NCBI GenBank assembly: GCA_020048645.1
Contig: JAIFMG010000097.1
Location: 1,498 to 65,497, forward strand
Length of the DNA: 64,000 nucleotides
Reading direction: 5' to 3'
DNA from: Bacteroidota bacterium
Lineage (GTDB): Bacteria > Bacteroidota > Bacteroidia > Bacteroidales > UBA6013
Every line of letters begins with the position of its first letter. The stretch's first letter is position 1. Shown here piece after piece: positions 1 through 64,000 of this stretch. The position numbers were made by a program, and so were the translations under genes. Under the pieces are notes generated by a model. That model was not told the DNA's origin, did not search any database, and saw only the letters and a list, made by a program, of their open reading frames with translations.

Positions 1-393
1 GCCACGCTGCGCCTGAAAAGCCTCGACCTGGAGCTCGACGCCAAGATCCTGCTCGACGCCCTGCACTCCGAGTCGCCCGGCCTGGGCGAGCAGCAGCAGC
101 GCGCGCTCTACGAGTCGGTCTCGCAGGAGTATGCCCACGTGGGCAACGCCCGCGAGCGGCAGAAGCTCATCCGCGAGGACCCGTTTTTCAACGCCTTGCA
201 GCTCAAGTTCTCCTACGCCATCACCTGCCACAAGGCCCAGGGCGGGCAATGGCGCCGCGTCTTCATCGACCAGGGCTACTTCGTGGACGACATGCTCGAC
301 CTGGAATACCTGCGCTGGCTCTACACCGCCCTGACCCGCGCGACCGAGAAGCTCTACTGGGTCAACTTCCAACCCTCGTTTTTTGAGGATTGA
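1..393 (+). CDS. ATP-dependent RecD-like/UvrD-C superfamily 1 helicase, C-terminal fragment (5' truncated by the window)
   Basis: Frame 1 is open from position 1; SF1 motifs YAITCHKAQGGQW and WLYTALTRA. Confidence 0.85.
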   Translation, partial: ATLRLKSLDLELDAKILLDALHSESPGLGEQQQRALYESVSQEYAHVGNARERQKLIREDPFFNALQLKFSYAITCHKAQGGQWRRVFIDQGYFVDDMLDLEYLRWLYTALTRATEKLYWVNFQPSFFED

Positions 394-556
394 GAAGCCT
401 GTTGGGGCCTCTGGCAGCTTTTCATGTTCCCTCCTTTGCTTTTTTGTTTTTTTAAAAACTTTTCTTTTGTAGTTTTATCCGGGCAACGCCCAAGCCGAAA
501 GGCGTTCGGCAAGATGCCAATGGACCGGTACAACTTCACAAAAAACAAATAACCCT

Positions 557-961
557 ATGGAAACCATCGCAGAAACTCCTTACCAGTTCCTCCGTTATGA
601 CGAAGAAAAATCCTTGCTGGTACTGGTCTGGAAAGCCGAGACCGAACACATCGACGAGGAAGGTCTCATGCGGGAAATCGGCCTGTTCATCCAAGAACTC
701 AAGCGCCTGAACGTCAGGTACGCGATAGGCGACGATCGCAACTTCATGTATTCCTTGACGCCCGAGGTGCAAGAGCAGGTGAACCAGGGCCAGATTGCCA
801 ACTTGAACCACACCACGCTGCGCAAGCTGGCGCATGTCATGAGCACCGAGATGATGGCCCAGATGAGCATCGAGCAACTCTTCGAGGAAAACGTCAGCAA
901 GACTTACCACGACAACTACTTCGACACCCTGGAAGAAGCCATCGCCTGGTGCATGGCCTGA
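557..961 (+). CDS. STAS/SEC14-like (SpoIIAA-like) small protein
   Basis: 134 aa; pattern of this family (LVLVW, IGDDR, KLAHV, YFDTLEEAIAW); similar protein at 42545-42961. Confidence 0.6.
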   Translation: METIAETPYQFLRYDEEKSLLVLVWKAETEHIDEEGLMREIGLFIQELKRLNVRYAIGDDRNFMYSLTPEVQEQVNQGQIANLNHTTLRKLAHVMSTEMMAQMSIEQLFEENVSKTYHDNYFDTLEEAIAWCMA

Positions 962-1106
962 AAGGGCCGGCCCGCCAAAGCCGCAGGCCCCTGCCGATGC
1001 CAAGCCGGGAGGGGCCTGCGCGTTTTGGTGGGCAGTCGCATGAGCGGGGGAATCATACCAAGTTGCTTTCCAACGTGATAGATTGATTGGGTAGGTCTTG
1101 GTTTTC

Positions 1107-1197
1107 GCATTGAACCCCTACGGGGTTCTGGTTCGCTGCGGTTCTCTACTCCCCGGATTTCATCCGGGGCTATTTGCATTCCATCCCTTCAGGATGG
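1107..1197. repeat. Cluster of three short palindromes, REP-like
   Basis: GAACCCC-TAC-GGGGTTC (1112-1128), CCCCGGAT-TTC-ATCCGGGG (1151-1169), CCATCC-CTTCA-GGATGG (1181-1197); lies between convergent genes. Confidence 0.65.
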
Positions 1198-1263
1198 GCA
1201 AAGCAGCCCGCTTTTGTCGAAAACTGATGTTTCGGATATTTCACCAACCAACGCGACTTGGCA

Positions 1264-2103
1264 TCATGTCTTGGCCAGGGTCGCGGGGTTGTTGAGGCGG
1301 GCGTACTCCAGGCACTTTTCCCAGTCGGCGGCGTAGGCGTCGCGGACGGCCTGCAAGGACATCTTGTCGATCAGGGGCTCATCGGGCACGCGCGAGCTGG
1401 GAGCGATTCCGGCCAGGTAGAGGGCCGGGTAGCGGTAGAGCTTCTCTCCCATCCGGCGCAGCCGCGTGAGCACGGGGCTGGAGCTCGCCGCGCGCGGCTT
1501 GGCGTAAACGGTCTTGTTCCACTCGCGGATGATCTTGAGCTGCTTTTCGGAATAGGACTTGTGCTTGGGCTTGAGGCTGATCTTTTCGCGGGGGTAGCTG
1601 GCGCCCATGTATCGGGCCAACTGGTCGAAAAATGCCCAGGGGTCGGCCAGGAGGTCGTCGTAGAACAGCACGAGCGGCTTGTGTTGGAAGCACTTTTCGA
1701 GCTGCTCGATCTTCGTGTAGAACTCGAGCTCGCTCCGGTCCCAGAGGCCCTTGTTGTGCTCGATGTCGATGAAGCCCTCGAAGGGGACGTGGATCCCGTT
1801 CTTGACGTGCCGGCGGTACTGCGAGGCGGCCCAACTGTCTTGGCGGCGCAGCAGAAGGATGGGGCGGGCCTGCGGATGGTAGGCCGAAAACCACTGGGCC
1901 TCGCTCTGGAGCTGGCGATCGAACTCCCTTGATATCAGGTACTTGTTGCGTTTTTCGGAAGCGATGATCTCGATGGAGCGCTTGTATCTCGTACACTGGA
2001 TGTAGCGGATTCCTTCCAACTTGGGGAAGAAGCGGTACTGCAAGTAGGTCGAGGCGACCTTGCCGAGGCCGACGTGGAAGAAGATTTCGGGTTGGGCGGA
2101 CAT
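1264..2103 (-). CDS. Sulfotransferase-like P-loop protein
   Basis: Start reassigned to MSAQPEIFF; HVGLGKVASTYLQ resembles the 5'-PAPS-binding motif; LLRRQDSWAASQY resembles the 3'-phosphate motif; TATCTTCG box upstream. Confidence 0.6.
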   Translation of the reverse strand: MSAQPEIFFHVGLGKVASTYLQYRFFPKLEGIRYIQCTRYKRSIEIIASEKRNKYLISREFDRQLQSEAQWFSAYHPQARPILLLRRQDSWAASQYRRHVKNGIHVPFEGFIDIEHNKGLWDRSELEFYTKIEQLEKCFQHKPLVLFYDDLLADPWAFFDQLARYMGASYPREKISLKPKHKSYSEKQLKIIREWNKTVYAKPRAASSSPVLTRLRRMGEKLYRYPALYLAGIAPSSRVPDEPLIDKMSLQAVRDAYAADWEKCLEYARLNNPATLAKT

Positions 2104-2263
2104 GGGGCAGGTTTTGGGGGTGATGCCCCGCGAAGATAGGCGGCTTGCGCGAAACGCAAAGCCTGGGGCGGATGACCGGAGGCCACAAAAACGAGCGTCC
2201 GCGGGCGGCTGGCCCGAGGCCCCGCCCGCGGACGGCGGAAAGTGAAGGCTGGCGAAGCCTTGC

Positions 2264-4186
2264 TTATTCGTGGAAGATGATCTCGACGCGGCGGTTGCGG
2301 GCACGGCCTTCGGGGGTATCGTTGGTGTCGATGGGCTTGGCCTCGCCTTCCGAAAGGACCTTGATCTGGCTGCCGCTGACTCCCTTGGCCATGAGCAGGT
2401 CGGCGGCGCCTTGCGCGCGCTGTCGGCCGACGACGATGTTGACCTCCTCGGAGCCGACGTTGTCGGTATGGCCGATGAGCGAGACGGAGCTGCCGGGCAC
2501 CCGCGCCAGGAGCAGGGCGAGCCTGTCGAGCTTCTCGACCAGCGAGGACGGCGGCGCGGTGAGGTTGAAGCCGTAGGTGGACGCCTCGAAGACCTTGCTG
2601 GGCAGGACGGGCGCGGGCTCCGCGGTGGTGGCTACGGTCGTGGTGGTGGTCGTGGCCGTGGTTGTCGTTGGGGTTTCCACGTCCTGCTCTTGGTCGCTGG
2701 CCCCGGTCGCAGGCTCGGTCGAGGCGGTCTGCTCGGCCGCGTTCTCGGTGCTGGCGACTTCGGCAGGCTCGGGCCGGGTGGCGGCCAGCACCTGGTCGAT
2801 GGACTCGCCCTTCTCGACAGCCTGGGCCAACTGCTCCATCAGGCCCTGGTCGAACTTGACGGGCTGCTGGCCTTCGGTGAAGATGACCTGGAAGAGGTTG
2901 TAGTTGTGCTCGCTGCCGTCGCCCACGGTGGCGTAGAAGGCCTGGTTGGGTCCGACGGGGCTGAAGTAGATGTCGTGTTGGGAGCTGTTGATGGGGTAGC
3001 CGAGGTTCTGGGCCTGCCCCCATTGGCCGTCGTCTTGCAGCGGGCAGACGAAAATGTCGAATCCGCCGAGGGTCTGGTGGCCTTTGGAGCTGAAATAGAG
3101 CTTCTTGCCATCTTGGCAGATGCGGACGGACATTTCCTCCTCGGGGGTGTTGGCCTGGGGGCCGAGGGCCACGGGCTCGGACCAGTTGCCCTGCTCGTCG
3201 CGCCGGGAGGTGTAGATGTCCATGTTTCCGCCGCGGTCGCTGGTGAAGAAGGCCGTCTTTCCGTCGGGGTGCAGGGCGAAGGAATGCTCGCGGGCGCGGG
3301 AGTTGATGGGCTCGGGCAGGGGCTCGGGCTTCTGCCAGTTGCCTTGGGGGCCTTTGGTGGCCACGAAGATGTCGCCCTGCTGGCGGGCGTTGTAGAGGAA
3401 GAGCTGCTGGCCGTCGAAGCTGAAGCTCAGTGCGGCGTCGTGGTTGCGGGTGTTGACGGGCCGGCCGAGGTTGCGGGGCTGGGCGAAGCGCTCGCCCTGA
3501 AGCTCGGCCACGAAGATGTCCTCGTAGTGCATCCTGTCGGAGGCGCTTTCGAGGTCGCCAAGGGAGCCGTCCTTGCGTTGCGCGAGCAGGAGCATGCTGC
3601 CGTCGGGGCTGGCCACGGGGGCGTACTCGGGGCCCTGGGTGTTGAGCTCGTCGAGGGGGCGCATCATCACGCTCAGGGTGTCCTGGAGCAGGACTATCCC
3701 GAAGAGGCACTCGTCCTCGAAGCGGGTCAACTGGGCCTCGAAGGCCTCGTCGAGCCACTGGCTTTGGGCGGCGCGGTAGGCGCGCATGTGGCGCAGGGCG
3801 TTCTGGTAGTCGTAGTTGCGGTGGTAGGCCAAGGCCATCCAGTAATCGACGTTCTCGGAGACGGGCGGGTCGGCCTTGGCGGCCTCGCCCAGGTGGAAGA
3901 GGGCCTTGTCGTTCTGTAAGGTCTGCATGTAGGCCAGGCCGAGCTTGTAGTCGAGCGCGGGGTTGTTGGCGATGACGGCGTTGGCGTCGAGGTAGAGGTC
4001 GATGGCCTCTCCGAAGCGCTGGGCGTTGAAAAGCTGGTCGGCCTTGCGCCAGGCGAGGCTCTGCGCCCTGAAGTTGGCCAGTCCGGCGGACATGGAGCGC
4101 GCTCTGGTCGTATCCTGGGCCACCGCGTCGGGGTGGGCCAGGCCCAGGCAGAGCGCTGCCGCCAAAAGTATAGGGTTGGATTTCAT
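2264..4186 (-). CDS. PorE-like TPR + PD40 propeller + OmpA_C peptidoglycan-binding protein
   Basis: Signal peptide, TPR helices, PD40 repeats (NLGRPVNT, FFTSDR, GGFDIF, NLGYPINS), Thr/Ala/Glu linker, OmpA motifs GHTDNVG and RARNRRVEI. Confidence 0.85.
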   Translation of the reverse strand: MKSNPILLAAALCLGLAHPDAVAQDTTRARSMSAGLANFRAQSLAWRKADQLFNAQRFGEAIDLYLDANAVIANNPALDYKLGLAYMQTLQNDKALFHLGEAAKADPPVSENVDYWMALAYHRNYDYQNALRHMRAYRAAQSQWLDEAFEAQLTRFEDECLFGIVLLQDTLSVMMRPLDELNTQGPEYAPVASPDGSMLLLAQRKDGSLGDLESASDRMHYEDIFVAELQGERFAQPRNLGRPVNTRNHDAALSFSFDGQQLFLYNARQQGDIFVATKGPQGNWQKPEPLPEPINSRAREHSFALHPDGKTAFFTSDRGGNMDIYTSRRDEQGNWSEPVALGPQANTPEEEMSVRICQDGKKLYFSSKGHQTLGGFDIFVCPLQDDGQWGQAQNLGYPINSSQHDIYFSPVGPNQAFYATVGDGSEHNYNLFQVIFTEGQQPVKFDQGLMEQLAQAVEKGESIDQVLAATRPEPAEVASTENAAEQTASTEPATGASDQEQDVETPTTTTATTTTTTVATTAEPAPVLPSKVFEASTYGFNLTAPPSSLVEKLDRLALLLARVPGSSVSLIGHTDNVGSEEVNIVVGRQRAQGAADLLMAKGVSGSQIKVLSEGEAKPIDTNDTPEGRARNRRVEIIFHE

Positions 4187-4232
4187 GGTTTTAGGTTTAG
4201 TTGGGTGGGAAACAATCGGGAGGCGGACGAGC

Positions 4233-5216
4233 TCACCACAGCAGGTCGTTGCGGATGTCGTCGGTCTCGTAGGCCGGGTGGTTCTCGCGCTTTTTGAAGG
4301 TGAAGGCGATGCGCAGCTCGTGCGAGCCGCTGCTGACCGTCGAGAGCTCGCTGGTTATCAGGTCATAAGAGTAGTAGATCGCCATGAAGTCCTGGAAGCG
4401 CAAGCCCAGCAGGACGACGGCGGCGTCGCGGAAGCGGTACGAGAGGCCCAGGTCGAAGGTCTGCCCGAAGGTGAACTGTCCGCCCACCTGGAGCTCCAGG
4501 GGCTCGCCCGCGGCCAGGCCCAGGGTGAAATTGGGCTTGAACATGACCGGCTTGTGCTGCCCCAGCAGCAAACCGCCTGAAACGTAAGTCTTCAGGTACG
4601 AATCGTAGGAAGTCTCAATATCGTAATCCTCTCGAAATGAGTGCTGGAACAACTGGTAGGCCGACACGCCCAGGAAAAAAGTCCGGTTGTAGGCCAGCAT
4701 CCCGAGGTTCAGGTCGGGCGACCATCGGCTGACGAACTTCTTGTCGAGCAGCAGGGGGTCGGGCTGGGGCAGGGTGATCTGGTTGCCCATGATCCAGAAG
4801 TTGGTCATGTTCAGGCCGAGGCCCGCCGAGAGGTTGAAGCCGTCGAGGGTGAAGTGCCGGGCGTAGGCCAATCCGCCCCAGAAGCCCCGCGAGGGGCCGT
4901 AGGAGTCGTTGAGCACGTATCCGCCCAGGCCGGAATTGGCCCCCACGGCGCCGTTGTAGCTGAACATCTGGGAGATGGGCGCTCCCTCGATGCCGAGCCA
5001 TTGCGAGCGGTGGTGTATCTGCACCTGGTGCTCGAAGTTGGAGCCGGCCACTGCCGGGTTGAAGTAGAAGAGGTCGAGGCCGCGCTGGCTGAACTGCGGC
5101 AACTGCTGGGCCTGGGCCACGGGCGGCAACGCCAAGGCCAGCCCCACGAGCAGCGGCGCGATCCTTTGGGTCAATTTCATGTTCATGGTTTTGGTTTCTA
5201 GGGAGTTGGGCTTCAT
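4233..5216 (-). CDS. Type IX secretion system membrane protein, PorP/SprF family
   Basis: QQLPQFSQ...FNPAVAG, HRSQWLGIEGAP, YSYDL...GSHE; ATGA overlap with the upstream CTD gene. Confidence 0.92.
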   Translation of the reverse strand: MKPNSLETKTMNMKLTQRIAPLLVGLALALPPVAQAQQLPQFSQRGLDLFYFNPAVAGSNFEHQVQIHHRSQWLGIEGAPISQMFSYNGAVGANSGLGGYVLNDSYGPSRGFWGGLAYARHFTLDGFNLSAGLGLNMTNFWIMGNQITLPQPDPLLLDKKFVSRWSPDLNLGMLAYNRTFFLGVSAYQLFQHSFREDYDIETSYDSYLKTYVSGGLLLGQHKPVMFKPNFTLGLAAGEPLELQVGGQFTFGQTFDLGLSYRFRDAAVVLLGLRFQDFMAIYYSYDLITSELSTVSSGSHELRIAFTFKKRENHPAYETDDIRNDLLW

Positions 5217-5542
5217 CGCAGGATCGTTACCACGCCGGTGCGGGTGTCTTGGCCGACCTTGAGCAGGTAGTAGTAGGTTCCGGCGGGCAGGGGCTGCTGG
5301 CTGTTCTGGTCGGTCCCGTCCCAGTTGTTCGCGTAACGGCTTGTCTCCCAGACGGTCTGGCCGTTGCGGTTGAAGACCAGCAGATGGTGCTCGGGCTGGC
5401 TTTCCAGGTTTTCGATGACCCAGGTCTCGTTGGTGCCGTCGCCATTGGGCGAGAAGCCCGAGTAGATGTTCAGCTCTTGGGCCTGCGCCGCGGCAGAGAC
5501 TCCCAAGAAGGACAGGCCGAGAATTATGTTACGGAGTTTCAT
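5213..5542 (-). CDS. Signal peptide plus T9SS type-B (gliding-motility-associated) C-terminal domain only
   Basis: MKLRNIILGLSFLGVSAAAQAQ is followed immediately by FSPNGDGTNETW...VFNRNG...WDG...LPAGTYYY...GVVTILR. Confidence 0.85.
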   Translation of the reverse strand: MKLRNIILGLSFLGVSAAAQAQELNIYSGFSPNGDGTNETWVIENLESQPEHHLLVFNRNGQTVWETSRYANNWDGTDQNSQQPLPAGTYYYLLKVGQDTRTGVVTILR

Positions 5543-5689
5543 GCAGGATGCGATATTGTGGTTTCGTGTTGGTGCCAAATTACATTTTCGTTAACAAAGT
5601 TCGAAAAAAATCGCCAGAATACCTCTTTTTTTGGGAAAAATCCTGACCTGGCGTTGGCAAAGCAAGATGTTTCGAGGTCCGCCACCGCT

Positions 5690-5704
5690 TGGCATGGCTT
5701 TGGC
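5690..5704 (+). promoter_or_regulatory. Possible sigma-54-type -24/-12 promoter
   Basis: TGGCATGGCTTTGGC has the GG/GC spacing of TGGCACG-N4-TTGC, about 70 nt upstream of the 5775 start. Confidence 0.25.
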
Positions 5705-5774
5705 GATTGCACGTGGACACATGCCCATGCTGCGCCGAAAAAGCTACCTTGGTGCAGCCAAAACCCTGGAAAAG

Positions 5775-8072
5775 ATGAAAGACCTCCTGGCCCGCGTGGC
5801 CCTACTGCTGCTGGTGCTTTCGCACGGCCCGAGCTTCGGCCAGGCTTTCCGCTACGACTCGGTGGCCTCGCACTACAAAGGCCTGAACCCTTGGGTCAAG
5901 GTATTGCCCGACAACGGGTGGGACTTCGAGCAGGCCGCGGCGCTCGACTGGAGCCAGGCCCCGGCCTACCCGGCGGCGGCCGACAGCCTGCGCGAAGGCC
6001 AGGCCTACTGGCTGCGGCTCGAGATCGAGTCGCGGCACAAGAAGGAGGCCGAGTGGATGCTCTTCCTGGGCCCGGTGGACTACCTCGACGCCTACCTGCT
6101 GGCCCCGGGCCTGCCGCCGCGGCACCTGCGCTCGGGCCTGCTGGTGCCCGACTCGCTCAAGGCGGTGGCCGAGAACCGCGGCAAGGGCAGCCGCCAGCTC
6201 GTGCCCATCGTCCTGCCCGGCGCCCGCGAGGGCGAGGCCTCGCGGCTGGTGGTGCTCGTCCGGGCCCGCAACCTGGCCCCCTGGCCCATCGCGCTCGACC
6301 TCTGGCTCCAGCGCCCCAAGGACTACAAGAACGACTACGACGAGTTCATCGCCCGCCGCAACCTGCTCCAGGGCAGTTTCCAGGGCATCCTCTGGTTCAC
6401 CATCCTGTTCAACCTCCTGCTCTACTTCCCCAGCCGCGACCGCACCTTCCTGTTCCACGTCTTCTACATGCTCTTCGCCTCGCTGTTCCTGATGAACCGC
6501 TTCGGGCTGACGCAGGCCTGGCTGACAGGGCGTTTCCCCATGGCCTACTACTACTTGCGGGCCCTGACGCCGGCCATGCTGGGGCTTTTCTACCTGCTGT
6601 TCATGGACCATTACCTCTACCTGCGGCGGCGCTTCCCGAAGATAACGCGGCTCATGTTCGGCATGATGGCCCTGCTGGTCCTCGACGCGCTCGCGGGCGT
6701 GGCCATCCTGCTGGCCAGCTTCGACCACGCCCTGTTCGACCGCATGACCAACATGGTGCTCCTGGGCGTGCTGCTGGCCGCCTCGGGCATCCTGGTTTAC
6801 ATCTCGCGCTACAAGTCCCGGCAGTCGGGCTTCTTCATCCTGGGCTCGCTGATGGTGGGGCTGGCCGGCTCGGTTTACATCTTCTCGATGCTCGAGCCGC
6901 GGTTCGTGGCCGACAAGGTGCTGGTCTTCCAGTTCGGCATCATCGGCGAGGTGCTGCTCTTCACCGTCGGGCTGATCTTCCGCTGGAACGAGAGCGAGCG
7001 CCGCCAGCGCGAGATGCAGGAAAGGCTGATCGTGCAGCTCAAGGAAAACCAGGGGCTGCAACAGCGCGCCAACCGCGAGCTCGAGGCCAAAGTGCGCGAA
7101 CGGACGGCCGAAATCCAGCAGCAGAAGGAGGAAATCCTCAGCCAGCGCGACTACTTGGAGCTCGTCAACCAAGAGCTCGAGCAGCAGAAGGAGGAGGTCA
7201 TGGCCCAGCGCGACAAAATCGGCCAGCAGAAGCGCCGCCTCGAGCTCCAGCACCTCAAGACGCTCTGGCAGCGCGACAAGATCGAGGAGCAGAACCAGCA
7301 CATCACCGACAGCATCCGCTACGCCCAGCGCATCCAGAAGGCCCTGCTGCCGCCGCCCGAGCAGATCGCCGAAGACCTGCCCGAGAGCTTCATCTTCTTC
7401 CGGCCCCTGCACATCGTCAGCGGCGACTTCTACTGGGCGCGCCGCCAGGGCGAGCACATGGCCCTGGTGGCCGCCGACAGCACCGGGCACGGCGTGCCGG
7501 GCGCCTTCATGAGCATGCTCGGCACGGCCTTGCTCAACGAACTGGCGCCCAGGCAGTTGGCCCGAAAGGAACCTAGCCCCGCCCTGCTCCTGGCCGAGCT
7601 GCGGGCCAAGGTCATCGACGCCCTGCGCCAAACGGGCAAATCGGGCGAGAACCAGGACGGATTCGACATGTCGGTCTGCTTCGTCCACCTGCCCACCGGG
7701 CGGCTGCGCTGGGCGGGCGCCAACAACCCGCTGCTAGTCTGCCGCGGCCCCAGCCTCATCGAGCTCCGCCCCGACCGCATGCCCGTGGGCATCTTCACCC
7801 TGGCCGACACCGACTTCACCGAGCACAGCCTCCGCCTGCGCCCCCGCGACTGCGTCTATCTCTTCTCCGACGGGTTCGAGGACCAGTTCGGCGGCCCCGA
7901 GGGCAAGAAATTCAAGTCCAAGCCGTTCAGGGCCCTGGTACGCGGCCTCGCCCCGCTGGCCACCGCCGAGCAGGCCGAGGCTTTCGCCCAGGAGTTCGAC
8001 CGGTGGAAGGGCAGCAAGTTCGAGCAGGTGGACGACGTCCTGCTCATGGGATTCCGCTACAAGGCGCCCTGA
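5775..8072 (+). CDS. 7TM-DISM receptor with coiled coil and SpoIIE/PP2C phosphatase
   Basis: Signal peptide, extracellular DISMED2-like domain (YWLRL), about 7 TM helices; PP2C motifs SIRYAQRIQ, VSGDFYW, ADSTGHGVPGA, DGFD, FSDG, QVDD. Confidence 0.88.
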   Translation: MKDLLARVALLLLVLSHGPSFGQAFRYDSVASHYKGLNPWVKVLPDNGWDFEQAAALDWSQAPAYPAAADSLREGQAYWLRLEIESRHKKEAEWMLFLGPVDYLDAYLLAPGLPPRHLRSGLLVPDSLKAVAENRGKGSRQLVPIVLPGAREGEASRLVVLVRARNLAPWPIALDLWLQRPKDYKNDYDEFIARRNLLQGSFQGILWFTILFNLLLYFPSRDRTFLFHVFYMLFASLFLMNRFGLTQAWLTGRFPMAYYYLRALTPAMLGLFYLLFMDHYLYLRRRFPKITRLMFGMMALLVLDALAGVAILLASFDHALFDRMTNMVLLGVLLAASGILVYISRYKSRQSGFFILGSLMVGLAGSVYIFSMLEPRFVADKVLVFQFGIIGEVLLFTVGLIFRWNESERRQREMQERLIVQLKENQGLQQRANRELEAKVRERTAEIQQQKEEILSQRDYLELVNQELEQQKEEVMAQRDKIGQQKRRLELQHLKTLWQRDKIEEQNQHITDSIRYAQRIQKALLPPPEQIAEDLPESFIFFRPLHIVSGDFYWARRQGEHMALVAADSTGHGVPGAFMSMLGTALLNELAPRQLARKEPSPALLLAELRAKVIDALRQTGKSGENQDGFDMSVCFVHLPTGRLRWAGANNPLLVCRGPSLIELRPDRMPVGIFTLADTDFTEHSLRLRPRDCVYLFSDGFEDQFGGPEGKKFKSKPFRALVRGLAPLATAEQAEAFAQEFDRWKGSKFEQVDDVLLMGFRYKAP

Positions 8073-8143
8073 CGGCAGGCCCGGCTCCGCCCCTGGGTTT
8101 GCATCCCCTGCCAAAAAAGGTAAATTCGCGGCAATCCGCCACC

Positions 8144-9223
8144 ATGAAGAAACTCGACCTCTACATCATCAGCCGGTTCCTGGGCACCTTCGTCTATTCG
8201 CTGGTGCTCATCATCGGCATCTCCATGATCTTCGACTTCTCGGAGAAGATCGACGACTTCATCGAGGAGAACACGCCCACCGAGGCCATCGTCTTCGACT
8301 ACTACCTCAACTTCATCCCCTATTTCGCCAACCTCTTCAGCGCGCTGTTCACCTTCATCTCGGTCATCTTCTTCACCTCCAAAATGGCCGGAAACACCGA
8401 GATCGTCGCCATCCTGAGCAGCGGCGTCAGCTACCATCGGCTCCTGGTGCCCTACATGGTGGCCGCGACGGTCATCGCCCTGGGCTCATTCGCGCTCAAC
8501 AACTACGTCATCCCGCCGGCCAACGCCGTCCGGCTCGAGTTCGAGAACACCTACATCTCGCACTACCACAACAGCGAGCGCGACATGCACAAGCAGGTGG
8601 CCCCGGGCGTAAACGTCTATCTGGGCAGCTACAACACCATGAACCACATGGGGTTCCAGTTCACCATGGAAAAGGTCGTGGACGGCGAGCTGGTCAGCAA
8701 GCTCGTGGCCGACTACATCAAATGGGACAGCACCAACCAGAAATGGCTGCTCAACAACTACTACATCCGCGAGTTCTCGGCCGACTCGATGAGCGTCCAA
8801 GTCAGCACCGGCAACGTCATCGACTCGGCCCTGATGATACACCCGCTCGACTTCAGCCGCCGCGACAACATCGTCGAATCCATGACCGGCGACAAGCTCG
8901 ACGAGTTCATCGAGCGCGAGGAGATGCGCGGCAACCCCAACATCAACGCCTATTACGTCGAAAAGTACAAGCGCGTGGCCTTCCCCTTCTCGACCTACAT
9001 CCTGACCATCATGGGCCTGAGCGTGGCCAGCGCCAAGCGCCGCCGGGGCGCCGGGGCCAACATCGGCCTGGGCATCGGCCTGAGCTTCACCTACATCTTC
9101 TTCATGCAGATCACCACGCAGTTCTCCATCAAAGGCGGCCTCGACCCCTTGCTGGCCGTCTGGCTCCCCAACTTCGCCTATGCCATCATCGCGGCGATCC
9201 TCTACCGCAGGGCGCCCAAGTGA
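8144..9223 (+). CDS. LptF/LptG (YjgP/YjgQ) family LPS export permease
   Basis: MKKLDLYII, EIVAILSSGVS, 3 TM + periplasmic domain + 3 TM, WLPN. Confidence 0.9.
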   Translation: MKKLDLYIISRFLGTFVYSLVLIIGISMIFDFSEKIDDFIEENTPTEAIVFDYYLNFIPYFANLFSALFTFISVIFFTSKMAGNTEIVAILSSGVSYHRLLVPYMVAATVIALGSFALNNYVIPPANAVRLEFENTYISHYHNSERDMHKQVAPGVNVYLGSYNTMNHMGFQFTMEKVVDGELVSKLVADYIKWDSTNQKWLLNNYYIREFSADSMSVQVSTGNVIDSALMIHPLDFSRRDNIVESMTGDKLDEFIEREEMRGNPNINAYYVEKYKRVAFPFSTYILTIMGLSVASAKRRRGAGANIGLGIGLSFTYIFFMQITTQFSIKGGLDPLLAVWLPNFAYAIIAAILYRRAPK

Positions 9224-9269
9224 GCCGGCCCTCGCGGACGGCAGCCCAAAAACTCCTCCTTCCCCACCC

Positions 9270-10223
9270 ATGAAAGAGCTTTCCATCATCATCTGCGTCT
9301 TCAACGAGCAAGACAACATCCATCCGCTGGTGCGCCAGATCGAGGCGGCCCTCGACGGTTTCGACTACGAGGTCATCTACGTGGACGACGGCTCCACCGA
9401 CCAGACCCGCGAGCGCGTCCGAGAACTGCGGCACCCGAGGATCAAGCTCGTCGAGCTGCGGCGCAACTACGGACAAAGCTACGCCCTGGCCGCGGGCATC
9501 GAACATGCCCAGGGGACCCACCTGGTAACCATGGACGGAGACCTGCAAAACGACCCGCTGGACATTCCCATGATGCTCAAGATCGCCCGCGAGGGTGGAT
9601 TCGACCTGGTGGCCGGCATCCGCGCCAACCGGCAGGACGGGATGTTCCTGCGCAAGATCCCCAGCAAGATCGCCAACCGCGTCATCCAGCGCACCACCGG
9701 AGTCCGCATCAAGGACTACGGCTGCACGCTCAAGGTCTTCACCAGCCCCATCGCCAAGGACCTGGGCCTCTACGGCGAGCTGCACCGCTTCATCCCCGTG
9801 CTGGCCAGCCTCGAAGGCGCCCGCATCACCCAGACCGACGTGCGGCACCATGCCCGCGTGCACGGCAGCTCCAAGTACGGCATCAACCGCACCTTCAAGG
9901 TCGTCAGCGACTTGCTGCTCATGCTCTTCTTCCAGAAGTACCTCCAGAAGCCCATGCACCTCTTCGGGACCTGGGGCATGGCCATTTTCGGCGCCGGGGC
10001 GCTCATCAACCTCTACCTCCTGGCCCTGAAGGTCGCCGGGGAGGACATCTGGGGCAAGCCGCTGATGATCCTGGGGCTGATGCTGCTGATCGCCGGGATA
10101 CAGTTCATCACCATCGGCCTGGTGCTGGAGGTGCAGACCCGCACCTACTACGAGTCGCAGCAGAAGAAGCCCTACACCGTCCGCAAGGTCAGCGAGTGGC
10201 CCCAGCCCCGGCAGGCCGACTAG
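9270..10223 (+). CDS. Glycosyltransferase family 2 (polyprenol-phosphate/ArnC-like)
   Basis: FNEQDNI, VDDGSTD, RNYGQ, MDGDLQNDP, ELHRFIP, two C-terminal TM helices. Confidence 0.92.
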   Translation: MKELSIIICVFNEQDNIHPLVRQIEAALDGFDYEVIYVDDGSTDQTRERVRELRHPRIKLVELRRNYGQSYALAAGIEHAQGTHLVTMDGDLQNDPLDIPMMLKIAREGGFDLVAGIRANRQDGMFLRKIPSKIANRVIQRTTGVRIKDYGCTLKVFTSPIAKDLGLYGELHRFIPVLASLEGARITQTDVRHHARVHGSSKYGINRTFKVVSDLLLMLFFQKYLQKPMHLFGTWGMAIFGAGALINLYLLALKVAGEDIWGKPLMILGLMLLIAGIQFITIGLVLEVQTRTYYESQQKKPYTVRKVSEWPQPRQAD

Positions 10224-10519
10224 GCCCCGCCCCAGTCGCGCAGCAGCCGCTCGACCCGCTCGCGCGGCGACGGGTCGTCGGGCGGATGCAGCAGCTCCAG
10301 CTCGCGGCCGCCCAGTCCGGCGGCCAGCCGCCAGCCCTCGGGGCTTTCCACCCGGCAGAAATCGAGCGCGCCGGGCACCTTGCCCGCCAGGGGCAAGACC
10401 TGGACGCGCCCACCGGGGCAGAGGTGCTCCAGCAAGGCCCGATCGACCTGGCCCTCCAAGACGAAGACCGCACGCGCCTGCCCCTGGCAGTTGCGGACGG
10501 TCTTGAGCTGGTAACGCAT
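10220..10519 (-). CDS. Hypothetical protein, last gene of the V4R operon
   Basis: 99-aa ATG ORF 16 nt after the V4R gene; its stop overlaps the convergent GT2 stop. Confidence 0.55.
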   Translation of the reverse strand: MRYQLKTVRNCQGQARAVFVLEGQVDRALLEHLCPGGRVQVLPLAGKVPGALDFCRVESPEGWRLAAGLGGRELELLHPPDDPSPRERVERLLRDWGGA

Positions 10520-10535
10520 GGCGGGATGCTGTTTC

Positions 10536-11783
10536 TCAACGGTTCACCAAGAACGAATCCGAGCCGTCGCGGCCAATCCGGCAATCGATCTGACGGACGC
10601 CGAAGGCCTGCCCGGACTTGAAGCGCTCGGCGTAGTAGGCCTCGTCGAGCTGGGGCATGGACTGAATGTCGGCGTTGAAAATCAGGTTCATCACGCCTTT
10701 GGCGATGCCTTGCAGCATGTACGAGACGCCCTCGCGGGCAGACATCCGCTTCGACAGGTAGAAGTTGGACTCGTAGCCGTTGGGGCTGGAAAGCAGCAGC
10801 TTCTCCGGGGCGAGCTCGTCCACGCACAAGGCTCCCCAGCCCAGGGCGTTGGCCACGGCCACGATGCCATGCGCCCAGTCGGCCGCGTCGTGGAGCTGGG
10901 GCTTGACCAGCGCGGCCCACTCGGCGGACTCCATGATGCCTCCGAAGGTGTTGAAGGCGCAGACGTGCCCGGCCTCCACCAGCAGGCTCTCGACCAGCTC
11001 CTGGCCGGTCTGGCCCAGGGCCGCTTCCATCCGCTCCAGGAAGCGGAAGGAGGTCAGGTTGTAGTAGTTGGCGTACATCTTGGCCAGCAGCACCCCGAAG
11101 GCGGGGATCAGCCCGCGCTCGTCGGGCTCGGTCGGCAGTTCGAACACGGCCTGGGTGATGGCCTCGGAGGCCACCCGGCAGCCGGGGAAAGGCTCCCGCG
11201 GATCGACCTGGCCCATGATGCCCGCGCCCACGCTGGGCTCCAGCGCGCGCGGCTCGGGGCGCAGGCGCAGCACGAAGCGGCAGCGGTCGTCGCCCAGGCT
11301 GCGGCAGTGCGTCTGCTCGACCTCGTAGTGGCCCGGCTCGCCCCGGAAGGCCATCGCGAAGGCGGCCCGGGCGAACCCGGCGGCGAAGTGCGACACGCCG
11401 CCCTGCGCGCGCGCGCGGAGGCCGAACTTGAGGACCCAGCCGTGCGCGTAGTGCTCCCAGGGGCACTCCACCACGCCGCCCTCGGGCCCCGCCTCGACGA
11501 CCCGGAACAGGCCGAAGCCCCTTTGCCGGAACAGCTCGGCGGCAGTGGCCAGCACGCTCTCCGGCTGGCCGCCTTCCGCGAACAGCTAGGCCAGCTCGGC
11601 GAAGGCGACCTCCTCGGCGCTGTCGCGCAGCAGCGCGGGCACGTCCACGAAGTCGGCCGCCGATTCCATCGAATGCTGCAAGAAGCAGTTGTAGTGGTGG
11701 CAGTGCAGCGCCACCGGCTCGGATTGGGCAAACCAATACCGGCGGACAGGATCCACCACGAGGGTTGGAACGACCTTCTTCAT
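10536..11783 (-). pseudogene. Tandem V4R (4-vinyl-reductase-like) domain protein with an in-frame TAG at 11586-11588
   Basis: ORFs 11586-11783 and 10536-11555 share a frame (...FAELA*LFAEGGQPESVLAT...); LHCHHYN, GFG/GWG motifs, EQTHC-x7-CRF; 415 codons if read through. Confidence 0.7.
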
Positions 11784-11986
11784 CTTGGGAGGCTCTTTTT
11801 GTACTGTTGTTGGATGAACCCATCGATCTCATCCAACAGATTCTCGGGCAGATCCAGAGGATCGTCAAACTTCAACACACTGAATCCTTGGGCTTTGAAG
11901 CTCTTCATGAACTTCAGGGCCAGGATGTTCCAAGTGAGCGGGGGCAATTGCTCCATCACCCATTGGTTCAGTTCCTTCATCTTCAT
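11780..11986 (-). CDS. Small hypothetical protein (about 68 aa)
   Basis: MKMKELNQWVMEQLPP...; TGA overlaps the V4R ATG (ATGA). Confidence 0.6.
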   Translation of the reverse strand: MKMKELNQWVMEQLPPLTWNILALKFMKSFKAQGFSVLKFDDPLDLPENLLDEIDGFIQQQYKKSLPR

Positions 11987-12148
11987 GGTCTTGGTTCTGG
12001 TTTTCGTCTTGAGCGTGCTTGTCATGTGGCCTTTTGAAATGTTGGAAAGATAGTGCTTGGGTTGGTGCTGGTCTTGGCACGGTTAGGAAATAGCAGGTGG
12101 AAGCCTGCCCAGCGAAGATGCAAAAAAAGCAACATTTCAAAAGAAAAC

Positions 12149-12182
12149 AAAAAAAAGGCCTGCCCCGGATAGGGCAGGCCTT
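12149..12182 (-). terminator. Intrinsic terminator after the Cache-PP2C gene
   Basis: AAGGCCTGCCC-CGGATA-GGGCAGGCCTT hairpin with an A-run on its left (U-tail on the minus strand). Confidence 0.8.
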
Positions 12183-12205
12183 CCGTTCGGGAGCTGACAA
12201 CAAGC

Positions 12206-14173
12206 TCAAATCTTGAACCCAATGACAATGACGTCATCGACCTGGTGCTCCTCGCCCCGCCAGGCCTCGAAGGCCTCCCGGAGCTTTTCCTTCTGCTCTT
12301 TGAAGGGCTGGTCTTGCAGCCTGACGAAGATTTCCTTCATCTGCTTGCGCATGAACTTCTTGCCCTTTGGCCCGCCGAACTGGTCTTGGAACCCGTCGGA
12401 GAAGATGTAGAAGGCATCGCCCATGAGCAGGTCGAACTCCTGGTTGGTGAAGGCGCCCTTGGCCTCGGAGTAGATGCCGATGGGCATGCGGTCGGCCTTG
12501 GACTCGATGGCCTTTCCGTCGCGGACGAAGACCAGGGGGTTGTTGGCCCCGGCGAACTGGAGCTTGCGGGCCTTGAGGTCGATCAGGCAGAGCGACATGT
12601 CCATGCCGTCCTTCGACGAGCCCTCCTCGCCGGTCTGGTGCAGCGAGGTGATGACCTTCTCGCGGAGCTGGTCGAGGATCTGGGAGGCCGTCAGGGCCTG
12701 CTTGCCCGGCTCGGTGCGGTTGAGCTCGTTGAGGAACGAGACGCCGAGCATGCTCATGAAGGCGCCGGGCACGCCGTGCCCGGTGCAGTCGGCCGCGACC
12801 AGGATGAGGCTGTCGTCGCTGTTGTGGGCGAACCAGTAGAAGTCTCCGCTGACAATGTCTCGGGGCATCCAGAGGATGAAGCTCTCGGGCAGGTCGGCCT
12901 CGAGGCTTAGGGGCGGAGGCAGGATGGCGTGCTGGATGTAGCGGGCGTAGTTGATGCTGTCGATGATCTCCTTGTTCTTTTCGCGGATTTCGTCGCGCTG
13001 GGCCTGGATGGCCTTGTTCTGCTTGATGATCTGCTCGTTCTTCTGGGCCAGGAGCACGTTGGCCTTCTGCTTCTGGTAGTAGCCCCTGACCACGGCCACG
13101 ATGACGATGATCACCAGGACGAAGCCGCCCATGAGGGTGTTTCGGGTGCGCTTGATCTCGACCAGGAAGTCGGACTCGGGCACGGCCACGCCGATGAGCA
13201 GGTGCTGGTTCTGGCTCAGGGCGTAGGTCTGCATCTGGCCCCACCAGTTGTCGCCCTGGCTGTCGAACTTGAAGGCCTTGCCCATCTCGCCGCCCACGGC
13301 CCTCCAGGCCCCGACGGCGGCCACGAGGGTCTCCATGCCGATGGCGTCGTGGGGCTTGAGGATGAAGTTCTTCATGGAGTCGGGCTGCTCGAGGAAGCGG
13401 CTGTCCTTGGGCAGGCCGACCACGAGCAGGCTGTCGGTCAGGACGAAGGCCAGGCCGTTTTCGCTGACCTGCATCTGGGTGGTGAAGCGGGATATGTCGG
13501 TGAGCAGCACGTCGAGGGCGATGACCTTCTGGGACGAGTCTCCGCGGTCGGAGGCGGATGAGACGGTGATGCCGGGCTGCTTTCCGGTGAAGAAGATGTA
13601 GGGGTCGGTCCAGAAGAGCTCGCCCTGGGGCTTCTGCCTGGCGCCGACGAACCAGGGGCGCCCGGTGGGCAGGTACTCGATGGTCTCCTGCCATTCCTCG
13701 GTGAGGGCGAACTGGCCGGCGGCCTCTTCGTGCCAGCGCTGGTAGCTGACCTGCTTCTGGCCCGCGGGGAAGGCGATGGTGCGGACGCGCCAGGAACCGG
13801 GCTCGCGGTGGATCATGAACTCGCTGTTGTCGGTGCGGGCCACGATGACGTTGGAAATCTGGGTGGTGTTGTGCAGCAGGGGCACCACGAGCTTGTTGCG
13901 GGTCTGGGCGTCGGCGGCCTCGAGCAGGCCGTTCTGGTCCCACTCGCGCAGGGTGCGGAGGTCCTCGCCTACGGTGCCGAAGAAGTTGTTGAGCTCGACG
14001 GTGGTGCGCGAGGTGGTGCGGTTGATGAGCGACTTGGCCAAGGACTCGACCGTTGACGACAAGTCGATGAGCATGAGCGAGAGGATGATGACAAGGCCCA
14101 TGAGCACCAAGATCAGGGCATTGCGCAAGACACCGGCCTGAAATCTTTTCCAAAGGCTAATCTGTACGGCCAT
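12206..14173 (-). CDS. Cache-domain membrane sensor with SpoIIE/PP2C phosphatase
   Basis: TM - Cache (RPWF, WTDPY) - TM - coiled coil - SINYARYIQ, VSGDFYW, ADCTGHGVPGA, DGMD, QVDD. Confidence 0.88.
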   Translation of the reverse strand: MAVQISLWKRFQAGVLRNALILVLMGLVIILSLMLIDLSSTVESLAKSLINRTTSRTTVELNNFFGTVGEDLRTLREWDQNGLLEAADAQTRNKLVVPLLHNTTQISNVIVARTDNSEFMIHREPGSWRVRTIAFPAGQKQVSYQRWHEEAAGQFALTEEWQETIEYLPTGRPWFVGARQKPQGELFWTDPYIFFTGKQPGITVSSASDRGDSSQKVIALDVLLTDISRFTTQMQVSENGLAFVLTDSLLVVGLPKDSRFLEQPDSMKNFILKPHDAIGMETLVAAVGAWRAVGGEMGKAFKFDSQGDNWWGQMQTYALSQNQHLLIGVAVPESDFLVEIKRTRNTLMGGFVLVIIVIVAVVRGYYQKQKANVLLAQKNEQIIKQNKAIQAQRDEIREKNKEIIDSINYARYIQHAILPPPLSLEADLPESFILWMPRDIVSGDFYWFAHNSDDSLILVAADCTGHGVPGAFMSMLGVSFLNELNRTEPGKQALTASQILDQLREKVITSLHQTGEEGSSKDGMDMSLCLIDLKARKLQFAGANNPLVFVRDGKAIESKADRMPIGIYSEAKGAFTNQEFDLLMGDAFYIFSDGFQDQFGGPKGKKFMRKQMKEIFVRLQDQPFKEQKEKLREAFEAWRGEEHQVDDVIVIGFKI

Positions 14174-14381
14174 CGGTTTGTTTTTGTGGTTTGGGAGGGC
14201 GGGGAGGAATGACCTGCTGGCCCAGCGGGCTGGCGTTCCATTCTCAAATTTAACCAAGCGGGCGGTCTTTTCAAAGCCAAAATAAGTTTTCCCGCGAAAA
14301 AGCCCCGGGCCTCCCGCCGCGTCGGTCGGGGCGACCTGGCCAGGACCGGACCAGCAGGCCTCCGACCGGGACGGAACGGCG

Positions 14382-15314
14382 CTATCGCGGGATGGCGGGC
14401 ACGCAGAAGAAACCCTCGGGGCCGATGGGCTGTCGGGTCCAGCGGTAGGCCACCAGGGCGCCGCCCTTGGCCACGCTGTAGTCCACGCAGGCCACGTTGG
14501 GGGCCAGGGGCTCGGGGGTCCCGCGCTGCCAGTAGTGCCCCACGAAGACGGGCGGCGCCTGGGGCGGGTAGCCGAAGCCGAGGGCCTGGAGGTCTTCGCT
14601 GACGGGCGCGAGGCTGACCTCCCAGCCTTGGGTGACGGCCATTTGCCGGTAGCTCAGGCCGGGCTGGTCCAGCCACCACTTGGCCCTGATGGTGCGGACG
14701 GCCCGCCCGTTGGCCGTGACGAAGGCCTGGCCCTCGGGCAGGCGGAGGGTCTTGCCGCCCAGCAGGACCATGACCTGCTGGTGCAGGCCATTGCCCGGCC
14801 AGAGGGCCTTGCGGAGGTATTCGGGCAGGAGGCTGCCGTCGGCGCGGAGGTAGGGCCGCAGCCGGCCGATGACCTGGTCGTCCCAGCAGGCGTGTACGGC
14901 GCGCAGCCCGTCCACCTCGACGAAAAGCGGCAGGGAGGCGAACCAGGCCAGGGCCTCGCGCAGCTCGGGCTCGTGGCCCAGGTAGGAGGCCAGGGTGGCG
15001 CGCACGGGCTCGACCAGGTCGGGCGGAAGGTTCCAGAGGCCGGGGACGCTGCCCGCCCGCTGCCAGAGCCAGAGCAGGTAGAACTCGTGGTTGCCCATCA
15101 GGGCCAGGGCGCCACCGCGGCGGGCCAGGCGCATGGCCAGGGCGACGCTCTGGCGCACCTGGGGCCCGCGGTCGATGAAGTCGCCCGTGAAGAGCGGCCG
15201 GCGACCCAGCGGATGCGCGGGAAGCCCGTCGGGGCCCTGGTGGTATCCGAGGCCCTTGAGCAGCAGCAGCAGCTCGTCGTGGTGGCCGTGTATGTCGCCG
15301 ATGATGTCGTACAT
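14382..15314 (-). CDS. Calcineurin-like metallophosphoesterase (ApaH/Ser-Thr phosphatase-like)
   Basis: MYDIIGDIHGH, GDFIDRGP, MGNHE, VHA, FVGHYW, CVDYS. Confidence 0.9.
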   Translation of the reverse strand: MYDIIGDIHGHHDELLLLLKGLGYHQGPDGLPAHPLGRRPLFTGDFIDRGPQVRQSVALAMRLARRGGALALMGNHEFYLLWLWQRAGSVPGLWNLPPDLVEPVRATLASYLGHEPELREALAWFASLPLFVEVDGLRAVHACWDDQVIGRLRPYLRADGSLLPEYLRKALWPGNGLHQQVMVLLGGKTLRLPEGQAFVTANGRAVRTIRAKWWLDQPGLSYRQMAVTQGWEVSLAPVSEDLQALGFGYPPQAPPVFVGHYWQRGTPEPLAPNVACVDYSVAKGGALVAYRWTRQPIGPEGFFCVPAIPR

Positions 15315-15692
15315 GGTCCGGGTGCTTTGGAAGTGGGCAAAGGCTGTCGCCAGGCCCGCCGTCGCCTGGGGCGATTCCGGCGGGAAGTCGCTCTTCATCT
15401 CGGCTGTCGAAAGCATGTTTCTTGAAATAACAAAGTGTTCCGACGCAAAATAGAGGATCTTCCTGAAAAAAGCAAGCCCCAGTTTCTCCTAAAAACATTT
15501 TTTACAACACATTTTTTTGAGTCCAACGCTTTTGACCGTCCATAGGAAAATGAAATGATGGCCCGGAGGCCCATCATGGGAAATGTTTTCAAGGCCATTT
15601 CCTTAGAAATAAAAACAAGCCAAATTGGAAAAAAGCCTAGCCCCCGGCCACCCGCCCCCGCGAAGCGCGGGCCCGGCATTGGGAAAAAAATT

Positions 15693-15700
15693 TATCTTTG
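15693..15700 (+). promoter_or_regulatory. Bacteroidota -7 promoter box
   Basis: TATCTTTG matches TAnnTTTG, 39 nt upstream of the NtrC-type gene start. Confidence 0.6.
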
Positions 15701-15738
15701 GGAGGGCGAAGCAAACCCAAGCCCTTGACCCTCAAAGC

Positions 15739-17100
<1,362 letters not shown>

Positions 17101-17139
17101 AGCCCCAGCCCCACGCACGAACCCCCCAACTCGAAGAAC

Positions 17140-18495
17140 ATGCTCAAACGATTCCGAACGAACGTCATGCTGCGGGTCGCGCTGCTGGCCCTAACGGCCC
17201 TCCTGGACGCATGGGTCTGGCAGTCGGGGCATCACTTCACGGCCCTGGTGCTGGCGGGCCTGCTGCTGTTCCAGACCCTCTCGCTGGCGCGCTACGTCGA
17301 GCGGGGCAACCACGAGCTCAAGAGCTTCCTGGAGTCGATCCGCTACTCGGACTTCTCGCGGACCTTCCCCGTCTCGGGCGCGGGCAAGTCGTTCGACGAG
17401 CTGCGCGAGACCTTCAACAACGTCATGGAGGACTTCCAGAAGATACGCAGCCAGAAGGAAGAGCACTACCATTACCTGAAGAACATCCTGGAGCACGTGG
17501 ACGTGGCCATCCTGGCCCTGCGCTCCGACGGCACGCTGGAGATGGTCAACAAGTCGGCCAAGCTGCTGCTGCGCACGCCCGTGCTGCGCAAGCTGGACGA
17601 CCTGGCGCCCTTTTCGGCCGAGCTGGTGGAGACCCTGCGCGAGCTGGGGCCCCGCTCGAAGGCGCTGGTCAAGGTGCGCGACGAGGACGAGCTGCTGCAA
17701 CTGAGCATCCACGCCAGCATCTTCCGCCTCAACGAGCGCGAAATCAAGCTGGTGAGCCTCAAGGACATCCAGTCGGAGATGGAAGCGCAGGAGCTGGAGG
17801 CCTGGCAGAAGCTGATCCGGGTGCTGACCCACGAGATCATGAACTCCATCGCGCCCATCTCGTCGCTGGCCTCGACCACGCGGGGCATGGTGGAAGAGCA
17901 CGCCCGGGCGCTGGCCGAGCTGGTGCCGGGCAAGTTCGACCCGGAGGACCTCGACGACATCCACAAGGCCCTGGAAACCATCAACAAGCGGAGCGTGGGC
18001 CTGATCCACTTCGTGGACACCTACCGCAACCTGACCCGGGTGCCCAAGCCCAACCTGAACTACTTCCCCGTGCGCGAGCTGCTCGAGGACGTCGCCGCCC
18101 TGCTGGCGCCCGAGGTGGCCGAGGCCGCCGCCCGGCTGGAGCTGCGGATCGACGACCCGCAGGAGCTGGTCCTGGCCGACAAGCAGCTCCTGGAGCAGGT
18201 GCTGATCAACCTGGTCAAGAACTCGCTCCAGGCCCTGAACGGGCGCGAGGGCGCGAAAGTGGAGCTGCGCTGCCTGCGCAACCGGCGCCAGCGGACGGTC
18301 ATCCAAGTGGTGGACAACGGGCAGGGCATCCTCCCCGAGGCCATGGACATGATCTTCATTCCGTTCTTCACGACCAAGCCCAAGGGCTCGGGCATCGGGC
18401 TGAGCCTGGCCAAGCAGATCATGCGCCTGCATGGCGGCTCCATCGGCGTGGTCTCCGTTCCCGACCGCGAGACCGTCTTCAGCCTCACGCTGTGA
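17140..18495 (+). CDS. Sensor histidine kinase (NtrY-like), cognate to the upstream regulator
   Basis: Two TM, PAS-like region, HEIMNS, NLVKN, DNGQGI, FFTTK, GSGIGL. Confidence 0.93.
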   Translation: MLKRFRTNVMLRVALLALTALLDAWVWQSGHHFTALVLAGLLLFQTLSLARYVERGNHELKSFLESIRYSDFSRTFPVSGAGKSFDELRETFNNVMEDFQKIRSQKEEHYHYLKNILEHVDVAILALRSDGTLEMVNKSAKLLLRTPVLRKLDDLAPFSAELVETLRELGPRSKALVKVRDEDELLQLSIHASIFRLNEREIKLVSLKDIQSEMEAQELEAWQKLIRVLTHEIMNSIAPISSLASTTRGMVEEHARALAELVPGKFDPEDLDDIHKALETINKRSVGLIHFVDTYRNLTRVPKPNLNYFPVRELLEDVAALLAPEVAEAAARLELRIDDPQELVLADKQLLEQVLINLVKNSLQALNGREGAKVELRCLRNRRQRTVIQVVDNGQGILPEAMDMIFIPFFTTKPKGSGIGLSLAKQIMRLHGGSIGVVSVPDRETVFSLTL

Positions 18496-18538
18496 AAAAG
18501 CTTCGCGGGGCAGGCCGTGCCCGTTGCCCCGATTTTTT

Positions 18539-18546
18539 TACATTTG
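18539..18546 (+). promoter_or_regulatory. Bacteroidota -7 promoter box
   Basis: TACATTTG upstream of the AI-2E gene. Confidence 0.5.
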
Positions 18547-18646
18547 CCCAACCAATGGCATTCGTCCGATCGACCAGCCCCCCCGAGCGGCGGGGCGGTG
18601 ATCTGTTCAAATCGTCTGGCTGGCTTAACCCCACAATCAACACGTC

Positions 18647-19753
18647 ATGGAAAACATCAAGATTCCCACCATCTTCAAGGCCACGGCCTACATGCTCTTC
18701 GCGATCATGTCGGTTTACGTGGTCATCATCGCCAAAGGCTTCCTCTGGCCGCTGGCCCTGGCCCTGCTGTTCGCCTACCTGCTCTACCCTTTCGCGAACT
18801 ACTTCGAGAAACGGCTGCACTTCCCGCGCATCCTCTCGAACCTGACGGTGCTCATCATCGCCATCGTGCTGCTGGCCATGTTCTTGTTCTTCATGTACAA
18901 GCAATTGGCCATGCTGGTGAGCGACTTCGAAACCATCAAGATCAAGGCCATGGCCAACATGCAGTCGGTGGCGCACAGCCTGGAAGAGTCGCTTGGCATC
19001 GACGCGGCGCAGCAGAAGTTCTACCTGGGCCAGGTGGTGGACAAGGTCTTCGAGAGCGCCGGGGCCATCGCGGGACTGTTTGTCAGCTCGGCCTCGAGCA
19101 CCCTGGGCAGCTTCGTGATCATGCCCATCTACATCTTCTTCATGCTCTACTACCGCGACAAGTTCTATGATTTCATCTTCATGGCGGCCAAGGGCCACAA
19201 CACCGAGAAGGTGGAAAAGGTCATCACGGACGTCTCTAGCGTGGCCAAGAACTACGTCGGGGGCGTTTTCGTCGTGGTCTCCATCCTCTGCTTCACCAAC
19301 TCCTTCGGGCTTTGGCTGATCGGGATGGACTACTTCATCATCCTGGGCGTGGTCTCGGCCATCTGCAACTTCATCCCCTACTTCGGCACTCCGCTGGGCT
19401 TCGCCTTCCCGCTGGTGTTCGCCATCTTCACGGGCGACTCTCCGAACCTTGCCCTGGGCGTGGTGGCGGTCTTCTCCGTGGTGCAGTTCACCGAGAACAA
19501 CATCCTGACCCCGAGCATCGTGGGCGGCAACCTGCGCCTGAACCCCATCGTCATCATCCTTAGCCTGATCGTCGGGGCGATGATTTGGGGCATCCCCGGC
19601 ATGCTCGTCATTGTCCCGTTCATGGCCGTCATGCGCATCGTTTTCGAGCACGAGGAGCGCTTCAAGGCCTTCGCCTTCTTGCTGGGCGACCAGGGCACCG
19701 AGAAGCACGCCGTCACCTTCGACAAGATCAAGAGCATCTTCGGCAAGAAATGA
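18647..19753 (+). CDS. AI-2E family transporter
   Basis: Multi-TM; NFIPYFG, QFTENNILTP, LNP, WGIPGM. Confidence 0.9.
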   Translation: MENIKIPTIFKATAYMLFAIMSVYVVIIAKGFLWPLALALLFAYLLYPFANYFEKRLHFPRILSNLTVLIIAIVLLAMFLFFMYKQLAMLVSDFETIKIKAMANMQSVAHSLEESLGIDAAQQKFYLGQVVDKVFESAGAIAGLFVSSASSTLGSFVIMPIYIFFMLYYRDKFYDFIFMAAKGHNTEKVEKVITDVSSVAKNYVGGVFVVVSILCFTNSFGLWLIGMDYFIILGVVSAICNFIPYFGTPLGFAFPLVFAIFTGDSPNLALGVVAVFSVVQFTENNILTPSIVGGNLRLNPIVIILSLIVGAMIWGIPGMLVIVPFMAVMRIVFEHEERFKAFAFLLGDQGTEKHAVTFDKIKSIFGKK

Positions 19754-19825
19754 CCTGCGCGGCCCGGTCCGGCTCGAAGCCGGGCCGGGCCGGCCTTATT
19801 CTCCCTCCCCCCGAATTTTCCCAGA

Positions 19826-22228
19826 ATGGAGATCACAATGACTTACCTGCTGGCGATTGTCGGAGCCCTCCTGCTGGTCCTGCTGGCGCTGATCGCGCTG
19901 CAAGGTAGGAACCACCGGAAGATCGGCCGGCTGCTCGAAGAGCTGGAGGAGCTCAAGGCCCGCCAGCGCGAGCAGTCGGCCTTGCAGCAGCGCATCGCGC
20001 AGCAGATGCCGCCCAAGCTGCAAAGCCCCCGCGCGAGCCAGGCCAACCGCCTGGCCCGTTGGCAATATCCGGGCAAGGCCCAGGACGACCGGCAGCAGGC
20101 GGCCATCCGCGCGCAGATCAACCGCAAGCCGCAGAAGCCCGGCCTGATCCGCCGCCTCGACGAGAAGTTCGGCGTGCTGGAGTACCTGGGCGAGCAGTTC
20201 ATCGGGGGCAACCTGTTCAACAAGCTGGGCATGGCCCTGCTGGTGCTGGGGGTGGCCTACTTCGTGCGCTACGCCATCGAGAAGGACTGGATCGACACGG
20301 TGGGCCGGGTGGCCGTGGGCCTGGGGGCCAGCGGTCTGCTGGTGCTGCTGGCGCACCTGGCCAGCCGCCGGATGCGGGCCTTCAGCTCGGTGCTGCTGGG
20401 AGGCAGCATCGCGGTGCTGTTCTACACCTTCTTCATCGGATTCGAGCAGTACAAGCTTTTCTCGCCCACGGCGGGCCTGCTCATCCTCCTGGGCATCAAC
20501 GCCTTCTCCGTTTCGCTGGCCCTGGCCTACGACCGCATGGAGGTGGCCGTGTTCAGCACCCTGGCGGCCTTCACGGCCCCGCTGATGGTGGACTTCAACG
20601 GCATCCCGCACACGGTGCTGCTGACCTACCTGCTGGTGGTGGACATCGCGCTGCTGGTCTTGGCCTACTTCAAGAAATGGATGGTCATCACGGCGGTCTC
20701 CTACGTCGGCTCGCTGGCCTTCTACGGGCTATGGCTGCGGGGCGCCTTCCAGGTGGACCAGGTCCCCTACCTGGCGGCCTTCGTCTTCGCGACCTTCTTC
20801 TACCTGATCACCTTCACGATGGTCGTGCTCAACAACGTGCGCGAGCGGAGGCCCTTCATCCCGCTCGAGCTGACGATGATCATCACGCTGACCATCATGT
20901 ACTTCACGGCGGGCCTGGCCATCATCGAGGAAGTGAACAACGACCTCAAGGGCCTTTTCACGGCCTTGATCGCGCTGATCAACTTCATCCACCTGATGGT
21001 CTTGTTCCGCAACGAGAACGCCGACCGCAAGCTGATCTACCTGCTCCTGGGCCTGGTGGTGCTCTTCACGAGCCTGGTGCCGCCGGTGCAACTGGTGGGC
21101 AAGACCATCACGCTGGTCTGGTCGCTGCAGATCGTGCTGATGATGTGGCTGGCCCAGAAGATCGATGTGGTGCTGATGAAGCTGGGCTCGTTCGCGATGA
21201 CCCTGGCGATGCTGGGCAGCCTGGGCATGGACATGTGGCAGATTTACGTCCGGACCACGGAGCTGGCCGAGCCGATGGCCGTGATCTTCAACCGGGGCTT
21301 CCTGATCAACATGGTGGCCGTGAGCGCACTGGCCACCAACCTGAGCCTGCTGAAGAACGAGAAGGGCGAGTACTTCGCCCCGTTCCTGAAAGTCAAGATG
21401 ATGAAGGCTTTCCTGGGGGCGGCCGCGGGCCTGGCCTTCTACTTCACGGGCTTCCTGGAGCTGAAGTACCACGTCATCCAGAGCATCGACTACCGGCCGT
21501 CGGTCAGCCAGGTGGTGGGGGCCTACAACCTTGGGCTGCTGTTCTTGGCCAGCATCCCGGCGCTGCTCAAGCGCGACATTCCGGCGCTGGGCGCGGCGGC
21601 CGGCGGGGCGATGTTCCTCTCGTCGCTGCTTTACCTTTTCTTCTACAACTACAAGATCATCCTGGTGCGCAACGCCTACCTGATGAGCAACGACGCCAGC
21701 CTGGGCCAGTACCAGTTCCACTACGCGCTGGTGGCGGCGGTGGCCTTCATGGCCGTGTCGGGCTGGCTGGGGCTGGTCCGCTTCAAGGGGGCGGCCAGCC
21801 TTCCGGGCCGCGTCGGGGCGTGGTGGGCCTTCTTCGTGCTGCTGTTCATGCTGAGCGCCGAGGCCGACAACCACTACGTGGTGGCCGAGTTCCGGGAGGG
21901 CTTCCTGCCGGCGCACATCCAGCGCGAAGTACACCAGACGGTTTACACGGTGCTCTGGAGCGGGGTCTCGCTGCTGGCCATGTGGCTGGGCATGGCCTTC
22001 GGCTACCAGGAGCTTCGCCGCCTGGCCCTGACGCTGCTGGGGGCCACCTTCCTGAAGCTGGCCGTGCTGGACCTGGGGCGCATCGACGAGCACGCGCAAG
22101 TGGTGTCGTTCGTAACGCTGGGGGCCACGGCCACCCTGGTCTCGTACCTGTACCAGCGCCAGCGGCTGCGCGCCCAGGCCGAGGCCGAGGCCCTGTCGGC
22201 CCGGCGGTGGCAGGAGGATGAGCCATGA
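19826..22228 (+). CDS. DUF2339-like polytopic membrane protein
   Basis: E..IGGNLFNKLG...GVAYFVRYAIE..WI motif, many TM helices, C-terminal KL..LDL. Confidence 0.75.
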   Translation: MEITMTYLLAIVGALLLVLLALIALQGRNHRKIGRLLEELEELKARQREQSALQQRIAQQMPPKLQSPRASQANRLARWQYPGKAQDDRQQAAIRAQINRKPQKPGLIRRLDEKFGVLEYLGEQFIGGNLFNKLGMALLVLGVAYFVRYAIEKDWIDTVGRVAVGLGASGLLVLLAHLASRRMRAFSSVLLGGSIAVLFYTFFIGFEQYKLFSPTAGLLILLGINAFSVSLALAYDRMEVAVFSTLAAFTAPLMVDFNGIPHTVLLTYLLVVDIALLVLAYFKKWMVITAVSYVGSLAFYGLWLRGAFQVDQVPYLAAFVFATFFYLITFTMVVLNNVRERRPFIPLELTMIITLTIMYFTAGLAIIEEVNNDLKGLFTALIALINFIHLMVLFRNENADRKLIYLLLGLVVLFTSLVPPVQLVGKTITLVWSLQIVLMMWLAQKIDVVLMKLGSFAMTLAMLGSLGMDMWQIYVRTTELAEPMAVIFNRGFLINMVAVSALATNLSLLKNEKGEYFAPFLKVKMMKAFLGAAAGLAFYFTGFLELKYHVIQSIDYRPSVSQVVGAYNLGLLFLASIPALLKRDIPALGAAAGGAMFLSSLLYLFFYNYKIILVRNAYLMSNDASLGQYQFHYALVAAVAFMAVSGWLGLVRFKGAASLPGRVGAWWAFFVLLFMLSAEADNHYVVAEFREGFLPAHIQREVHQTVYTVLWSGVSLLAMWLGMAFGYQELRRLALTLLGATFLKLAVLDLGRIDEHAQVVSFVTLGATATLVSYLYQRQRLRAQAEAEALSARRWQEDEP

Positions 22229-22752
22229 TCCGCGAGGCGGCCGCCATTTTCTCCTTCCTCTTCGCGCTCGAGCTCCTGCTGCTGGCGGCGATCTTCCGGC
22301 AAAGGCATCCCCAAAGCAAGGCCTTGTCGAGCGGGCTCTTCTGGCGGCTGGTGGGCATCTCGATACCGGTCACTGTGCTGGTTTTCAGCCTGCTCTTCGT
22401 GGGCTGGGCATCGACCTACGCGAGGCCTTTCTCCCCGGAAGCCTGGAAGGCGGACCAGGAGCGGCCGCGAATGCTGCGGGCGCTGGTCGGCCAGGTGCTG
22501 CCATCGACATCGCCGGAGGACCTGGAGGACACGCTGGGCCCGGCAGTGCGGCTCGAGGGCCTGCCCGCGGGATACCGCGTGTTCGCGGCGGGCCGCGCGG
22601 GGCACCTGTTCGAGGGCAGGCGCCAATGGCTGCTGGTGGCCTACCGGGGCGACAGCCTGGCCATGGCCAAGCTCTACGAGCTGGAAGACTCGCTCGGCCT
22701 ACTGGACCTTGTCAACAAGGATGCCCAGCATTCCGGCCACCTCGCCCTGTGA
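22225..22752 (+). CDS. Hypothetical membrane protein
   Basis: ATGA overlap with the DUF2339 gene; two TM helices followed by a FSPEAWK..RPRM segment. Confidence 0.55.
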   Translation: MIREAAAIFSFLFALELLLLAAIFRQRHPQSKALSSGLFWRLVGISIPVTVLVFSLLFVGWASTYARPFSPEAWKADQERPRMLRALVGQVLPSTSPEDLEDTLGPAVRLEGLPAGYRVFAAGRAGHLFEGRRQWLLVAYRGDSLAMAKLYELEDSLGLLDLVNKDAQHSGHLAL

Positions 22753-25074
22753 GTCGCGGAAGACGGACTTGTTGAGAATGACCTCTTTGGTGGCCCCGCT
22801 GGCGTACTTGACGCGGGTCTCATAGACCTGGCGCTGCCCGGTGCGCATGACCTCCTGGTCGGAGCGGTGGAACTCCTGGGCCTGCTCGATGCTGTCGCTG
22901 ATCTCGAAGACGGTATGGCCGACGACCTCGCGCTTGGACTTGCCGATGTAGTCGGAGAAGGCGGCGTTGCAGCCCAGGTAAACGCCCTCGGTGTCCTTGT
23001 AGAAAAGCGGGTAGGGGATGGTGTCGAGCAGGGTGTTGAAAAAGTGGAGGCTCTTCTTGAGCTCCTTCTCGGTCTCCTTGATGGCGGCCTCGGCCAGGCG
23101 GCTCTCTTCCATCTGGAGGTTGAGCTTTTCGTGGGTGATGCGCATCTCCTCGATGTTCTGGCGCATCTGCTCCTCGTGCATGGCCAGGCTCTCGGCCTGG
23201 TCTTCGGACTCTCGCAGGAGCTTGGAGGTGCGGAGGTTGATCTTGATGGTGGCGATGGTGGAGGCCACGCTCTCGGCGATGCGCTCGGCGAACTCGATCT
23301 CGAAAGGCTCGAGCAGCTTGAAGGAGGCCAGCTCAAGGCATCCGAAGGTCTGGTCGGCGGTCTTCAGGGGCACAAGGAGCAGGCAGGTGGGCGGATGCTC
23401 GCCCATGCCCGAGGTGACCTTGATGTAGTCTGGCGGCACGTCCGTGAGGAAGACGCTGAGGTTTTCCAGGATGCAGCGCCCCACCAGGTCGGTGCCCATC
23501 TCGACGCGGTTGTTGAGGAACTTGCGCCGCTCGTAGGCGTAGGCCGAGAGGATGCGCACGTGGAGGTCGTCGGGGTCGTCATCCTGGATGAGGTAGAAGG
23601 CGCCGATGTTGGCCCCGATGTACTGGACCATGTTGCTGGTGATGCTGAAGGCGAACTCCTCCATGTTGTCGTTGTTCTGGCGGAGGATTTCGGAGAACTT
23701 GGCGATGCCCGTTGTCACCCAGGCCTGCCGCCGTTCGCGCTCCTTGCGCTCCTCGTTCTCGCTCTCGATGCGGCGCAGGCTGTCGCGCATCTGCAGCAGG
23801 GCGTTGCCCAGGCTGTCGGAAGGCCCTTTGACAGTGAGCGTGGCGTTGAGGTTGCCCTGCCCGATGACGTTGGCGAAATCGACCGTCTGCCGCAGGTTAT
23901 CGACCAGTTGGTTCATGGCCAGGGAGGTCTCGCCGATTTCGTCGGCGTTGCCCACCCTCATCTTCTCGGCCGAGAAGATGTCGCCCAGGGCCAGGCGCTT
24001 GAAGTTGGTGGTCATGCGCTTGAGGGGCAGGGTGATGATGCTGGAGATGAAGAAGATGAGCACGCTGATGCTGGCCAGGCCCAGCAGCCCTACGGTGATG
24101 GAGATGCGGTAGTTGGCCTGGGCCTTCTGGGCGACCGTCTCGATGGGCACGGCGATGCCCAGGGCCCAGGGCGTGCTGGTCTTGCCGATCGCGATCGGGT
24201 GGACGGACGCGTAGTGCGCGCGGTTGAGCGAGTCCACGGTCTCGAACGAGAAGGCCTTGCCTTCGCGGACGCTCTGGGAAATGGCGAAGAGGGCCTCTTC
24301 CTTGAACAGCAGCTCGCTGATGTGGCGGTTGACGAAATAGTCGTTCGGGTGGGCCACGAAGGTGCCGTTGTTGGAGAGCAGGAAGGCATAGCCGTCGCCG
24401 AAGGGAGTGAGCTGGCCCATGAAATTCTGGAACTTGTCCAAGGGTACGTCGATGCCGGCCACGCCCATGAACCGTTCTTCCTTGACGATGGGCACCACGA
24501 TGCTGGTCTCGAGGATGCGGGCCATCTGGCGGCTGTACGAATACTCGTAGGGGTCCAGGACCACTTCGGAGCGGGTTTGCTTGGGCAGGGCGTAGTAGTC
24601 GCCCGCGTAAACGGCCTCGGGATCCTCCTCGATGGACTCGTCCAGGACGACGCGGTCTCCCTGCCGGTAGAACATGACGCCGAAGTTGCCCAGCACGCTG
24701 CTGCCGGGCTTCATCTGGTAAAGGCTGTCGAGCCTGTCGATGGAATACGGCTCCCAGGTGGTCCAGACCGAGATGAACTCGGGGTTCATGACCAGGAGGT
24801 TGCGGACCATGTCGCGGCAGAGGAAGCGGCGGTACTCCTCGGGCACCTGGTCGAAGGAGTGGAAGTTCTGGGCCAGGGTGCGGACGGCCCCGACGTAGAG
24901 GTCCAGGCGCGACTTGGTCTGCTCGGCATACTTGGCCGCTTCGGAGTCGGCCAGCTTCTTGGCCTCCTCGAAGGCGTGCTCCCGCGCGTTGACGCTGACG
25001 ATGCTGACGGCGATGAAGTATATCGCCGCGCAGGGTCCGAGGATGTAGAGGATCAGCTTGGTACTGAGTTTCAT
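22699..25074 (-). CDS. Cache-HAMP-GAF-PAS sensor with no catalytic output domain
   Basis: Start reassigned to MKLSTKL; TM - Cache (YY..PK, LDPY) - TM - HAMP (DEIG) - GAF - coiled coil - PAS (KDTEGVYLGCN). Confidence 0.8.
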   Translation of the reverse strand: MKLSTKLILYILGPCAAIYFIAVSIVSVNAREHAFEEAKKLADSEAAKYAEQTKSRLDLYVGAVRTLAQNFHSFDQVPEEYRRFLCRDMVRNLLVMNPEFISVWTTWEPYSIDRLDSLYQMKPGSSVLGNFGVMFYRQGDRVVLDESIEEDPEAVYAGDYYALPKQTRSEVVLDPYEYSYSRQMARILETSIVVPIVKEERFMGVAGIDVPLDKFQNFMGQLTPFGDGYAFLLSNNGTFVAHPNDYFVNRHISELLFKEEALFAISQSVREGKAFSFETVDSLNRAHYASVHPIAIGKTSTPWALGIAVPIETVAQKAQANYRISITVGLLGLASISVLIFFISSIITLPLKRMTTNFKRLALGDIFSAEKMRVGNADEIGETSLAMNQLVDNLRQTVDFANVIGQGNLNATLTVKGPSDSLGNALLQMRDSLRRIESENEERKERERRQAWVTTGIAKFSEILRQNNDNMEEFAFSITSNMVQYIGANIGAFYLIQDDDPDDLHVRILSAYAYERRKFLNNRVEMGTDLVGRCILENLSVFLTDVPPDYIKVTSGMGEHPPTCLLLVPLKTADQTFGCLELASFKLLEPFEIEFAERIAESVASTIATIKINLRTSKLLRESEDQAESLAMHEEQMRQNIEEMRITHEKLNLQMEESRLAEAAIKETEKELKKSLHFFNTLLDTIPYPLFYKDTEGVYLGCNAAFSDYIGKSKREVVGHTVFEISDSIEQAQEFHRSDQEVMRTGQRQVYETRVKYASGATKEVILNKSVFRDSQGEVAGMLGILVDKVQ

Positions 25075-25229
25075 GGAGGTTCCGATTAACGAGGGCCTTG
25101 TATTCATGGCTGAAATTAAAACAAATCCGCAAAAAATCAACGCCTCGAAGGCAATTATTTGCCCGGTGGCCCTCCAAGGGTGCCTTCCGATGGATCCTGC
25201 CACATATTTGGAATTATGGGCCAAGGTCT

Positions 25230-25237
25230 TATATTTG
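25230..25237 (+). promoter_or_regulatory. Bacteroidota -7 promoter box
   Basis: TATATTTG 19 nt upstream of the YfcC-family start. Confidence 0.55.
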
Positions 25238-25255
25238 CCGCAAAGCCCCAAAAGC

Positions 25256-26662
25256 ATGAGCGCGATCAAAAAATTTCCAGACACGATAAGCATCGTTCTG
25301 ATGATCATGGTCTTCTTCATCGGCCTGACTTGGCTCGTGCCCGCGGGGCGCTTCGACCGTGCCGAAGTCCAGGTGGGCCAGGAGGTCCGCGAGGTGGTCG
25401 TCCAAGGCTCGTACAAGCGGGTGGAGCAGTCGCCGCAGGGCCTGTCGGCGCTGCTGACGGCCCCCATCCGGGGCTTCGCGGCGGCGGCGCAGATCATCGC
25501 CTTCGTGTTCCTGGTGGGCGGGGCCTTCGGCATCCTCAACCGGACCGGGGCCATCGTGGCGGCGCTCCGCCAGCTCATCGCCAGGGTCTCCGACAAGCCG
25601 CGGGGCAAGGCGCTGGTCATCCCCTCGCTGATGGTGCTGTTCTCGCTGGGCGGCGGCTCCTTCGGCATGAGCGAGGAGGTGCTGGTCTTCATCCTGATAA
25701 CCGTGCCCCTGGCCCTGGCCTTGGGCTACGACTCCATCGTGGGCGTGGCCATTCCGTTCGTGGGCGCGGGGGCCGGCTTCGGCGCGGCCTTCTACAACCC
25801 CTTCACCATCGGCGTGGCCCAGGGCATCGCCCAGGTGCAGCCTTTCAGCGGGATCGAGTACCGACTGCTGGTCTGGGCCGCCATGACCACGGCCGCCGTG
25901 GTCTTCGTCATGCTCTACGCCCGCCGCGTCGAGAAGAAGCCCGAGCTGAGCATCATGTACGAGTTCGACAAGACACGGGACCTCTCGCACTTCCACAACG
26001 ACCAGACCGAGGCCTTCACGCTCCGGCACCGCCTGGTCCTGCTCACGCTGCTGGGGGCCCTGGTCATGCTGGTGGTCGGCGTCAACCAGTGGGGCTGGTT
26101 CATCAACGAGATTTCCGGGCTGTTCCTGGGCATGGGCGTGGTGGCCGCCGTCATTTTCCGGCTCTCGGCCCGCCAGAGCGTCGAAGCCTTCGTCGAGGGC
26201 GCGCGCGACATGATGACCGCCGCCCTGGTCATCGGCCTGACCCGCGGACTGCTCCTGATCGCCGAGGATGGGCACCTCATCGACCCCCTGCTCCAAGCCA
26301 TCGCCAGCGGAGCCCAAGGCATGCACCCTTCCATCTCCGCCTCCATCATGTTCCTGGTCCACGGGGCCATCAACTTCTTCGTGCCCTCCGGCTCCGGGCA
26401 GGCCGCCCTGACCATGCCCATCATGGCGCCCCTGAGCGACCTGCTGGGCATCACCCGCCAGACTGCCGTGCTGGCCTTCCAACTGGGCGACGGGCTCTTC
26501 AACCTGATCATCCCCACCAGCGGCGTCACCATGGGTGTGCTGGCCATCGCCAAGATTCCCTTCGACAAATGGTTCCGATGGTGCTGGCCCCTGATGCTCG
26601 TCTTCATCGGCGTCGGCATCCTTTCGCTCATCCCCCCCACCCTGCTCTTCGAGTGGCAATGA
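25256..26662 (+). CDS. YfcC/DcuC family transporter
   Basis: LTWLVPAGRFDR, FGMSEE, NPFTIGVAQ, PSGSGQA, FQLGDG. Confidence 0.9.
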   Translation: MSAIKKFPDTISIVLMIMVFFIGLTWLVPAGRFDRAEVQVGQEVREVVVQGSYKRVEQSPQGLSALLTAPIRGFAAAAQIIAFVFLVGGAFGILNRTGAIVAALRQLIARVSDKPRGKALVIPSLMVLFSLGGGSFGMSEEVLVFILITVPLALALGYDSIVGVAIPFVGAGAGFGAAFYNPFTIGVAQGIAQVQPFSGIEYRLLVWAAMTTAAVVFVMLYARRVEKKPELSIMYEFDKTRDLSHFHNDQTEAFTLRHRLVLLTLLGALVMLVVGVNQWGWFINEISGLFLGMGVVAAVIFRLSARQSVEAFVEGARDMMTAALVIGLTRGLLLIAEDGHLIDPLLQAIASGAQGMHPSISASIMFLVHGAINFFVPSGSGQAALTMPIMAPLSDLLGITRQTAVLAFQLGDGLFNLIIPTSGVTMGVLAIAKIPFDKWFRWCWPLMLVFIGVGILSLIPPTLLFEWQ

Positions 26663-26771
26663 CCTTCGGCAAATCCCGCCCGACCGTCTGGCATGGCCAA
26701 CCCACCGCGGCCACGAACCCTGCCGAGCGAAAGCACAGCCCTACACACGAACGAAAAAAACACCCCTGGAC

Positions 26772-27368
26772 ATGCTCGAATTTTGGAACCAACGCTACGC
26801 CGAGCCAGGCTTCGCCTACGGCGACCAACCCAACGTCTATTTCGCGCAAAAACTGGCCGGAATCGCACCGGGAAAAATGCTCCTCCCGGCAGAGGGCGAA
26901 GGCAGAAACGCCGTACACGCTGCTTCCCTCGGATGGGACGTCCTGGCCCTCGACTACAGCCAGGCGGGCCGCGAAAAGGCCATGAAGCTGGCCCAGGCCC
27001 GGGACGTCAGCATCCGCTACGAGCTGGCCGACCTGAACACCTGGCAGCCTCCGCGGGCGCGGTTCGACGCGATCGGCATGATCTACACCCACTTCCCCGC
27101 CCCCATCCGCCATGCCCTCTGGGCCCGCCTGCTCGAAGCGCTGGCCCCGGGCGGCTACCTCATTGCCGAGGTTTTCGATAAAAACCAGCTCGGCAAAAGC
27201 TCGGGAGGCCCGCAAAGTCTCGAAATGCTTTGCCAAGCCCAAGAGTTCGCCGCACTGCTCGAAGGATTCGACGTGTTGGAAATGGAAGAGACCCAGACCC
27301 TCCTGCACGAGGGCCAATACCACGAAGGATGGGCCGAAGTGCTGCGCATCTTCGCCCGAAAACACTAG
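26772..27368 (+). CDS. Class I SAM-dependent methyltransferase (TehB-like)
   Basis: FWNQRY, AEGEGRNA, LAPGG. Confidence 0.88.
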   Translation: MLEFWNQRYAEPGFAYGDQPNVYFAQKLAGIAPGKMLLPAEGEGRNAVHAASLGWDVLALDYSQAGREKAMKLAQARDVSIRYELADLNTWQPPRARFDAIGMIYTHFPAPIRHALWARLLEALAPGGYLIAEVFDKNQLGKSSGGPQSLEMLCQAQEFAALLEGFDVLEMEETQTLLHEGQYHEGWAEVLRIFARKH

Positions 27369-27460
27369 CCGAACAGCCCGCCTCGGCGCTCGCTTTCCGA
27401 AAGAAATCGTAGCTTCGCGGATTATCGAACCGAACCTTAACGAACAACACAACCCGCACC

Positions 27461-28666
27461 ATGCCAGCCATTTCACAACGCGGCGCGAACATGCCCGCCT
27501 CGCCCATCCGCAAGCTGATCCCCTTCGCCGAGGCCGCGAAAAAGCGCGGAACGCAGGTTTTCCACCTCAACATCGGACAGCCCGACATCCGCACGCCCAA
27601 GGAAGCCCTCGACGCCATCCGCGGGCTCAAAGAGGAGGTCATCGAGTACAGCCACTCGGCCGGCAACGAGAGCTACCGCCGCGGCCTGGCCGACTACTAC
27701 AAAGGCATCGGCATCGCGGTCGATTTCAGCGACATCCTCATCACCACCGGCGGCAGCGAGGCGCTGCTCTTCGCCTTCTGGGCATGCCTCAACCCCGGCG
27801 ACGAGGTCATCGTCACCGAACCGTTCTACACCAACTACAACGGGTTCGCCGTGGAAGCCGGGGTAAACCTTGTACCCGTAACTTCCCACATCCAGGATGG
27901 TTTCGCCCTGCCGCCCATGTCGGCCATCGAAGAAAAGGTCAGCGCCAAGACACGGGCCATCCTCATCTGCAACCCCAACAACCCGACAGGCTACCTCTAC
28001 TCGAAGCAAGAGCTGTTGCAACTCCGTGAAATTGTGCTCAAACACGACCTTTTCCTCTTCTCGGACGAGGTCTATCGCGAATTTTGCTACGACGGCCACG
28101 AGCACTTCTCGGTCATGCAACTCGAAGGCCTCGAAAAGAACGTCCTGCTGGTCGATTCGGTCTCGAAACGCTACAGCGCCTGCGGAGTGCGCATCGGCGC
28201 CCTGGTCAGCCGCAATCCCGAAGTCGTGGCCGCGGCCCTGAAGTTCGGACAAGCCCGGCTCAGCCCTCCCGGATTGGGCCAGATCGTGGGCGAGGCCGCG
28301 CTGCGCACCGGGAGCGACTACTTCGCCGAGGTCTATCACGAGTACATCGAACGCCGCGACCTGGTCGTCGAAGCCCTCAACCGCATGGAAGGTGTTTTCT
28401 GCCCCACCCCTAAAGGAGCGTTCTACACCATCGTGCGGCTCCCCATCCGCGACAGCGAGCACTTCTGCCAATGGCTGCTCGATTCGTTCTCCTTCGAAGG
28501 CAGCACCGTCATGCTGGCTCCGGCCTCGGGCTTCTACAGCACACCCGGCCTGGGCCGCGACGAGGTGCGCCTGGCCTACGTGCTCGAAAAAGACAAGCTC
28601 CAACAAGCCATGCACTGCCTGGAGCAAGCCTTGAAAGAATACCCGGAAAGCACTCTGAAACAGTGA
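27461..28666 (+). CDS. PLP-dependent aminotransferase class I/II (aspartate aminotransferase-like)
   Basis: LNIGQPD, NPNNPTG, DEVY, SVSKRY...RIG. Confidence 0.93.
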   Translation: MPAISQRGANMPASPIRKLIPFAEAAKKRGTQVFHLNIGQPDIRTPKEALDAIRGLKEEVIEYSHSAGNESYRRGLADYYKGIGIAVDFSDILITTGGSEALLFAFWACLNPGDEVIVTEPFYTNYNGFAVEAGVNLVPVTSHIQDGFALPPMSAIEEKVSAKTRAILICNPNNPTGYLYSKQELLQLREIVLKHDLFLFSDEVYREFCYDGHEHFSVMQLEGLEKNVLLVDSVSKRYSACGVRIGALVSRNPEVVAAALKFGQARLSPPGLGQIVGEAALRTGSDYFAEVYHEYIERRDLVVEALNRMEGVFCPTPKGAFYTIVRLPIRDSEHFCQWLLDSFSFEGSTVMLAPASGFYSTPGLGRDEVRLAYVLEKDKLQQAMHCLEQALKEYPESTLKQ

Positions 28667-29907
28667 GTTTCTCCTACTTCGTGGCCCGGAGGATGGTCCG
28701 GAAGGAAAAAGGACAAGAGCGCTCGGCGGCCCGCTCCATCGTGGGCATCGCCGTGGCCAGCATCGCCCTCGGGCTTGCCGTCATGATTCTATCCGTGGCC
28801 ATCCTCACCGGATTCAAGCGCGAAGTATCCCAGAAAGTCGTCGGCTTCGGCTCGCACCTGAGCATCGTCCGACACGATACGAACAACTCTTTCGAGAGCC
28901 AGCCCATCAATCTTCGACAGCACTTCTACCCCTCGCTGGCCGACGAGCCGGGCATTCTGCACATACAGCCCTACGCCACCAAGGCGGGCATCATCAAGAC
29001 CGACTCGACCCTCCAGGGCATCGTGCTCAAAGGCGTCGGCCCCGACTTCGACTGGGACTTCTTCGAAGGCAACCTCACCGAGGGCCAAATCCTTGACACA
29101 CAAGGCGAAAGAACCGAGGGCATCCTGCTTTCGCAACAAACCGCAGACCTGCTCGAACTCAAGCTCGGCGACGCCTTCGCGATGTACTTCATCCAAGACC
29201 CGCCCCGCGCCCGCCGCTTCGAGCTGGTCGGCATCTTCCGAAGCGGGCTAGAGGAATACGACCGCCTCTACGCTCTCGTGGACATTCGGCACATCCAAAA
29301 GCTCAACGACTGGACGGAGGAGCAAGTCAGCGGGTTCGAGGTTTTGGTCGAAGACTTTTCCCAAATCGAGGAAGTCGAAAACAGAGTGCGTGACCTGGTC
29401 GCCTTCAACTACGAGCCTGGGGCCGAAAAGCTGAAAGTCATCAGCATTCGGGAAAGTTCGTCGCAGATATTCGATTGGCTTGAACTTTCCGACACCAACG
29501 TGCAGGTCATCCTGGTGCTGATGCTGCTGGTGGCGGGCATCAACATGATCTCGGGCCTGCTGATCCTGATCCTCGAAAACACCCGAGCCATCGGTCTCTT
29601 CAAGGCGATGGGCGCCACCAACTGGCAGGTTGTCAAGGTGTTCCTGTTCAACGCGGGCTTTCTGGTCGGCAAGGGCTTGGCCTGGGGCAATGCCATTGGC
29701 CTGGCCTTGGCCCTGGGGCAAAAGCGCTGGTCGTGGGTTACGCTCGACCCGGAATCCTACTACGTCTCGGCAGTACCCATCAATTTGGAAATCACGCACT
29801 TGCTGCTGCTCAACGGCGGGGCGCTGCTGACCATCCTGGCGATGCTGCTCTTGCCCAGCCTGATGGTGCTCAAGGTATCACCGGCCAAAGCCATCGCGTT
29901 TGAATGA
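28663..29907 (+). CDS. LolC/LolE family ABC permease
   Basis: GTG start overlapping the upstream stop; ILTGFK, MacB/FtsX architecture, IGLFKAMGA, LDPESYY. Confidence 0.85.
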   Translation: MSFSYFVARRMVRKEKGQERSAARSIVGIAVASIALGLAVMILSVAILTGFKREVSQKVVGFGSHLSIVRHDTNNSFESQPINLRQHFYPSLADEPGILHIQPYATKAGIIKTDSTLQGIVLKGVGPDFDWDFFEGNLTEGQILDTQGERTEGILLSQQTADLLELKLGDAFAMYFIQDPPRARRFELVGIFRSGLEEYDRLYALVDIRHIQKLNDWTEEQVSGFEVLVEDFSQIEEVENRVRDLVAFNYEPGAEKLKVISIRESSSQIFDWLELSDTNVQVILVLMLLVAGINMISGLLILILENTRAIGLFKAMGATNWQVVKVFLFNAGFLVGKGLAWGNAIGLALALGQKRWSWVTLDPESYYVSAVPINLEITHLLLLNGGALLTILAMLLLPSLMVLKVSPAKAIAFE

Positions 29908-29937
29908 TGGACAACATTTAATCTGACAATAAAAAAA

Positions 29938-30675
29938 ATGAAACTATACACCAAAAACATCATTAAAAAATACGGAAAGCGCGTTGTCGTGAAAGGAGTA
30001 TCCGTAGAAGTGGAAAAAGGCGAGATCGTCGGTCTGCTAGGACCCAACGGCGCCGGCAAGACGACCTCTTTCTATATGATCGTTGGCCTGATCAAACCCA
30101 ATGAAGGCCAGGTATTTCTGGATGACAGGGACATTACCGACGAGCCCATGTACCGCCGCGCCCAACTCGGAATCGGCTACCTGGCCCAGGAGGCCTCCGT
30201 GTTCAGGACATTGAGCGTGGAAGACAACATCAAAGCCGTGTTGGAAATGACCCAGCTCAGCAAGGCCCAACAACGCGAAAAACTGGAATCCCTACTGGAT
30301 GAGTTCGGCTTGCACAAAATCCGCGAGAGCAAAGGCATCCAACTTTCGGGCGGCGAGCGGCGCCGAACCGAAATCGCCCGCTGCCTGGCCATCAACCCGA
30401 GCTTCATCTTGCTCGACGAACCCTTCGCGGGCGTTGACCCCATCGCCGTCGAGGACATTCAGAAAATCGTGGCCAAACTGAAAGACAAGAACATAGGCAT
30501 CCTCATCACGGACCACAACGTGCAGGAAACCCTCTCCATCACCGACAGGGCCTACCTGCTCTACGAAGGCAACATCCTCAAATCAGGGACAGCCGAGGAG
30601 CTGGCCGCCGACAAGCGCGTCCGCGAGGTTTACCTGGGGAAAAACTTCGAACTTCGAAAAGTGGCCAAGGACTGA
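29938..30675 (+). CDS. lptB: LPS export ABC transporter ATP-binding protein
   Basis: [42 protein letters not shown]. Confidence 0.95.
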
Positions 30676-30736
30676 TCCTCCGGCCGACCGATTCGCAAAA
30701 GGGGCTATAAAAACACGAAAGAAACATCTCGAATGT

Positions 30737-31783
30737 TCAAAAGGCCCTTTTCCAAAAATGGTTCAAATTTCGGTAGAACAACCGCTTGACATCGCTTGGG
30801 CTCCATCCTCTTTCCAGCAAAACCTGACGCAAGTTTTCGAGCTGTTCGGGCCGGCTGATCGGTGGGGGCGGGCTGATCCGGCCTTCCCAGTCGGTGCCCA
30901 GACAGATGTGCCGCGGGCCCACCACGCTACGGATATGCTCCAGGTGGGCCACAAGCGCTTCCCAACTGGCCTCGCGGCTGCCGTCGATCAGGGGGCTGTG
31001 CAGGCAAAAGCCAATCATTCCGCCAGTAGCCGCGATTGCCCGCATCTGCTCGTCCGTGAGGTTGCGCGCGTTGTCGCAACAGGCACGGGCATTGGAATGA
31101 CTGGCAATCAAGGGCTTGCCATGAACATTCAGCTCCACGGCCTGCCAAAAGGCCGTGTCGGGGAAATGCGAAAGGTCCAACAGCATCCCAAGCTGCCAGG
31201 CCCTTTCCATGACGGCGCGCCCTTGCGCCGACAGCCGACTGCCGGCCGCCAAAGGCATGACGGGGGAAGGCCGAGCCCCAGCAGGCGGCTCGAAGCAAGC
31301 GTGGTGGAACCAATGCGCCAAACCCAACGCGCAAACCCCTGCGGCGGCCAGGCTGTCCACCCAAAACGCCTCCCCATCGAGCAAGTGGGCATTCTCAATG
31401 GCAAAGGCGATATTGGTTTTGAAGGGCGATTTTCTATGCTTTTCAACACTCAGAAAATGAAAGTCGAAATCATGCGAATCGCGAAATGCCCGAAAAAAAA
31501 CCAATACCTGCTCCATCGAGACCGTATCAGCATGACGCATCTCAAATTGGGGAAGCCCAAGTGAAAAAAACAACAAATCAGCCTTTCCTATCGAGTGGTA
31601 GTTTATGGCCGCCGCGGTATCCCTCAAACCATAGAGGCCATCGTTGTGAAAAAGCCTGCTCAAGCCGCTGTTGTGCAGATCAGAGAACCGAACGGGATCT
31701 TGAACAATCTGTTGGCCAAAAACATGGCTTTTTGCTGCCATGCCTATTGCCAAACAAATTGAAAATATATAAATCAATTTCAT
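30737..31783 (-). CDS. Membrane dipeptidase (M19) family protein
   Basis: Signal peptide; DLH, IEN, LDLSH, ASHSN, RNLTD, LGTDW. Confidence 0.8.
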   Translation of the reverse strand: MKLIYIFSICLAIGMAAKSHVFGQQIVQDPVRFSDLHNSGLSRLFHNDGLYGLRDTAAAINYHSIGKADLLFFSLGLPQFEMRHADTVSMEQVLVFFRAFRDSHDFDFHFLSVEKHRKSPFKTNIAFAIENAHLLDGEAFWVDSLAAAGVCALGLAHWFHHACFEPPAGARPSPVMPLAAGSRLSAQGRAVMERAWQLGMLLDLSHFPDTAFWQAVELNVHGKPLIASHSNARACCDNARNLTDEQMRAIAATGGMIGFCLHSPLIDGSREASWEALVAHLEHIRSVVGPRHICLGTDWEGRISPPPPISRPEQLENLRQVLLERGWSPSDVKRLFYRNLNHFWKRAF

Positions 31784-32355
31784 TCTTCTGATTCGAAAAA
31801 CTCGCGGTTCAAAGCCAAAAGCTCCACGTCATAGACCAGTATCGCCCTTGGCGGAATACACTTTCGGTCACCCAACAGTCCATGGGCCAGATGCGGCGGA
31901 ACGATGAAACGAGCCTTCTGACCTTCCCGCATCAAGGAAATTCCGTACTCGAGCCCCATCTCGACCTTTCCTGCTCCAATGACAAATTGCAACAATCCCA
32001 AAGAATCGGACGTATAGCAAAGAGTCCCATCGAGCAAGGCCAGCCGATAAGCGATCGTGACGGTGTCCCCCGTCTGGGCAACAGGCCCTTCAAGCTCTTG
32101 GCCAGCGTAGATCTCATAATAGAAATTGCGCTCGGTGGTCTGCATGTTCCAGCCCCGGCGCTCGGCATAGGACCCAATGGCCTCCAAGTCCTTCTCGATG
32201 AGGCCCTGGTTGGCCAAGGCGAGCTTTTCATCCAAGGCTGGCCCGTCGTTTTTGGGCGCGGTACCCACCGCAGAATCGGCGTCCGGCTGATGGCCGCAAG
32301 AAAAAAAGAAGCCTGCCACCAAACCAAGCCCGAAACAAACACGCTTCATGTCCAT
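31780..32355 (-). CDS. FKBP-type peptidyl-prolyl isomerase lipoprotein (GldI-like)
   Basis: Lipobox FFSC; GDTVTIAY, GLEYGI, PPHLAHG, IPPRAILVYDVEL; follows a DHH gene as is usual in Bacteroidota. Confidence 0.85.
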   Translation of the reverse strand: MDMKRVCFGLGLVAGFFFSCGHQPDADSAVGTAPKNDGPALDEKLALANQGLIEKDLEAIGSYAERRGWNMQTTERNFYYEIYAGQELEGPVAQTGDTVTIAYRLALLDGTLCYTSDSLGLLQFVIGAGKVEMGLEYGISLMREGQKARFIVPPHLAHGLLGDRKCIPPRAILVYDVELLALNREFFESEE

Positions 32356-32371
32356 TATAAAAAAGTTAAAA

Positions 32372-33430
32372 TTAGTCTTCAGCTTGCAATTTAAGAGCGA
32401 GTTGGCGAAGTTCGTCGCGATGGTTTTCAACTTGTTGCACGAAAAACTCGACTGCCTGCTCAAGGGTCTTGTCGGTGAAGCGCCCACCTGCGGCCATCGA
32501 ATGTCCGCCTCCGTTAAAACCCTCTCGGGCAAACCGGTTGACATCCCACTCGTTGGACGAACGGAATGAGCATTTGATATCACCGTCGCCGGCCATGAAG
32601 AGCGCAGCAAAGAAGATTCCTTTGACGGCCAGCGGCATGTTGACAAAGCCTTCCACATCACCCTTTTCGTATTGGAATCGTTTCTTTTCTTCGCTATCAA
32701 TCACAATGTAGCCGTATCCCAATTCTGGAACAATGACCATTTTCTCACTGAGGCAGTAGCCCAAAAGCCGAAGCTGCTGCTCCTTCTGGCGGTTGTTGAC
32801 GCGATCCTGAACCTCAAGAACATCCACCTCTTTTGTAATCAACTCAGCAACAGTGAAAAACGTGATGGGGTTTCCACAATTGTGCCGAAATCCGCCCGTG
32901 TCGGTCATGATGCCCAGATAGAGACAAGTCGCGCCGTCCTTGTCCAGCCAAAGCAGCCATTCCATGCGATTCATGAGACTGTGCAACAACTCGCAAGTCG
33001 AGCTGACAGAGGTATCGGATATGACAAAATCGTATTGGTCAGGCATTGGGTGGTGATCCACCAAAACGGTTGTCGCCTTGGGAAGTTTCTCGATGTACTC
33101 GGCCAACTCCTTGCCCATGCGCTGGTTGGTGTTGAAGTCAACGAAAAACCGCAAATCGGCAGTGGCAATGATCTCTCGGGCCCAATCGCCCTGGCGGTCG
33201 AAGTTGATGATGGACTTCGCGCCCGGCATCCAGGCCAAAGAATTGGCGAATCCGTTGGGCACGACGAAATGGGCGTCAAAACCCATTCTCCGGAAGAGGT
33301 GCCACAAGCCCAAGCCAGAGCCAAGGGCATCGCCGTCGGGGTTGACATGGCAAATTATGACAATTCTCTTGGACTCAACCAACCGTGTGCCCAATCTGTG
33401 AACAAAATAATCATCAAGAATCAATCTCAT
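32372..33430 (-). CDS. nrnA: DHH-family bifunctional oligoribonuclease/PAP phosphatase (NrnA-like)
   Basis: HVNPDGDALGS, VDHH, DTGGF, SFRS, GGGH..AAG. Confidence 0.88.
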   Translation of the reverse strand: MRLILDDYFVHRLGTRLVESKRIVIICHVNPDGDALGSGLGLWHLFRRMGFDAHFVVPNGFANSLAWMPGAKSIINFDRQGDWAREIIATADLRFFVDFNTNQRMGKELAEYIEKLPKATTVLVDHHPMPDQYDFVISDTSVSSTCELLHSLMNRMEWLLWLDKDGATCLYLGIMTDTGGFRHNCGNPITFFTVAELITKEVDVLEVQDRVNNRQKEQQLRLLGYCLSEKMVIVPELGYGYIVIDSEEKKRFQYEKGDVEGFVNMPLAVKGIFFAALFMAGDGDIKCSFRSSNEWDVNRFAREGFNGGGHSMAAGGRFTDKTLEQAVEFFVQQVENHRDELRQLALKLQAED

Positions 33431-33441
33431 GGCAAATTGTT

Positions 33442-33852
33442 TTAAACGGGGAAGTGATGTCGTATCTTTTCGAGGAAAGGCTCCGGCGCCCGCATGGGAC
33501 GGCGGGTTTTGGCATCCACCAAGACCAGGGTAATGTGGCCCAGGTTGAGCAATTGCCCAGCGGGGTTGAAGGTTTCGTAATCGAAGCGAATCTTGACGGT
33601 CGGGAGCTGCTCCATGCGGGTACGCAGGCGAAGCAGCTCATCGTAAAGCGCTGGTATCTTGTACTGAATGTTGACTTCAAGGACCGGCATGAGCATGCCC
33701 AGCTCTTCGATTTCACGATAGACCAGGCCGTGTTCGCGCATCAACTCCGTACGGCCCATCTCGTAATATTGCACGAAGTTGGAATGATGGATGTATCCCA
33801 TCTGGTCAGTCTCGACATAACGCGTCCGAAATTCGATTTCGTGTGTTATCAT
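33442..33852 (-). CDS. Acyl-CoA thioesterase (YbgC/FadM family)
   Basis: RYVETDQMGYIHHSN, EMGR, YDE. Confidence 0.9.
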   Translation of the reverse strand: MITHEIEFRTRYVETDQMGYIHHSNFVQYYEMGRTELMREHGLVYREIEELGMLMPVLEVNIQYKIPALYDELLRLRTRMEQLPTVKIRFDYETFNPAGQLLNLGHITLVLVDAKTRRPMRAPEPFLEKIRHHFPV

Positions 33853-33877
33853 TGGTCTTGAAGGTTGAGTTTGTGTA

Positions 33878-34435
33878 TCACTTGTCTTCCACTACACAAT
33901 ATATGTCAATTTCTACTTCATTGCCAACCATGAGGGTGCCCGTATCGGTTGCGATTCCGTAATCGAGCCGATTGATGCGGAACGTTCCGGTGTAAACTAT
34001 TCCAATTCCAGCCGCCAAACCGGTTGGAAAGGCTTTGATGGGGATGCTGACCTGGCGGGTTACTCCCCGAAGGGTCAGCTTCCCATCTACGGAAAAACCT
34101 TCGCCAGCGGATTGGATGGACTGGCTCTGGAAACGAATGTTCGGGTAGGCCGCGGCATCGAAGAAATCTGGCTTTAGGAGATGCTCGTCACGGCTCTCAT
34201 TTTCAGTGTTTATCCTGGAGACAGGAAGGCTAATATCACAAGATACAGGAATATTTCCTGCCGGGCCAAAAGTTACAGCACCTGCCATTCTGTCAATCTT
34301 GCCCTCCACGGTGTTGAATCCCATGCTGGAAATGCTGAACCTCACGAACGACAAATCGGCAAGAACATGGCTTTGGGCCTGTGAGGGCAGGCAAGCGCAC
34401 CCCAAAAGGAGGATGGACAGCAAGTATCTTCTCAT
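33878..34435 (-). CDS. YceI family protein
   Basis: Signal peptide; RDEHL..DFFD...YPNI.F, GKLTLRGVT, INRLDYGI. Confidence 0.9.
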   Translation of the reverse strand: MRRYLLSILLLGCACLPSQAQSHVLADLSFVRFSISSMGFNTVEGKIDRMAGAVTFGPAGNIPVSCDISLPVSRINTENESRDEHLLKPDFFDAAAYPNIRFQSQSIQSAGEGFSVDGKLTLRGVTRQVSIPIKAFPTGLAAGIGIVYTGTFRINRLDYGIATDTGTLMVGNEVEIDIYCVVEDK

Positions 34436-35036
34436 CTTTTTTTTCGTGAAAGTAATGCAATTAGAGGAAAAACGAAAAGGGTGGGCCCCTATTGCCTATC
34501 AACTGGCCGCGCCGGCCTGCATTGCCTGAGGGCTCTAACCACTTTTCGCAGGCCGCATAACCCGAGTCGAGACGCCACAGATTGGCCGACTTCCGAGGTA
34601 ATTCACTTCCCAAAAACTGGCAAGCGGAACGATATTCTGTTAGAAATCCATCGCTATTGTGCGACACGGACCCCGGAAAAACGAAAAACAGTAGATCGTA
34701 TCTATCTTATTTACAAGAACTTGGAAAAGTTTTTAGCCAATTTGCCTTGAAAAAAATTTTTCCAAACTTTTCTTTGTAACTTTCAAACAACCAAGACAAA
34801 GCGAGACTCGCGCCAAAGCGCCAAGCAAAATTGCCATTCGCATTCGTGGCCTGCCGCTGAAACTTGTGCTGCTAGCCTCGGACTAGAGAAACGAGTTGGC
34901 AAGTCCCCGACTTCTCGCGAATGTTTTCTAGTCCTCCAAACGCTTGGAATGCGACAACAAGCGAAGCCAAACAATCATGGTCGGCTATGGCCGAGAAAAT
35001 CGTTTGTCATTTTTTTTAACCCTCAATTTTTCAATA

Positions 35037-38000
35037 ATGCAAAAACAAAACCCAAACAGATTCAAGCGCCTGAGCATTCTGGCGACTGCTTTCTGCCTCC
35101 TGCCTTTCGTGGGCTGGAGCCAAACCACGCCGGTCGGCAGTGGCAGCTACACGAACACTTTCCCAGGAGTTGACGAAGCGGGAAGAAACGGCTTCCCACA
35201 AGGGACGCCCTACACCATCGGGCCAGCAGCGGAAAAGCCTGTTCCTACGAACGATTGGTGGAGCAACAAGGTCAAAAATCCGCACAGCGACAACCTCTTC
35301 AACTACCCGCTGACGATGAAGACGGTCAACGATGGCCTCTTGGTAACGTTCATCCCTTGGGGGCCCATCGATGATGTGCAGCCGGTCATTGTCGGCGTCA
35401 GCGGCCTGAACGCACCGGCTGCGAACGTGTCAAATTTTTCGGATTGGACCGTTACGATGGATTGGGCCAGCGGAGATCATGAATTTACCGCAACTTCCGG
35501 AATCGGGATGCCTTTTATCTATTTCGGGAAGAACTCGGAAGACATTGCCCAAGTGAAAATCAATGTGGGCAATGTGATCCTGGATGGAGAAATCCTGCTG
35601 GTCGAAAACAGCCGCAACGGGGCGGACTATGCGATTTACGCCCCGCAAGGAAGCACCTGGGAACAATCGGGGAACACCTACACTTCCACGCTCAACGGCC
35701 AAGACTACTGGTCGATGGTGATTCTTCCTCCGCAGGCCACAAACATTGCCGAAACGGCCAACGAGTTCCAGAAATACGCCTACGTGTTCCCCAGCAACAC
35801 GCTGACCAGTTGGGAGTTTGACGAATCAAACTCCGTGGTCAGCACGTTTTTTGAGCTGACGGTTGATGTGAAGGAAGGAACGGAAAACACGATGCTAGTA
35901 GGTCTTTTGCCACACCAATGGAACAACCTGGCCCCAGGCTCGCCCAATTTCACGGCGCACAGCTACCCCACTGTTCGGGGGCAGCTCAAAATGATGGAAA
36001 CCAACTCGTTCACGGTTCAAAACACCTTTCATGGCATATTGCCGACCCTACCCTTTTTGGACCAGTACAGCGAAAGTTTCAACGCCAGCGATCTGTTCGA
36101 GAAGGTCAAGCTGCTTGAAAACGACCAACTCAACTCGTGGACTGACAGTTACAACGAAGGACAAGAAATGAACAGGCTCATTCAGACAGCCCGCATCGCG
36201 GAGCTGACTGGCGATACGGTAGCGTTGCAAAAGCTGCTCACAACAGTGCGCACCCGGCTCGAAGATTGGCTTGAGTACTCATCGGGTGAGGTGGCTTTTC
36301 TGTTCTACTACAACGAGACCTGGTCGGCCATGCTGGGCTACCCGGCTGGGCACGGCCAAGACCTGAACATCAACGACCACCACTTCCACTGGGGCTACTT
36401 CATCCACGCCGCCGCGTTTCTGGAACAGTACCAGCCTGGCTGGGCCGAAGAGTGGGGCGGCATGGTCAACCTCCTGGTCCGCGACGCGGCCTCGCCCAGC
36501 AGAGACGACGAAATGTTTCCGTTTTTGAGAAACTTCAGTCCTTACGCAGGACATTGTTGGGCGAATGGTTTCGCGACTTTTCCGCAAGGAAATGACCAAG
36601 AATCGACCTCGGAGAGCATGCAGTTCAATTCATCGCTCATCCACTGGGGTGAGGTGACGAACAACACCAGCATCCGCGACTTGGGGATTTACCTTTACAC
36701 CACCGAGCAGACGGCCGTCGAAGAGTATTGGTTCGACATGTACGAGCGGAATTTCGGCCCGAACCAGCAGTACAGCCTGGTTTCCAGGGTTTGGGGAAAC
36801 AGCTACGACAACGGGACCTTCTGGACGGCGGACATCGCGGCCAGCTACGGTATCGAGCTGTATCCGATACACGGCGGCTCGCTCTACCTGGGCCATGACA
36901 CGGCTTATGTCGATAAACTCTGGACAGAAATTGAGCAAAACACGGGTATCCTCGACAACGAGCCGAACGTCAACCTTTGGCACGATGTCATGTGGCAATA
37001 TTTGGCTTTCATCGATCCGGCAAAAGCCTTGGAGCTTTACGAATCGTACCCAGATCGCAGCCTGAAATTTGGGGTCAGCGATGCCCAGACCTACCACTGG
37101 CTGCACGCGATGAACGTGCTGGGCAAAGTTTGCGCAGACCTGACGGCCGACCACCCTCTAGCCGCCGCGTTCATGACCAATGGCGACACGACTTACGTGG
37201 CCCAAAACTACGGCGACCAGGACATGAACGTTGTTTTTTCCAATGGATACGTTCTTGAAGTTCCTGCTAAAGAACTTGCCACCAGCAAGGACATCGACCT
37301 CCAAGGGCAACTGACCAGCAGCTTCAACCAGGCGTACTTGGGCGGAAGCGTCGAACTGGAACTGGTCATCGCTGAAGGAACTGCCAGCAAAGTCGAGTTC
37401 TACAAAGGCGATAACCTATTGGCTACCAGCACTCAAGCCCCGTTCGTGGCCACCGCAGAAAACCTTTCTGCCGGCCGGCATACCTTCCTGGCCCGGATGT
37501 ACCAGGGCGAAGCCTTCAACCTGAGCAACATGCTGACGGTCATCGTTGGCGACCAACTCCCTTACACGGGAAGCCCCATCGCTCTGCCCGGAAACTTCCA
37601 AGCCGCGCACTACGACATCTTCGAAGGGGGAATCGGAAACGGAATTGCCTATCAGGACATGACAGCCCAGAACGAAGGCAACTTCCGCGAAAACGAGCAT
37701 GTTGACGCCCAAACCAATGCCACCGAAGGCAACTATGTCGGTTGGGTCGCTGGCGGAGAATGGCTGGAATTCACGGTGGACGTGCAGCAAGCGGGCAACT
37801 ACCAGCTCGTGTTTCGGTACGCCAGCGGCAACAGCGCCGGAGGTGGACCGCTGCGCATCGAAAGTGACGGACAGACTGTCAAATCTGACATCACCGTTGG
37901 CACTACTGGCAACTGGAACACATGGGCCAGCAAAACCGTCGGGGACATTCCGCTCAAAAGTGGGCAGCAGGTCCTCCGGCTGTACTTTGAAGGGGGCGAG

Positions 38001-39170
38001 TTCAACATCGCGAAACTTACTTTCGCGTACAGCTCGCCTTTGGCCTACAGCCAACCCATCGCCAACGCGGGTAACAATCAAATCGTGCTGCTCCCGCAAA
38101 GCTCTACCCAATTGGACGGAACAGCCAGCACCGACCCCGATCAAGGCGAGCTGACTTACCTCTGGCGACAGGTCTATGGTCCTACTACATTGGTTTTCAA
38201 CAACAACGCCTTGGCCGAGCCTACGGTTTCTGCCCTCGAGGAGGGAATCTACCTGATGGAGCTGAAGGTTGACAATGGCGACTACTCGGACACGGACGAG
38301 ATGTTCATCATTTCCAGCAACAGCCCCAACGTCGCTCCCACGGTTTCCATTTTCAGCCCGTCAGACCAGTCCGTTTTTCTCGAAAATGACGAGATCACGA
38401 TAACGGCGCTGGCCTCTGACCTGAACGACCCAATTGCCAAAGTGGAGTTTTGGGTCAACGAACAGCGGATTGGCACCAGCACGCAAGCGCCCTACGAGGC
38501 CATGTGGTCACCTGAAGTCGGCTCATACAGCCTGAAAGCCATTGCCTTCGACAATTTTGGCGACTCGTCCAGCTCTGCGGCTGTATCGGTTTTGGTCGAT
38601 CCCGCTCCTCCTTGCGAAGGCACATCTTGGAACGGCGATTTCAATTACAGGTTCTCGCCAGCCGACGACAACCCGACCATCACCTTCATCCCTTCGCAGC
38701 CTGGCGTCGGTAGCCCGACTTGCATTTTGTACTATGGCACAGACCCTGGAGGCATGCCCGGATACAATGTTGTACCGAACGTGCCCTTCCAGATCAATGC
38801 CAGCGAAGGAACGCGGATTTACTTCTACTACACTTATTCTTTCCCCAATTTTGGTGAAAGAAACAACTCGGCCAACCCGAACAACTACGTCATCGGCTCC
38901 TGCCAGACCGAGACTGTCCTCGAAACGACCGAACCGCTGAGCATCCAGCATTACCCCAACCCTGTCCAGAATTGGCTGACCATCAATTTTCCTTTGGATG
39001 CCAGCCAGTTGCGCGTCTATTCGACCACAGGGCAACTGCTGCTCTGGCAAGATGGACTCCAGGGCATCGAGCAAGTTGACCTGAGCGCGTTGAGCGCTGG
39101 CCTCTACATCGTCCGGGTGAGCTCGGCCGAAGGCGTCAGCGTCTTCAAGATCATGAAGTCAGCGGAATGA
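35037..39170 (+). CDS. GH81 endo-1,3-beta-glucanase with Ig-like, CBM6 and PKD domains and a T9SS type-A CTD
   Basis: Signal peptide; PTNDWW, NDHHFHWGYF, DQESTSE; CBM6 (VGW...GEWLEF, TGNWNTW); PKD (ANAG..Q); C-terminal YPNP...LSAGLYIV. Confidence 0.9.
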   Translation: MQKQNPNRFKRLSILATAFCLLPFVGWSQTTPVGSGSYTNTFPGVDEAGRNGFPQGTPYTIGPAAEKPVPTNDWWSNKVKNPHSDNLFNYPLTMKTVNDGLLVTFIPWGPIDDVQPVIVGVSGLNAPAANVSNFSDWTVTMDWASGDHEFTATSGIGMPFIYFGKNSEDIAQVKINVGNVILDGEILLVENSRNGADYAIYAPQGSTWEQSGNTYTSTLNGQDYWSMVILPPQATNIAETANEFQKYAYVFPSNTLTSWEFDESNSVVSTFFELTVDVKEGTENTMLVGLLPHQWNNLAPGSPNFTAHSYPTVRGQLKMMETNSFTVQNTFHGILPTLPFLDQYSESFNASDLFEKVKLLENDQLNSWTDSYNEGQEMNRLIQTARIAELTGDTVALQKLLTTVRTRLEDWLEYSSGEVAFLFYYNETWSAMLGYPAGHGQDLNINDHHFHWGYFIHAAAFLEQYQPGWAEEWGGMVNLLVRDAASPSRDDEMFPFLRNFSPYAGHCWANGFATFPQGNDQESTSESMQFNSSLIHWGEVTNNTSIRDLGIYLYTTEQTAVEEYWFDMYERNFGPNQQYSLVSRVWGNSYDNGTFWTADIAASYGIELYPIHGGSLYLGHDTAYVDKLWTEIEQNTGILDNEPNVNLWHDVMWQYLAFIDPAKALELYESYPDRSLKFGVSDAQTYHWLHAMNVLGKVCADLTADHPLAAAFMTNGDTTYVAQNYGDQDMNVVFSNGYVLEVPAKELATSKDIDLQGQLTSSFNQAYLGGSVELELVIAEGTASKVEFYKGDNLLATSTQAPFVATAENLSAGRHTFLARMYQGEAFNLSNMLTVIVGDQLPYTGSPIALPGNFQAAHYDIFEGGIGNGIAYQDMTAQNEGNFRENEHVDAQTNATEGNYVGWVAGGEWLEFTVDVQQAGNYQLVFRYASGNSAGGGPLRIESDGQTVKSDITVGTTGNWNTWASKTVGDIPLKSGQQVLRLYFEGGEFNIAKLTFAYSSPLAYSQPIANAGNNQIVLLPQSSTQLDGTASTDPDQGELTYLWRQVYGPTTLVFNNNALAEPTVSALEEGIYLMELKVDNGDYSDTDEMFIISSNSPNVAPTVSIFSPSDQSVFLENDEITITALASDLNDPIAKVEFWVNEQRIGTSTQAPYEAMWSPEVGSYSLKAIAFDNFGDSSSSAAVSVLVDPAPPCEGTSWNGDFNYRFSPADDNPTITFIPSQPGVGSPTCILYYGTDPGGMPGYNVVPNVPFQINASEGTRIYFYYTYSFPNFGERNNSANPNNYVIGSCQTETVLETTEPLSIQHYPNPVQNWLTINFPLDASQLRVYSTTGQLLLWQDGLQGIEQVDLSALSAGLYIVRVSSAEGVSVFKIMKSAE

Positions 39171-39209
39171 TCGGGCCTTCGGCATAGCCTCCGCTTCCTA
39201 GCTCCCCAG

Positions 39210-39248
39210 CGCGAACCTGCCACGAAAGGACAGGTTCGCGTTTTTTTT
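39210..39248 (+). terminator. Intrinsic terminator after GH81
   Basis: CGCGAACCTG / CAGGTTCGCG 10-bp stem followed by T8. Confidence 0.88.
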
Positions 39249-39560
39249 GGAGTCTTGAATCACTATTTTTTATTGGTTTGAATTGCCAGTTCGCATTGCT
39301 TTTCAGAATGATGTTTCATGGCCATGCATACCCACGGCCACCTTTCCCAAAAGCGACAAATTGAATCGCAATTTGTCGTTCAAGATTCATGCGGGCTGAA
39401 GGCCGGCGCAAGACTTTAAGAGAGGTTGGGAGGGCTAGAATTGAGAAAGGCCCGCTCGGTTTTTTCAAATTGGAGAAAGCTTCGTATTTTGAGGGCACGA
39501 AAGGCCCAGGCGCGCACGGCTTGGGCCGGGCCAAAACCGATAAACCGCAACAGCGTCCCC

Positions 39561-41255
39561 ATGTCAAAAGTCCGCTCGCTTTCCATCCAAAGGCTCTACC
39601 TGATGCTCACGCTGCTAGTGGGCGGCCTGATAACCATGAACGGCATCTTGGGGATCCGCTTTCTCACGGCGCAAGATTCTCTGGATGAGCTCTATAAGAA
39701 TCGGCTGCACTCGCAAGCGCTGGCCGCCGAGCTGCGCGCCAGCTCCGACGAGCTGACGCGCATGGCCCGAAGCTACGTGGTTACGGGAAAGTCGGAGTTC
39801 GAGTCGCGCTACTGGGAAATCCTGGCCATCCGCAACGGCGAGCGCCCGCGCCCCGACGGCCAGCAGGTAGCGCTCAAAGAACTGATGCGCCTGGAAGGGT
39901 TCAGCCGCGAGGAGTTCGCCAAGCTCAAGGAGGCCGAGGACAATTCCAACAACCTGGTCAACACCGAGTTGGTAGCGATGAACGCCGTCAAGGGCCTCTA
40001 CCAGGACGCATCGGGGTTCTTCACCAAGAAGGCCGCGCCCGACAGCGCGATGGCCCGCCGCGTCATGTTCGACGAGCAATACCACGCCAACAAGCGGCTG
40101 ATCATGGATCCCATCGAGGATTTCGAAAAAATGCTGGCGGAGAGGACTGATGGAAACCTGCGCCAACAGTTGCGCGCGAACCGCGACCTCGCGCTGTTCA
40201 TGGAGTTCAGCATCTGGTTCTCGCTGGTTGTTCTGCTGGTTTCTTTCATCGTGATCCGACGCCGGGTCATTCTCCGGATCTTGGGAATATCCAAACACAT
40301 GGAAAAAATTTCTGCCGGCGATTTCAATGCCGTGTTGCAAAGCAAGTACGAAGACGAACTCGGAAAGCTTATACAATCGCTCACTCGGCTCTCGATCGCG
40401 CTGCGCCAAAAGGCGCGGTTCGTGCAAGAAATCGGGCTAGGAAACTTCGAATGGGGGTACAAACCCTCGGGCAAGGACGACCACATGGGCGAGGCCTTGC
40501 TCGAAATGCGCGACGGCCTGGCCAAGGCTCGCCAAGAGGAGGCCAAGCGCCAGGAAGAAGACCGCAAGCAGAACTGGGTGACCCACGGCCTGGCCAAGTT
40601 CGCCGAAATCCTGCGCTCGGACAGCAACGACCTTGAGAGGCTGAGCAACACGATCATCGCCGAGCTGGTGGGCTACACGAGCGCGAACCAGGGAGCCATT
40701 TTCCTGGTCAACGACGATGACCCTGACAATCACTTCCTGGAAATGATGGCCGCCTACGCCTACCAGCGGCGGAAAATGGTCAACCGCAAAGTGGAGATCT
40801 TCGAGGGTCTGCTGGGCAGTTGCGTGCTCGAAAAAGAGGCGCTCCTGCTGGACGACGTGCCCGACGGCTACCTCAAAATCACCTCAGGCCTGGGCGAAAT
40901 CACCCCAGGATGCTTGCTGCTCATGCCCATGATAGTACAAGAGAAAGTGCTGGGAGTCATTGAGATGGCTTCCTTCAAGACATTCCAGAAGCACGAGGTC
41001 GAGTTCGTCCGCAAGATTGGCGAGAACATGGCCGCCACCGTTGCCGCCGTCCGCGTCAACCTCAAAACGCAGGTCATGCTGCGCCAGACCCAGAAGAAGA
41101 CCGACCAGATGCTGGCCCGCGAGCGAAATCTGGACGAAAAGCTCAAGAGCGCGCGGGCCGAGCTGGAGGCCGCCCGCCTGCGCGAAAAGGTCATGCAGAG
41201 CCGAATCGGAAAGCTGGAGGCGCAACTGCTTCGATTGCAGGAGGGGCTGATCTGA
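39561..41255 (+). CDS. Membrane sensor with helical periplasmic domain, HAMP and GAF; no catalytic output domain
   Basis: TM - ELRASSDELTRMARSY (MCP-like ligand domain) - TM - HAMP (DELG) - GAF similar to that of 22699-25074 - terminal coiled coil. Confidence 0.8.
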   Translation: MSKVRSLSIQRLYLMLTLLVGGLITMNGILGIRFLTAQDSLDELYKNRLHSQALAAELRASSDELTRMARSYVVTGKSEFESRYWEILAIRNGERPRPDGQQVALKELMRLEGFSREEFAKLKEAEDNSNNLVNTELVAMNAVKGLYQDASGFFTKKAAPDSAMARRVMFDEQYHANKRLIMDPIEDFEKMLAERTDGNLRQQLRANRDLALFMEFSIWFSLVVLLVSFIVIRRRVILRILGISKHMEKISAGDFNAVLQSKYEDELGKLIQSLTRLSIALRQKARFVQEIGLGNFEWGYKPSGKDDHMGEALLEMRDGLAKARQEEAKRQEEDRKQNWVTHGLAKFAEILRSDSNDLERLSNTIIAELVGYTSANQGAIFLVNDDDPDNHFLEMMAAYAYQRRKMVNRKVEIFEGLLGSCVLEKEALLLDDVPDGYLKITSGLGEITPGCLLLMPMIVQEKVLGVIEMASFKTFQKHEVEFVRKIGENMAATVAAVRVNLKTQVMLRQTQKKTDQMLARERNLDEKLKSARAELEAARLREKVMQSRIGKLEAQLLRLQEGLI

Positions 41256-41399
41256 ACGGGCAACATTTCGGCGACCGGGCCGTTCTGCTTGCCAACTTGT
41301 CAGGCCAGAGCCATGTCCGCCAAGCCTTGGCACGCTCTTTGGCCCGGAGAGGCCAACCCGCTGACAACAACGCATCTTTACCCATAATCCCTTCAACCT

Positions 41400-42452
41400 A
41401 TGCCGATGCCCATTTTCAAAAAAAACAACGTTCTTTTCATCGCTCTTCTCGCATTGCTCGGGGGCAACAGCCCCGCTGTGCTGGCGCAAGAAGCAGAGAC
41501 CAGCCTGGTCAACTGGCTGACCATCGAGCAGGCCGATTCCATGTGCCAGATTTACGACAAGCCCCTCTTCATCGACGTTTATACCGACTGGTGCGGATGG
41601 TGCAAGCACATGATGCGCACCACTTTTTCCAATCCGCAGATTGCCAACTTGATCAACAACAAGTTCTACCCAGTCCGAATGGATGCAGAAAGCACTGATA
41701 CAACATACTACAAAGGCAAGGCCTACGGAGCCACCAACGGCAAGACCAACGACCTGGCCATTGAGCTGATGTCCGGCCGGCTCTCCTACCCGACCATCGT
41801 CTATGTATCCAAAGACGACCAGCCCAGCCCCGTGGCCGGCTACATGGACACCCGCCAGATCGAGCCGCTGCTCTACTTTTTCGGCGAATCGGCAAACCAG
41901 AATACCTCCTTCGACCTGTTCGAGCACAACTTCAAGCTCTCTTTCGTTCCCGATTCGGTGAAATCGGTCGATCCCAAGGAAGTTACCTCGGGCGAAGTCC
42001 GCTGGTACACCTTCGCCGAGGCCGAGGCCTTGCAGCGGCAAAACCCCAAGCTGCTCTACATCGACATCTATGCCGACATCTACGCGACGGCCCTCATGAT
42101 GGAAAAAACAACCTACAAACACCCTATCATCGCCCAGTACATCAACGACAATTTTTACCCTGTCCGATTCGATGCCGCGAGCCGCGAGCCCATCCAATTC
42201 CTGGGGCAAACTTTTGTCAACGCCGGGGAAGGAGAGTATAGCCTGCACCAACTGGCCGGGGCCTTCCTGGGGCAGCAAATCGAATTCCCGACCATCTTCT
42301 TCATGGACGAGAACCAGCGCATCGTCAACCGAATGACCTACTACCTGGACCCGGTGACGCTGGAGCCCATCTTGCACTACTTCGGCGACAAGGCCTTCCC
42401 GAATACCGACTGGAACACCTTCCGGCAATCTTTCCAGAGCGAAATCAACTAA
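41400..42452 (+). CDS. Exported tandem thioredoxin-fold (DUF255-like) protein
   Basis: Signal peptide; domain 1 IDVYTDWCGWCKHM, domain 2 IDIYADIYATALMM; repeated FYPVR.DA and (Y/F)PTI. Confidence 0.82.
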   Translation: MPMPIFKKNNVLFIALLALLGGNSPAVLAQEAETSLVNWLTIEQADSMCQIYDKPLFIDVYTDWCGWCKHMMRTTFSNPQIANLINNKFYPVRMDAESTDTTYYKGKAYGATNGKTNDLAIELMSGRLSYPTIVYVSKDDQPSPVAGYMDTRQIEPLLYFFGESANQNTSFDLFEHNFKLSFVPDSVKSVDPKEVTSGEVRWYTFAEAEALQRQNPKLLYIDIYADIYATALMMEKTTYKHPIIAQYINDNFYPVRFDAASREPIQFLGQTFVNAGEGEYSLHQLAGAFLGQQIEFPTIFFMDENQRIVNRMTYYLDPVTLEPILHYFGDKAFPNTDWNTFRQSFQSEIN

Positions 42453-42475
42453 GCTGTCCAATAAGCGACCAACCC

Positions 42476-42526
42476 AAAACAATCGAAAACCCCAAGCCCT
42501 CGCAAGGCCTGGGGTTTTCGATTTTT
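42476..42526. terminator. Bidirectional intrinsic terminator
   Basis: AATCGAAAACCCCA...TGGGGTTTTCGATT long hairpin between convergent genes, flanked by A/T runs. Confidence 0.8.
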
Positions 42527-42544
42527 GGCAAAACAAGCGTCCCT

Positions 42545-42961
42545 TCAGGCCACCGTTTCCGCCTCGAGCAGCCAGGCCATCGCGGTCTCCACGTCGCCGA
42601 AGTGGGCGATGATTCCGCTGTGGCCCACCACTTTCTGCGAGTTGTCCGAGAAGCTCTTCACGGACATTCGCGTGAAGACGCTCTCGGGCAGGACGAAGGC
42701 CATGCGCCGCAAACCCGCGGCGACCAAGCCAGGCATGAGCGCGGCGGCGTAATCCGTCGATTCTTGCTTGAGCAGGCCCTGCTTCCGCGTATCGGACAGG
42801 ATCAAGTGGAACTCGTATTGGTGCGCCAGGGGAGCCAAGCTGTCAATGGCCGTCTTGAACTCCTCATGCTTGGCGAAGCCGATCCATTCTTGCAAGAGCA
42901 GCTTGCGGGCAGGATCGTAAGTGAATTTGGCGAAACGCGATTCGTAAAGTGTCATGGGCAT
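42545..42961 (-). CDS. STAS/SEC14-like (SpoIIAA-like) small protein
   Basis: LLQEW.G, LSDTR, GLRRMAFV, HFGDVETAMAWL. Confidence 0.65.
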   Translation of the reverse strand: MPMTLYESRFAKFTYDPARKLLLQEWIGFAKHEEFKTAIDSLAPLAHQYEFHLILSDTRKQGLLKQESTDYAAALMPGLVAAGLRRMAFVLPESVFTRMSVKSFSDNSQKVVGHSGIIAHFGDVETAMAWLLEAETVA

Positions 42962-43132
42962 TGGAATTGGGGTTTGCAGTGAGATTTTGAGCGGAGCGGT
43001 GAAGGCTGCCGTTCAAAATGACAGGTCAAGAATCCCACAACCCGAGGTTGCGGCTCCACAATCTTTGCGGTTGGGGTACAAATGGAAGTGCGCAGGAGTC
43101 CTTGCCTGGAAAAACGCGAAGGCCGTCCTACC

Positions 43133-43396
43133 TCAAGGAGCACCTTGAGACGGAGCGTCGAACCAGTAGTGTTCGAGCCGGAGGAAATGCTCGAGCGCCA
43201 GTTCGAGCAGGGCCGGGGTGGCAATGCCTTGCGCCGTGGCCAGCTCCTCGAAGCGCTTCAGGAGCTGGGGCGAAATGCCCTCGACGGGAACGCTGGCCTC
43301 GGCGGAAGGCTCGGGCTCCTGCGAGGCCGGCTGTATCTGGCGGGTGTTCTTGACCAGCGCGTTCTCAAACTGTCGGACGTCGCGTTTTTTAGCCAT
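43133..43396 (-). CDS. Small ParA-partner protein, possible C-terminal ribbon-helix-helix
   Basis: 8-nt overlap with the ParA gene; disordered N-terminal half, then ISPQLLKRFEELATAQGIATPALLELALEHFL. Confidence 0.6.
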   Translation of the reverse strand: MAKKRDVRQFENALVKNTRQIQPASQEPEPSAEASVPVEGISPQLLKRFEELATAQGIATPALLELALEHFLRLEHYWFDAPSQGAP

Positions 43397-44150
43397 GTTT
43401 TTGCAGGATTTCTTGGGCCAATTCGAGGTATTGTACGGCGCCTCGGCTCTTGGAGTCGTACTCGAAGATGGTCTGGCGCAAGGATGAGCTCTCCATGAGC
43501 TTGATGTCCTGGGCGATGAGGGTCTGGTAGCGCTTGTTGGCCAGTTGCGGGTCGCGGTCGAGGTTGTTGAGCACGGCCTGGGAGAAGCGGGTGCGCATGG
43601 ACTGCTTGACGAAGAGGATGCCGGCGAGCTCGAGGCGCGGGTTCATGCGCTTGCGCACCTTTTCGGCAATGGCCAGGATCTTGTCGAGGCCGATGTAGGC
43701 GAAGTTTTCGGCCTGCATGGGCACGATGTAGAAGTCGGCCGCGACCAAGGCGTTGACGGACAGGGCGCCCAGGCTGGGCGGGCAGTCGAGCAGGATGAAG
43801 TCGAACTGGGACTTGAGCGGCTCTAGGGCCTCGGCCAGGAGGAACTCGCGGCCGGGCTCGTTGTTGACCTGGTTCTCGTAGTCGAGCAGCTTGTCGGAGG
43901 AAGGCAGCAGGAAGAGGTTTTCGACGGGCACCAGGGCCTTGTCGGCAGGGCATTTCCCGAGCAGGAAGGTTCCGGCGTGCCGGTCGTCGGGTGCCTCGAC
44001 GCCCAGGTGCGAGCTGAGGTTGCACTGGCTGTCGAGGTCCACCAGCAAAACGCGTCGGCCTAGGCGGGCCAGGGCGGCTCCGAGGTTGGCCACGGTGGTG
44101 GTCTTTCCGGTGCCTCCCTTGTTGTTGATGATGGCGAAGGTTTTGGCCAT
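43389..44150 (-). CDS. ParA/Soj family ATPase (orphan)
   Basis: Deviant Walker A KGGTGKTT, VDLDSQCN, DCPPSLG; TATTTTTG box at 44189-44196. Confidence 0.93.
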   Translation of the reverse strand: MAKTFAIINNKGGTGKTTTVANLGAALARLGRRVLLVDLDSQCNLSSHLGVEAPDDRHAGTFLLGKCPADKALVPVENLFLLPSSDKLLDYENQVNNEPGREFLLAEALEPLKSQFDFILLDCPPSLGALSVNALVAADFYIVPMQAENFAYIGLDKILAIAEKVRKRMNPRLELAGILFVKQSMRTRFSQAVLNNLDRDPQLANKRYQTLIAQDIKLMESSSLRQTIFEYDSKSRGAVQYLELAQEILQKHG

Positions 44151-44226
44151 GATTGCGCGCTTTAGGTTTTTCGGACCTGAGTTTCCCTCAAAAATAGCAA
44201 AAAAAGGCGGTGTCGGATCGTGGGGA

Positions 44227-45330
44227 TCAAGGTTTTCGGTGGGCCAGTTGCAAATTGGTCTGGTCGATGCGGAATCCGTAGTCGATGCCGAAGCCGAGTG
44301 GCCGGACGCCGGGACGCTGGTAGGCGGCCTTGAGGTCGGGCTGGTTGGCGTAGTCGAACTGCGAGATGGGATTTTCGTACTTTCCGTAGAGGGTCAGCTC
44401 CCACTCCTCGGGCTTGAAGTGCTTGTAGTCGATGCCGCAATCGGACTGGAAAATGTATTCCGATTCGCGCAGGGCGAGGTTTCGTATGTCGGTCATCCAG
44501 CGGCAGTAGTAGGCCGCTGCCTTGAAGTAGCTGGCATCAATGTCGAATTTTGACATGAACTTCATGAACTCGTGCGTCTCGGCCAGCTTCTGGTTCGAGA
44601 TGTCGTGCGAGAAGTAATAGAGCTTGCGAATCTGCTGCTCGCCAGGTTTTCTGTACTCGAAGTAGGCTCCAGAGATGTAATTGTCCTTGGGATCGTCTTT
44701 GTCGAGGGCCGGATTCGAGGGAATCTTGTTTCCGTCCTTGTCCAGAGTGAACTTTTCGACCCGCTCGACCTGGTATCCGCCGCGGGCCATGAAGACCATA
44801 ATGACGGGAATGACGCCCCGAAGCTCCATGCTGCGGTTGAAGTCGCGGCTCATGTAGCTTGTGATAAGGTAGCCCCATTGGTAGAGTGTTTCCGTAGAAA
44901 CACGCAAGGCCTCGAGGAAAGTCCTAAGGCTGTTTTGAGAAAGCTCCTCGACCTTGGGCAGGCTGCCGACGCGCTCGAGGCCCATCAGGAAAAAGGTCTG
45001 GGCCTGGGGGAAGAAGAGGTCGGCGTGCATGAAGTCCGGCCCGCTGAACGGATAGAAGACCGTGCGCGCCGTCTGGTTCATCTGGGCCAGTTCGGTCTGC
45101 ACGAAGGCCCGGATGGGCGGCAGCCGCTCGGCTTCTACCTTGGCGTAAATCTGGTCGTATGCCTGCTGGTGGGTTTGCCACATGGGGCTGGCTTCCAAGG
45201 GTTTGAGCGGACTGCCCTCGCGTTGGGGCAAACCCGCCAAGAAGCGGGCCAGCTCGTCGTAGTGTCGGTCTTGGGCGAAACTGGCCATGCCCAGCGCGAG
45301 CATGGCCAGCAGGAGGATTGTTTTTTTCAT
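44227..45330 (-). CDS. Exported hypothetical protein
   Basis: Signal peptide ending SFA-Q; 367 aa with a VFYPFSGPDF motif. Confidence 0.7.
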   Translation of the reverse strand: MKKTILLLAMLALGMASFAQDRHYDELARFLAGLPQREGSPLKPLEASPMWQTHQQAYDQIYAKVEAERLPPIRAFVQTELAQMNQTARTVFYPFSGPDFMHADLFFPQAQTFFLMGLERVGSLPKVEELSQNSLRTFLEALRVSTETLYQWGYLITSYMSRDFNRSMELRGVIPVIMVFMARGGYQVERVEKFTLDKDGNKIPSNPALDKDDPKDNYISGAYFEYRKPGEQQIRKLYYFSHDISNQKLAETHEFMKFMSKFDIDASYFKAAAYYCRWMTDIRNLALRESEYIFQSDCGIDYKHFKPEEWELTLYGKYENPISQFDYANQPDLKAAYQRPGVRPLGFGIDYGFRIDQTNLQLAHRKP

Positions 45331-45362
45331 GTCGATGGTTTTCAGGCGCGGGGCCTACGTTT

Positions 45363-47534
45363 TCAGAGGTTGTCGAAAATGAACTGGGTCAACTTCTGGT
45401 GGATGTGGAGGGTGGTGTTGGTCCCCGAAATCGAGTGGTTTTTGTCGGGGTAGATCATCATGTCGAACTGGACGCCCTCCTCGACCAGCTCCGTGACCAT
45501 TTCCATCGTGTTTTGCATGTGCACGTTGTCGTCGGCACTGCCATGCACGAGCAAGAACTTGCCTTTGATTTTGCCGACATGGTGGATGGGCGAGTTGTTG
45601 TCGTAGCCGCTGGCGTTGTCCTGGGGCAAGCCCATGTAGCGCTCGGTGTAGATGCTGTCGTAGAAGCGCCAGTTGGTAACGGGCGCCACGGCAATGGCCA
45701 TCGCGAAGACGTCGGCGCCTTGGGCCAGGCAGAGCGTGGACATGTAACCTCCATAGCTCCAGCCAAATATGCCGATGCGCTTGGCATCGACCCAGTCCTG
45801 GTCGGCCAGCCAGCGGGCGGCGTCGATCTGGTCTTGGGTCTCGTATTTGCCCAACTGCCCGTAGGTCATTTTCTTGAACTCGGTACCGCGGGCACCCGTT
45901 CCGCGGTTATCGACCGAGACGACGATGTAACCTTGTTGGGCGAGCAGTTGGAACCAGCCCAGGCGCCAATCCCAACTGTCGAGGACGGTCTGCGAGCCGG
46001 GGCCGCCATAGACGTACATGAAAACAGGGTACTGCTTCTGGGGGTCAAAGTCAGGGGGCTTGATGACCCAGGCGTTGAGCGCCAGGCCGTCGCGGTTGGG
46101 AATCTGGATGAACTCCTTGCGGCTGAAGCCAAAGAACTCGGCGGTGTTCTTGAGTTGGCTGTTCATTTCCAGCTCGCGGATGAGCTTGCCCTCGCCCTCG
46201 TGTAGCGTAACCTCGGTGGGAACGTTGGCGGCCGAGTAGGTGTTGATGAAATAGCGGAAATTCTGGCTGAACTCCACGCTGTTGGTTCCCTGTTTTGGGG
46301 TGAGCAGTTTCTTGTTTTTGCCATTGAGTCGGATGGAATAGACGCCCCGGCGCAAGGGCGACTCTTCGGCGGACTGGTAATAGACTTGCTCATTATCAGG
46401 ATTGTAGCCCAGGAATTGGGTAACGTCCCAATCGCCTTCGGTGATCTGCGCGACAAGGTTTCCGTCGAGACTGTGCAGGTAGATGTGGTTGTGGCCGTCG
46501 CGCTCGCTGGTCAGGACGAAGTGCTTTCCGTCGGGCAGGAAGGTCAGGTCGTCGTTGACCTCGACGTAGCGGGGATCCTCCTCGGCCAGGGCGACCCGCG
46601 AACGGCCATCGGCGGCGTTGGCCAGGAGCAGCTCCCACTTGTTTTGCAGGCGGTTGAGGCGGATGAAGCTGAGGGTCTGCGGGTCGCGGGTCCAGCGTAT
46701 GCGGGGGATGTACTGGTCGGGCTCGGTGCCCAGGTCAATGGCCTGGCGCCGGCCGCTGGCCAGCTCGTGGACGTAGAGCTCGACGGTGGCGTTTCGCTCC
46801 CCAGCCTTGGGATATTTGAAGCGGTACCACTCGGGGTAGAGGCCGCTGTACATGGTCATGTTGAACTGCTTGACCTGGCTCTCGTCGAAGCGGTAGTAGG
46901 CGATGCGGCTGCCATCGGGGGCCCACTCGAAGGCCTTCGAGAAGCCGAACTCCTCTTCATAGACCCAGTCTGGGGCTCCGTTGATGATTTCGTTGAAAAC
47001 GCCATCGGTGGTGATCTGCTTTTCTTGGCCCGTGGTCAAGTCCTTGACAAAGAGATTGTTGGCACGCACGAAGGCTAACTTGTCCGAAGTTGGGGAGAAA
47101 GTCGCCAGTTGCTGGGCGCCGTTTTCGGAAAGCGGGCGGAGCGTCTTGTCGTCGAGCTGGTAGAGCATGAAATCGGCGGTGAAGGAATGCCGGTAGATGT
47201 CCAACCGGTTGGTGGTCAGCAGCAAGTATTTCTCGTCGGGGCTTAGGGCATACGCGTCAATCTCGCCGATTCCGGGATGGTTGTTGGCCGAAAAGAGGGT
47301 CTCGACGGCGGCTCCGTCGCGGTAGCGGTACTTGATGATCCGGCCCTGCTCGAGGGTGGTGTAGTGCTCGCCGTCGGCCATTGAGCTGATTCCCCGGACG
47401 GTGTTGGGGTAAAACAACCACTCTCGCCAGACGTTTTGCAGGCTGATGGCACGCTGGGCGAGCGCGGGCGAGCCCGAGAGGGCCACGGCGAGGAAGCCCA
47501 GGAGGATGAGGAATGGAGTACGCTGTTTGAACAT
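45363..47534 (-). CDS. Dipeptidyl-peptidase IV (S9B)
   Basis: DWVYEEE, YPKAG, YGGPGSQ, GWSYGG, DDNVH, catalytic His in KNHSI. Confidence 0.95.
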   Translation of the reverse strand: MFKQRTPFLILLGFLAVALSGSPALAQRAISLQNVWREWLFYPNTVRGISSMADGEHYTTLEQGRIIKYRYRDGAAVETLFSANNHPGIGEIDAYALSPDEKYLLLTTNRLDIYRHSFTADFMLYQLDDKTLRPLSENGAQQLATFSPTSDKLAFVRANNLFVKDLTTGQEKQITTDGVFNEIINGAPDWVYEEEFGFSKAFEWAPDGSRIAYYRFDESQVKQFNMTMYSGLYPEWYRFKYPKAGERNATVELYVHELASGRRQAIDLGTEPDQYIPRIRWTRDPQTLSFIRLNRLQNKWELLLANAADGRSRVALAEEDPRYVEVNDDLTFLPDGKHFVLTSERDGHNHIYLHSLDGNLVAQITEGDWDVTQFLGYNPDNEQVYYQSAEESPLRRGVYSIRLNGKNKKLLTPKQGTNSVEFSQNFRYFINTYSAANVPTEVTLHEGEGKLIRELEMNSQLKNTAEFFGFSRKEFIQIPNRDGLALNAWVIKPPDFDPQKQYPVFMYVYGGPGSQTVLDSWDWRLGWFQLLAQQGYIVVSVDNRGTGARGTEFKKMTYGQLGKYETQDQIDAARWLADQDWVDAKRIGIFGWSYGGYMSTLCLAQGADVFAMAIAVAPVTNWRFYDSIYTERYMGLPQDNASGYDNNSPIHHVGKIKGKFLLVHGSADDNVHMQNTMEMVTELVEEGVQFDMMIYPDKNHSISGTNTTLHIHQKLTQFIFDNL

Positions 47535-47831
47535 TGGGGTTCGGATTGGGTTGGGTTGGTGCTGGTCGCGAATATTGGAAAAAAAAACCGACCAAAGGCA
47601 GTCTTGCCTGTTCCCAATCGTTTCGGAAGGCCCGCGTTGCCCTGCCCGAAATGCCCATTCGCGGCATGATTTCCAACTTAGGGCCTTCACAAGAGGCTAA
47701 TCCTTTTCATTTTTTGCTATTTTTGGAATGCTTGCGTGCGAAAATAGGACATCATTGCGTTTTGTAATTGTTCAATCATCTGGCAATCAATTTCTTGACC
47801 CATACTTTTCCGCAAGAAACCCACCACAGCC

Positions 47832-50024
47832 ATGAAAAACGCCTTCCGAACGCTAGTGTTGCTGGCGCTGCTGGCCTTCCTGGGGCCTTCCTGCCTCTGG
47901 GCACAGAACCCGCGCCTCGACAGCTTGGAAAGGCTGCTGGCCGTGGCCCAAGACGACACCGCGAAGGCGAACCTGATGGTCAGCCTGGGCCTGGAAATCT
48001 ACGCCAGCGACAAAAAGCGCAGCTTCGACCTGGCCTCGCAGGCCCTTTCGATCAGCGAGCAGAAAGGCTACGAACTGGGCATGGCCCGTAGCCACAACCT
48101 GCTGGGCCTGATCTATGGCCGCATCGACAACGACTATCCCAACGCCTTTCGCAACTTCTCCCAATCGGCCGAGTTGTACGAGCAGATTGGCAACTTGCCC
48201 CTGGCCGCCAAAAACTACTCGAACATGGGCCTGGTCTTCAACCTGCAAGGCAACAACAAGCTCGCCCTGGAGTATTACTTCAAGGCCCTGGAGATGCACG
48301 AGAGGGCCGGAAGCCGCGACCAGATGGCCGGGGTGCTCAACAACCTGGGCAACAGCTACTACCAGTTGAGGCAATACGACGAAGCCCTCGACAGCTACAA
48401 GAAGGCCCTCGACATCAACCTCGCCGCCCCGGAGGTCAACCCGCAGCTCGGCTCGAACTACCACAACATCGCCCTGATCCTGTACGAACAAAAGCTCTTC
48501 GTGGATGCCGAGGAGAACTTCCGCAAAGCCTTGCGACACCACCGGCAGGCCGGCGATTCCAGCGGGGTGCTGAGCGATTTCGTCAAACTCTCGACCATTT
48601 CCATCGAGATGGGCGCCCTCGACAAGGCCGCCCTCCAGGCAGAATACGCCCAGCAGATGGCCCGGCAAGTCAACACCCCCGTCGCGCTGGCCGAGGCGAT
48701 CGCCCAACTCGGAGCCATACACCTTGTCAAAGGCGAGCTGCAAGAGGCCAGGCGCAACTACCTCGAAGCGCTCCGCATCGGCGACAGCATCCACCATGTC
48801 AACGTCATCGAAAACGCCCTCAACCATCTCAAGACAATCAACGCCCAGAAGGGCGACTTCAAACTCGCCTACGAGTACTCCGAAAGGCTCAAGGCCCTCA
48901 CGGACAGCCTCATCAACCGCGAGGTGCTCGACAACGCCACCCGCCTGAACACCCAGTTCGTCATGGGCCAGAAAATCAAGGAAATCGAACTTGAGAAAGA
49001 GCAGCTCCGGCGAGAGATGGAAGAGAAGGCCGAACGCGACCGGCTCTGGAAGATCTATGCCGGCATCATTCTCCTGCTGGCCCTGGCCATCATCCTCCTC
49101 CTGGCCTACTTCATCGCCGTCAAGAAACGCGACAACGCCGAACTGGCCTACCAAAAGGAGGAAATCCTCCAGCAAAAAGAGGAAATCGAGGCCCAGAACA
49201 ACGAGCTGCACCGCTACCAGCACCACTTGCAACAGCTTGTGGACGAGCAGACCAAGGACCTCATGCTCGCCAAGGAGAAGGCCGAGCAGTCCGAAAGGCT
49301 CAAAACTGCCTTCCTGGCCAACATCTCACACGAAATCCGAACTCCCATCAACGCCATCAACGGGTTCTCCTCCCTGCTCAACTACCCCGGCCTCACCGAC
49401 GAAAGCCGGCAGAAGTACGTCAACATCATCACCTCCAACACCGACCAGCTCCTACGCGTCATCAACGACATCGTGGACATTTCAAAGCTCGAGACCAACC
49501 AGCTCGAGATCTTCAAGACCGACTTCGACCTCTACGAATGCCTGAGGGAGCGCCTGGCCACCCTCGAAAAGAGACTCGCCAAGAAGGCCAAGCCCGAGCT
49601 CGTGCTGCAACTCGAGTTCGACAAAGAGCTCTCGGGCGAGCGGCTCGTCACCGACAAGGCACGGCTGGAGCAAATCCTCTACAACCTGCTCGACAACGCC
49701 ATCAAGTTCACCGAAAAAGGCCAAATCAAGTTCGGTGTCAAGCTGCAGGACGAGCACAACCTGCTCTTCTTCGTCGAAGATACCGGAATCGGCATGTCGG
49801 CCGCCAACCAGGAGCTTGCCTTCTCGCCCTTCCGGCAGATCCAGATCTCATTCTCGCGCGACTTCGGCGGCACGGGCCTGGGCCTCTCCATCACCAAGCG
49901 CCTGGTCGAGCTCATGGGCGGAAGCCTGCGCATCCGCTCCGCCGAAGGCAAAGGCACCCGCGTGGCCTTCCAACTGCCCTTCCAAACCCAGCTCGAAGAA
50001 AGCGACATCCTCGGACGGATTTGA
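47832..50024 (+). CDS. TPR-repeat sensor histidine kinase
   Basis: Signal peptide, periplasmic TPRs, TM, FLANISHEIRTP, NLLDNAIKFT, DTGIG, GGTGLGL. Confidence 0.92.
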   Translation: MKNAFRTLVLLALLAFLGPSCLWAQNPRLDSLERLLAVAQDDTAKANLMVSLGLEIYASDKKRSFDLASQALSISEQKGYELGMARSHNLLGLIYGRIDNDYPNAFRNFSQSAELYEQIGNLPLAAKNYSNMGLVFNLQGNNKLALEYYFKALEMHERAGSRDQMAGVLNNLGNSYYQLRQYDEALDSYKKALDINLAAPEVNPQLGSNYHNIALILYEQKLFVDAEENFRKALRHHRQAGDSSGVLSDFVKLSTISIEMGALDKAALQAEYAQQMARQVNTPVALAEAIAQLGAIHLVKGELQEARRNYLEALRIGDSIHHVNVIENALNHLKTINAQKGDFKLAYEYSERLKALTDSLINREVLDNATRLNTQFVMGQKIKEIELEKEQLRREMEEKAERDRLWKIYAGIILLLALAIILLLAYFIAVKKRDNAELAYQKEEILQQKEEIEAQNNELHRYQHHLQQLVDEQTKDLMLAKEKAEQSERLKTAFLANISHEIRTPINAINGFSSLLNYPGLTDESRQKYVNIITSNTDQLLRVINDIVDISKLETNQLEIFKTDFDLYECLRERLATLEKRLAKKAKPELVLQLEFDKELSGERLVTDKARLEQILYNLLDNAIKFTEKGQIKFGVKLQDEHNLLFFVEDTGIGMSAANQELAFSPFRQIQISFSRDFGGTGLGLSITKRLVELMGGSLRIRSAEGKGTRVAFQLPFQTQLEESDILGRI

Positions 50025-50101
50025 CCCTGCGCGCGCGGCCTCACCAACCCGCAAGGCCTTGGAATCCAGCTTTCGTCCAGCACCCCAAACCAACCAACGC
50101 C

Positions 50102-51202
50102 ATGAAACTGCTGATTTGCGCCGACAAGTTCAAAGGCTCGCTGACGGCCGAGCAAGTCGTCGAAGCCCTGGCCTGGGCCTGCCACCGCCTGGGCATCGAG
50201 GCCGACGCCCTCGCGCTGGCCGACGGCGGCGACGGATTCCTCGACAGCCTTTCCGACCTGCGGGGAGCCACGCTGGGAAAGGTGCCCGCCCGCGATGCCC
50301 TGGGCCGCGAAAAAGACGCCCCCTGGCTGGCCCTCGGCCCGACAGCCTACCTCGAGCTGGCCCAGATTTGCGGCCTGGCGGAGCTCGCCCCCGAAGATCG
50401 GCAGCCCGAAAAGCGCTCCTCCTACGGCCTGGGCCAAGCCCTCGCGGCGCTGGACCGGCGCGGGTTCGCCACGATCGTCGCAGGCCTCGGCGGCAGTGCC
50501 AGCCACGACCTCGGCATGGGCATGGCCTCCGCCCTCGGCTTCCGCTTCCTCGACCGGCAGGGCCGCGCGCTGGAACCGCTGGGCGAGAACCTCGGGCTGG
50601 TGGAAACCATCCGGCCCCCGGCGCGGCCCTTGCGGGCGCGCGTTGTCGCGGCCACCGACGTGCGCAGCCCCCTGCTCGGCCCCAAGGGCGCCGCACGGCT
50701 CTTCGCCCCACAGAAGGGAGCCACGCCCGAAACGGTGGAACGGCTAGAAGCCGGCTCGCGGCGGATCGCCCAGATCTGGGCACAGCAATCGGGCATCGAC
50801 CACGGCCTGACCCCGGGCGCCGGAGCCGCGGGCGGAATCGGCTGGGCCATGGCCAGCTTCCTCGACGCCCCGCTCCGCTCGGGCTTCGACCTGCTGGCCG
50901 ATGCCTTCGCCTTGCGCGATCGCCTCCAAAAGGCCGACGCCCTGATCGCCACCGAAGGCCAGCTCGACCGAAGCTCCTTCGAGGGGAAGCTGGTCGGGCG
51001 GCTTTGGGAATGGGCCAGCGCCATGGGCAAGCCGATGGCCGTCATCTGCGGCCAGGCCCTGGCAGGCGCCGCGCCCCAAGGCATGGCCGTGCTCTCGCTC
51101 AGTGAGCGCTTCGGCCTGAAAGCCTCGCTGGGCCGGCCGGCCGAGCTGCTGCCCGAGGCCCTGTCCGCCTTGCTCAAAGGCGGATTCCCGCCGCGGACTT
51201 GA
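50102..51202 (+). CDS. Glycerate kinase (GlxK/GarK family)
   Basis: DKFKGSL, ADGGDG, GLGGSASHD.G, GAGAAGG, EGQLD. Confidence 0.92.
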   Translation: MKLLICADKFKGSLTAEQVVEALAWACHRLGIEADALALADGGDGFLDSLSDLRGATLGKVPARDALGREKDAPWLALGPTAYLELAQICGLAELAPEDRQPEKRSSYGLGQALAALDRRGFATIVAGLGGSASHDLGMGMASALGFRFLDRQGRALEPLGENLGLVETIRPPARPLRARVVAATDVRSPLLGPKGAARLFAPQKGATPETVERLEAGSRRIAQIWAQQSGIDHGLTPGAGAAGGIGWAMASFLDAPLRSGFDLLADAFALRDRLQKADALIATEGQLDRSSFEGKLVGRLWEWASAMGKPMAVICGQALAGAAPQGMAVLSLSERFGLKASLGRPAELLPEALSALLKGGFPPRT

Positions 51203-51204
51203 GG

Positions 51205-51990
51205 CTAGATCTGCTTGAAGGAAGTCAGGATGCCCTTGATGAGCGAAGAGCTGAAGCCCTCGTGCTCCATCTCGTTGAGGCCCGCGATGGTGCAGCCCTT
51301 GGGCGTGGTAACCTTGTCGATCTCGTGCTCGGGGTGCTGGCCGTTGGCCATGAGCAGGGCCGCGGCCCCTTTGACCGTCTGCGAGGCGATGAGCTGGGCC
51401 GTGTCCGAATCGAAGCCGATCTGGATGCCGCCTTGCGAGGAGGCGCGGATGTAGCGCAGGGCGTAGGCGATGCCGCAGGCGCCCAGCACCGTGGCGGCGT
51501 CCATCAGGGCCTCGTCGATCAGGATGGCCTCGCCCAGCTCCTGGAACAGCGAGAGCACCAGGTCGCGGTCGGCGCCACTGGCCTTGTCGGCCGCCACGCA
51601 GGTCATGGATTCCTGGATGGCGATGGCCGTGTTGGGCATGGCACGGAACAAGGGCACTCCTGGCCCGCAGGCTTCCCGCATCTGGGCGATGGTGATGCCC
51701 GTTACCACCGAAATCAGCCGATGCTCGCCCGGTACTAGCACGGGCACGAGTTCGCGAATGACCTCCAGCACCTGCCAGGGCTTGACGGCCAGCACGATCC
51801 ACTGGCTCTCGCGGACGGCCAGGAGGTTGTCGTCGCCCACGCGGAAACCTTGCGCGGACAAGCCGGCCAGGCGGTCGAGGTGGCGCCGTGTTACGATGAT
51901 GTTCTCGGCCGTGGTCCAGCCGCTTTTGGCCAGGCCTTGGGCAATGGAGGCGCCAAGATTGCCGCCGCCGATGATGGCTACTTTTTTCAT
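51205..51990 (-). CDS. proC: Pyrroline-5-carboxylate reductase
   Basis: IIGGGNLG, LAVKP, RAMPN, VTTPKGCT. Confidence 0.95.
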   Translation of the reverse strand: MKKVAIIGGGNLGASIAQGLAKSGWTTAENIIVTRRHLDRLAGLSAQGFRVGDDNLLAVRESQWIVLAVKPWQVLEVIRELVPVLVPGEHRLISVVTGITIAQMREACGPGVPLFRAMPNTAIAIQESMTCVAADKASGADRDLVLSLFQELGEAILIDEALMDAATVLGACGIAYALRYIRASSQGGIQIGFDSDTAQLIASQTVKGAAALLMANGQHPEHEIDKVTTPKGCTIAGLNEMEHEGFSSSLIKGILTSFKQI

Positions 51991-52034
51991 AATGGTTGAT
52001 GTTGGAAAAATACCGGAGCGGTACCGAGATCGGT

Positions 52035-52862
52035 TCACTTCTTGGCCACCGGCTTCCACTTGGGCGGCTCTAGCCGCTGGATGGCCTGCTTGCGCGCTAC
52101 CAGGTAGATGCCGATGAGGATGAGCGGAATGCTGAGCAACTGCCCCATGTTCAGGAACATGCCCGCCTCGAAGTTGGCCTGGTCGTTCTTGACGAACTCG
52201 ATCAGGAAGCGCCCGCCGAATGAGGTGATGGTGAACCAGCCGAAAAGGTAGCCCAACTGGTGCTTGCGCTCGGTGCGGAAATAGATGTAGAGCAGCAAGG
52301 CGGCGGAAAAGGTGTAGAGGATGGCCTCGTACAACTGCGTGGGGTGCATGGGCAGGGTCTGGCCGTCGCGCACGAAGACGAAGCCCCAGGGCAGGTCGGT
52401 CTGGTGGCCGTAGATCTCGCTGTTCATCAGGTTTCCCGTGCGGATGAACAGCCCCGCGAGGGCGATCTGCGGCGACATGCGGTCCATGATCCAAAGGAAA
52501 GGCATCTTGGTAACATTGCGCGAAAAGAGCCACAACGCAACTGGAATGCCCACGGCCGCGCCATGGCTGGCCAGCCCTCCGCGCCAGATCTTCAGCATCT
52601 CGACCGGATTGGCAAGGTAGTAGGCCGGCTCGTAGAAAAGGCAATGGCCGAGCCGCGCGCCCAAGACCGTGCCGACGATCATGTAGATGAAGGCCGTGTC
52701 GGACCAGGTTTCAGGAGCGTTCTCCTCCTTGATGATCCGCTGCAAGATCAGCAGGCCCACCACGAAAGCAGTGGCGAAAAGCAGGCCGTACCATCGGATG
52801 GTTACCGGGCCAATTTCCAGCATGGTGGGATCCGCGTCCCAGACTACCGACAAAAGCATCAT
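52035..52862 (-). CDS. lgt: Prolipoprotein diacylglyceryl transferase
   Basis: IRWYG, GARLGH, GGLASHG, RTGNLMNSE, HPTQLYE, RFLIEF. Confidence 0.95.
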   Translation of the reverse strand: MMLLSVVWDADPTMLEIGPVTIRWYGLLFATAFVVGLLILQRIIKEENAPETWSDTAFIYMIVGTVLGARLGHCLFYEPAYYLANPVEMLKIWRGGLASHGAAVGIPVALWLFSRNVTKMPFLWIMDRMSPQIALAGLFIRTGNLMNSEIYGHQTDLPWGFVFVRDGQTLPMHPTQLYEAILYTFSAALLLYIYFRTERKHQLGYLFGWFTITSFGGRFLIEFVKNDQANFEAGMFLNMGQLLSIPLILIGIYLVARKQAIQRLEPPKWKPVAKK

Positions 52863-52944
52863 GGCGTGAGGGTTAAATTTAGTGGGGCAAAGATGGGCCA
52901 AAACGCACAAACCAGCAAATCGGCCTGGGCGGTAGGCATTCCGC

Positions 52945-52991
52945 AAAAAAGAAAGGCCCCCACCCTGCCCCAAGGCGCGGCGAGGGCCTTT
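52945..52991 (-). terminator. Probable intrinsic terminator after the propeller gene
   Basis: GAAAGGCCC...GGGCCTTTC stem with an A-run on its left. Confidence 0.55.
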
Positions 52992-53009
52992 CGCGGAACG
53001 TAGCCCGCA

Positions 53010-55826
53010 TCAGCTTTTTTCCAGTTCCGCGGCCTTGGCATCCGCTTGTGCCTTCTGCTCCTTGATCGTGCCCTTCTCGATGAGCCGCGTCAGGATAGAC
53101 CAGGTCGGGAAGAGCAAGGCCCCGACGATGGTGTCTCCCAAGATCTGGAAGAAGAATATCTGGCCAGTTACCCGGCGGACAATCGGCCCCAAGACCAGCG
53201 CGCCCAGCAGCTTGAAGATGGCCGTAACCGTTACCATCGTCAGGATCGAGGTCAGCATGTTGGCCTTGCGCTTGCGGTTCAGCACGATGGCCAGCAAAAG
53301 CAGCAGCAAGAAGCTGCCGACCTCGGCCACGTAGAACCACCATTGCTCGTACCAGGGCGTCAGGATGTGGAAGTCGTAGGTGGCCACCGTGCTCTGGTCG
53401 CCGTAGATGTTGCGGGCCTTGACCAGGAAGCGGTAGTCGCCCTTGTCGAGGTTGGTGAACTGCACCTGGGTCTCGGGCGTCCAGGGCGACCAGTCGGCGT
53501 TGTAGCCCTCCAGCCGGAAGCTGTACTCGAGCTTGTCCTCGTTGTCGAAGAAAGGCGCGGCGAACTCGAACTTGATGCTGTTCTGCTTGTGCTGGAGCTC
53601 CGGCCGCTGGCCCGCGACCTGGGCATAGGCCAAGGCCTGGCCGTGGTAGGCGGTTCCCCAGAACAGCACCGAGTCGGCCCCGAAGGTAACTTTGCGGATC
53701 AGGGTGTTGAAAAACTTGGGCGTTTCCCGCTTCTTCTGGTTGTTGTAGGTGAAAAGCCCTGCGGTGCCGCTGATCCAGATGATGCTGTCGTTGTCGGGGT
53801 GGACGGCCTGGACGGTCATCTCGGGCAATGAGCGAAGGCTCTGTTCGTCAAGCTCGTAGCGCCCCTCCGCCGTGCGGACGTAGTGGAACAGCTCGGTGCG
53901 GAAGGCGTCGCGGGCGGTGAGCCAGACTTCGCCCTTGCCGTCCTCGAACAGGCCCAGCACCCGCGTCCGCTCGTCCAACCCGAAGGCGTCCTCGGGCTCG
54001 AACATTCCGTCGGCGCCCAGCCGGAACAAGCCGCGGAGCGTCGAGAAGACCAGCCGCCCCTCAAGGCTGAGCAGGCCGTCGGCCAGCATGGGCGGCAAGT
54101 TGTTGGCCGGGCCGTAATCCCGCACCACCAACGAGTCGGGCACCTCGAAGGCGATGCTGTCGTTGCGGGCGCGGCCGAACTTCATCTGCCCCAGCCGGGC
54201 GAACTCGATGGCCTTGGCGCCCTGGTTGTGGAAGCTCATCCACAGGTTGCCCAGCGAATCCTCGGCCAAGTCGTTGACTGGCTGGTCGATCTCGGGCAGG
54301 CGGCCGTAGTCGAACCACTTGCCGTTCTGGTGGACCAGCAGGGCCAGGCCGTCCTTCAGCCCGACGAAGACCCAGCCGGGGCGCGCCTGCGAACGCAGCA
54401 CCGCGGAGACCTCGTAAGGCTCGTAATAGGCGTTGGTGGCCACGACGCGATCGTCGCGGCGCTGGTAATCCATCTTGACCTGCTCGGCAACGCCCTGGCC
54501 ATCGAAAGCCCAGAGGCCCTGCCGTGTGCCGGCCACCATGTAGTCGCCCGCGACTAGGCGGGTCTGCATCCGGCGCCCCACCTTGACCTGCTCCTCGCGG
54601 GTCATGCGCATCTCGAACCAGCCGACGTTGTCGCGGATGTGGCGCACCCGCTCGAAGGCGAAGGACTGGAGGGTGTCCTTGGCGAAGTAGATCTCGCCCA
54701 GGGTGCGCACGAACATCTGCCCCTTGAAGCGGTGCAGGTCCAGGATCACGTCCTTGACGGCGTTGGCCTCGTTGACCTTGCGCAGGGGCGAGTAGATCCG
54801 CGTGCGCGAGATGCCGTACTGCGACGAGAGCCAGAGCAGACGCGGGTCGTACTGCTGGTTGTTGTAGATGTGGTTGATCTGCTCCGAGGGCAGGCCCGCC
54901 TCGCGGCCGTAGCTTTCCATGACGCGGCGCTTCTGGTTGACCATCTCCTTGGTTATCACGATGGTGCCCCGGTTGATGGTCGAAAGCACGTAGGCGTCGG
55001 GCAGGGCCGTGGCCTGGAGCGCGAAGAAGTCGTCGAAGTCGTTCGACTCGGTGTGGAAGTGCCCAAAGCCGATCTTGTCGGTGTAGTAGAACATTCCCTC
55101 CTCAGCCGTGCAAAGGATGTGCTGGTGCGACTTGAAGGGCAGCATGGCCACGGTCTCGCGCTCGATGAAGTTCACGCCCCGGATCAGGGGCACCAGCTTG
55201 CCTTCGACCAGCTCCGAGAGGCCCTTGTCGCGCTCATGGACGAAGATCCGCCCGCCCACGGCGTAGATGTTCGTGAACAGCGTCTCGGTGGGGACCAGCG
55301 CCACGTTCGTCTCGCGCACCTGGCCCGAGAGGACTGGCAGGCTCGGGTAATGCACCACCGTGCGGCTGGTCTGGAAATAGACGCCGCCGCCCACGGCGAA
55401 GACCTTGCCCACGCCATCCACCTGCGGGTCGGCCAAGTTGAGGCCGTCCGAGAGCGAGTGGTACTCCAGCCTGCCGAATCGGTCGGGCGCCAGGTAGCCG
55501 AACTGGCTGCCCGCGCTGGCGTAGATCGTGCCCAGGCTGTCAATGGCCAGGCTCGAGACCACCCAGTCCGGATCCACGAAGATCTTCCGCCAGGTAGAGC
55601 CGTCGAACTCCAGGATGTAGCCGTTGTTCGCGAAATACATCAGCCCCGAGGCGCTTTGCACCGCCGAGAAGTTCTCCGGCGTGCCCTGGTACTCCTCCGG
55701 CTGGTAAGTGCGCACCAGCGGCGCCCCGAACACGTTGACCTGGCCCTGGCCCATCCCAAGCGATGAAAACCAAACCATCAAGACGCCAAAAAGCCCGATT
55801 CGCGCAGAAAAAAAACTCTTCCTCAT
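53010..55826 (-). CDS. Two-component-regulator propeller plus Y_Y_Y domain membrane protein
   Basis: Signal peptide, propeller repeats (EDSLGNLW, EDGKGEVW), YSFRLEG...WS.W...FTNL..GDYRFLVKA, PWY..WWF, then further TM helices and a very short tail. Confidence 0.85.
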   Translation of the reverse strand: MRKSFFSARIGLFGVLMVWFSSLGMGQGQVNVFGAPLVRTYQPEEYQGTPENFSAVQSASGLMYFANNGYILEFDGSTWRKIFVDPDWVVSSLAIDSLGTIYASAGSQFGYLAPDRFGRLEYHSLSDGLNLADPQVDGVGKVFAVGGGVYFQTSRTVVHYPSLPVLSGQVRETNVALVPTETLFTNIYAVGGRIFVHERDKGLSELVEGKLVPLIRGVNFIERETVAMLPFKSHQHILCTAEEGMFYYTDKIGFGHFHTESNDFDDFFALQATALPDAYVLSTINRGTIVITKEMVNQKRRVMESYGREAGLPSEQINHIYNNQQYDPRLLWLSSQYGISRTRIYSPLRKVNEANAVKDVILDLHRFKGQMFVRTLGEIYFAKDTLQSFAFERVRHIRDNVGWFEMRMTREEQVKVGRRMQTRLVAGDYMVAGTRQGLWAFDGQGVAEQVKMDYQRRDDRVVATNAYYEPYEVSAVLRSQARPGWVFVGLKDGLALLVHQNGKWFDYGRLPEIDQPVNDLAEDSLGNLWMSFHNQGAKAIEFARLGQMKFGRARNDSIAFEVPDSLVVRDYGPANNLPPMLADGLLSLEGRLVFSTLRGLFRLGADGMFEPEDAFGLDERTRVLGLFEDGKGEVWLTARDAFRTELFHYVRTAEGRYELDEQSLRSLPEMTVQAVHPDNDSIIWISGTAGLFTYNNQKKRETPKFFNTLIRKVTFGADSVLFWGTAYHGQALAYAQVAGQRPELQHKQNSIKFEFAAPFFDNEDKLEYSFRLEGYNADWSPWTPETQVQFTNLDKGDYRFLVKARNIYGDQSTVATYDFHILTPWYEQWWFYVAEVGSFLLLLLLAIVLNRKRKANMLTSILTMVTVTAIFKLLGALVLGPIVRRVTGQIFFFQILGDTIVGALLFPTWSILTRLIEKGTIKEQKAQADAKAAELEKS

Positions 55827-56046
55827 GGCAAAATATTCATTTTCAATAATTTATGCAAAAACCAATTTATTGTGTCCTCCTAAATTATCAAAAATCTTTG
55901 AGTAAAAAAGCCAATCGACCACAAAGCAAAGCATGAGGCGGCAAAACATGAAAAAGCCGGATGGGACATCTGCCAGGATGAAAATCAAGAAAAAGCGGCT
56001 CATAAGCAAACAACGGCAAGGCGAAATGCGCCCCGCCGGGGCCGGG

Positions 56047-57084
56047 CTACTTGTTGTCTTGCAGAATGGGCATGTCCACCCACGAGTCTATCTCGACCCA
56101 GACCGTGTCGTGGCTGAAATCGCACACGCGGGCCAGCCGCCGATTCCCATCGAGGCCAGCCTCCAACGATTCGGCCGAACCTCGGCAAAACAGGTAGGCG
56201 ATTTCGTTCTTGTTTTTGGGCAATGTGATGGAAAAATTCCCATCGCGGTCTGGCGCCATGCTGGTGTTGATGTCTCGGGGATACCAGCCATTGAAATCCC
56301 CGGTCAGGAAAATCTTGTCCGTCTTCGGGGTATTCGGGGGTATTCGCCTGAGGATGATGGTAACCCGGTTGTTCTGGGGTTCTGCCAAATCCTCCCAATT
56401 CTCAATTTTGACCCTCAAGGTATCGTCCTGGCCAAACACGAAGCGTCGATTCGAGATCTGGTGCCCGAATCGGTCCACCTCTACGGTGGGCCAGTTGCCC
56501 CGGGTGAACTTGAACTCGATGGCCTGGCCGTGGTCTTGCCGCAGGGTGATGGAATGCCTTCCGCTCGAATCGCGCTTGAGGCGGAAGCGCTCATCGCCTG
56601 GATCCCAGGAGTTGAAAGCCCCGGAAAGGTACAGGTTCTGGTTCAGCGGCGTGTTCGCGGGCAAGTCGTCCACCAGGATCGTGACACTGCCGCAGGTCGT
56701 AGGCTCCAGGTCGCTCCACGATGCGACGCGGAGGTAAACCGTATCCGCCGAACCATACCGAAAGGCATGGTTATCAATGGAATGTCCGCAGGGGTTGGCC
56801 TCCACGGTGGTCCAGTCGCCGCGGGAGACCTTGCACTGCAGCTCGCCGATGGCCTTGGGCAGGCGGAGCGTCCAGCGGTTGTCGGCTCCCTTTTCGAAAC
56901 GGTAGCGCGGGTCGCCGGGATCCCAGTCGTTGAAATTGCCCGCCAGGTAGAGGCTGGCGTTCTGGGGCGTGTTGGCTGGCAGCTCATCCAACACGACCAC
57001 AACCTCGTGGCAAGACTGCAAGAAAAGGACAGAGACCAGCCAGTATAGCGTGTTGTAAAAGTTGTGAAAATTCGCTATTGACAT
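56047..57084 (-). CDS. Lipoprotein made of three CBM20/CBM48-like repeats
   Basis: Lipobox FLQSC; three copies of (L/I)P.NTP....(L/I)(Y/F)L.G.FN.W.P with (K/F)xxRG motifs. Confidence 0.7.
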   Translation of the reverse strand: MSIANFHNFYNTLYWLVSVLFLQSCHEVVVVLDELPANTPQNASLYLAGNFNDWDPGDPRYRFEKGADNRWTLRLPKAIGELQCKVSRGDWTTVEANPCGHSIDNHAFRYGSADTVYLRVASWSDLEPTTCGSVTILVDDLPANTPLNQNLYLSGAFNSWDPGDERFRLKRDSSGRHSITLRQDHGQAIEFKFTRGNWPTVEVDRFGHQISNRRFVFGQDDTLRVKIENWEDLAEPQNNRVTIILRRIPPNTPKTDKIFLTGDFNGWYPRDINTSMAPDRDGNFSITLPKNKNEIAYLFCRGSAESLEAGLDGNRRLARVCDFSHDTVWVEIDSWVDMPILQDNK

Positions 57085-57144
57085 GACAATCAACTTTATG
57101 GAAATGGCGAAGTGGAAAACAAGACCACGGCGAGGCAATTCTGG

Positions 57145-57918
57145 CTAACCATCCATCCATTCCAAAAAGGCCGAGACTTTTGCCCGGCTGATGATCGTCT
57201 CCTGCTCGGTCTTGGGCTTTAGCTCCAGCAAGAGCCTGCTGTTGAAGTACTTGCTCACCTTGGCGATGGAATCAATCTTGATGAGGAAGCTGCGGTTGAT
57301 GCGGAAGAACAGCTTGGGATCCAAGAGGTTGCCCAACTGTTCGAGCGTGTATTCGATGATGAAGCGCTTGGCGTCGGCCCGGACCAGGAAGACCTCGTTG
57401 TCCTCGGCGTAGAAATAGGCGATCTCCGCGAGGCTGATGCTCTCGATGCGGTCGCCCACCTTGGCGATGAAGCGGGTCTTGTACTCGGGCTTCTCCGAGA
57501 GCTTGAGCAGCTTCTCGAGCTTCTGCTCGTCGAGCAAATCCCCGGCCTTTCCGCCCAGGCTGCTGCGCATGTTCTTGAGCTTGTCCATGGCCGCCTTGAG
57601 CTCGGCTTCCTTGACGGGCTTGAGCAGGTAGCCGATGGTGTTGACCTTGAAGGCCTCGAGGGCGTAGTTGTCGTAGGCCGTCGTGAAGATGATGGGCGCG
57701 CTGACCTTGGTCTGCTCAAAAATCTCGAAGCTCTTTCCGTCGGCCAGTTGTATGTCCATGAAAATCAGGTCCGGAGAGTCGTTCGCTTCGAGCCAGTCCA
57801 CGCTGTCCTCGACGGTGTCGAGGCAGTCGAGGATCTTGACCTCCGGCTCTACCTTGGCCAGCAGTCGCATCAGCTCGGCCTGGGCGAAAGGCTCGTCTTC
57901 AATGATGAGTATTCTCAT
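57145..57918 (-). CDS. LytTR-family response regulator
   Basis: IIEDE, FMDIQLADG, FTTAYD, YLLKP; LytTR FFRINRSF. Confidence 0.95.
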   Translation of the reverse strand: MRILIIEDEPFAQAELMRLLAKVEPEVKILDCLDTVEDSVDWLEANDSPDLIFMDIQLADGKSFEIFEQTKVSAPIIFTTAYDNYALEAFKVNTIGYLLKPVKEAELKAAMDKLKNMRSSLGGKAGDLLDEQKLEKLLKLSEKPEYKTRFIAKVGDRIESISLAEIAYFYAEDNEVFLVRADAKRFIIEYTLEQLGNLLDPKLFFRINRSFLIKIDSIAKVSKYFNSRLLLELKPKTEQETIISRAKVSAFLEWMDG

Positions 57919-59014
57919 GTTCTAGGGTGTTGGGGTTGGAAGTGGGGTTGTCTTGCTCATCCACGGCCTCGGCCAGCTCGGCATCCAGAAGCGGGACGCT
58001 GACAGTGAAAAACTCATCGGTATGCTCGACTTTCACCGGCAGTTCCGTGACGAAGGCGTACCGGCTGCGGATGTTCTCGAGGCCGATGCCAGACGAGTAC
58101 TCCTTCTGCTTTTTGAGTTGCAAATTGTTGCGGACGGTGATGTAAAGATCCCCCTCGTTGTAGATTTCGATGTGGAGGTTCTTTTTGCGCGAGACGACAT
58201 TGTGCTTGATGGAGTTCTCTATCAACATTTGCAAGGTCATGGGGGCGATGCGCTTGTCGAGCAGGTGCAGGTCGATGGAGACGCGGAAGCGCACGTTGTG
58301 CTGGAAGCGGGTCTCCTGGATGTAAACATAGGCGTCGATGGCCTCCAGCTCCTGGCTCAGCTTCACCGTGTTGTTCTTCCGCTGGTCCAGGATGTAGCGG
58401 TAGAAGCTCGAAAGCGAGCGCACGAAGTCGCCCGCCAGGTTGGGGTCGGCATGGACCAGCGAGGCCAGGGTGTTCAGGCTGTTGAACAAGAAATGCGGAT
58501 TGACCTGCGACCGCAGCATCTCCAGGTGGAACTCGGCCTTCTCGGTGCGGAAGCGCTCCAGCTCCGCCAGCGAATGCCGCCACCGCTTCATGAAGAACAG
58601 CCCCATATCCATCAGCACGAAGAAAAAAGTCGAGACCACGACATAGGAAGCCGCTATCACCTCATGAAAAAGGACCAGCAGGAAGTTGTCTGCGAACAAG
58701 TACATGTAGCCGACCCGCGCCAGACCAAAAATCGAAACCGAAAGCAGAAGGCTGACCGTCAACTGAAAGGCGATGCGCCGGCGCGGGCCGCCTTCCCAGG
58801 GCATGACCCGGTCCAGCTTCGTGTCGAACTTGCGCAGCAGCTCGCCCACCACAACCACCAGCAAGGCCACCAGAACGTACTTGTGGAGGAACCAGTCGTC
58901 GTAATTCTTGAGCAGCAGCATGAACACCACGTCGAAGCCGCCCTTGAGCGCCAGCCCAGCCATGAAGATGACCAATCTGCGAACCCACTTGTTTTTGAAG
59001 GTAGAGCGGTACAT
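57899..59014 (-). CDS. LytS/YehU-type sensor histidine kinase
   Basis: Four TM helices; SQVNPHFLFNSLN, LQMLIENSIKHN, GIGLENI. Confidence 0.93.
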   Translation of the reverse strand: MYRSTFKNKWVRRLVIFMAGLALKGGFDVVFMLLLKNYDDWFLHKYVLVALLVVVVGELLRKFDTKLDRVMPWEGGPRRRIAFQLTVSLLLSVSIFGLARVGYMYLFADNFLLVLFHEVIAASYVVVSTFFFVLMDMGLFFMKRWRHSLAELERFRTEKAEFHLEMLRSQVNPHFLFNSLNTLASLVHADPNLAGDFVRSLSSFYRYILDQRKNNTVKLSQELEAIDAYVYIQETRFQHNVRFRVSIDLHLLDKRIAPMTLQMLIENSIKHNVVSRKKNLHIEIYNEGDLYITVRNNLQLKKQKEYSSGIGLENIRSRYAFVTELPVKVEHTDEFFTVSVPLLDAELAEAVDEQDNPTSNPNTLEHENTHH

Positions 59015-59101
59015 GACGTTTTTTTACAAAGTTAAGGTTTGCCTGCAAAGTCCCAAAAACCCAAGCAAAAACAACACATTGAATGCTAAAAAGATGAAAA
59101 A

Positions 59102-59133
59102 TTAGGCTTGCCAAAGGAATCTGGCAAGCCTAA
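59102..59133 (-). terminator. Perfect hairpin, likely terminator of the 59182-59796 gene
   Basis: TTAGGCTTGCCA-AAGGAATC-TGGCAAGCCTAA with an A-run on its left. Confidence 0.7.
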
Positions 59134-59181
59134 CAGGTCAAACACGAAACAACAAATCACGGGTAGGGTAGTAAAAAGGGC

Positions 59182-59796
59182 TTATTTCTCAACGTTGGGC
59201 GCCTCGTGGGCGAAGTAGGCCTGGTTGAGCAAATCCCCATTTTGGCGAACCTCGATGGAACAGCTCTGCTCGGCCAGGGCGCTCAGGTCGTAGCCCAAGC
59301 GGTAGTGGGTCTGGCCACGGCCCAAGCGGCGGACGTGCAGCACTTGGCCATCTTGGCTGGTCACGGAAACCGTCACCACTTCGCCCACCGGCTTGCGGAC
59401 CAGCACCTGCGCCAGGTCTTCGCCCGTCGAAAGGATGTTGCTCTGCACCTCGGCCACTTCGATGACATTGTCCAAGCTCTTGGTAATCAGGCTCTCTCCA
59501 ATCAATTCTTGCCCATCGAAAATCTGGTAGGTGTAGTTGCCAGGGCGCAGGTGCGAAAGGTCGAGGCGCAGGCGCAGCTTGGCGCCGGTGCCCACAAGGC
59601 CGCGGTGGACGATGTTGCCGTTCTGGTCGAGCACCAGCAGGCGCAGCTCGGTGGCCGCGGGTTTGACGATGCGCAGGCTGACCTCGTTCTCGGCGCGCTT
59701 CACGAAGCTGGCCTCAATGGCGCTCTGGCCAAAGGAAAAGCTGGACAATCCGGTCAGGAAAAGGAAGGTGGCGAGTGAAAAAATTGACTTTTTCAT
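59182..59796 (-). CDS. Exported protein with two Ig-like (T9SS-CTD/DUF3244-like) repeats
   Basis: Signal peptide SFG-Q; repeats LDQNGNIVH...LDLSHL.PGNY and SQDGQVLH...YDLSAL; TATGTTTG box at 59919-59926. Confidence 0.65.
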   Translation of the reverse strand: MKKSIFSLATFLFLTGLSSFSFGQSAIEASFVKRAENEVSLRIVKPAATELRLLVLDQNGNIVHRGLVGTGAKLRLRLDLSHLRPGNYTYQIFDGQELIGESLITKSLDNVIEVAEVQSNILSTGEDLAQVLVRKPVGEVVTVSVTSQDGQVLHVRRLGRGQTHYRLGYDLSALAEQSCSIEVRQNGDLLNQAYFAHEAPNVEK

Positions 59797-60161
59797 GGTG
59801 TGTTCTTTTGTTAAGGTGAAAAATGCAAGGCCGCTCTTGCCGAAGGGCTGGCGCGCCTTTTCTGTCTTTTAAGTTCTCGGGGCGCCCCCTCGGGCAGTCC
59901 CATCGTTTGAACTTGATGCAAACATAGGCCGGATTGCCCCCGCCCCAAAGCCAATTCCTGCCAAACGCGCTTTCCGCCGGGCCAGTTGTCAATGCTCGGC
60001 CGTGAACCGACGATCCGCCGCCTTAGGCAAGCCCGAGCGCAAACGATTGATAAACAAGCGGTTCAAATCTAAGCCTAGCACCCTTGGCCCCTCTCGCCCG
60101 ACGATGGGCTCATGCCCACGAAAAAAAAATCACTTTTTTTGAAAAAAAATCGCTCCCCCTA

Positions 60162-60190
60162 TTGACTTTCTCATAAATACTTCTTATCTT
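60162..60190 (+). promoter_or_regulatory. Promoter TTGACT-N17-TATCTT with upstream A/T tracts
   Basis: TTGACT at 60162-60167, TATCTT(G) at 60185-60190, A/T tracts at 60121-60150. Confidence 0.6.
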
Positions 60191-60196
60191 GCTTGT

Positions 60197-60474
60197 GATT
60201 TCAGTTTGAACCTCCGCTCTACCGAAACTTGTCAAGGTTTTTTTGTCAGAGACTTCAGTGCCCTTCTTAGTTTTCTTACCTTTTGGTTTTGAGAATTTCG
60301 CTTTTTGGTCCGCTTTTGTTTCTAGTCAAGTACCTTTTTTGTCAGATTACGTCTTTTCTCAAGGTCTTTTTCTCGAAGTGTCTTAGTCCTTGTCCTGAAA
60401 GACGGAGGTTGTCATCAAGTTTTCGGTTCAACTTTTTTCCGCACCCGCGCCCCCACCGGCGCGGGTGTTTTCTT
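60197..60474 (+). ncRNA. Candidate structured non-coding RNA or leader upstream of rtcB
   Basis: Bounded by promoter and terminator, no credible ORF, four nested long-range stems, U-rich repeats (see findings). Confidence 0.5.
60442..60474 (+). terminator. Intrinsic terminator 20 nt before rtcB
   Basis: CACCCGCGCC-CCCACC-GGCGCGGGTG followed by TTTTCTT. Confidence 0.8.
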
Positions 60475-60493
60475 GAAATCCCCCTACCAAGCC

Positions 60494-61897
60494 ATGAAGT
60501 CTTCCCAAAAGCTTCGGGAAAAGCACCTGGCCCAGCTCAATTTCCCCAGCGCCAAGACCAGGGCCTTGGCCACCAACCTGGCCAACGCGTTGCCCGCCAC
60601 AGACCTGGCGAGCAAAATCGCCCTCCTGGGCGAGCTGCTGCGCGACCCGGCCCGCTTCATCGAGCACCAGCGCCTGGCGCCATTGGCCAAAGCCTTGCTC
60701 GCCGAAAGCGGCCAAATTCTTGATTCCCAAGAAATTGAACTGGGAAGCCCCCTACCCTTCCGCGCTTTCGGCCGCCAGCATATCCAGCAGGCGGCCTTTG
60801 AGCAGATGCGCGAAGCCATGCGCCTGCCCGTCGCGAAGGCGGGCGCCCTGATGCCCGACGCGCACGTCGGATACGGCTTGCCCATCGGCGGCGTCCTGGC
60901 GACTTCGGGCGTCGTCATCCCCTATGCCGTTGGCGTTGACATTGGGTGTAGGATGCACCTGTCGCTGTTTGAGCTTCCCGCCAACCACATTTCCAGACAC
61001 AAGCAGCAGCTCGCGCGCATCTTGCAAGACAACACCCGCTTCGGCCTGGAGGGCGAGTTCGACAAGCCGTTCGACGACCCAGTGCTCGAAAGCGCTCTCT
61101 TTCAAGAGCTTCCCATCCTGAAGAAGCACCACAAGAAAGCCGCGCGGCAAATCGGCAGCTCCGGCTCGGGCAACCACTTCGTCGAGTTCGGGAATGTCCA
61201 CCTGGTCGAAAGCCCGCACCTGCCGGGGCTGGCGGCGGGGCAATACGTGGGCCTGCTCTCGCACTCCGGCTCTAGGGGCCTGGGAGCCAGCATCGCCCAG
61301 CACTTCACCAGCCTCGCGGCCCAGCTCGTGGCCCTGCCGAAGGCGGCGCGGCACCTGGCCTGGCTGGCCCTGGACAGCGAAGAGGGCCAGATGTACTGGC
61401 AGGCCATGCGCCTAGCGGGCGACTACGCGCAGGCCAACCACCAGCACATCCACCGCCGCATTGCCAAGGCACTGGGCATCAAGCCTTTGGCCACTATCGA
61501 AAACCACCACAACTTCGCCTGGCTCGAACAGCACGGCGGGCAGGAGCTCGTGGTCCACCGCAAGGGCGCCACGCCGGCGGGCAAGGGAACGCTGGGCATC
61601 ATCCCCGGCTCCATGTCCACGCCCGCCTACCTGGTGGCGGGCAAAGGCCACCCGGACTCGCTGGACTCGGCCTCGCACGGGGCAGGACGGCTGATGTCGC
61701 GGGCGGACGCGAAGGCGCGCATGGCCCCGGCCGTCCTGCGCCAGGAGCTCGAGCAGGCGGGCGTCGTGCTGCTGGGCGGCGGCACCGACGAAGGCCCGCA
61801 CGCCTACAAGGACATCCGCGCGGTGATGCAGGCGCAGGACGAGCTGGTCGAGATACTGGGCACCTTCCAGCCTCGGATCGTGCGCATGGACGGCTAA
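60494..61897 (+). CDS. rtcB: RtcB-family RNA ligase
   Basis: MPDAHVGYGLPIGG, VGVDIGC, GSGNHF, HSGSRG, HHNFA, HRKGAT, PGSM, SHGAGR, AYK. Confidence 0.95.
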   Translation: MKSSQKLREKHLAQLNFPSAKTRALATNLANALPATDLASKIALLGELLRDPARFIEHQRLAPLAKALLAESGQILDSQEIELGSPLPFRAFGRQHIQQAAFEQMREAMRLPVAKAGALMPDAHVGYGLPIGGVLATSGVVIPYAVGVDIGCRMHLSLFELPANHISRHKQQLARILQDNTRFGLEGEFDKPFDDPVLESALFQELPILKKHHKKAARQIGSSGSGNHFVEFGNVHLVESPHLPGLAAGQYVGLLSHSGSRGLGASIAQHFTSLAAQLVALPKAARHLAWLALDSEEGQMYWQAMRLAGDYAQANHQHIHRRIAKALGIKPLATIENHHNFAWLEQHGGQELVVHRKGATPAGKGTLGIIPGSMSTPAYLVAGKGHPDSLDSASHGAGRLMSRADAKARMAPAVLRQELEQAGVVLLGGGTDEGPHAYKDIRAVMQAQDELVEILGTFQPRIVRMDG

Positions 61898-61908
61898 ACG
61901 GCTGGCTA

Positions 61909-62325
61909 TCAGCCTTCTTCGGGCGTGAAGACGTAGAGCGCGCGGATGGGCATCTCCTCCTCGACCCAAGCCTCCCCCGGCTCGGCGTCAGAAAGCTCGA
62001 AGCAGAAGCCCTCGCGGCCGGCGATTTGGTAGCAATCCCAATCGGAGCTCCAGTCGCCGAAGTGGGCGCGCACGTCCTCCAGGGTCGAACCGAGTCCGAT
62101 CTTGCCTTCGAGCTTGCCCTGGAAACCGCCTTCGGCGCCGATCTGCATGAGCGTCTGGCTCGGCTCGTCGATCCAAAACTTGAAATCGCCCTTGGCCAGC
62201 ACGTAGAAGCCTTCGAGGTCGGCCCGCTCGTCGTACTGCCCGATGCGCTCCAACAAAACAGAAACAGGCCAGCCGAGCTGGAAGCCCGCGAGCGATTGGC
62301 CAATGAGGATGCTGTCGTCAGTCAT
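61909..62325 (-). CDS. Hypothetical acidic protein (138 aa)
   Basis: ATG ORF with coding-like codon usage, 70 nt downstream of the res gene. Confidence 0.6.
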   Translation of the reverse strand: MTDDSILIGQSLAGFQLGWPVSVLLERIGQYDERADLEGFYVLAKGDFKFWIDEPSQTLMQIGAEGGFQGKLEGKIGLGSTLEDVRAHFGDWSSDWDCYQIAGREGFCFELSDAEPGEAWVEEEMPIRALYVFTPEEG

Positions 62326-62395
62326 GGGGTGGTGGTTGTTGTGAAGATCGATTCGCAAAAGCATGGACCCTAGCAAAAGCGCGATGGGCGATCAT

Positions 62396-64000
62396 TCAAC
62401 CTTCGTGAATTTGCTTGATCAAATCGAGAATTTTGGTGTGGGAGAACTGCGTCTTGAATTCGATTTTCAGTTTTCCGTTGAAGAATTGCTCGGCATGTTT
62501 GATTTTGAAGCGTTCTTCATCGCGAAGCCCATCCTTGCTGTTCACATCTTTGGTCTCGACGATGAAATGCAGCTTCTGCCCACCATCCCTGAATTTCAAG
62601 ACGTAGGCGAAATCCGGCGAATAGGACTTTCCACCCGCGACGGGAATCCTGATCGAGCTTTTGGGAATCTTGGTGAACACGATAACTTCCTCAATTTCTG
62701 CCTTGATGTTGGCCCTTTCCAGATCCGAATCGTAGTACAATCCTTCCAACAAATAGGATTTCGCGACTTCTTCTTCTGAAAACAGAACACCAATATCCGA
62801 AGAAGAAATTTCATTCAGCACATTTCCTTCGCCGTTCGTGAGTTTGGTGGGATGAATTTGGTTAGAAACATTCTTGTACTCGATCGTGAACCTGTCGATC
62901 GCGTTGGCCATGAGAAAATGGTCGAATTCCTGTTTGATCACCCGAAGTGTCGCCTGGTTCAAATGCCGGTTGATGTCTATTCCCGCATCCCCAATGGCTT
63001 GATGGGCACTTACCATGTTGATGCTCAAGATTGTAGAAAGCTGCTTCAGAAATTCGCTGTATTTCAATGTCGTGATCGCCGCGGTCTTGCGGTTGTAGAT
63101 CGATTCCGTCTCACTGACAAAGGCCTGCTGGCTGTTGAACTCAATCTTGGAGATCCTTTCGTTGATTTGCTCCTGGGCGAAGTTGTTTTTTTGGGATTTG
63201 AGAAACTCCGCGAACAAATTTTGAAACTTCACCTCGTTTTCAAACTTGTACTCGAGGATGACTTTCTCGTTGAGCTTTTCCCAGAGCTGTTGTAGTTCCT
63301 GGTATTTTTCGGTCCGGACAAGAATTTTCTTCTTGGGATCGCTTGCTTTGCGAACTTTGTTCGAATGGACACCTTCAAAAATCAGCGGGAAGAGCTCTTT
63401 GACACGGGCTAAGCCTCCTTCTTGGAAGCTATTGTCCCTTTCGATAATCTCCTTGTTGTCCAAAAAACGCAAAAGTTCTTTTTCGTTTGTAAATTGTTCC
63501 GGATATTTTTGAAGAATGATTTTCTTTAACGGTTCGATGCTGTCGTAGTTCGCTTCCACGGAAACCGATCCCGATTTCTCATTGATTTCTTGGACCAACT
63601 TGTCCACAAAGTCGTTCTCTGTAAAATCGACAAAGTAGTTCAGGTAGAACTGCTCACCTTTGACGCGGTTTCCGTACTCGTTGACGGGCAAACGCAAGCC
63701 GCGGCCAACTTCCTGCAATTTCGAGATTTCACTGCCACTGCTCCGCAGTTTGCAAATCTGGAACACATTCGGATTGTCCCAGCCCTCGCGCAAAGTCCAT
63801 TTCGAGAAAATGAAACGCCGGGGGTTTTCCAAATCGAGCATGGACTGTTTGTCGTGCAAGATCTCATTGATCTCTTTTTCAATGGCTTCATCCTTTTCGG
63901 TATTGTCCTTTGAAAAGTATCCGGCGTGCGTCGCGGAAAGGTCAACCAATGTTTTTTCCAGGTATGCCTTGAATGCTTTGTGCTTGTCAAGGTTCTCGAC
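62396..64000 (-). CDS. res: Type III restriction-modification Res subunit, C-terminal part (5' truncated by the window)
   Basis: RFIFSKWTLREGWDNPNVFQIC, QEVGRGLRL, PD-(D/E)xK nuclease YSPDF...IVETK; frame open to the window edge; AT-rich. Confidence 0.92.
   Translation of the reverse strand, partial: VENLDKHKAFKAYLEKTLVDLSATHAGYFSKDNTEKDEAIEKEINEILHDKQSMLDLENPRRFIFSKWTLREGWDNPNVFQICKLRSSGSEISKLQEVGRGLRLPVNEYGNRVKGEQFYLNYFVDFTENDFVDKLVQEINEKSGSVSVEANYDSIEPLKKIILQKYPEQFTNEKELLRFLDNKEIIERDNSFQEGGLARVKELFPLIFEGVHSNKVRKASDPKKKILVRTEKYQELQQLWEKLNEKVILEYKFENEVKFQNLFAEFLKSQKNNFAQEQINERISKIEFNSQQAFVSETESIYNRKTAAITTLKYSEFLKQLSTILSINMVSAHQAIGDAGIDINRHLNQATLRVIKQEFDHFLMANAIDRFTIEYKNVSNQIHPTKLTNGEGNVLNEISSSDIGVLFSEEEVAKSYLLEGLYYDSDLERANIKAEIEEVIVFTKIPKSSIRIPVAGGKSYSPDFAYVLKFRDGGQKLHFIVETKDVNSKDGLRDEERFKIKHAEQFFNGKLKIEFKTQFSHTKILDLIKQIHEG

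Follow-up and report, generated by a model that had tools for sequence, protein, structure and literature searches.

Small RNAs that end at a terminator and double as the leader of the gene downstream form a recognized class, the sRNA-mRNA tandem units, whose second gene is reached by terminator read-through. The control of RtcB and its RNA partners in bacteria outside the Proteobacteria are largely unknown. The Salmonella operon is arranged as rsr-yrlBA-rtcBA (Hughes et al. 2020, PMC7790460), and Chen et al. (2014, PMC4201824) give Y RNAs a length of 80-130 nt and a long stem with a Ro60 site, whose motif is GNCGAAN0-1G. Loci of the Hymenobacter type have rsr (TROVE) and arrays of YrlA-type modules ahead of the gene for the orthologous RtcB. 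Our study concerns the rtcB locus of a Bacteroidota bacterium (assembly GCA_020048645.1), analysed within a stretch of 64,000 nucleotides that we call the window. Directly upstream of this rtcB lies a U-rich stretch of about 280 nt that is probably transcribed as a small RNA, from a promoter like those of tRNA genes and up to a terminator of its own. In the reading that we prefer, to which we give somewhat less than even weight, it is a small RNA specific to this lineage, and its terminator also serves as a gate for rtcB.

The host genome (4.8 Mb, 60.4% GC, 92% complete) is the sole one of its family in the genome collection searched. Its rtcB gene occupies 60494..61897 on the plus strand and encodes 467 aa (Pfam RtcB, 5.5e-85), with homologues aligning from residue 1-7. 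An intergenic region of 697 bp is bordered on the left by a divergent gene at 59182..59796 on the minus strand, whose 204-aa product has a signal-peptide-like N-terminus and no family in the Pfam search; the GC3 of this gene is 0.81 in the minus frame vs 0.64 in the plus frame. Since rtcB lies between one divergent and one convergent gene, it has no other operon partner. Boxes of the type TAnnTTTG are present on the minus strand at 59919-59926 and 60064-60071, and none occurs on the plus strand of 59800-60493.

A promoter of sequence TTGACT-N17-TATCTT at 60162-60190, described in the earlier note, was recovered as the sole sigma-70-like site in 59700-60600, where shuffled sequences hold 0.3 +/- 0.7 such sites against the one real; no second site that could be rtcB's own promoter was found in this interval. 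The core promoter (60162..60192, plus strand) combines a -33/-35 element TTG(ACT) at 60162-60167 with an imperfect -7/-10 box at 60185-60192, which lacks one T of the TAnnTTTG found at the tRNA promoters of the genome. Ahead of it, at 60121..60149 on the same strand, stands an UP-like module of an A-run, a T-run and an A-run that also precedes the host's tRNA promoters; in same-order genomes, nine loci matched with near-identical A/T-run modules, and in three of these the module lies upstream of a tRNA gene. We searched both strands of the genome for the composite pattern (the module, then TTG, N17-22 and a TAnnT(T)TG-like box) and obtained 10 sites in 4.8 Mb: five tRNA genes, rpmE (ribosomal protein L31), whose promoter has an UP-like module and a -33/-7 layout like those of the U-rich RNA, three sites in AT-rich islands, and the site of the U-rich RNA itself. 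Judged by this tRNA/rpmE layout, the promoter call is stronger than in the first reading. The same count bears on the explanation that the stretch has no dedicated function, being an AT-rich spacer with a chance promoter and hairpin, and that its RNA is pervasive or spurious transcription. We consider this explanation unlikely: only 10 genome sites carry the composite promoter, six of the other nine drive tRNA or ribosomal protein genes, and rtcB would otherwise have no promoter at all.

The predicted RNA extends from 60197 to 60474 on the plus strand (about 278 nt), its start being set by the promoter geometry and its end by the tail of an intrinsic terminator at 60441..60474 on this strand. 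The terminator stem (60441-60468) has 11 bp, nine of them G-C, and a 6-nt loop; its T-rich tail ends at 60474, and the ATG of rtcB follows 20 nt later at 60494, in agreement with the earlier call of a strong terminator directly before this start codon. The reverse strand of the hairpin has no T tail. In the ensemble of 60197-60475, the terminator pairs have probabilities of 0.92-1.00 and no competing antiterminator pairing was found. A riboswitch or RNA-structure attenuator was rejected on the strength of the same terminator probabilities, the lack of mutually exclusive folds and the lack of any Rfam cis-regulatory family.

This arrangement could also be that of a purely cis-acting 5' leader of rtcB, in which the terminator would be a regulated attenuator and the short RNA only a by-product; a protein, or a stalled or slowed RNA polymerase, would then override the terminator under RNA-damage stress. 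The position of the terminator 20 nt before the ATG, with no other promoter serving rtcB, is what such a leader would show. An AUG-free leader also suits a 5' UTR: 60197-60440 (244 nt) holds no ATG where 3.3 are expected, and only 124 of 5000 shuffles hold none. In addition, Flavobacterium-type rtcB loci have a terminator-ended upstream unit as well. Against this explanation are the strongly paired terminator with no antiterminator, a promoter of the constitutive tRNA/ribosomal protein type, and an RNA contig, presented below, that stops at the terminator and has nothing on rtcB. The attenuating leader suggested earlier keeps its place as a doubtful alternative, but the antiterminator that attenuation by RNA structure would use was not found.

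At the RNA level, a metatranscriptome contig of 219 nt (run X6, record 13; strand not readable) matches 60224..60442 without a single difference. Its left end lies 27 nt downstream of the predicted start and its right end 32 nt short of the predicted end, and the same run has no cover on 59600-60223 (624 nt) or on 60443-61200 (758 nt), the latter taking in the first 707 nt of rtcB. The DNA runs X3-X5 have the identical sequence at the locus, and the RNA shows no variants. This support consists of one contig with a k-mer depth of 2.4 from one run, and contigs give neither strand nor true ends; they are also poorly suited to show joints or back-splice forms, none of which was seen in them. A single low-depth contig is what spurious transcription might leave, but its ends lie symmetrically inside the promoter-terminator unit and its flanks are silent, both of which argue against that explanation.

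The composition of the body sets it apart from the GC-rich genome, as had been noted before: 60224-60440 has 45% T and 17% A, with a GC content of 0.375-0.39 and an AT skew of -0.475. In the whole genome, 188 of 47,757 segments of 200 nt reach 45% T or A, and 30 short one-strand T-rich islets lie between GC-rich flanks; the 12 islets inspected are simple repeats, coding repeats or AT-rich intergenic regions. These 30 or so similar islets favour an absence of function, and the strand-specific asymmetry of T over A, 45% to 17%, speaks against it. BLAST and nhmmer searches for extra copies in the host genome matched only the locus itself, and six-frame translation of the region found no gene remnant. 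Within the region, the spacing of T-tracts has a weak periodicity of 16 and 32 nt, not of 10.5 bp; the internal direct repeats are short (12-19 nt, two copies each); and TTGTC occurs five times, which by our estimate is not significant across all 5-mers.

The statement that no credible ORF lies between promoter and terminator also holds, the sole ORF being a 47-codon TTG frame at 60243-60386. This frame could encode a small Phe-rich peptide or leader peptide, with 42 codons if it began at the in-frame GTG at 60258. The frame is open, its G content by codon position is 0.28, 0.07 and 0.22 (enriched at the first position, depleted at the second), and Flavobacterium-type rtcB loci have a conserved ORF of 24-29 codons followed by a terminator. 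We nevertheless regard a peptide as very improbable: the frame has no ATG, its GC3 is 0.33 vs 0.81-0.88 in the neighbouring genes, an open frame of 47 codons is by our estimate unremarkable at 45% T, tblastn against the fetched loci and the genome found no relative (best E-value 0.2), and richness in Phe is common to any frame of T-rich DNA. The low GC3, the ATG-free 244 nt and the lack of a relative of the peptide agree with a non-coding reading, and the stretch has what an independent small RNA gene would have: its own promoter, its own intrinsic terminator and no ORF.

The earlier note had further proposed that four nested long-range stems fold the RNA into a rod. Complementary segments do exist where these stems were placed, but a structure beyond chance was not confirmed for them. 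First, without the terminator (60197-60438) the body has a minimum free energy (MFE) of -51.9 kcal/mol vs -46.9 +/- 4.2 for shuffles (z -1.20), an MFE that 23 of 200 shuffles also reach; a z of -4.04 arises because the terminator hairpin was included. Second, every base pair of the proposed stems has a probability of 0.00 in the ensemble, and a fold forced to hold them reaches -58.0 kcal/mol vs an MFE of -76.0 kcal/mol. Third, the duplex of the 5' and 3' ends scores -16.6 vs -11.6 +/- 3.8 for shuffles, 110 of 1000 of which equal it. In these models, the U-rich RNA folds no better than its shuffles and would have no detectable stable fold apart from the terminator. A fold at chance level counts in favour of an absence of function; under the preferred reading of a small RNA, a weakly structured U-rich body would fit an RNA that binds protein or pairs with other RNAs better than a ribozyme-like or riboswitch-like one.

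The RNA matches no Rfam family: nothing reached the gathering score across the whole window, and at E<=10 the region 59800-60600 gave only terminator-driven or low-complexity matches of 14-20 bits, far below the cut-offs. In 60 same-order genomes, the search for homologues yielded nothing beyond the A/T-run promoter module. In 400 same-order genomes, low-complexity matches of 22-47 nt were found in 11 (E 8e-4 to 1e-2); all of them are to U-rich segments, and we read them as chance matches. The 185 other rtcB and relative loci held no homologue. When rtcB upstream regions were compared with one another by BLAST, the U-rich RNA had no match, and nhmmer at E<=100 found no homologue in 1.05 Mb of loci, mostly around rtcB genes. 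Viral contigs held no exact 21-mer, and distant blastn found no homologue in phages and plasmids. Since no homologue was found in the collections searched, there is neither conservation nor covariation to report, and because the nearest RtcB relatives in the genome and metagenome collections are only 50-60% identical, no near kin are at hand for covariation. The lack of conservation in these collections counts for the explanation without function. In the parts available of the literature on rtcB with Y RNA or YrlA, on Bacteroidetes and on B. thetaiotaomicron small RNAs, such an RNA is not described.

The suggestion that the RNA is Y-RNA-like does not survive these comparisons, and identity with Y RNA or YrlA was rejected. 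A search of the 92% complete host genome with PF05731 finds no Ro60/TROVE gene, with positive controls in Deinococcus and B. thetaiotaomicron, and tblastn with the Hymenobacter Ro60 finds none in it either. The Ro-site motif GNCGAAN0-1G and GCCGTAR, the variant of the Hymenobacter modules, are absent from both strands of 60190-60480, and ARAGORN finds no tRNA-like domain with T and D arms in 59000-61000. A covariance model that we built from 18 YrlA-type modules (R1) has no match at the locus and matches only true tRNA genes in the host genome (E>=0.0135); the same model recovers full-length YrlA-type modules in 17 of 170 other rtcB loci, eight of these 17 not having been used in its building. 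The length is also wrong for a Y RNA.

What the locus shares with Y-RNA loci is position, and a Ro-independent partner or substrate of RtcB would be conceivable: a Y-RNA replacement, a sealed or circularised RNA, or a reporter of RNA damage. The RNA occupies the place that YrlA-type arrays take upstream of orthologous rtcB genes (48-58% identity), in a genome without Ro60 and YrlA-type RNAs, and therefore in a slot otherwise empty. Yet no Y RNA feature is present and position is the entire case, and we hold a role of this kind to be quite improbable. A divergent 6S-type RNA is scarcely credible: no 6S RNA is detected otherwise in the genome (RF00013, RF01685) and the stretch has a promoter of the stable-RNA type, but the locus gives no Rfam 6S signal even at E<=10, no stable rod forms, and the RNA would measure about 280 nt. 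RF00013 and RF01685 found nothing in the host genome; the silence of RF01685 says little because no control genome matched it.

Taken together, the promoter class, the terminator, the X6 contig and the lack of an Rfam match uphold the earlier description of an independent, terminated, non-coding unit upstream of rtcB. In the preferred reading, a strong promoter of the stable-RNA type would produce a small non-coding RNA of about 60197-60474 on the plus strand, and an efficient intrinsic terminator would end it 20 nt before rtcB. With no promoter to itself, rtcB would most likely be expressed only by read-through of this terminator, and the unit would therefore be both an abundant free RNA and a gate that holds rtcB at a low basal level. 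The strand, the exact ends, the coupling by read-through and whatever the free RNA may do are what we infer here. A more elaborate possibility, which we consider improbable, is that in this lineage an unrelated, abundant, U-rich RNA has taken the place of the Ro60/Y-RNA module found ahead of orthologous rtcB genes and cooperates with RtcB in the absence of Ro60. It could be a decoy or a sensor: stress ribonucleases would cut the RNA, RtcB would reseal it, and its integrity would set the terminator read-through into rtcB. Should the RNA prove abundant and active in trans, a new RNA tied to RNA repair and independent of Ro would have been found; otherwise it would be a further small RNA or leader, specific to its lineage, in an uncultured organism.

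Compared with the known systems, the unit resembles 6S RNA (RF00013) and 6S-Flavo (RF01685) in being non-coding, a few hundred nt long and preceded by a stable-RNA-like promoter, and differs from them by the lack of a model match and of a stable rod, the 6S fold being an extended rod with a bubble at its centre. Like the YrlA-type Y RNAs, it is a non-coding RNA gene directly upstream of rtcB on the same strand, but it measures about 278 nt vs 80-130 nt, and its body is U-rich and weakly folded, unlike their long stem with a loop. Flavobacterium-type and Sphingobacterium-type rtcB genes are preceded, at 100-300 nt and on their own strand, by a short unit that ends in a terminator; this unit contains a conserved ATG ORF of 24-29 codons in 14 of the 19 loci examined, has no Rfam match and shares no sequence with the U-rich RNA. 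In other Bacteroidota, rtcB orthologues follow Y-RNA arrays or a short ORF with a terminator, and together with the present locus this suggests that the gating of rtcB by a small unit upstream is a design that recurs, with unrelated elements in that role. The sRNA-mRNA tandem units are the class with which this locus shares its layout: it differs from them in that no regulator, ligand, antiterminator or target is found here and read-through is our proposal, and it resembles them in having one promoter, a strong terminator before the start codon, and a gene without a promoter of its own.

The rtcB gene (60494-61897; Pfam RtcB, 5.5e-85) is preceded by an intergenic gap of 697 bp and lies between two minus-strand genes whose strand was assigned by GC3, a divergent one upstream (59182-59796) and a convergent one downstream (61909-62376). 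On the plus strand of this gap, an A-run/T-run/A-run block (60121-60149) precedes the core of the region's only sigma-70-like promoter site (60162-60190); a T-rich stretch of ~245 nt (45% T, 17% A) then leads to a terminator hairpin of 11 bp, 9 of them GC, with its T tail (60441-60474), and the rtcB ATG lies 20 nt past this tail. The coordinates, promoter and terminator proposed in the earlier note are upheld by our analysis. The first ~290 bp of the gap are of ordinary composition: the segment at 59870-60120, which separates the divergent gene from the RNA promoter (~250-290 bp, normal GC), has a fold z of -0.91, holds no ORF with a coding signature and carries two minus-strand TAnnTTTG boxes (59919-59926 and 60064-60071) that may serve the divergent gene. 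Downstream of rtcB, a block of lower GC (62300-64000; 0.41-0.51) holds a minus-strand gene for a 517-aa protein in which Pfam recognises an RE_endonuc domain (6.8e-23); it may be an acquired restriction-type gene.

The source genome (4.8 Mb in 242 contigs, 92% complete, 60.4% GC) is the sole member of its family in the genome collection searched, and the regions upstream of its 51 ARAGORN-called tRNA genes share a recurrent promoter made of A-run/T-run tracts, a TTTGG-like -33 element, ~19 nt and a TAnnTTTG-type box, a layout that we take to be the Bacteroidota promoter consensus. This composite pattern occurs at 10 sites genome-wide on both strands: five before tRNA genes, one before rpmE (L31, confirmed by Pfam, 1.8e-25), three inside AT-rich islands, and one at the window RNA, where the -7 box is one T short of consensus. 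When the first 35 nt of the region 60121-60494 were compared with 60 same-order genomes, the sole matches were to the A-run/T-run promoter module, located just upstream of a tRNA gene in three of nine loci. The module (A-run, short spacer, T-run) recurs at tRNA and rpmE promoters, on source-genome contigs C48 (35327 and 35656), C77, C81, C111 (4198) and C94 (10630) and in the fetched loci L002, L003 and L004, and is nearly identical across several same-order genomes.

In a metatranscriptome run of 38 Mb of contigs (X6), one 219-nt contig maps to 60224-60442 with 0 differences, and no contig of the run falls on 59600-60223 or 60443-61200; these silent flanks argue against DNA carry-over. It is important to consider that this cover is a single contig of depth 2.4 from a single study, and that contigs give neither strand nor true ends; its ends lie 27 nt inside the predicted start of the RNA and 32 nt inside its predicted end, which would fit low k-mer cover close to transcript ends. 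Based on its promoter class and this contig, the predicted RNA is probably transcribed, and the rtcB-linked non-coding unit first suggested from sequence is supported, together with its terminator, as a transcription unit.

GC3, homology and start-codon evidence also agree with the earlier view that the region has no credible ORF, and coding by the RNA is unlikely. The sole internal frame, which opens with TTG and runs for 47 codons, has a GC3 of 0.33 against 0.81-0.88 in neighbouring genes, and neither the source genome nor 1.05 Mb of fetched loci yielded a relative of it (best E-value 0.2). No ATG occurs in 244 nt of the RNA, against 3.3 expected (124 of 5000 shuffles also lacked one), a hint of start-codon avoidance such as is expected of a non-coding RNA or leader. 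All frames around the 47-codon one are Phe-rich, and a Phe-rich peptide or leader peptide is a very improbable product of the unit.

The rod of four nested stems proposed for the RNA fared less well: its complementary segment pairs do exist, but nothing places them beyond chance. Every pair has a probability of 0.00 in the partition function, the best fold holding these stems lies 18 kcal/mol above the MFE, and the MFE fold is a different, Y-shaped one. The fold z of -4.04 for 60195-60480 arises from the terminator; once this is left out (60197-60438), the value is -1.20, a stability that 23 of 200 shuffles also reach, and for the reverse strand it is +0.60. End-to-end pairing, between the first 40 nt and the last 45, was equalled by 110 of 1000 shuffles. 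Because these statistics are at chance, we regard the body of the RNA as weakly structured, and a particular fold would be defensible only with covariation. The most GC-rich complementary pair of the RNA joins CCUCC (60211-60215), a segment resembling the 16S rRNA 3' end, to GGAGG (60404-60408); the pair may be due to chance, a single such 6-mer being expected ~0.03 times by a post hoc estimate. No homologues of the RNA were found in same-order genomes, rtcB loci, phages or plasmids, and the DNA runs containing the locus are identical to the window; since the collections searched hold no family-level relative, their absence counts only weakly against function. A spacer devoid of function and spuriously transcribed would be compatible with such a body, and we regard it as unlikely.

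Among known families, Rfam gave no match to the window RNA. RF00013 (6S) has no match anywhere in the source genome; neither has RF01685, which was also silent in all 14 control genomes, so that the model or the search is possibly insensitive. A 6S role is improbable given that the locus has no stable rod, and a divergent 6S is the remotest of the readings considered. The suggested likeness to Y RNAs fails as well. R1, a covariance model that we built from 18 YrlA-type modules, has no match at the locus and genome-wide touches true tRNA genes only (E at least 0.0135), a regular expression for YrlA-type modules found none, and the GNCGAAN0-1G motif described for Y RNAs by Chen et al. 2014 (PMC4201824) is absent from the RNA. 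No TROVE/Ro60 gene was found in the source genome, which, at 92% completeness, appears to lack a Ro/Y system. The window RNA is not a Y RNA, and a Ro-independent partner or substrate of RtcB is quite improbable.

Other rtcB loci carry different upstream units. The closest relatives of the window RtcB are Bacteroidota proteins, 48-60% identical to it. In Hymenobacter-type loci, a TROVE/Ro60 gene lies 1.1-1.3 kb upstream of the orthologous rtcB, and the gap is filled with repeated modules in which a Ro-site-like stem accompanies a tRNA-like domain. R1 matched at full length in 12 of the 80 loci from genomes and 5 of the 90 from metagenomes or relatives (17 of 170; 8 of the 17 outside its training set), always on the rtcB strand and with up to 9 copies per locus. 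Seven loci hold tandem arrays of 5-9 modules on that strand (L019 257-2918, L034 81-1386, L018 1885-2867, L042 1983-2862, L027 1842-2694, L037 1648-2540 and L080 2115-2862), those of L080 and L027 between the TROVE/Ro60 gene and rtcB; Rfam at its gathering score does not call these arrays, and ARAGORN labels one L080 module 'tRNA-Stop (tta)'. A second unit, unrelated in sequence to the window RNA and matching no Rfam family, is common to 19 Flavobacterium- and Sphingobacterium-type loci, 100-300 nt before rtcB (L051, about 2700-2890; matching stretches in L057, L066, L076, L078, L079, L088, L089, L099, L101, L116, L125, L143, L149 and L151). Our script recovered in 14 of the 19 a conserved ATG ORF of 24-29 codons, with conserved first and last residues, followed by a hairpin and strong terminator in the seven Flavobacterium-type loci aligned; the unit might supply rtcB with a leader or arrest peptide. 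Two of five such genomes checked have TROVE elsewhere.

For the window unit, our tentatively preferred reading is that it gives rise to a small, abundant RNA that stops at the terminator, and that rtcB is transcribed only via read-through. A tRNA-grade promoter ahead of a strong terminator would give low basal rtcB, any condition weakening termination would raise it, and the U-rich RNA might act in trans. The unit is without an antiterminator, and we consider a purely cis-acting attenuator unlikely. Genes of one RtcB subfamily are preceded by short same-strand units of three unrelated kinds, namely Y-RNA arrays, the short-ORF unit and the window RNA, and the last is best filed as an orphan newcomer to a broad class, the bacterial small RNAs or leaders that end in a terminator.
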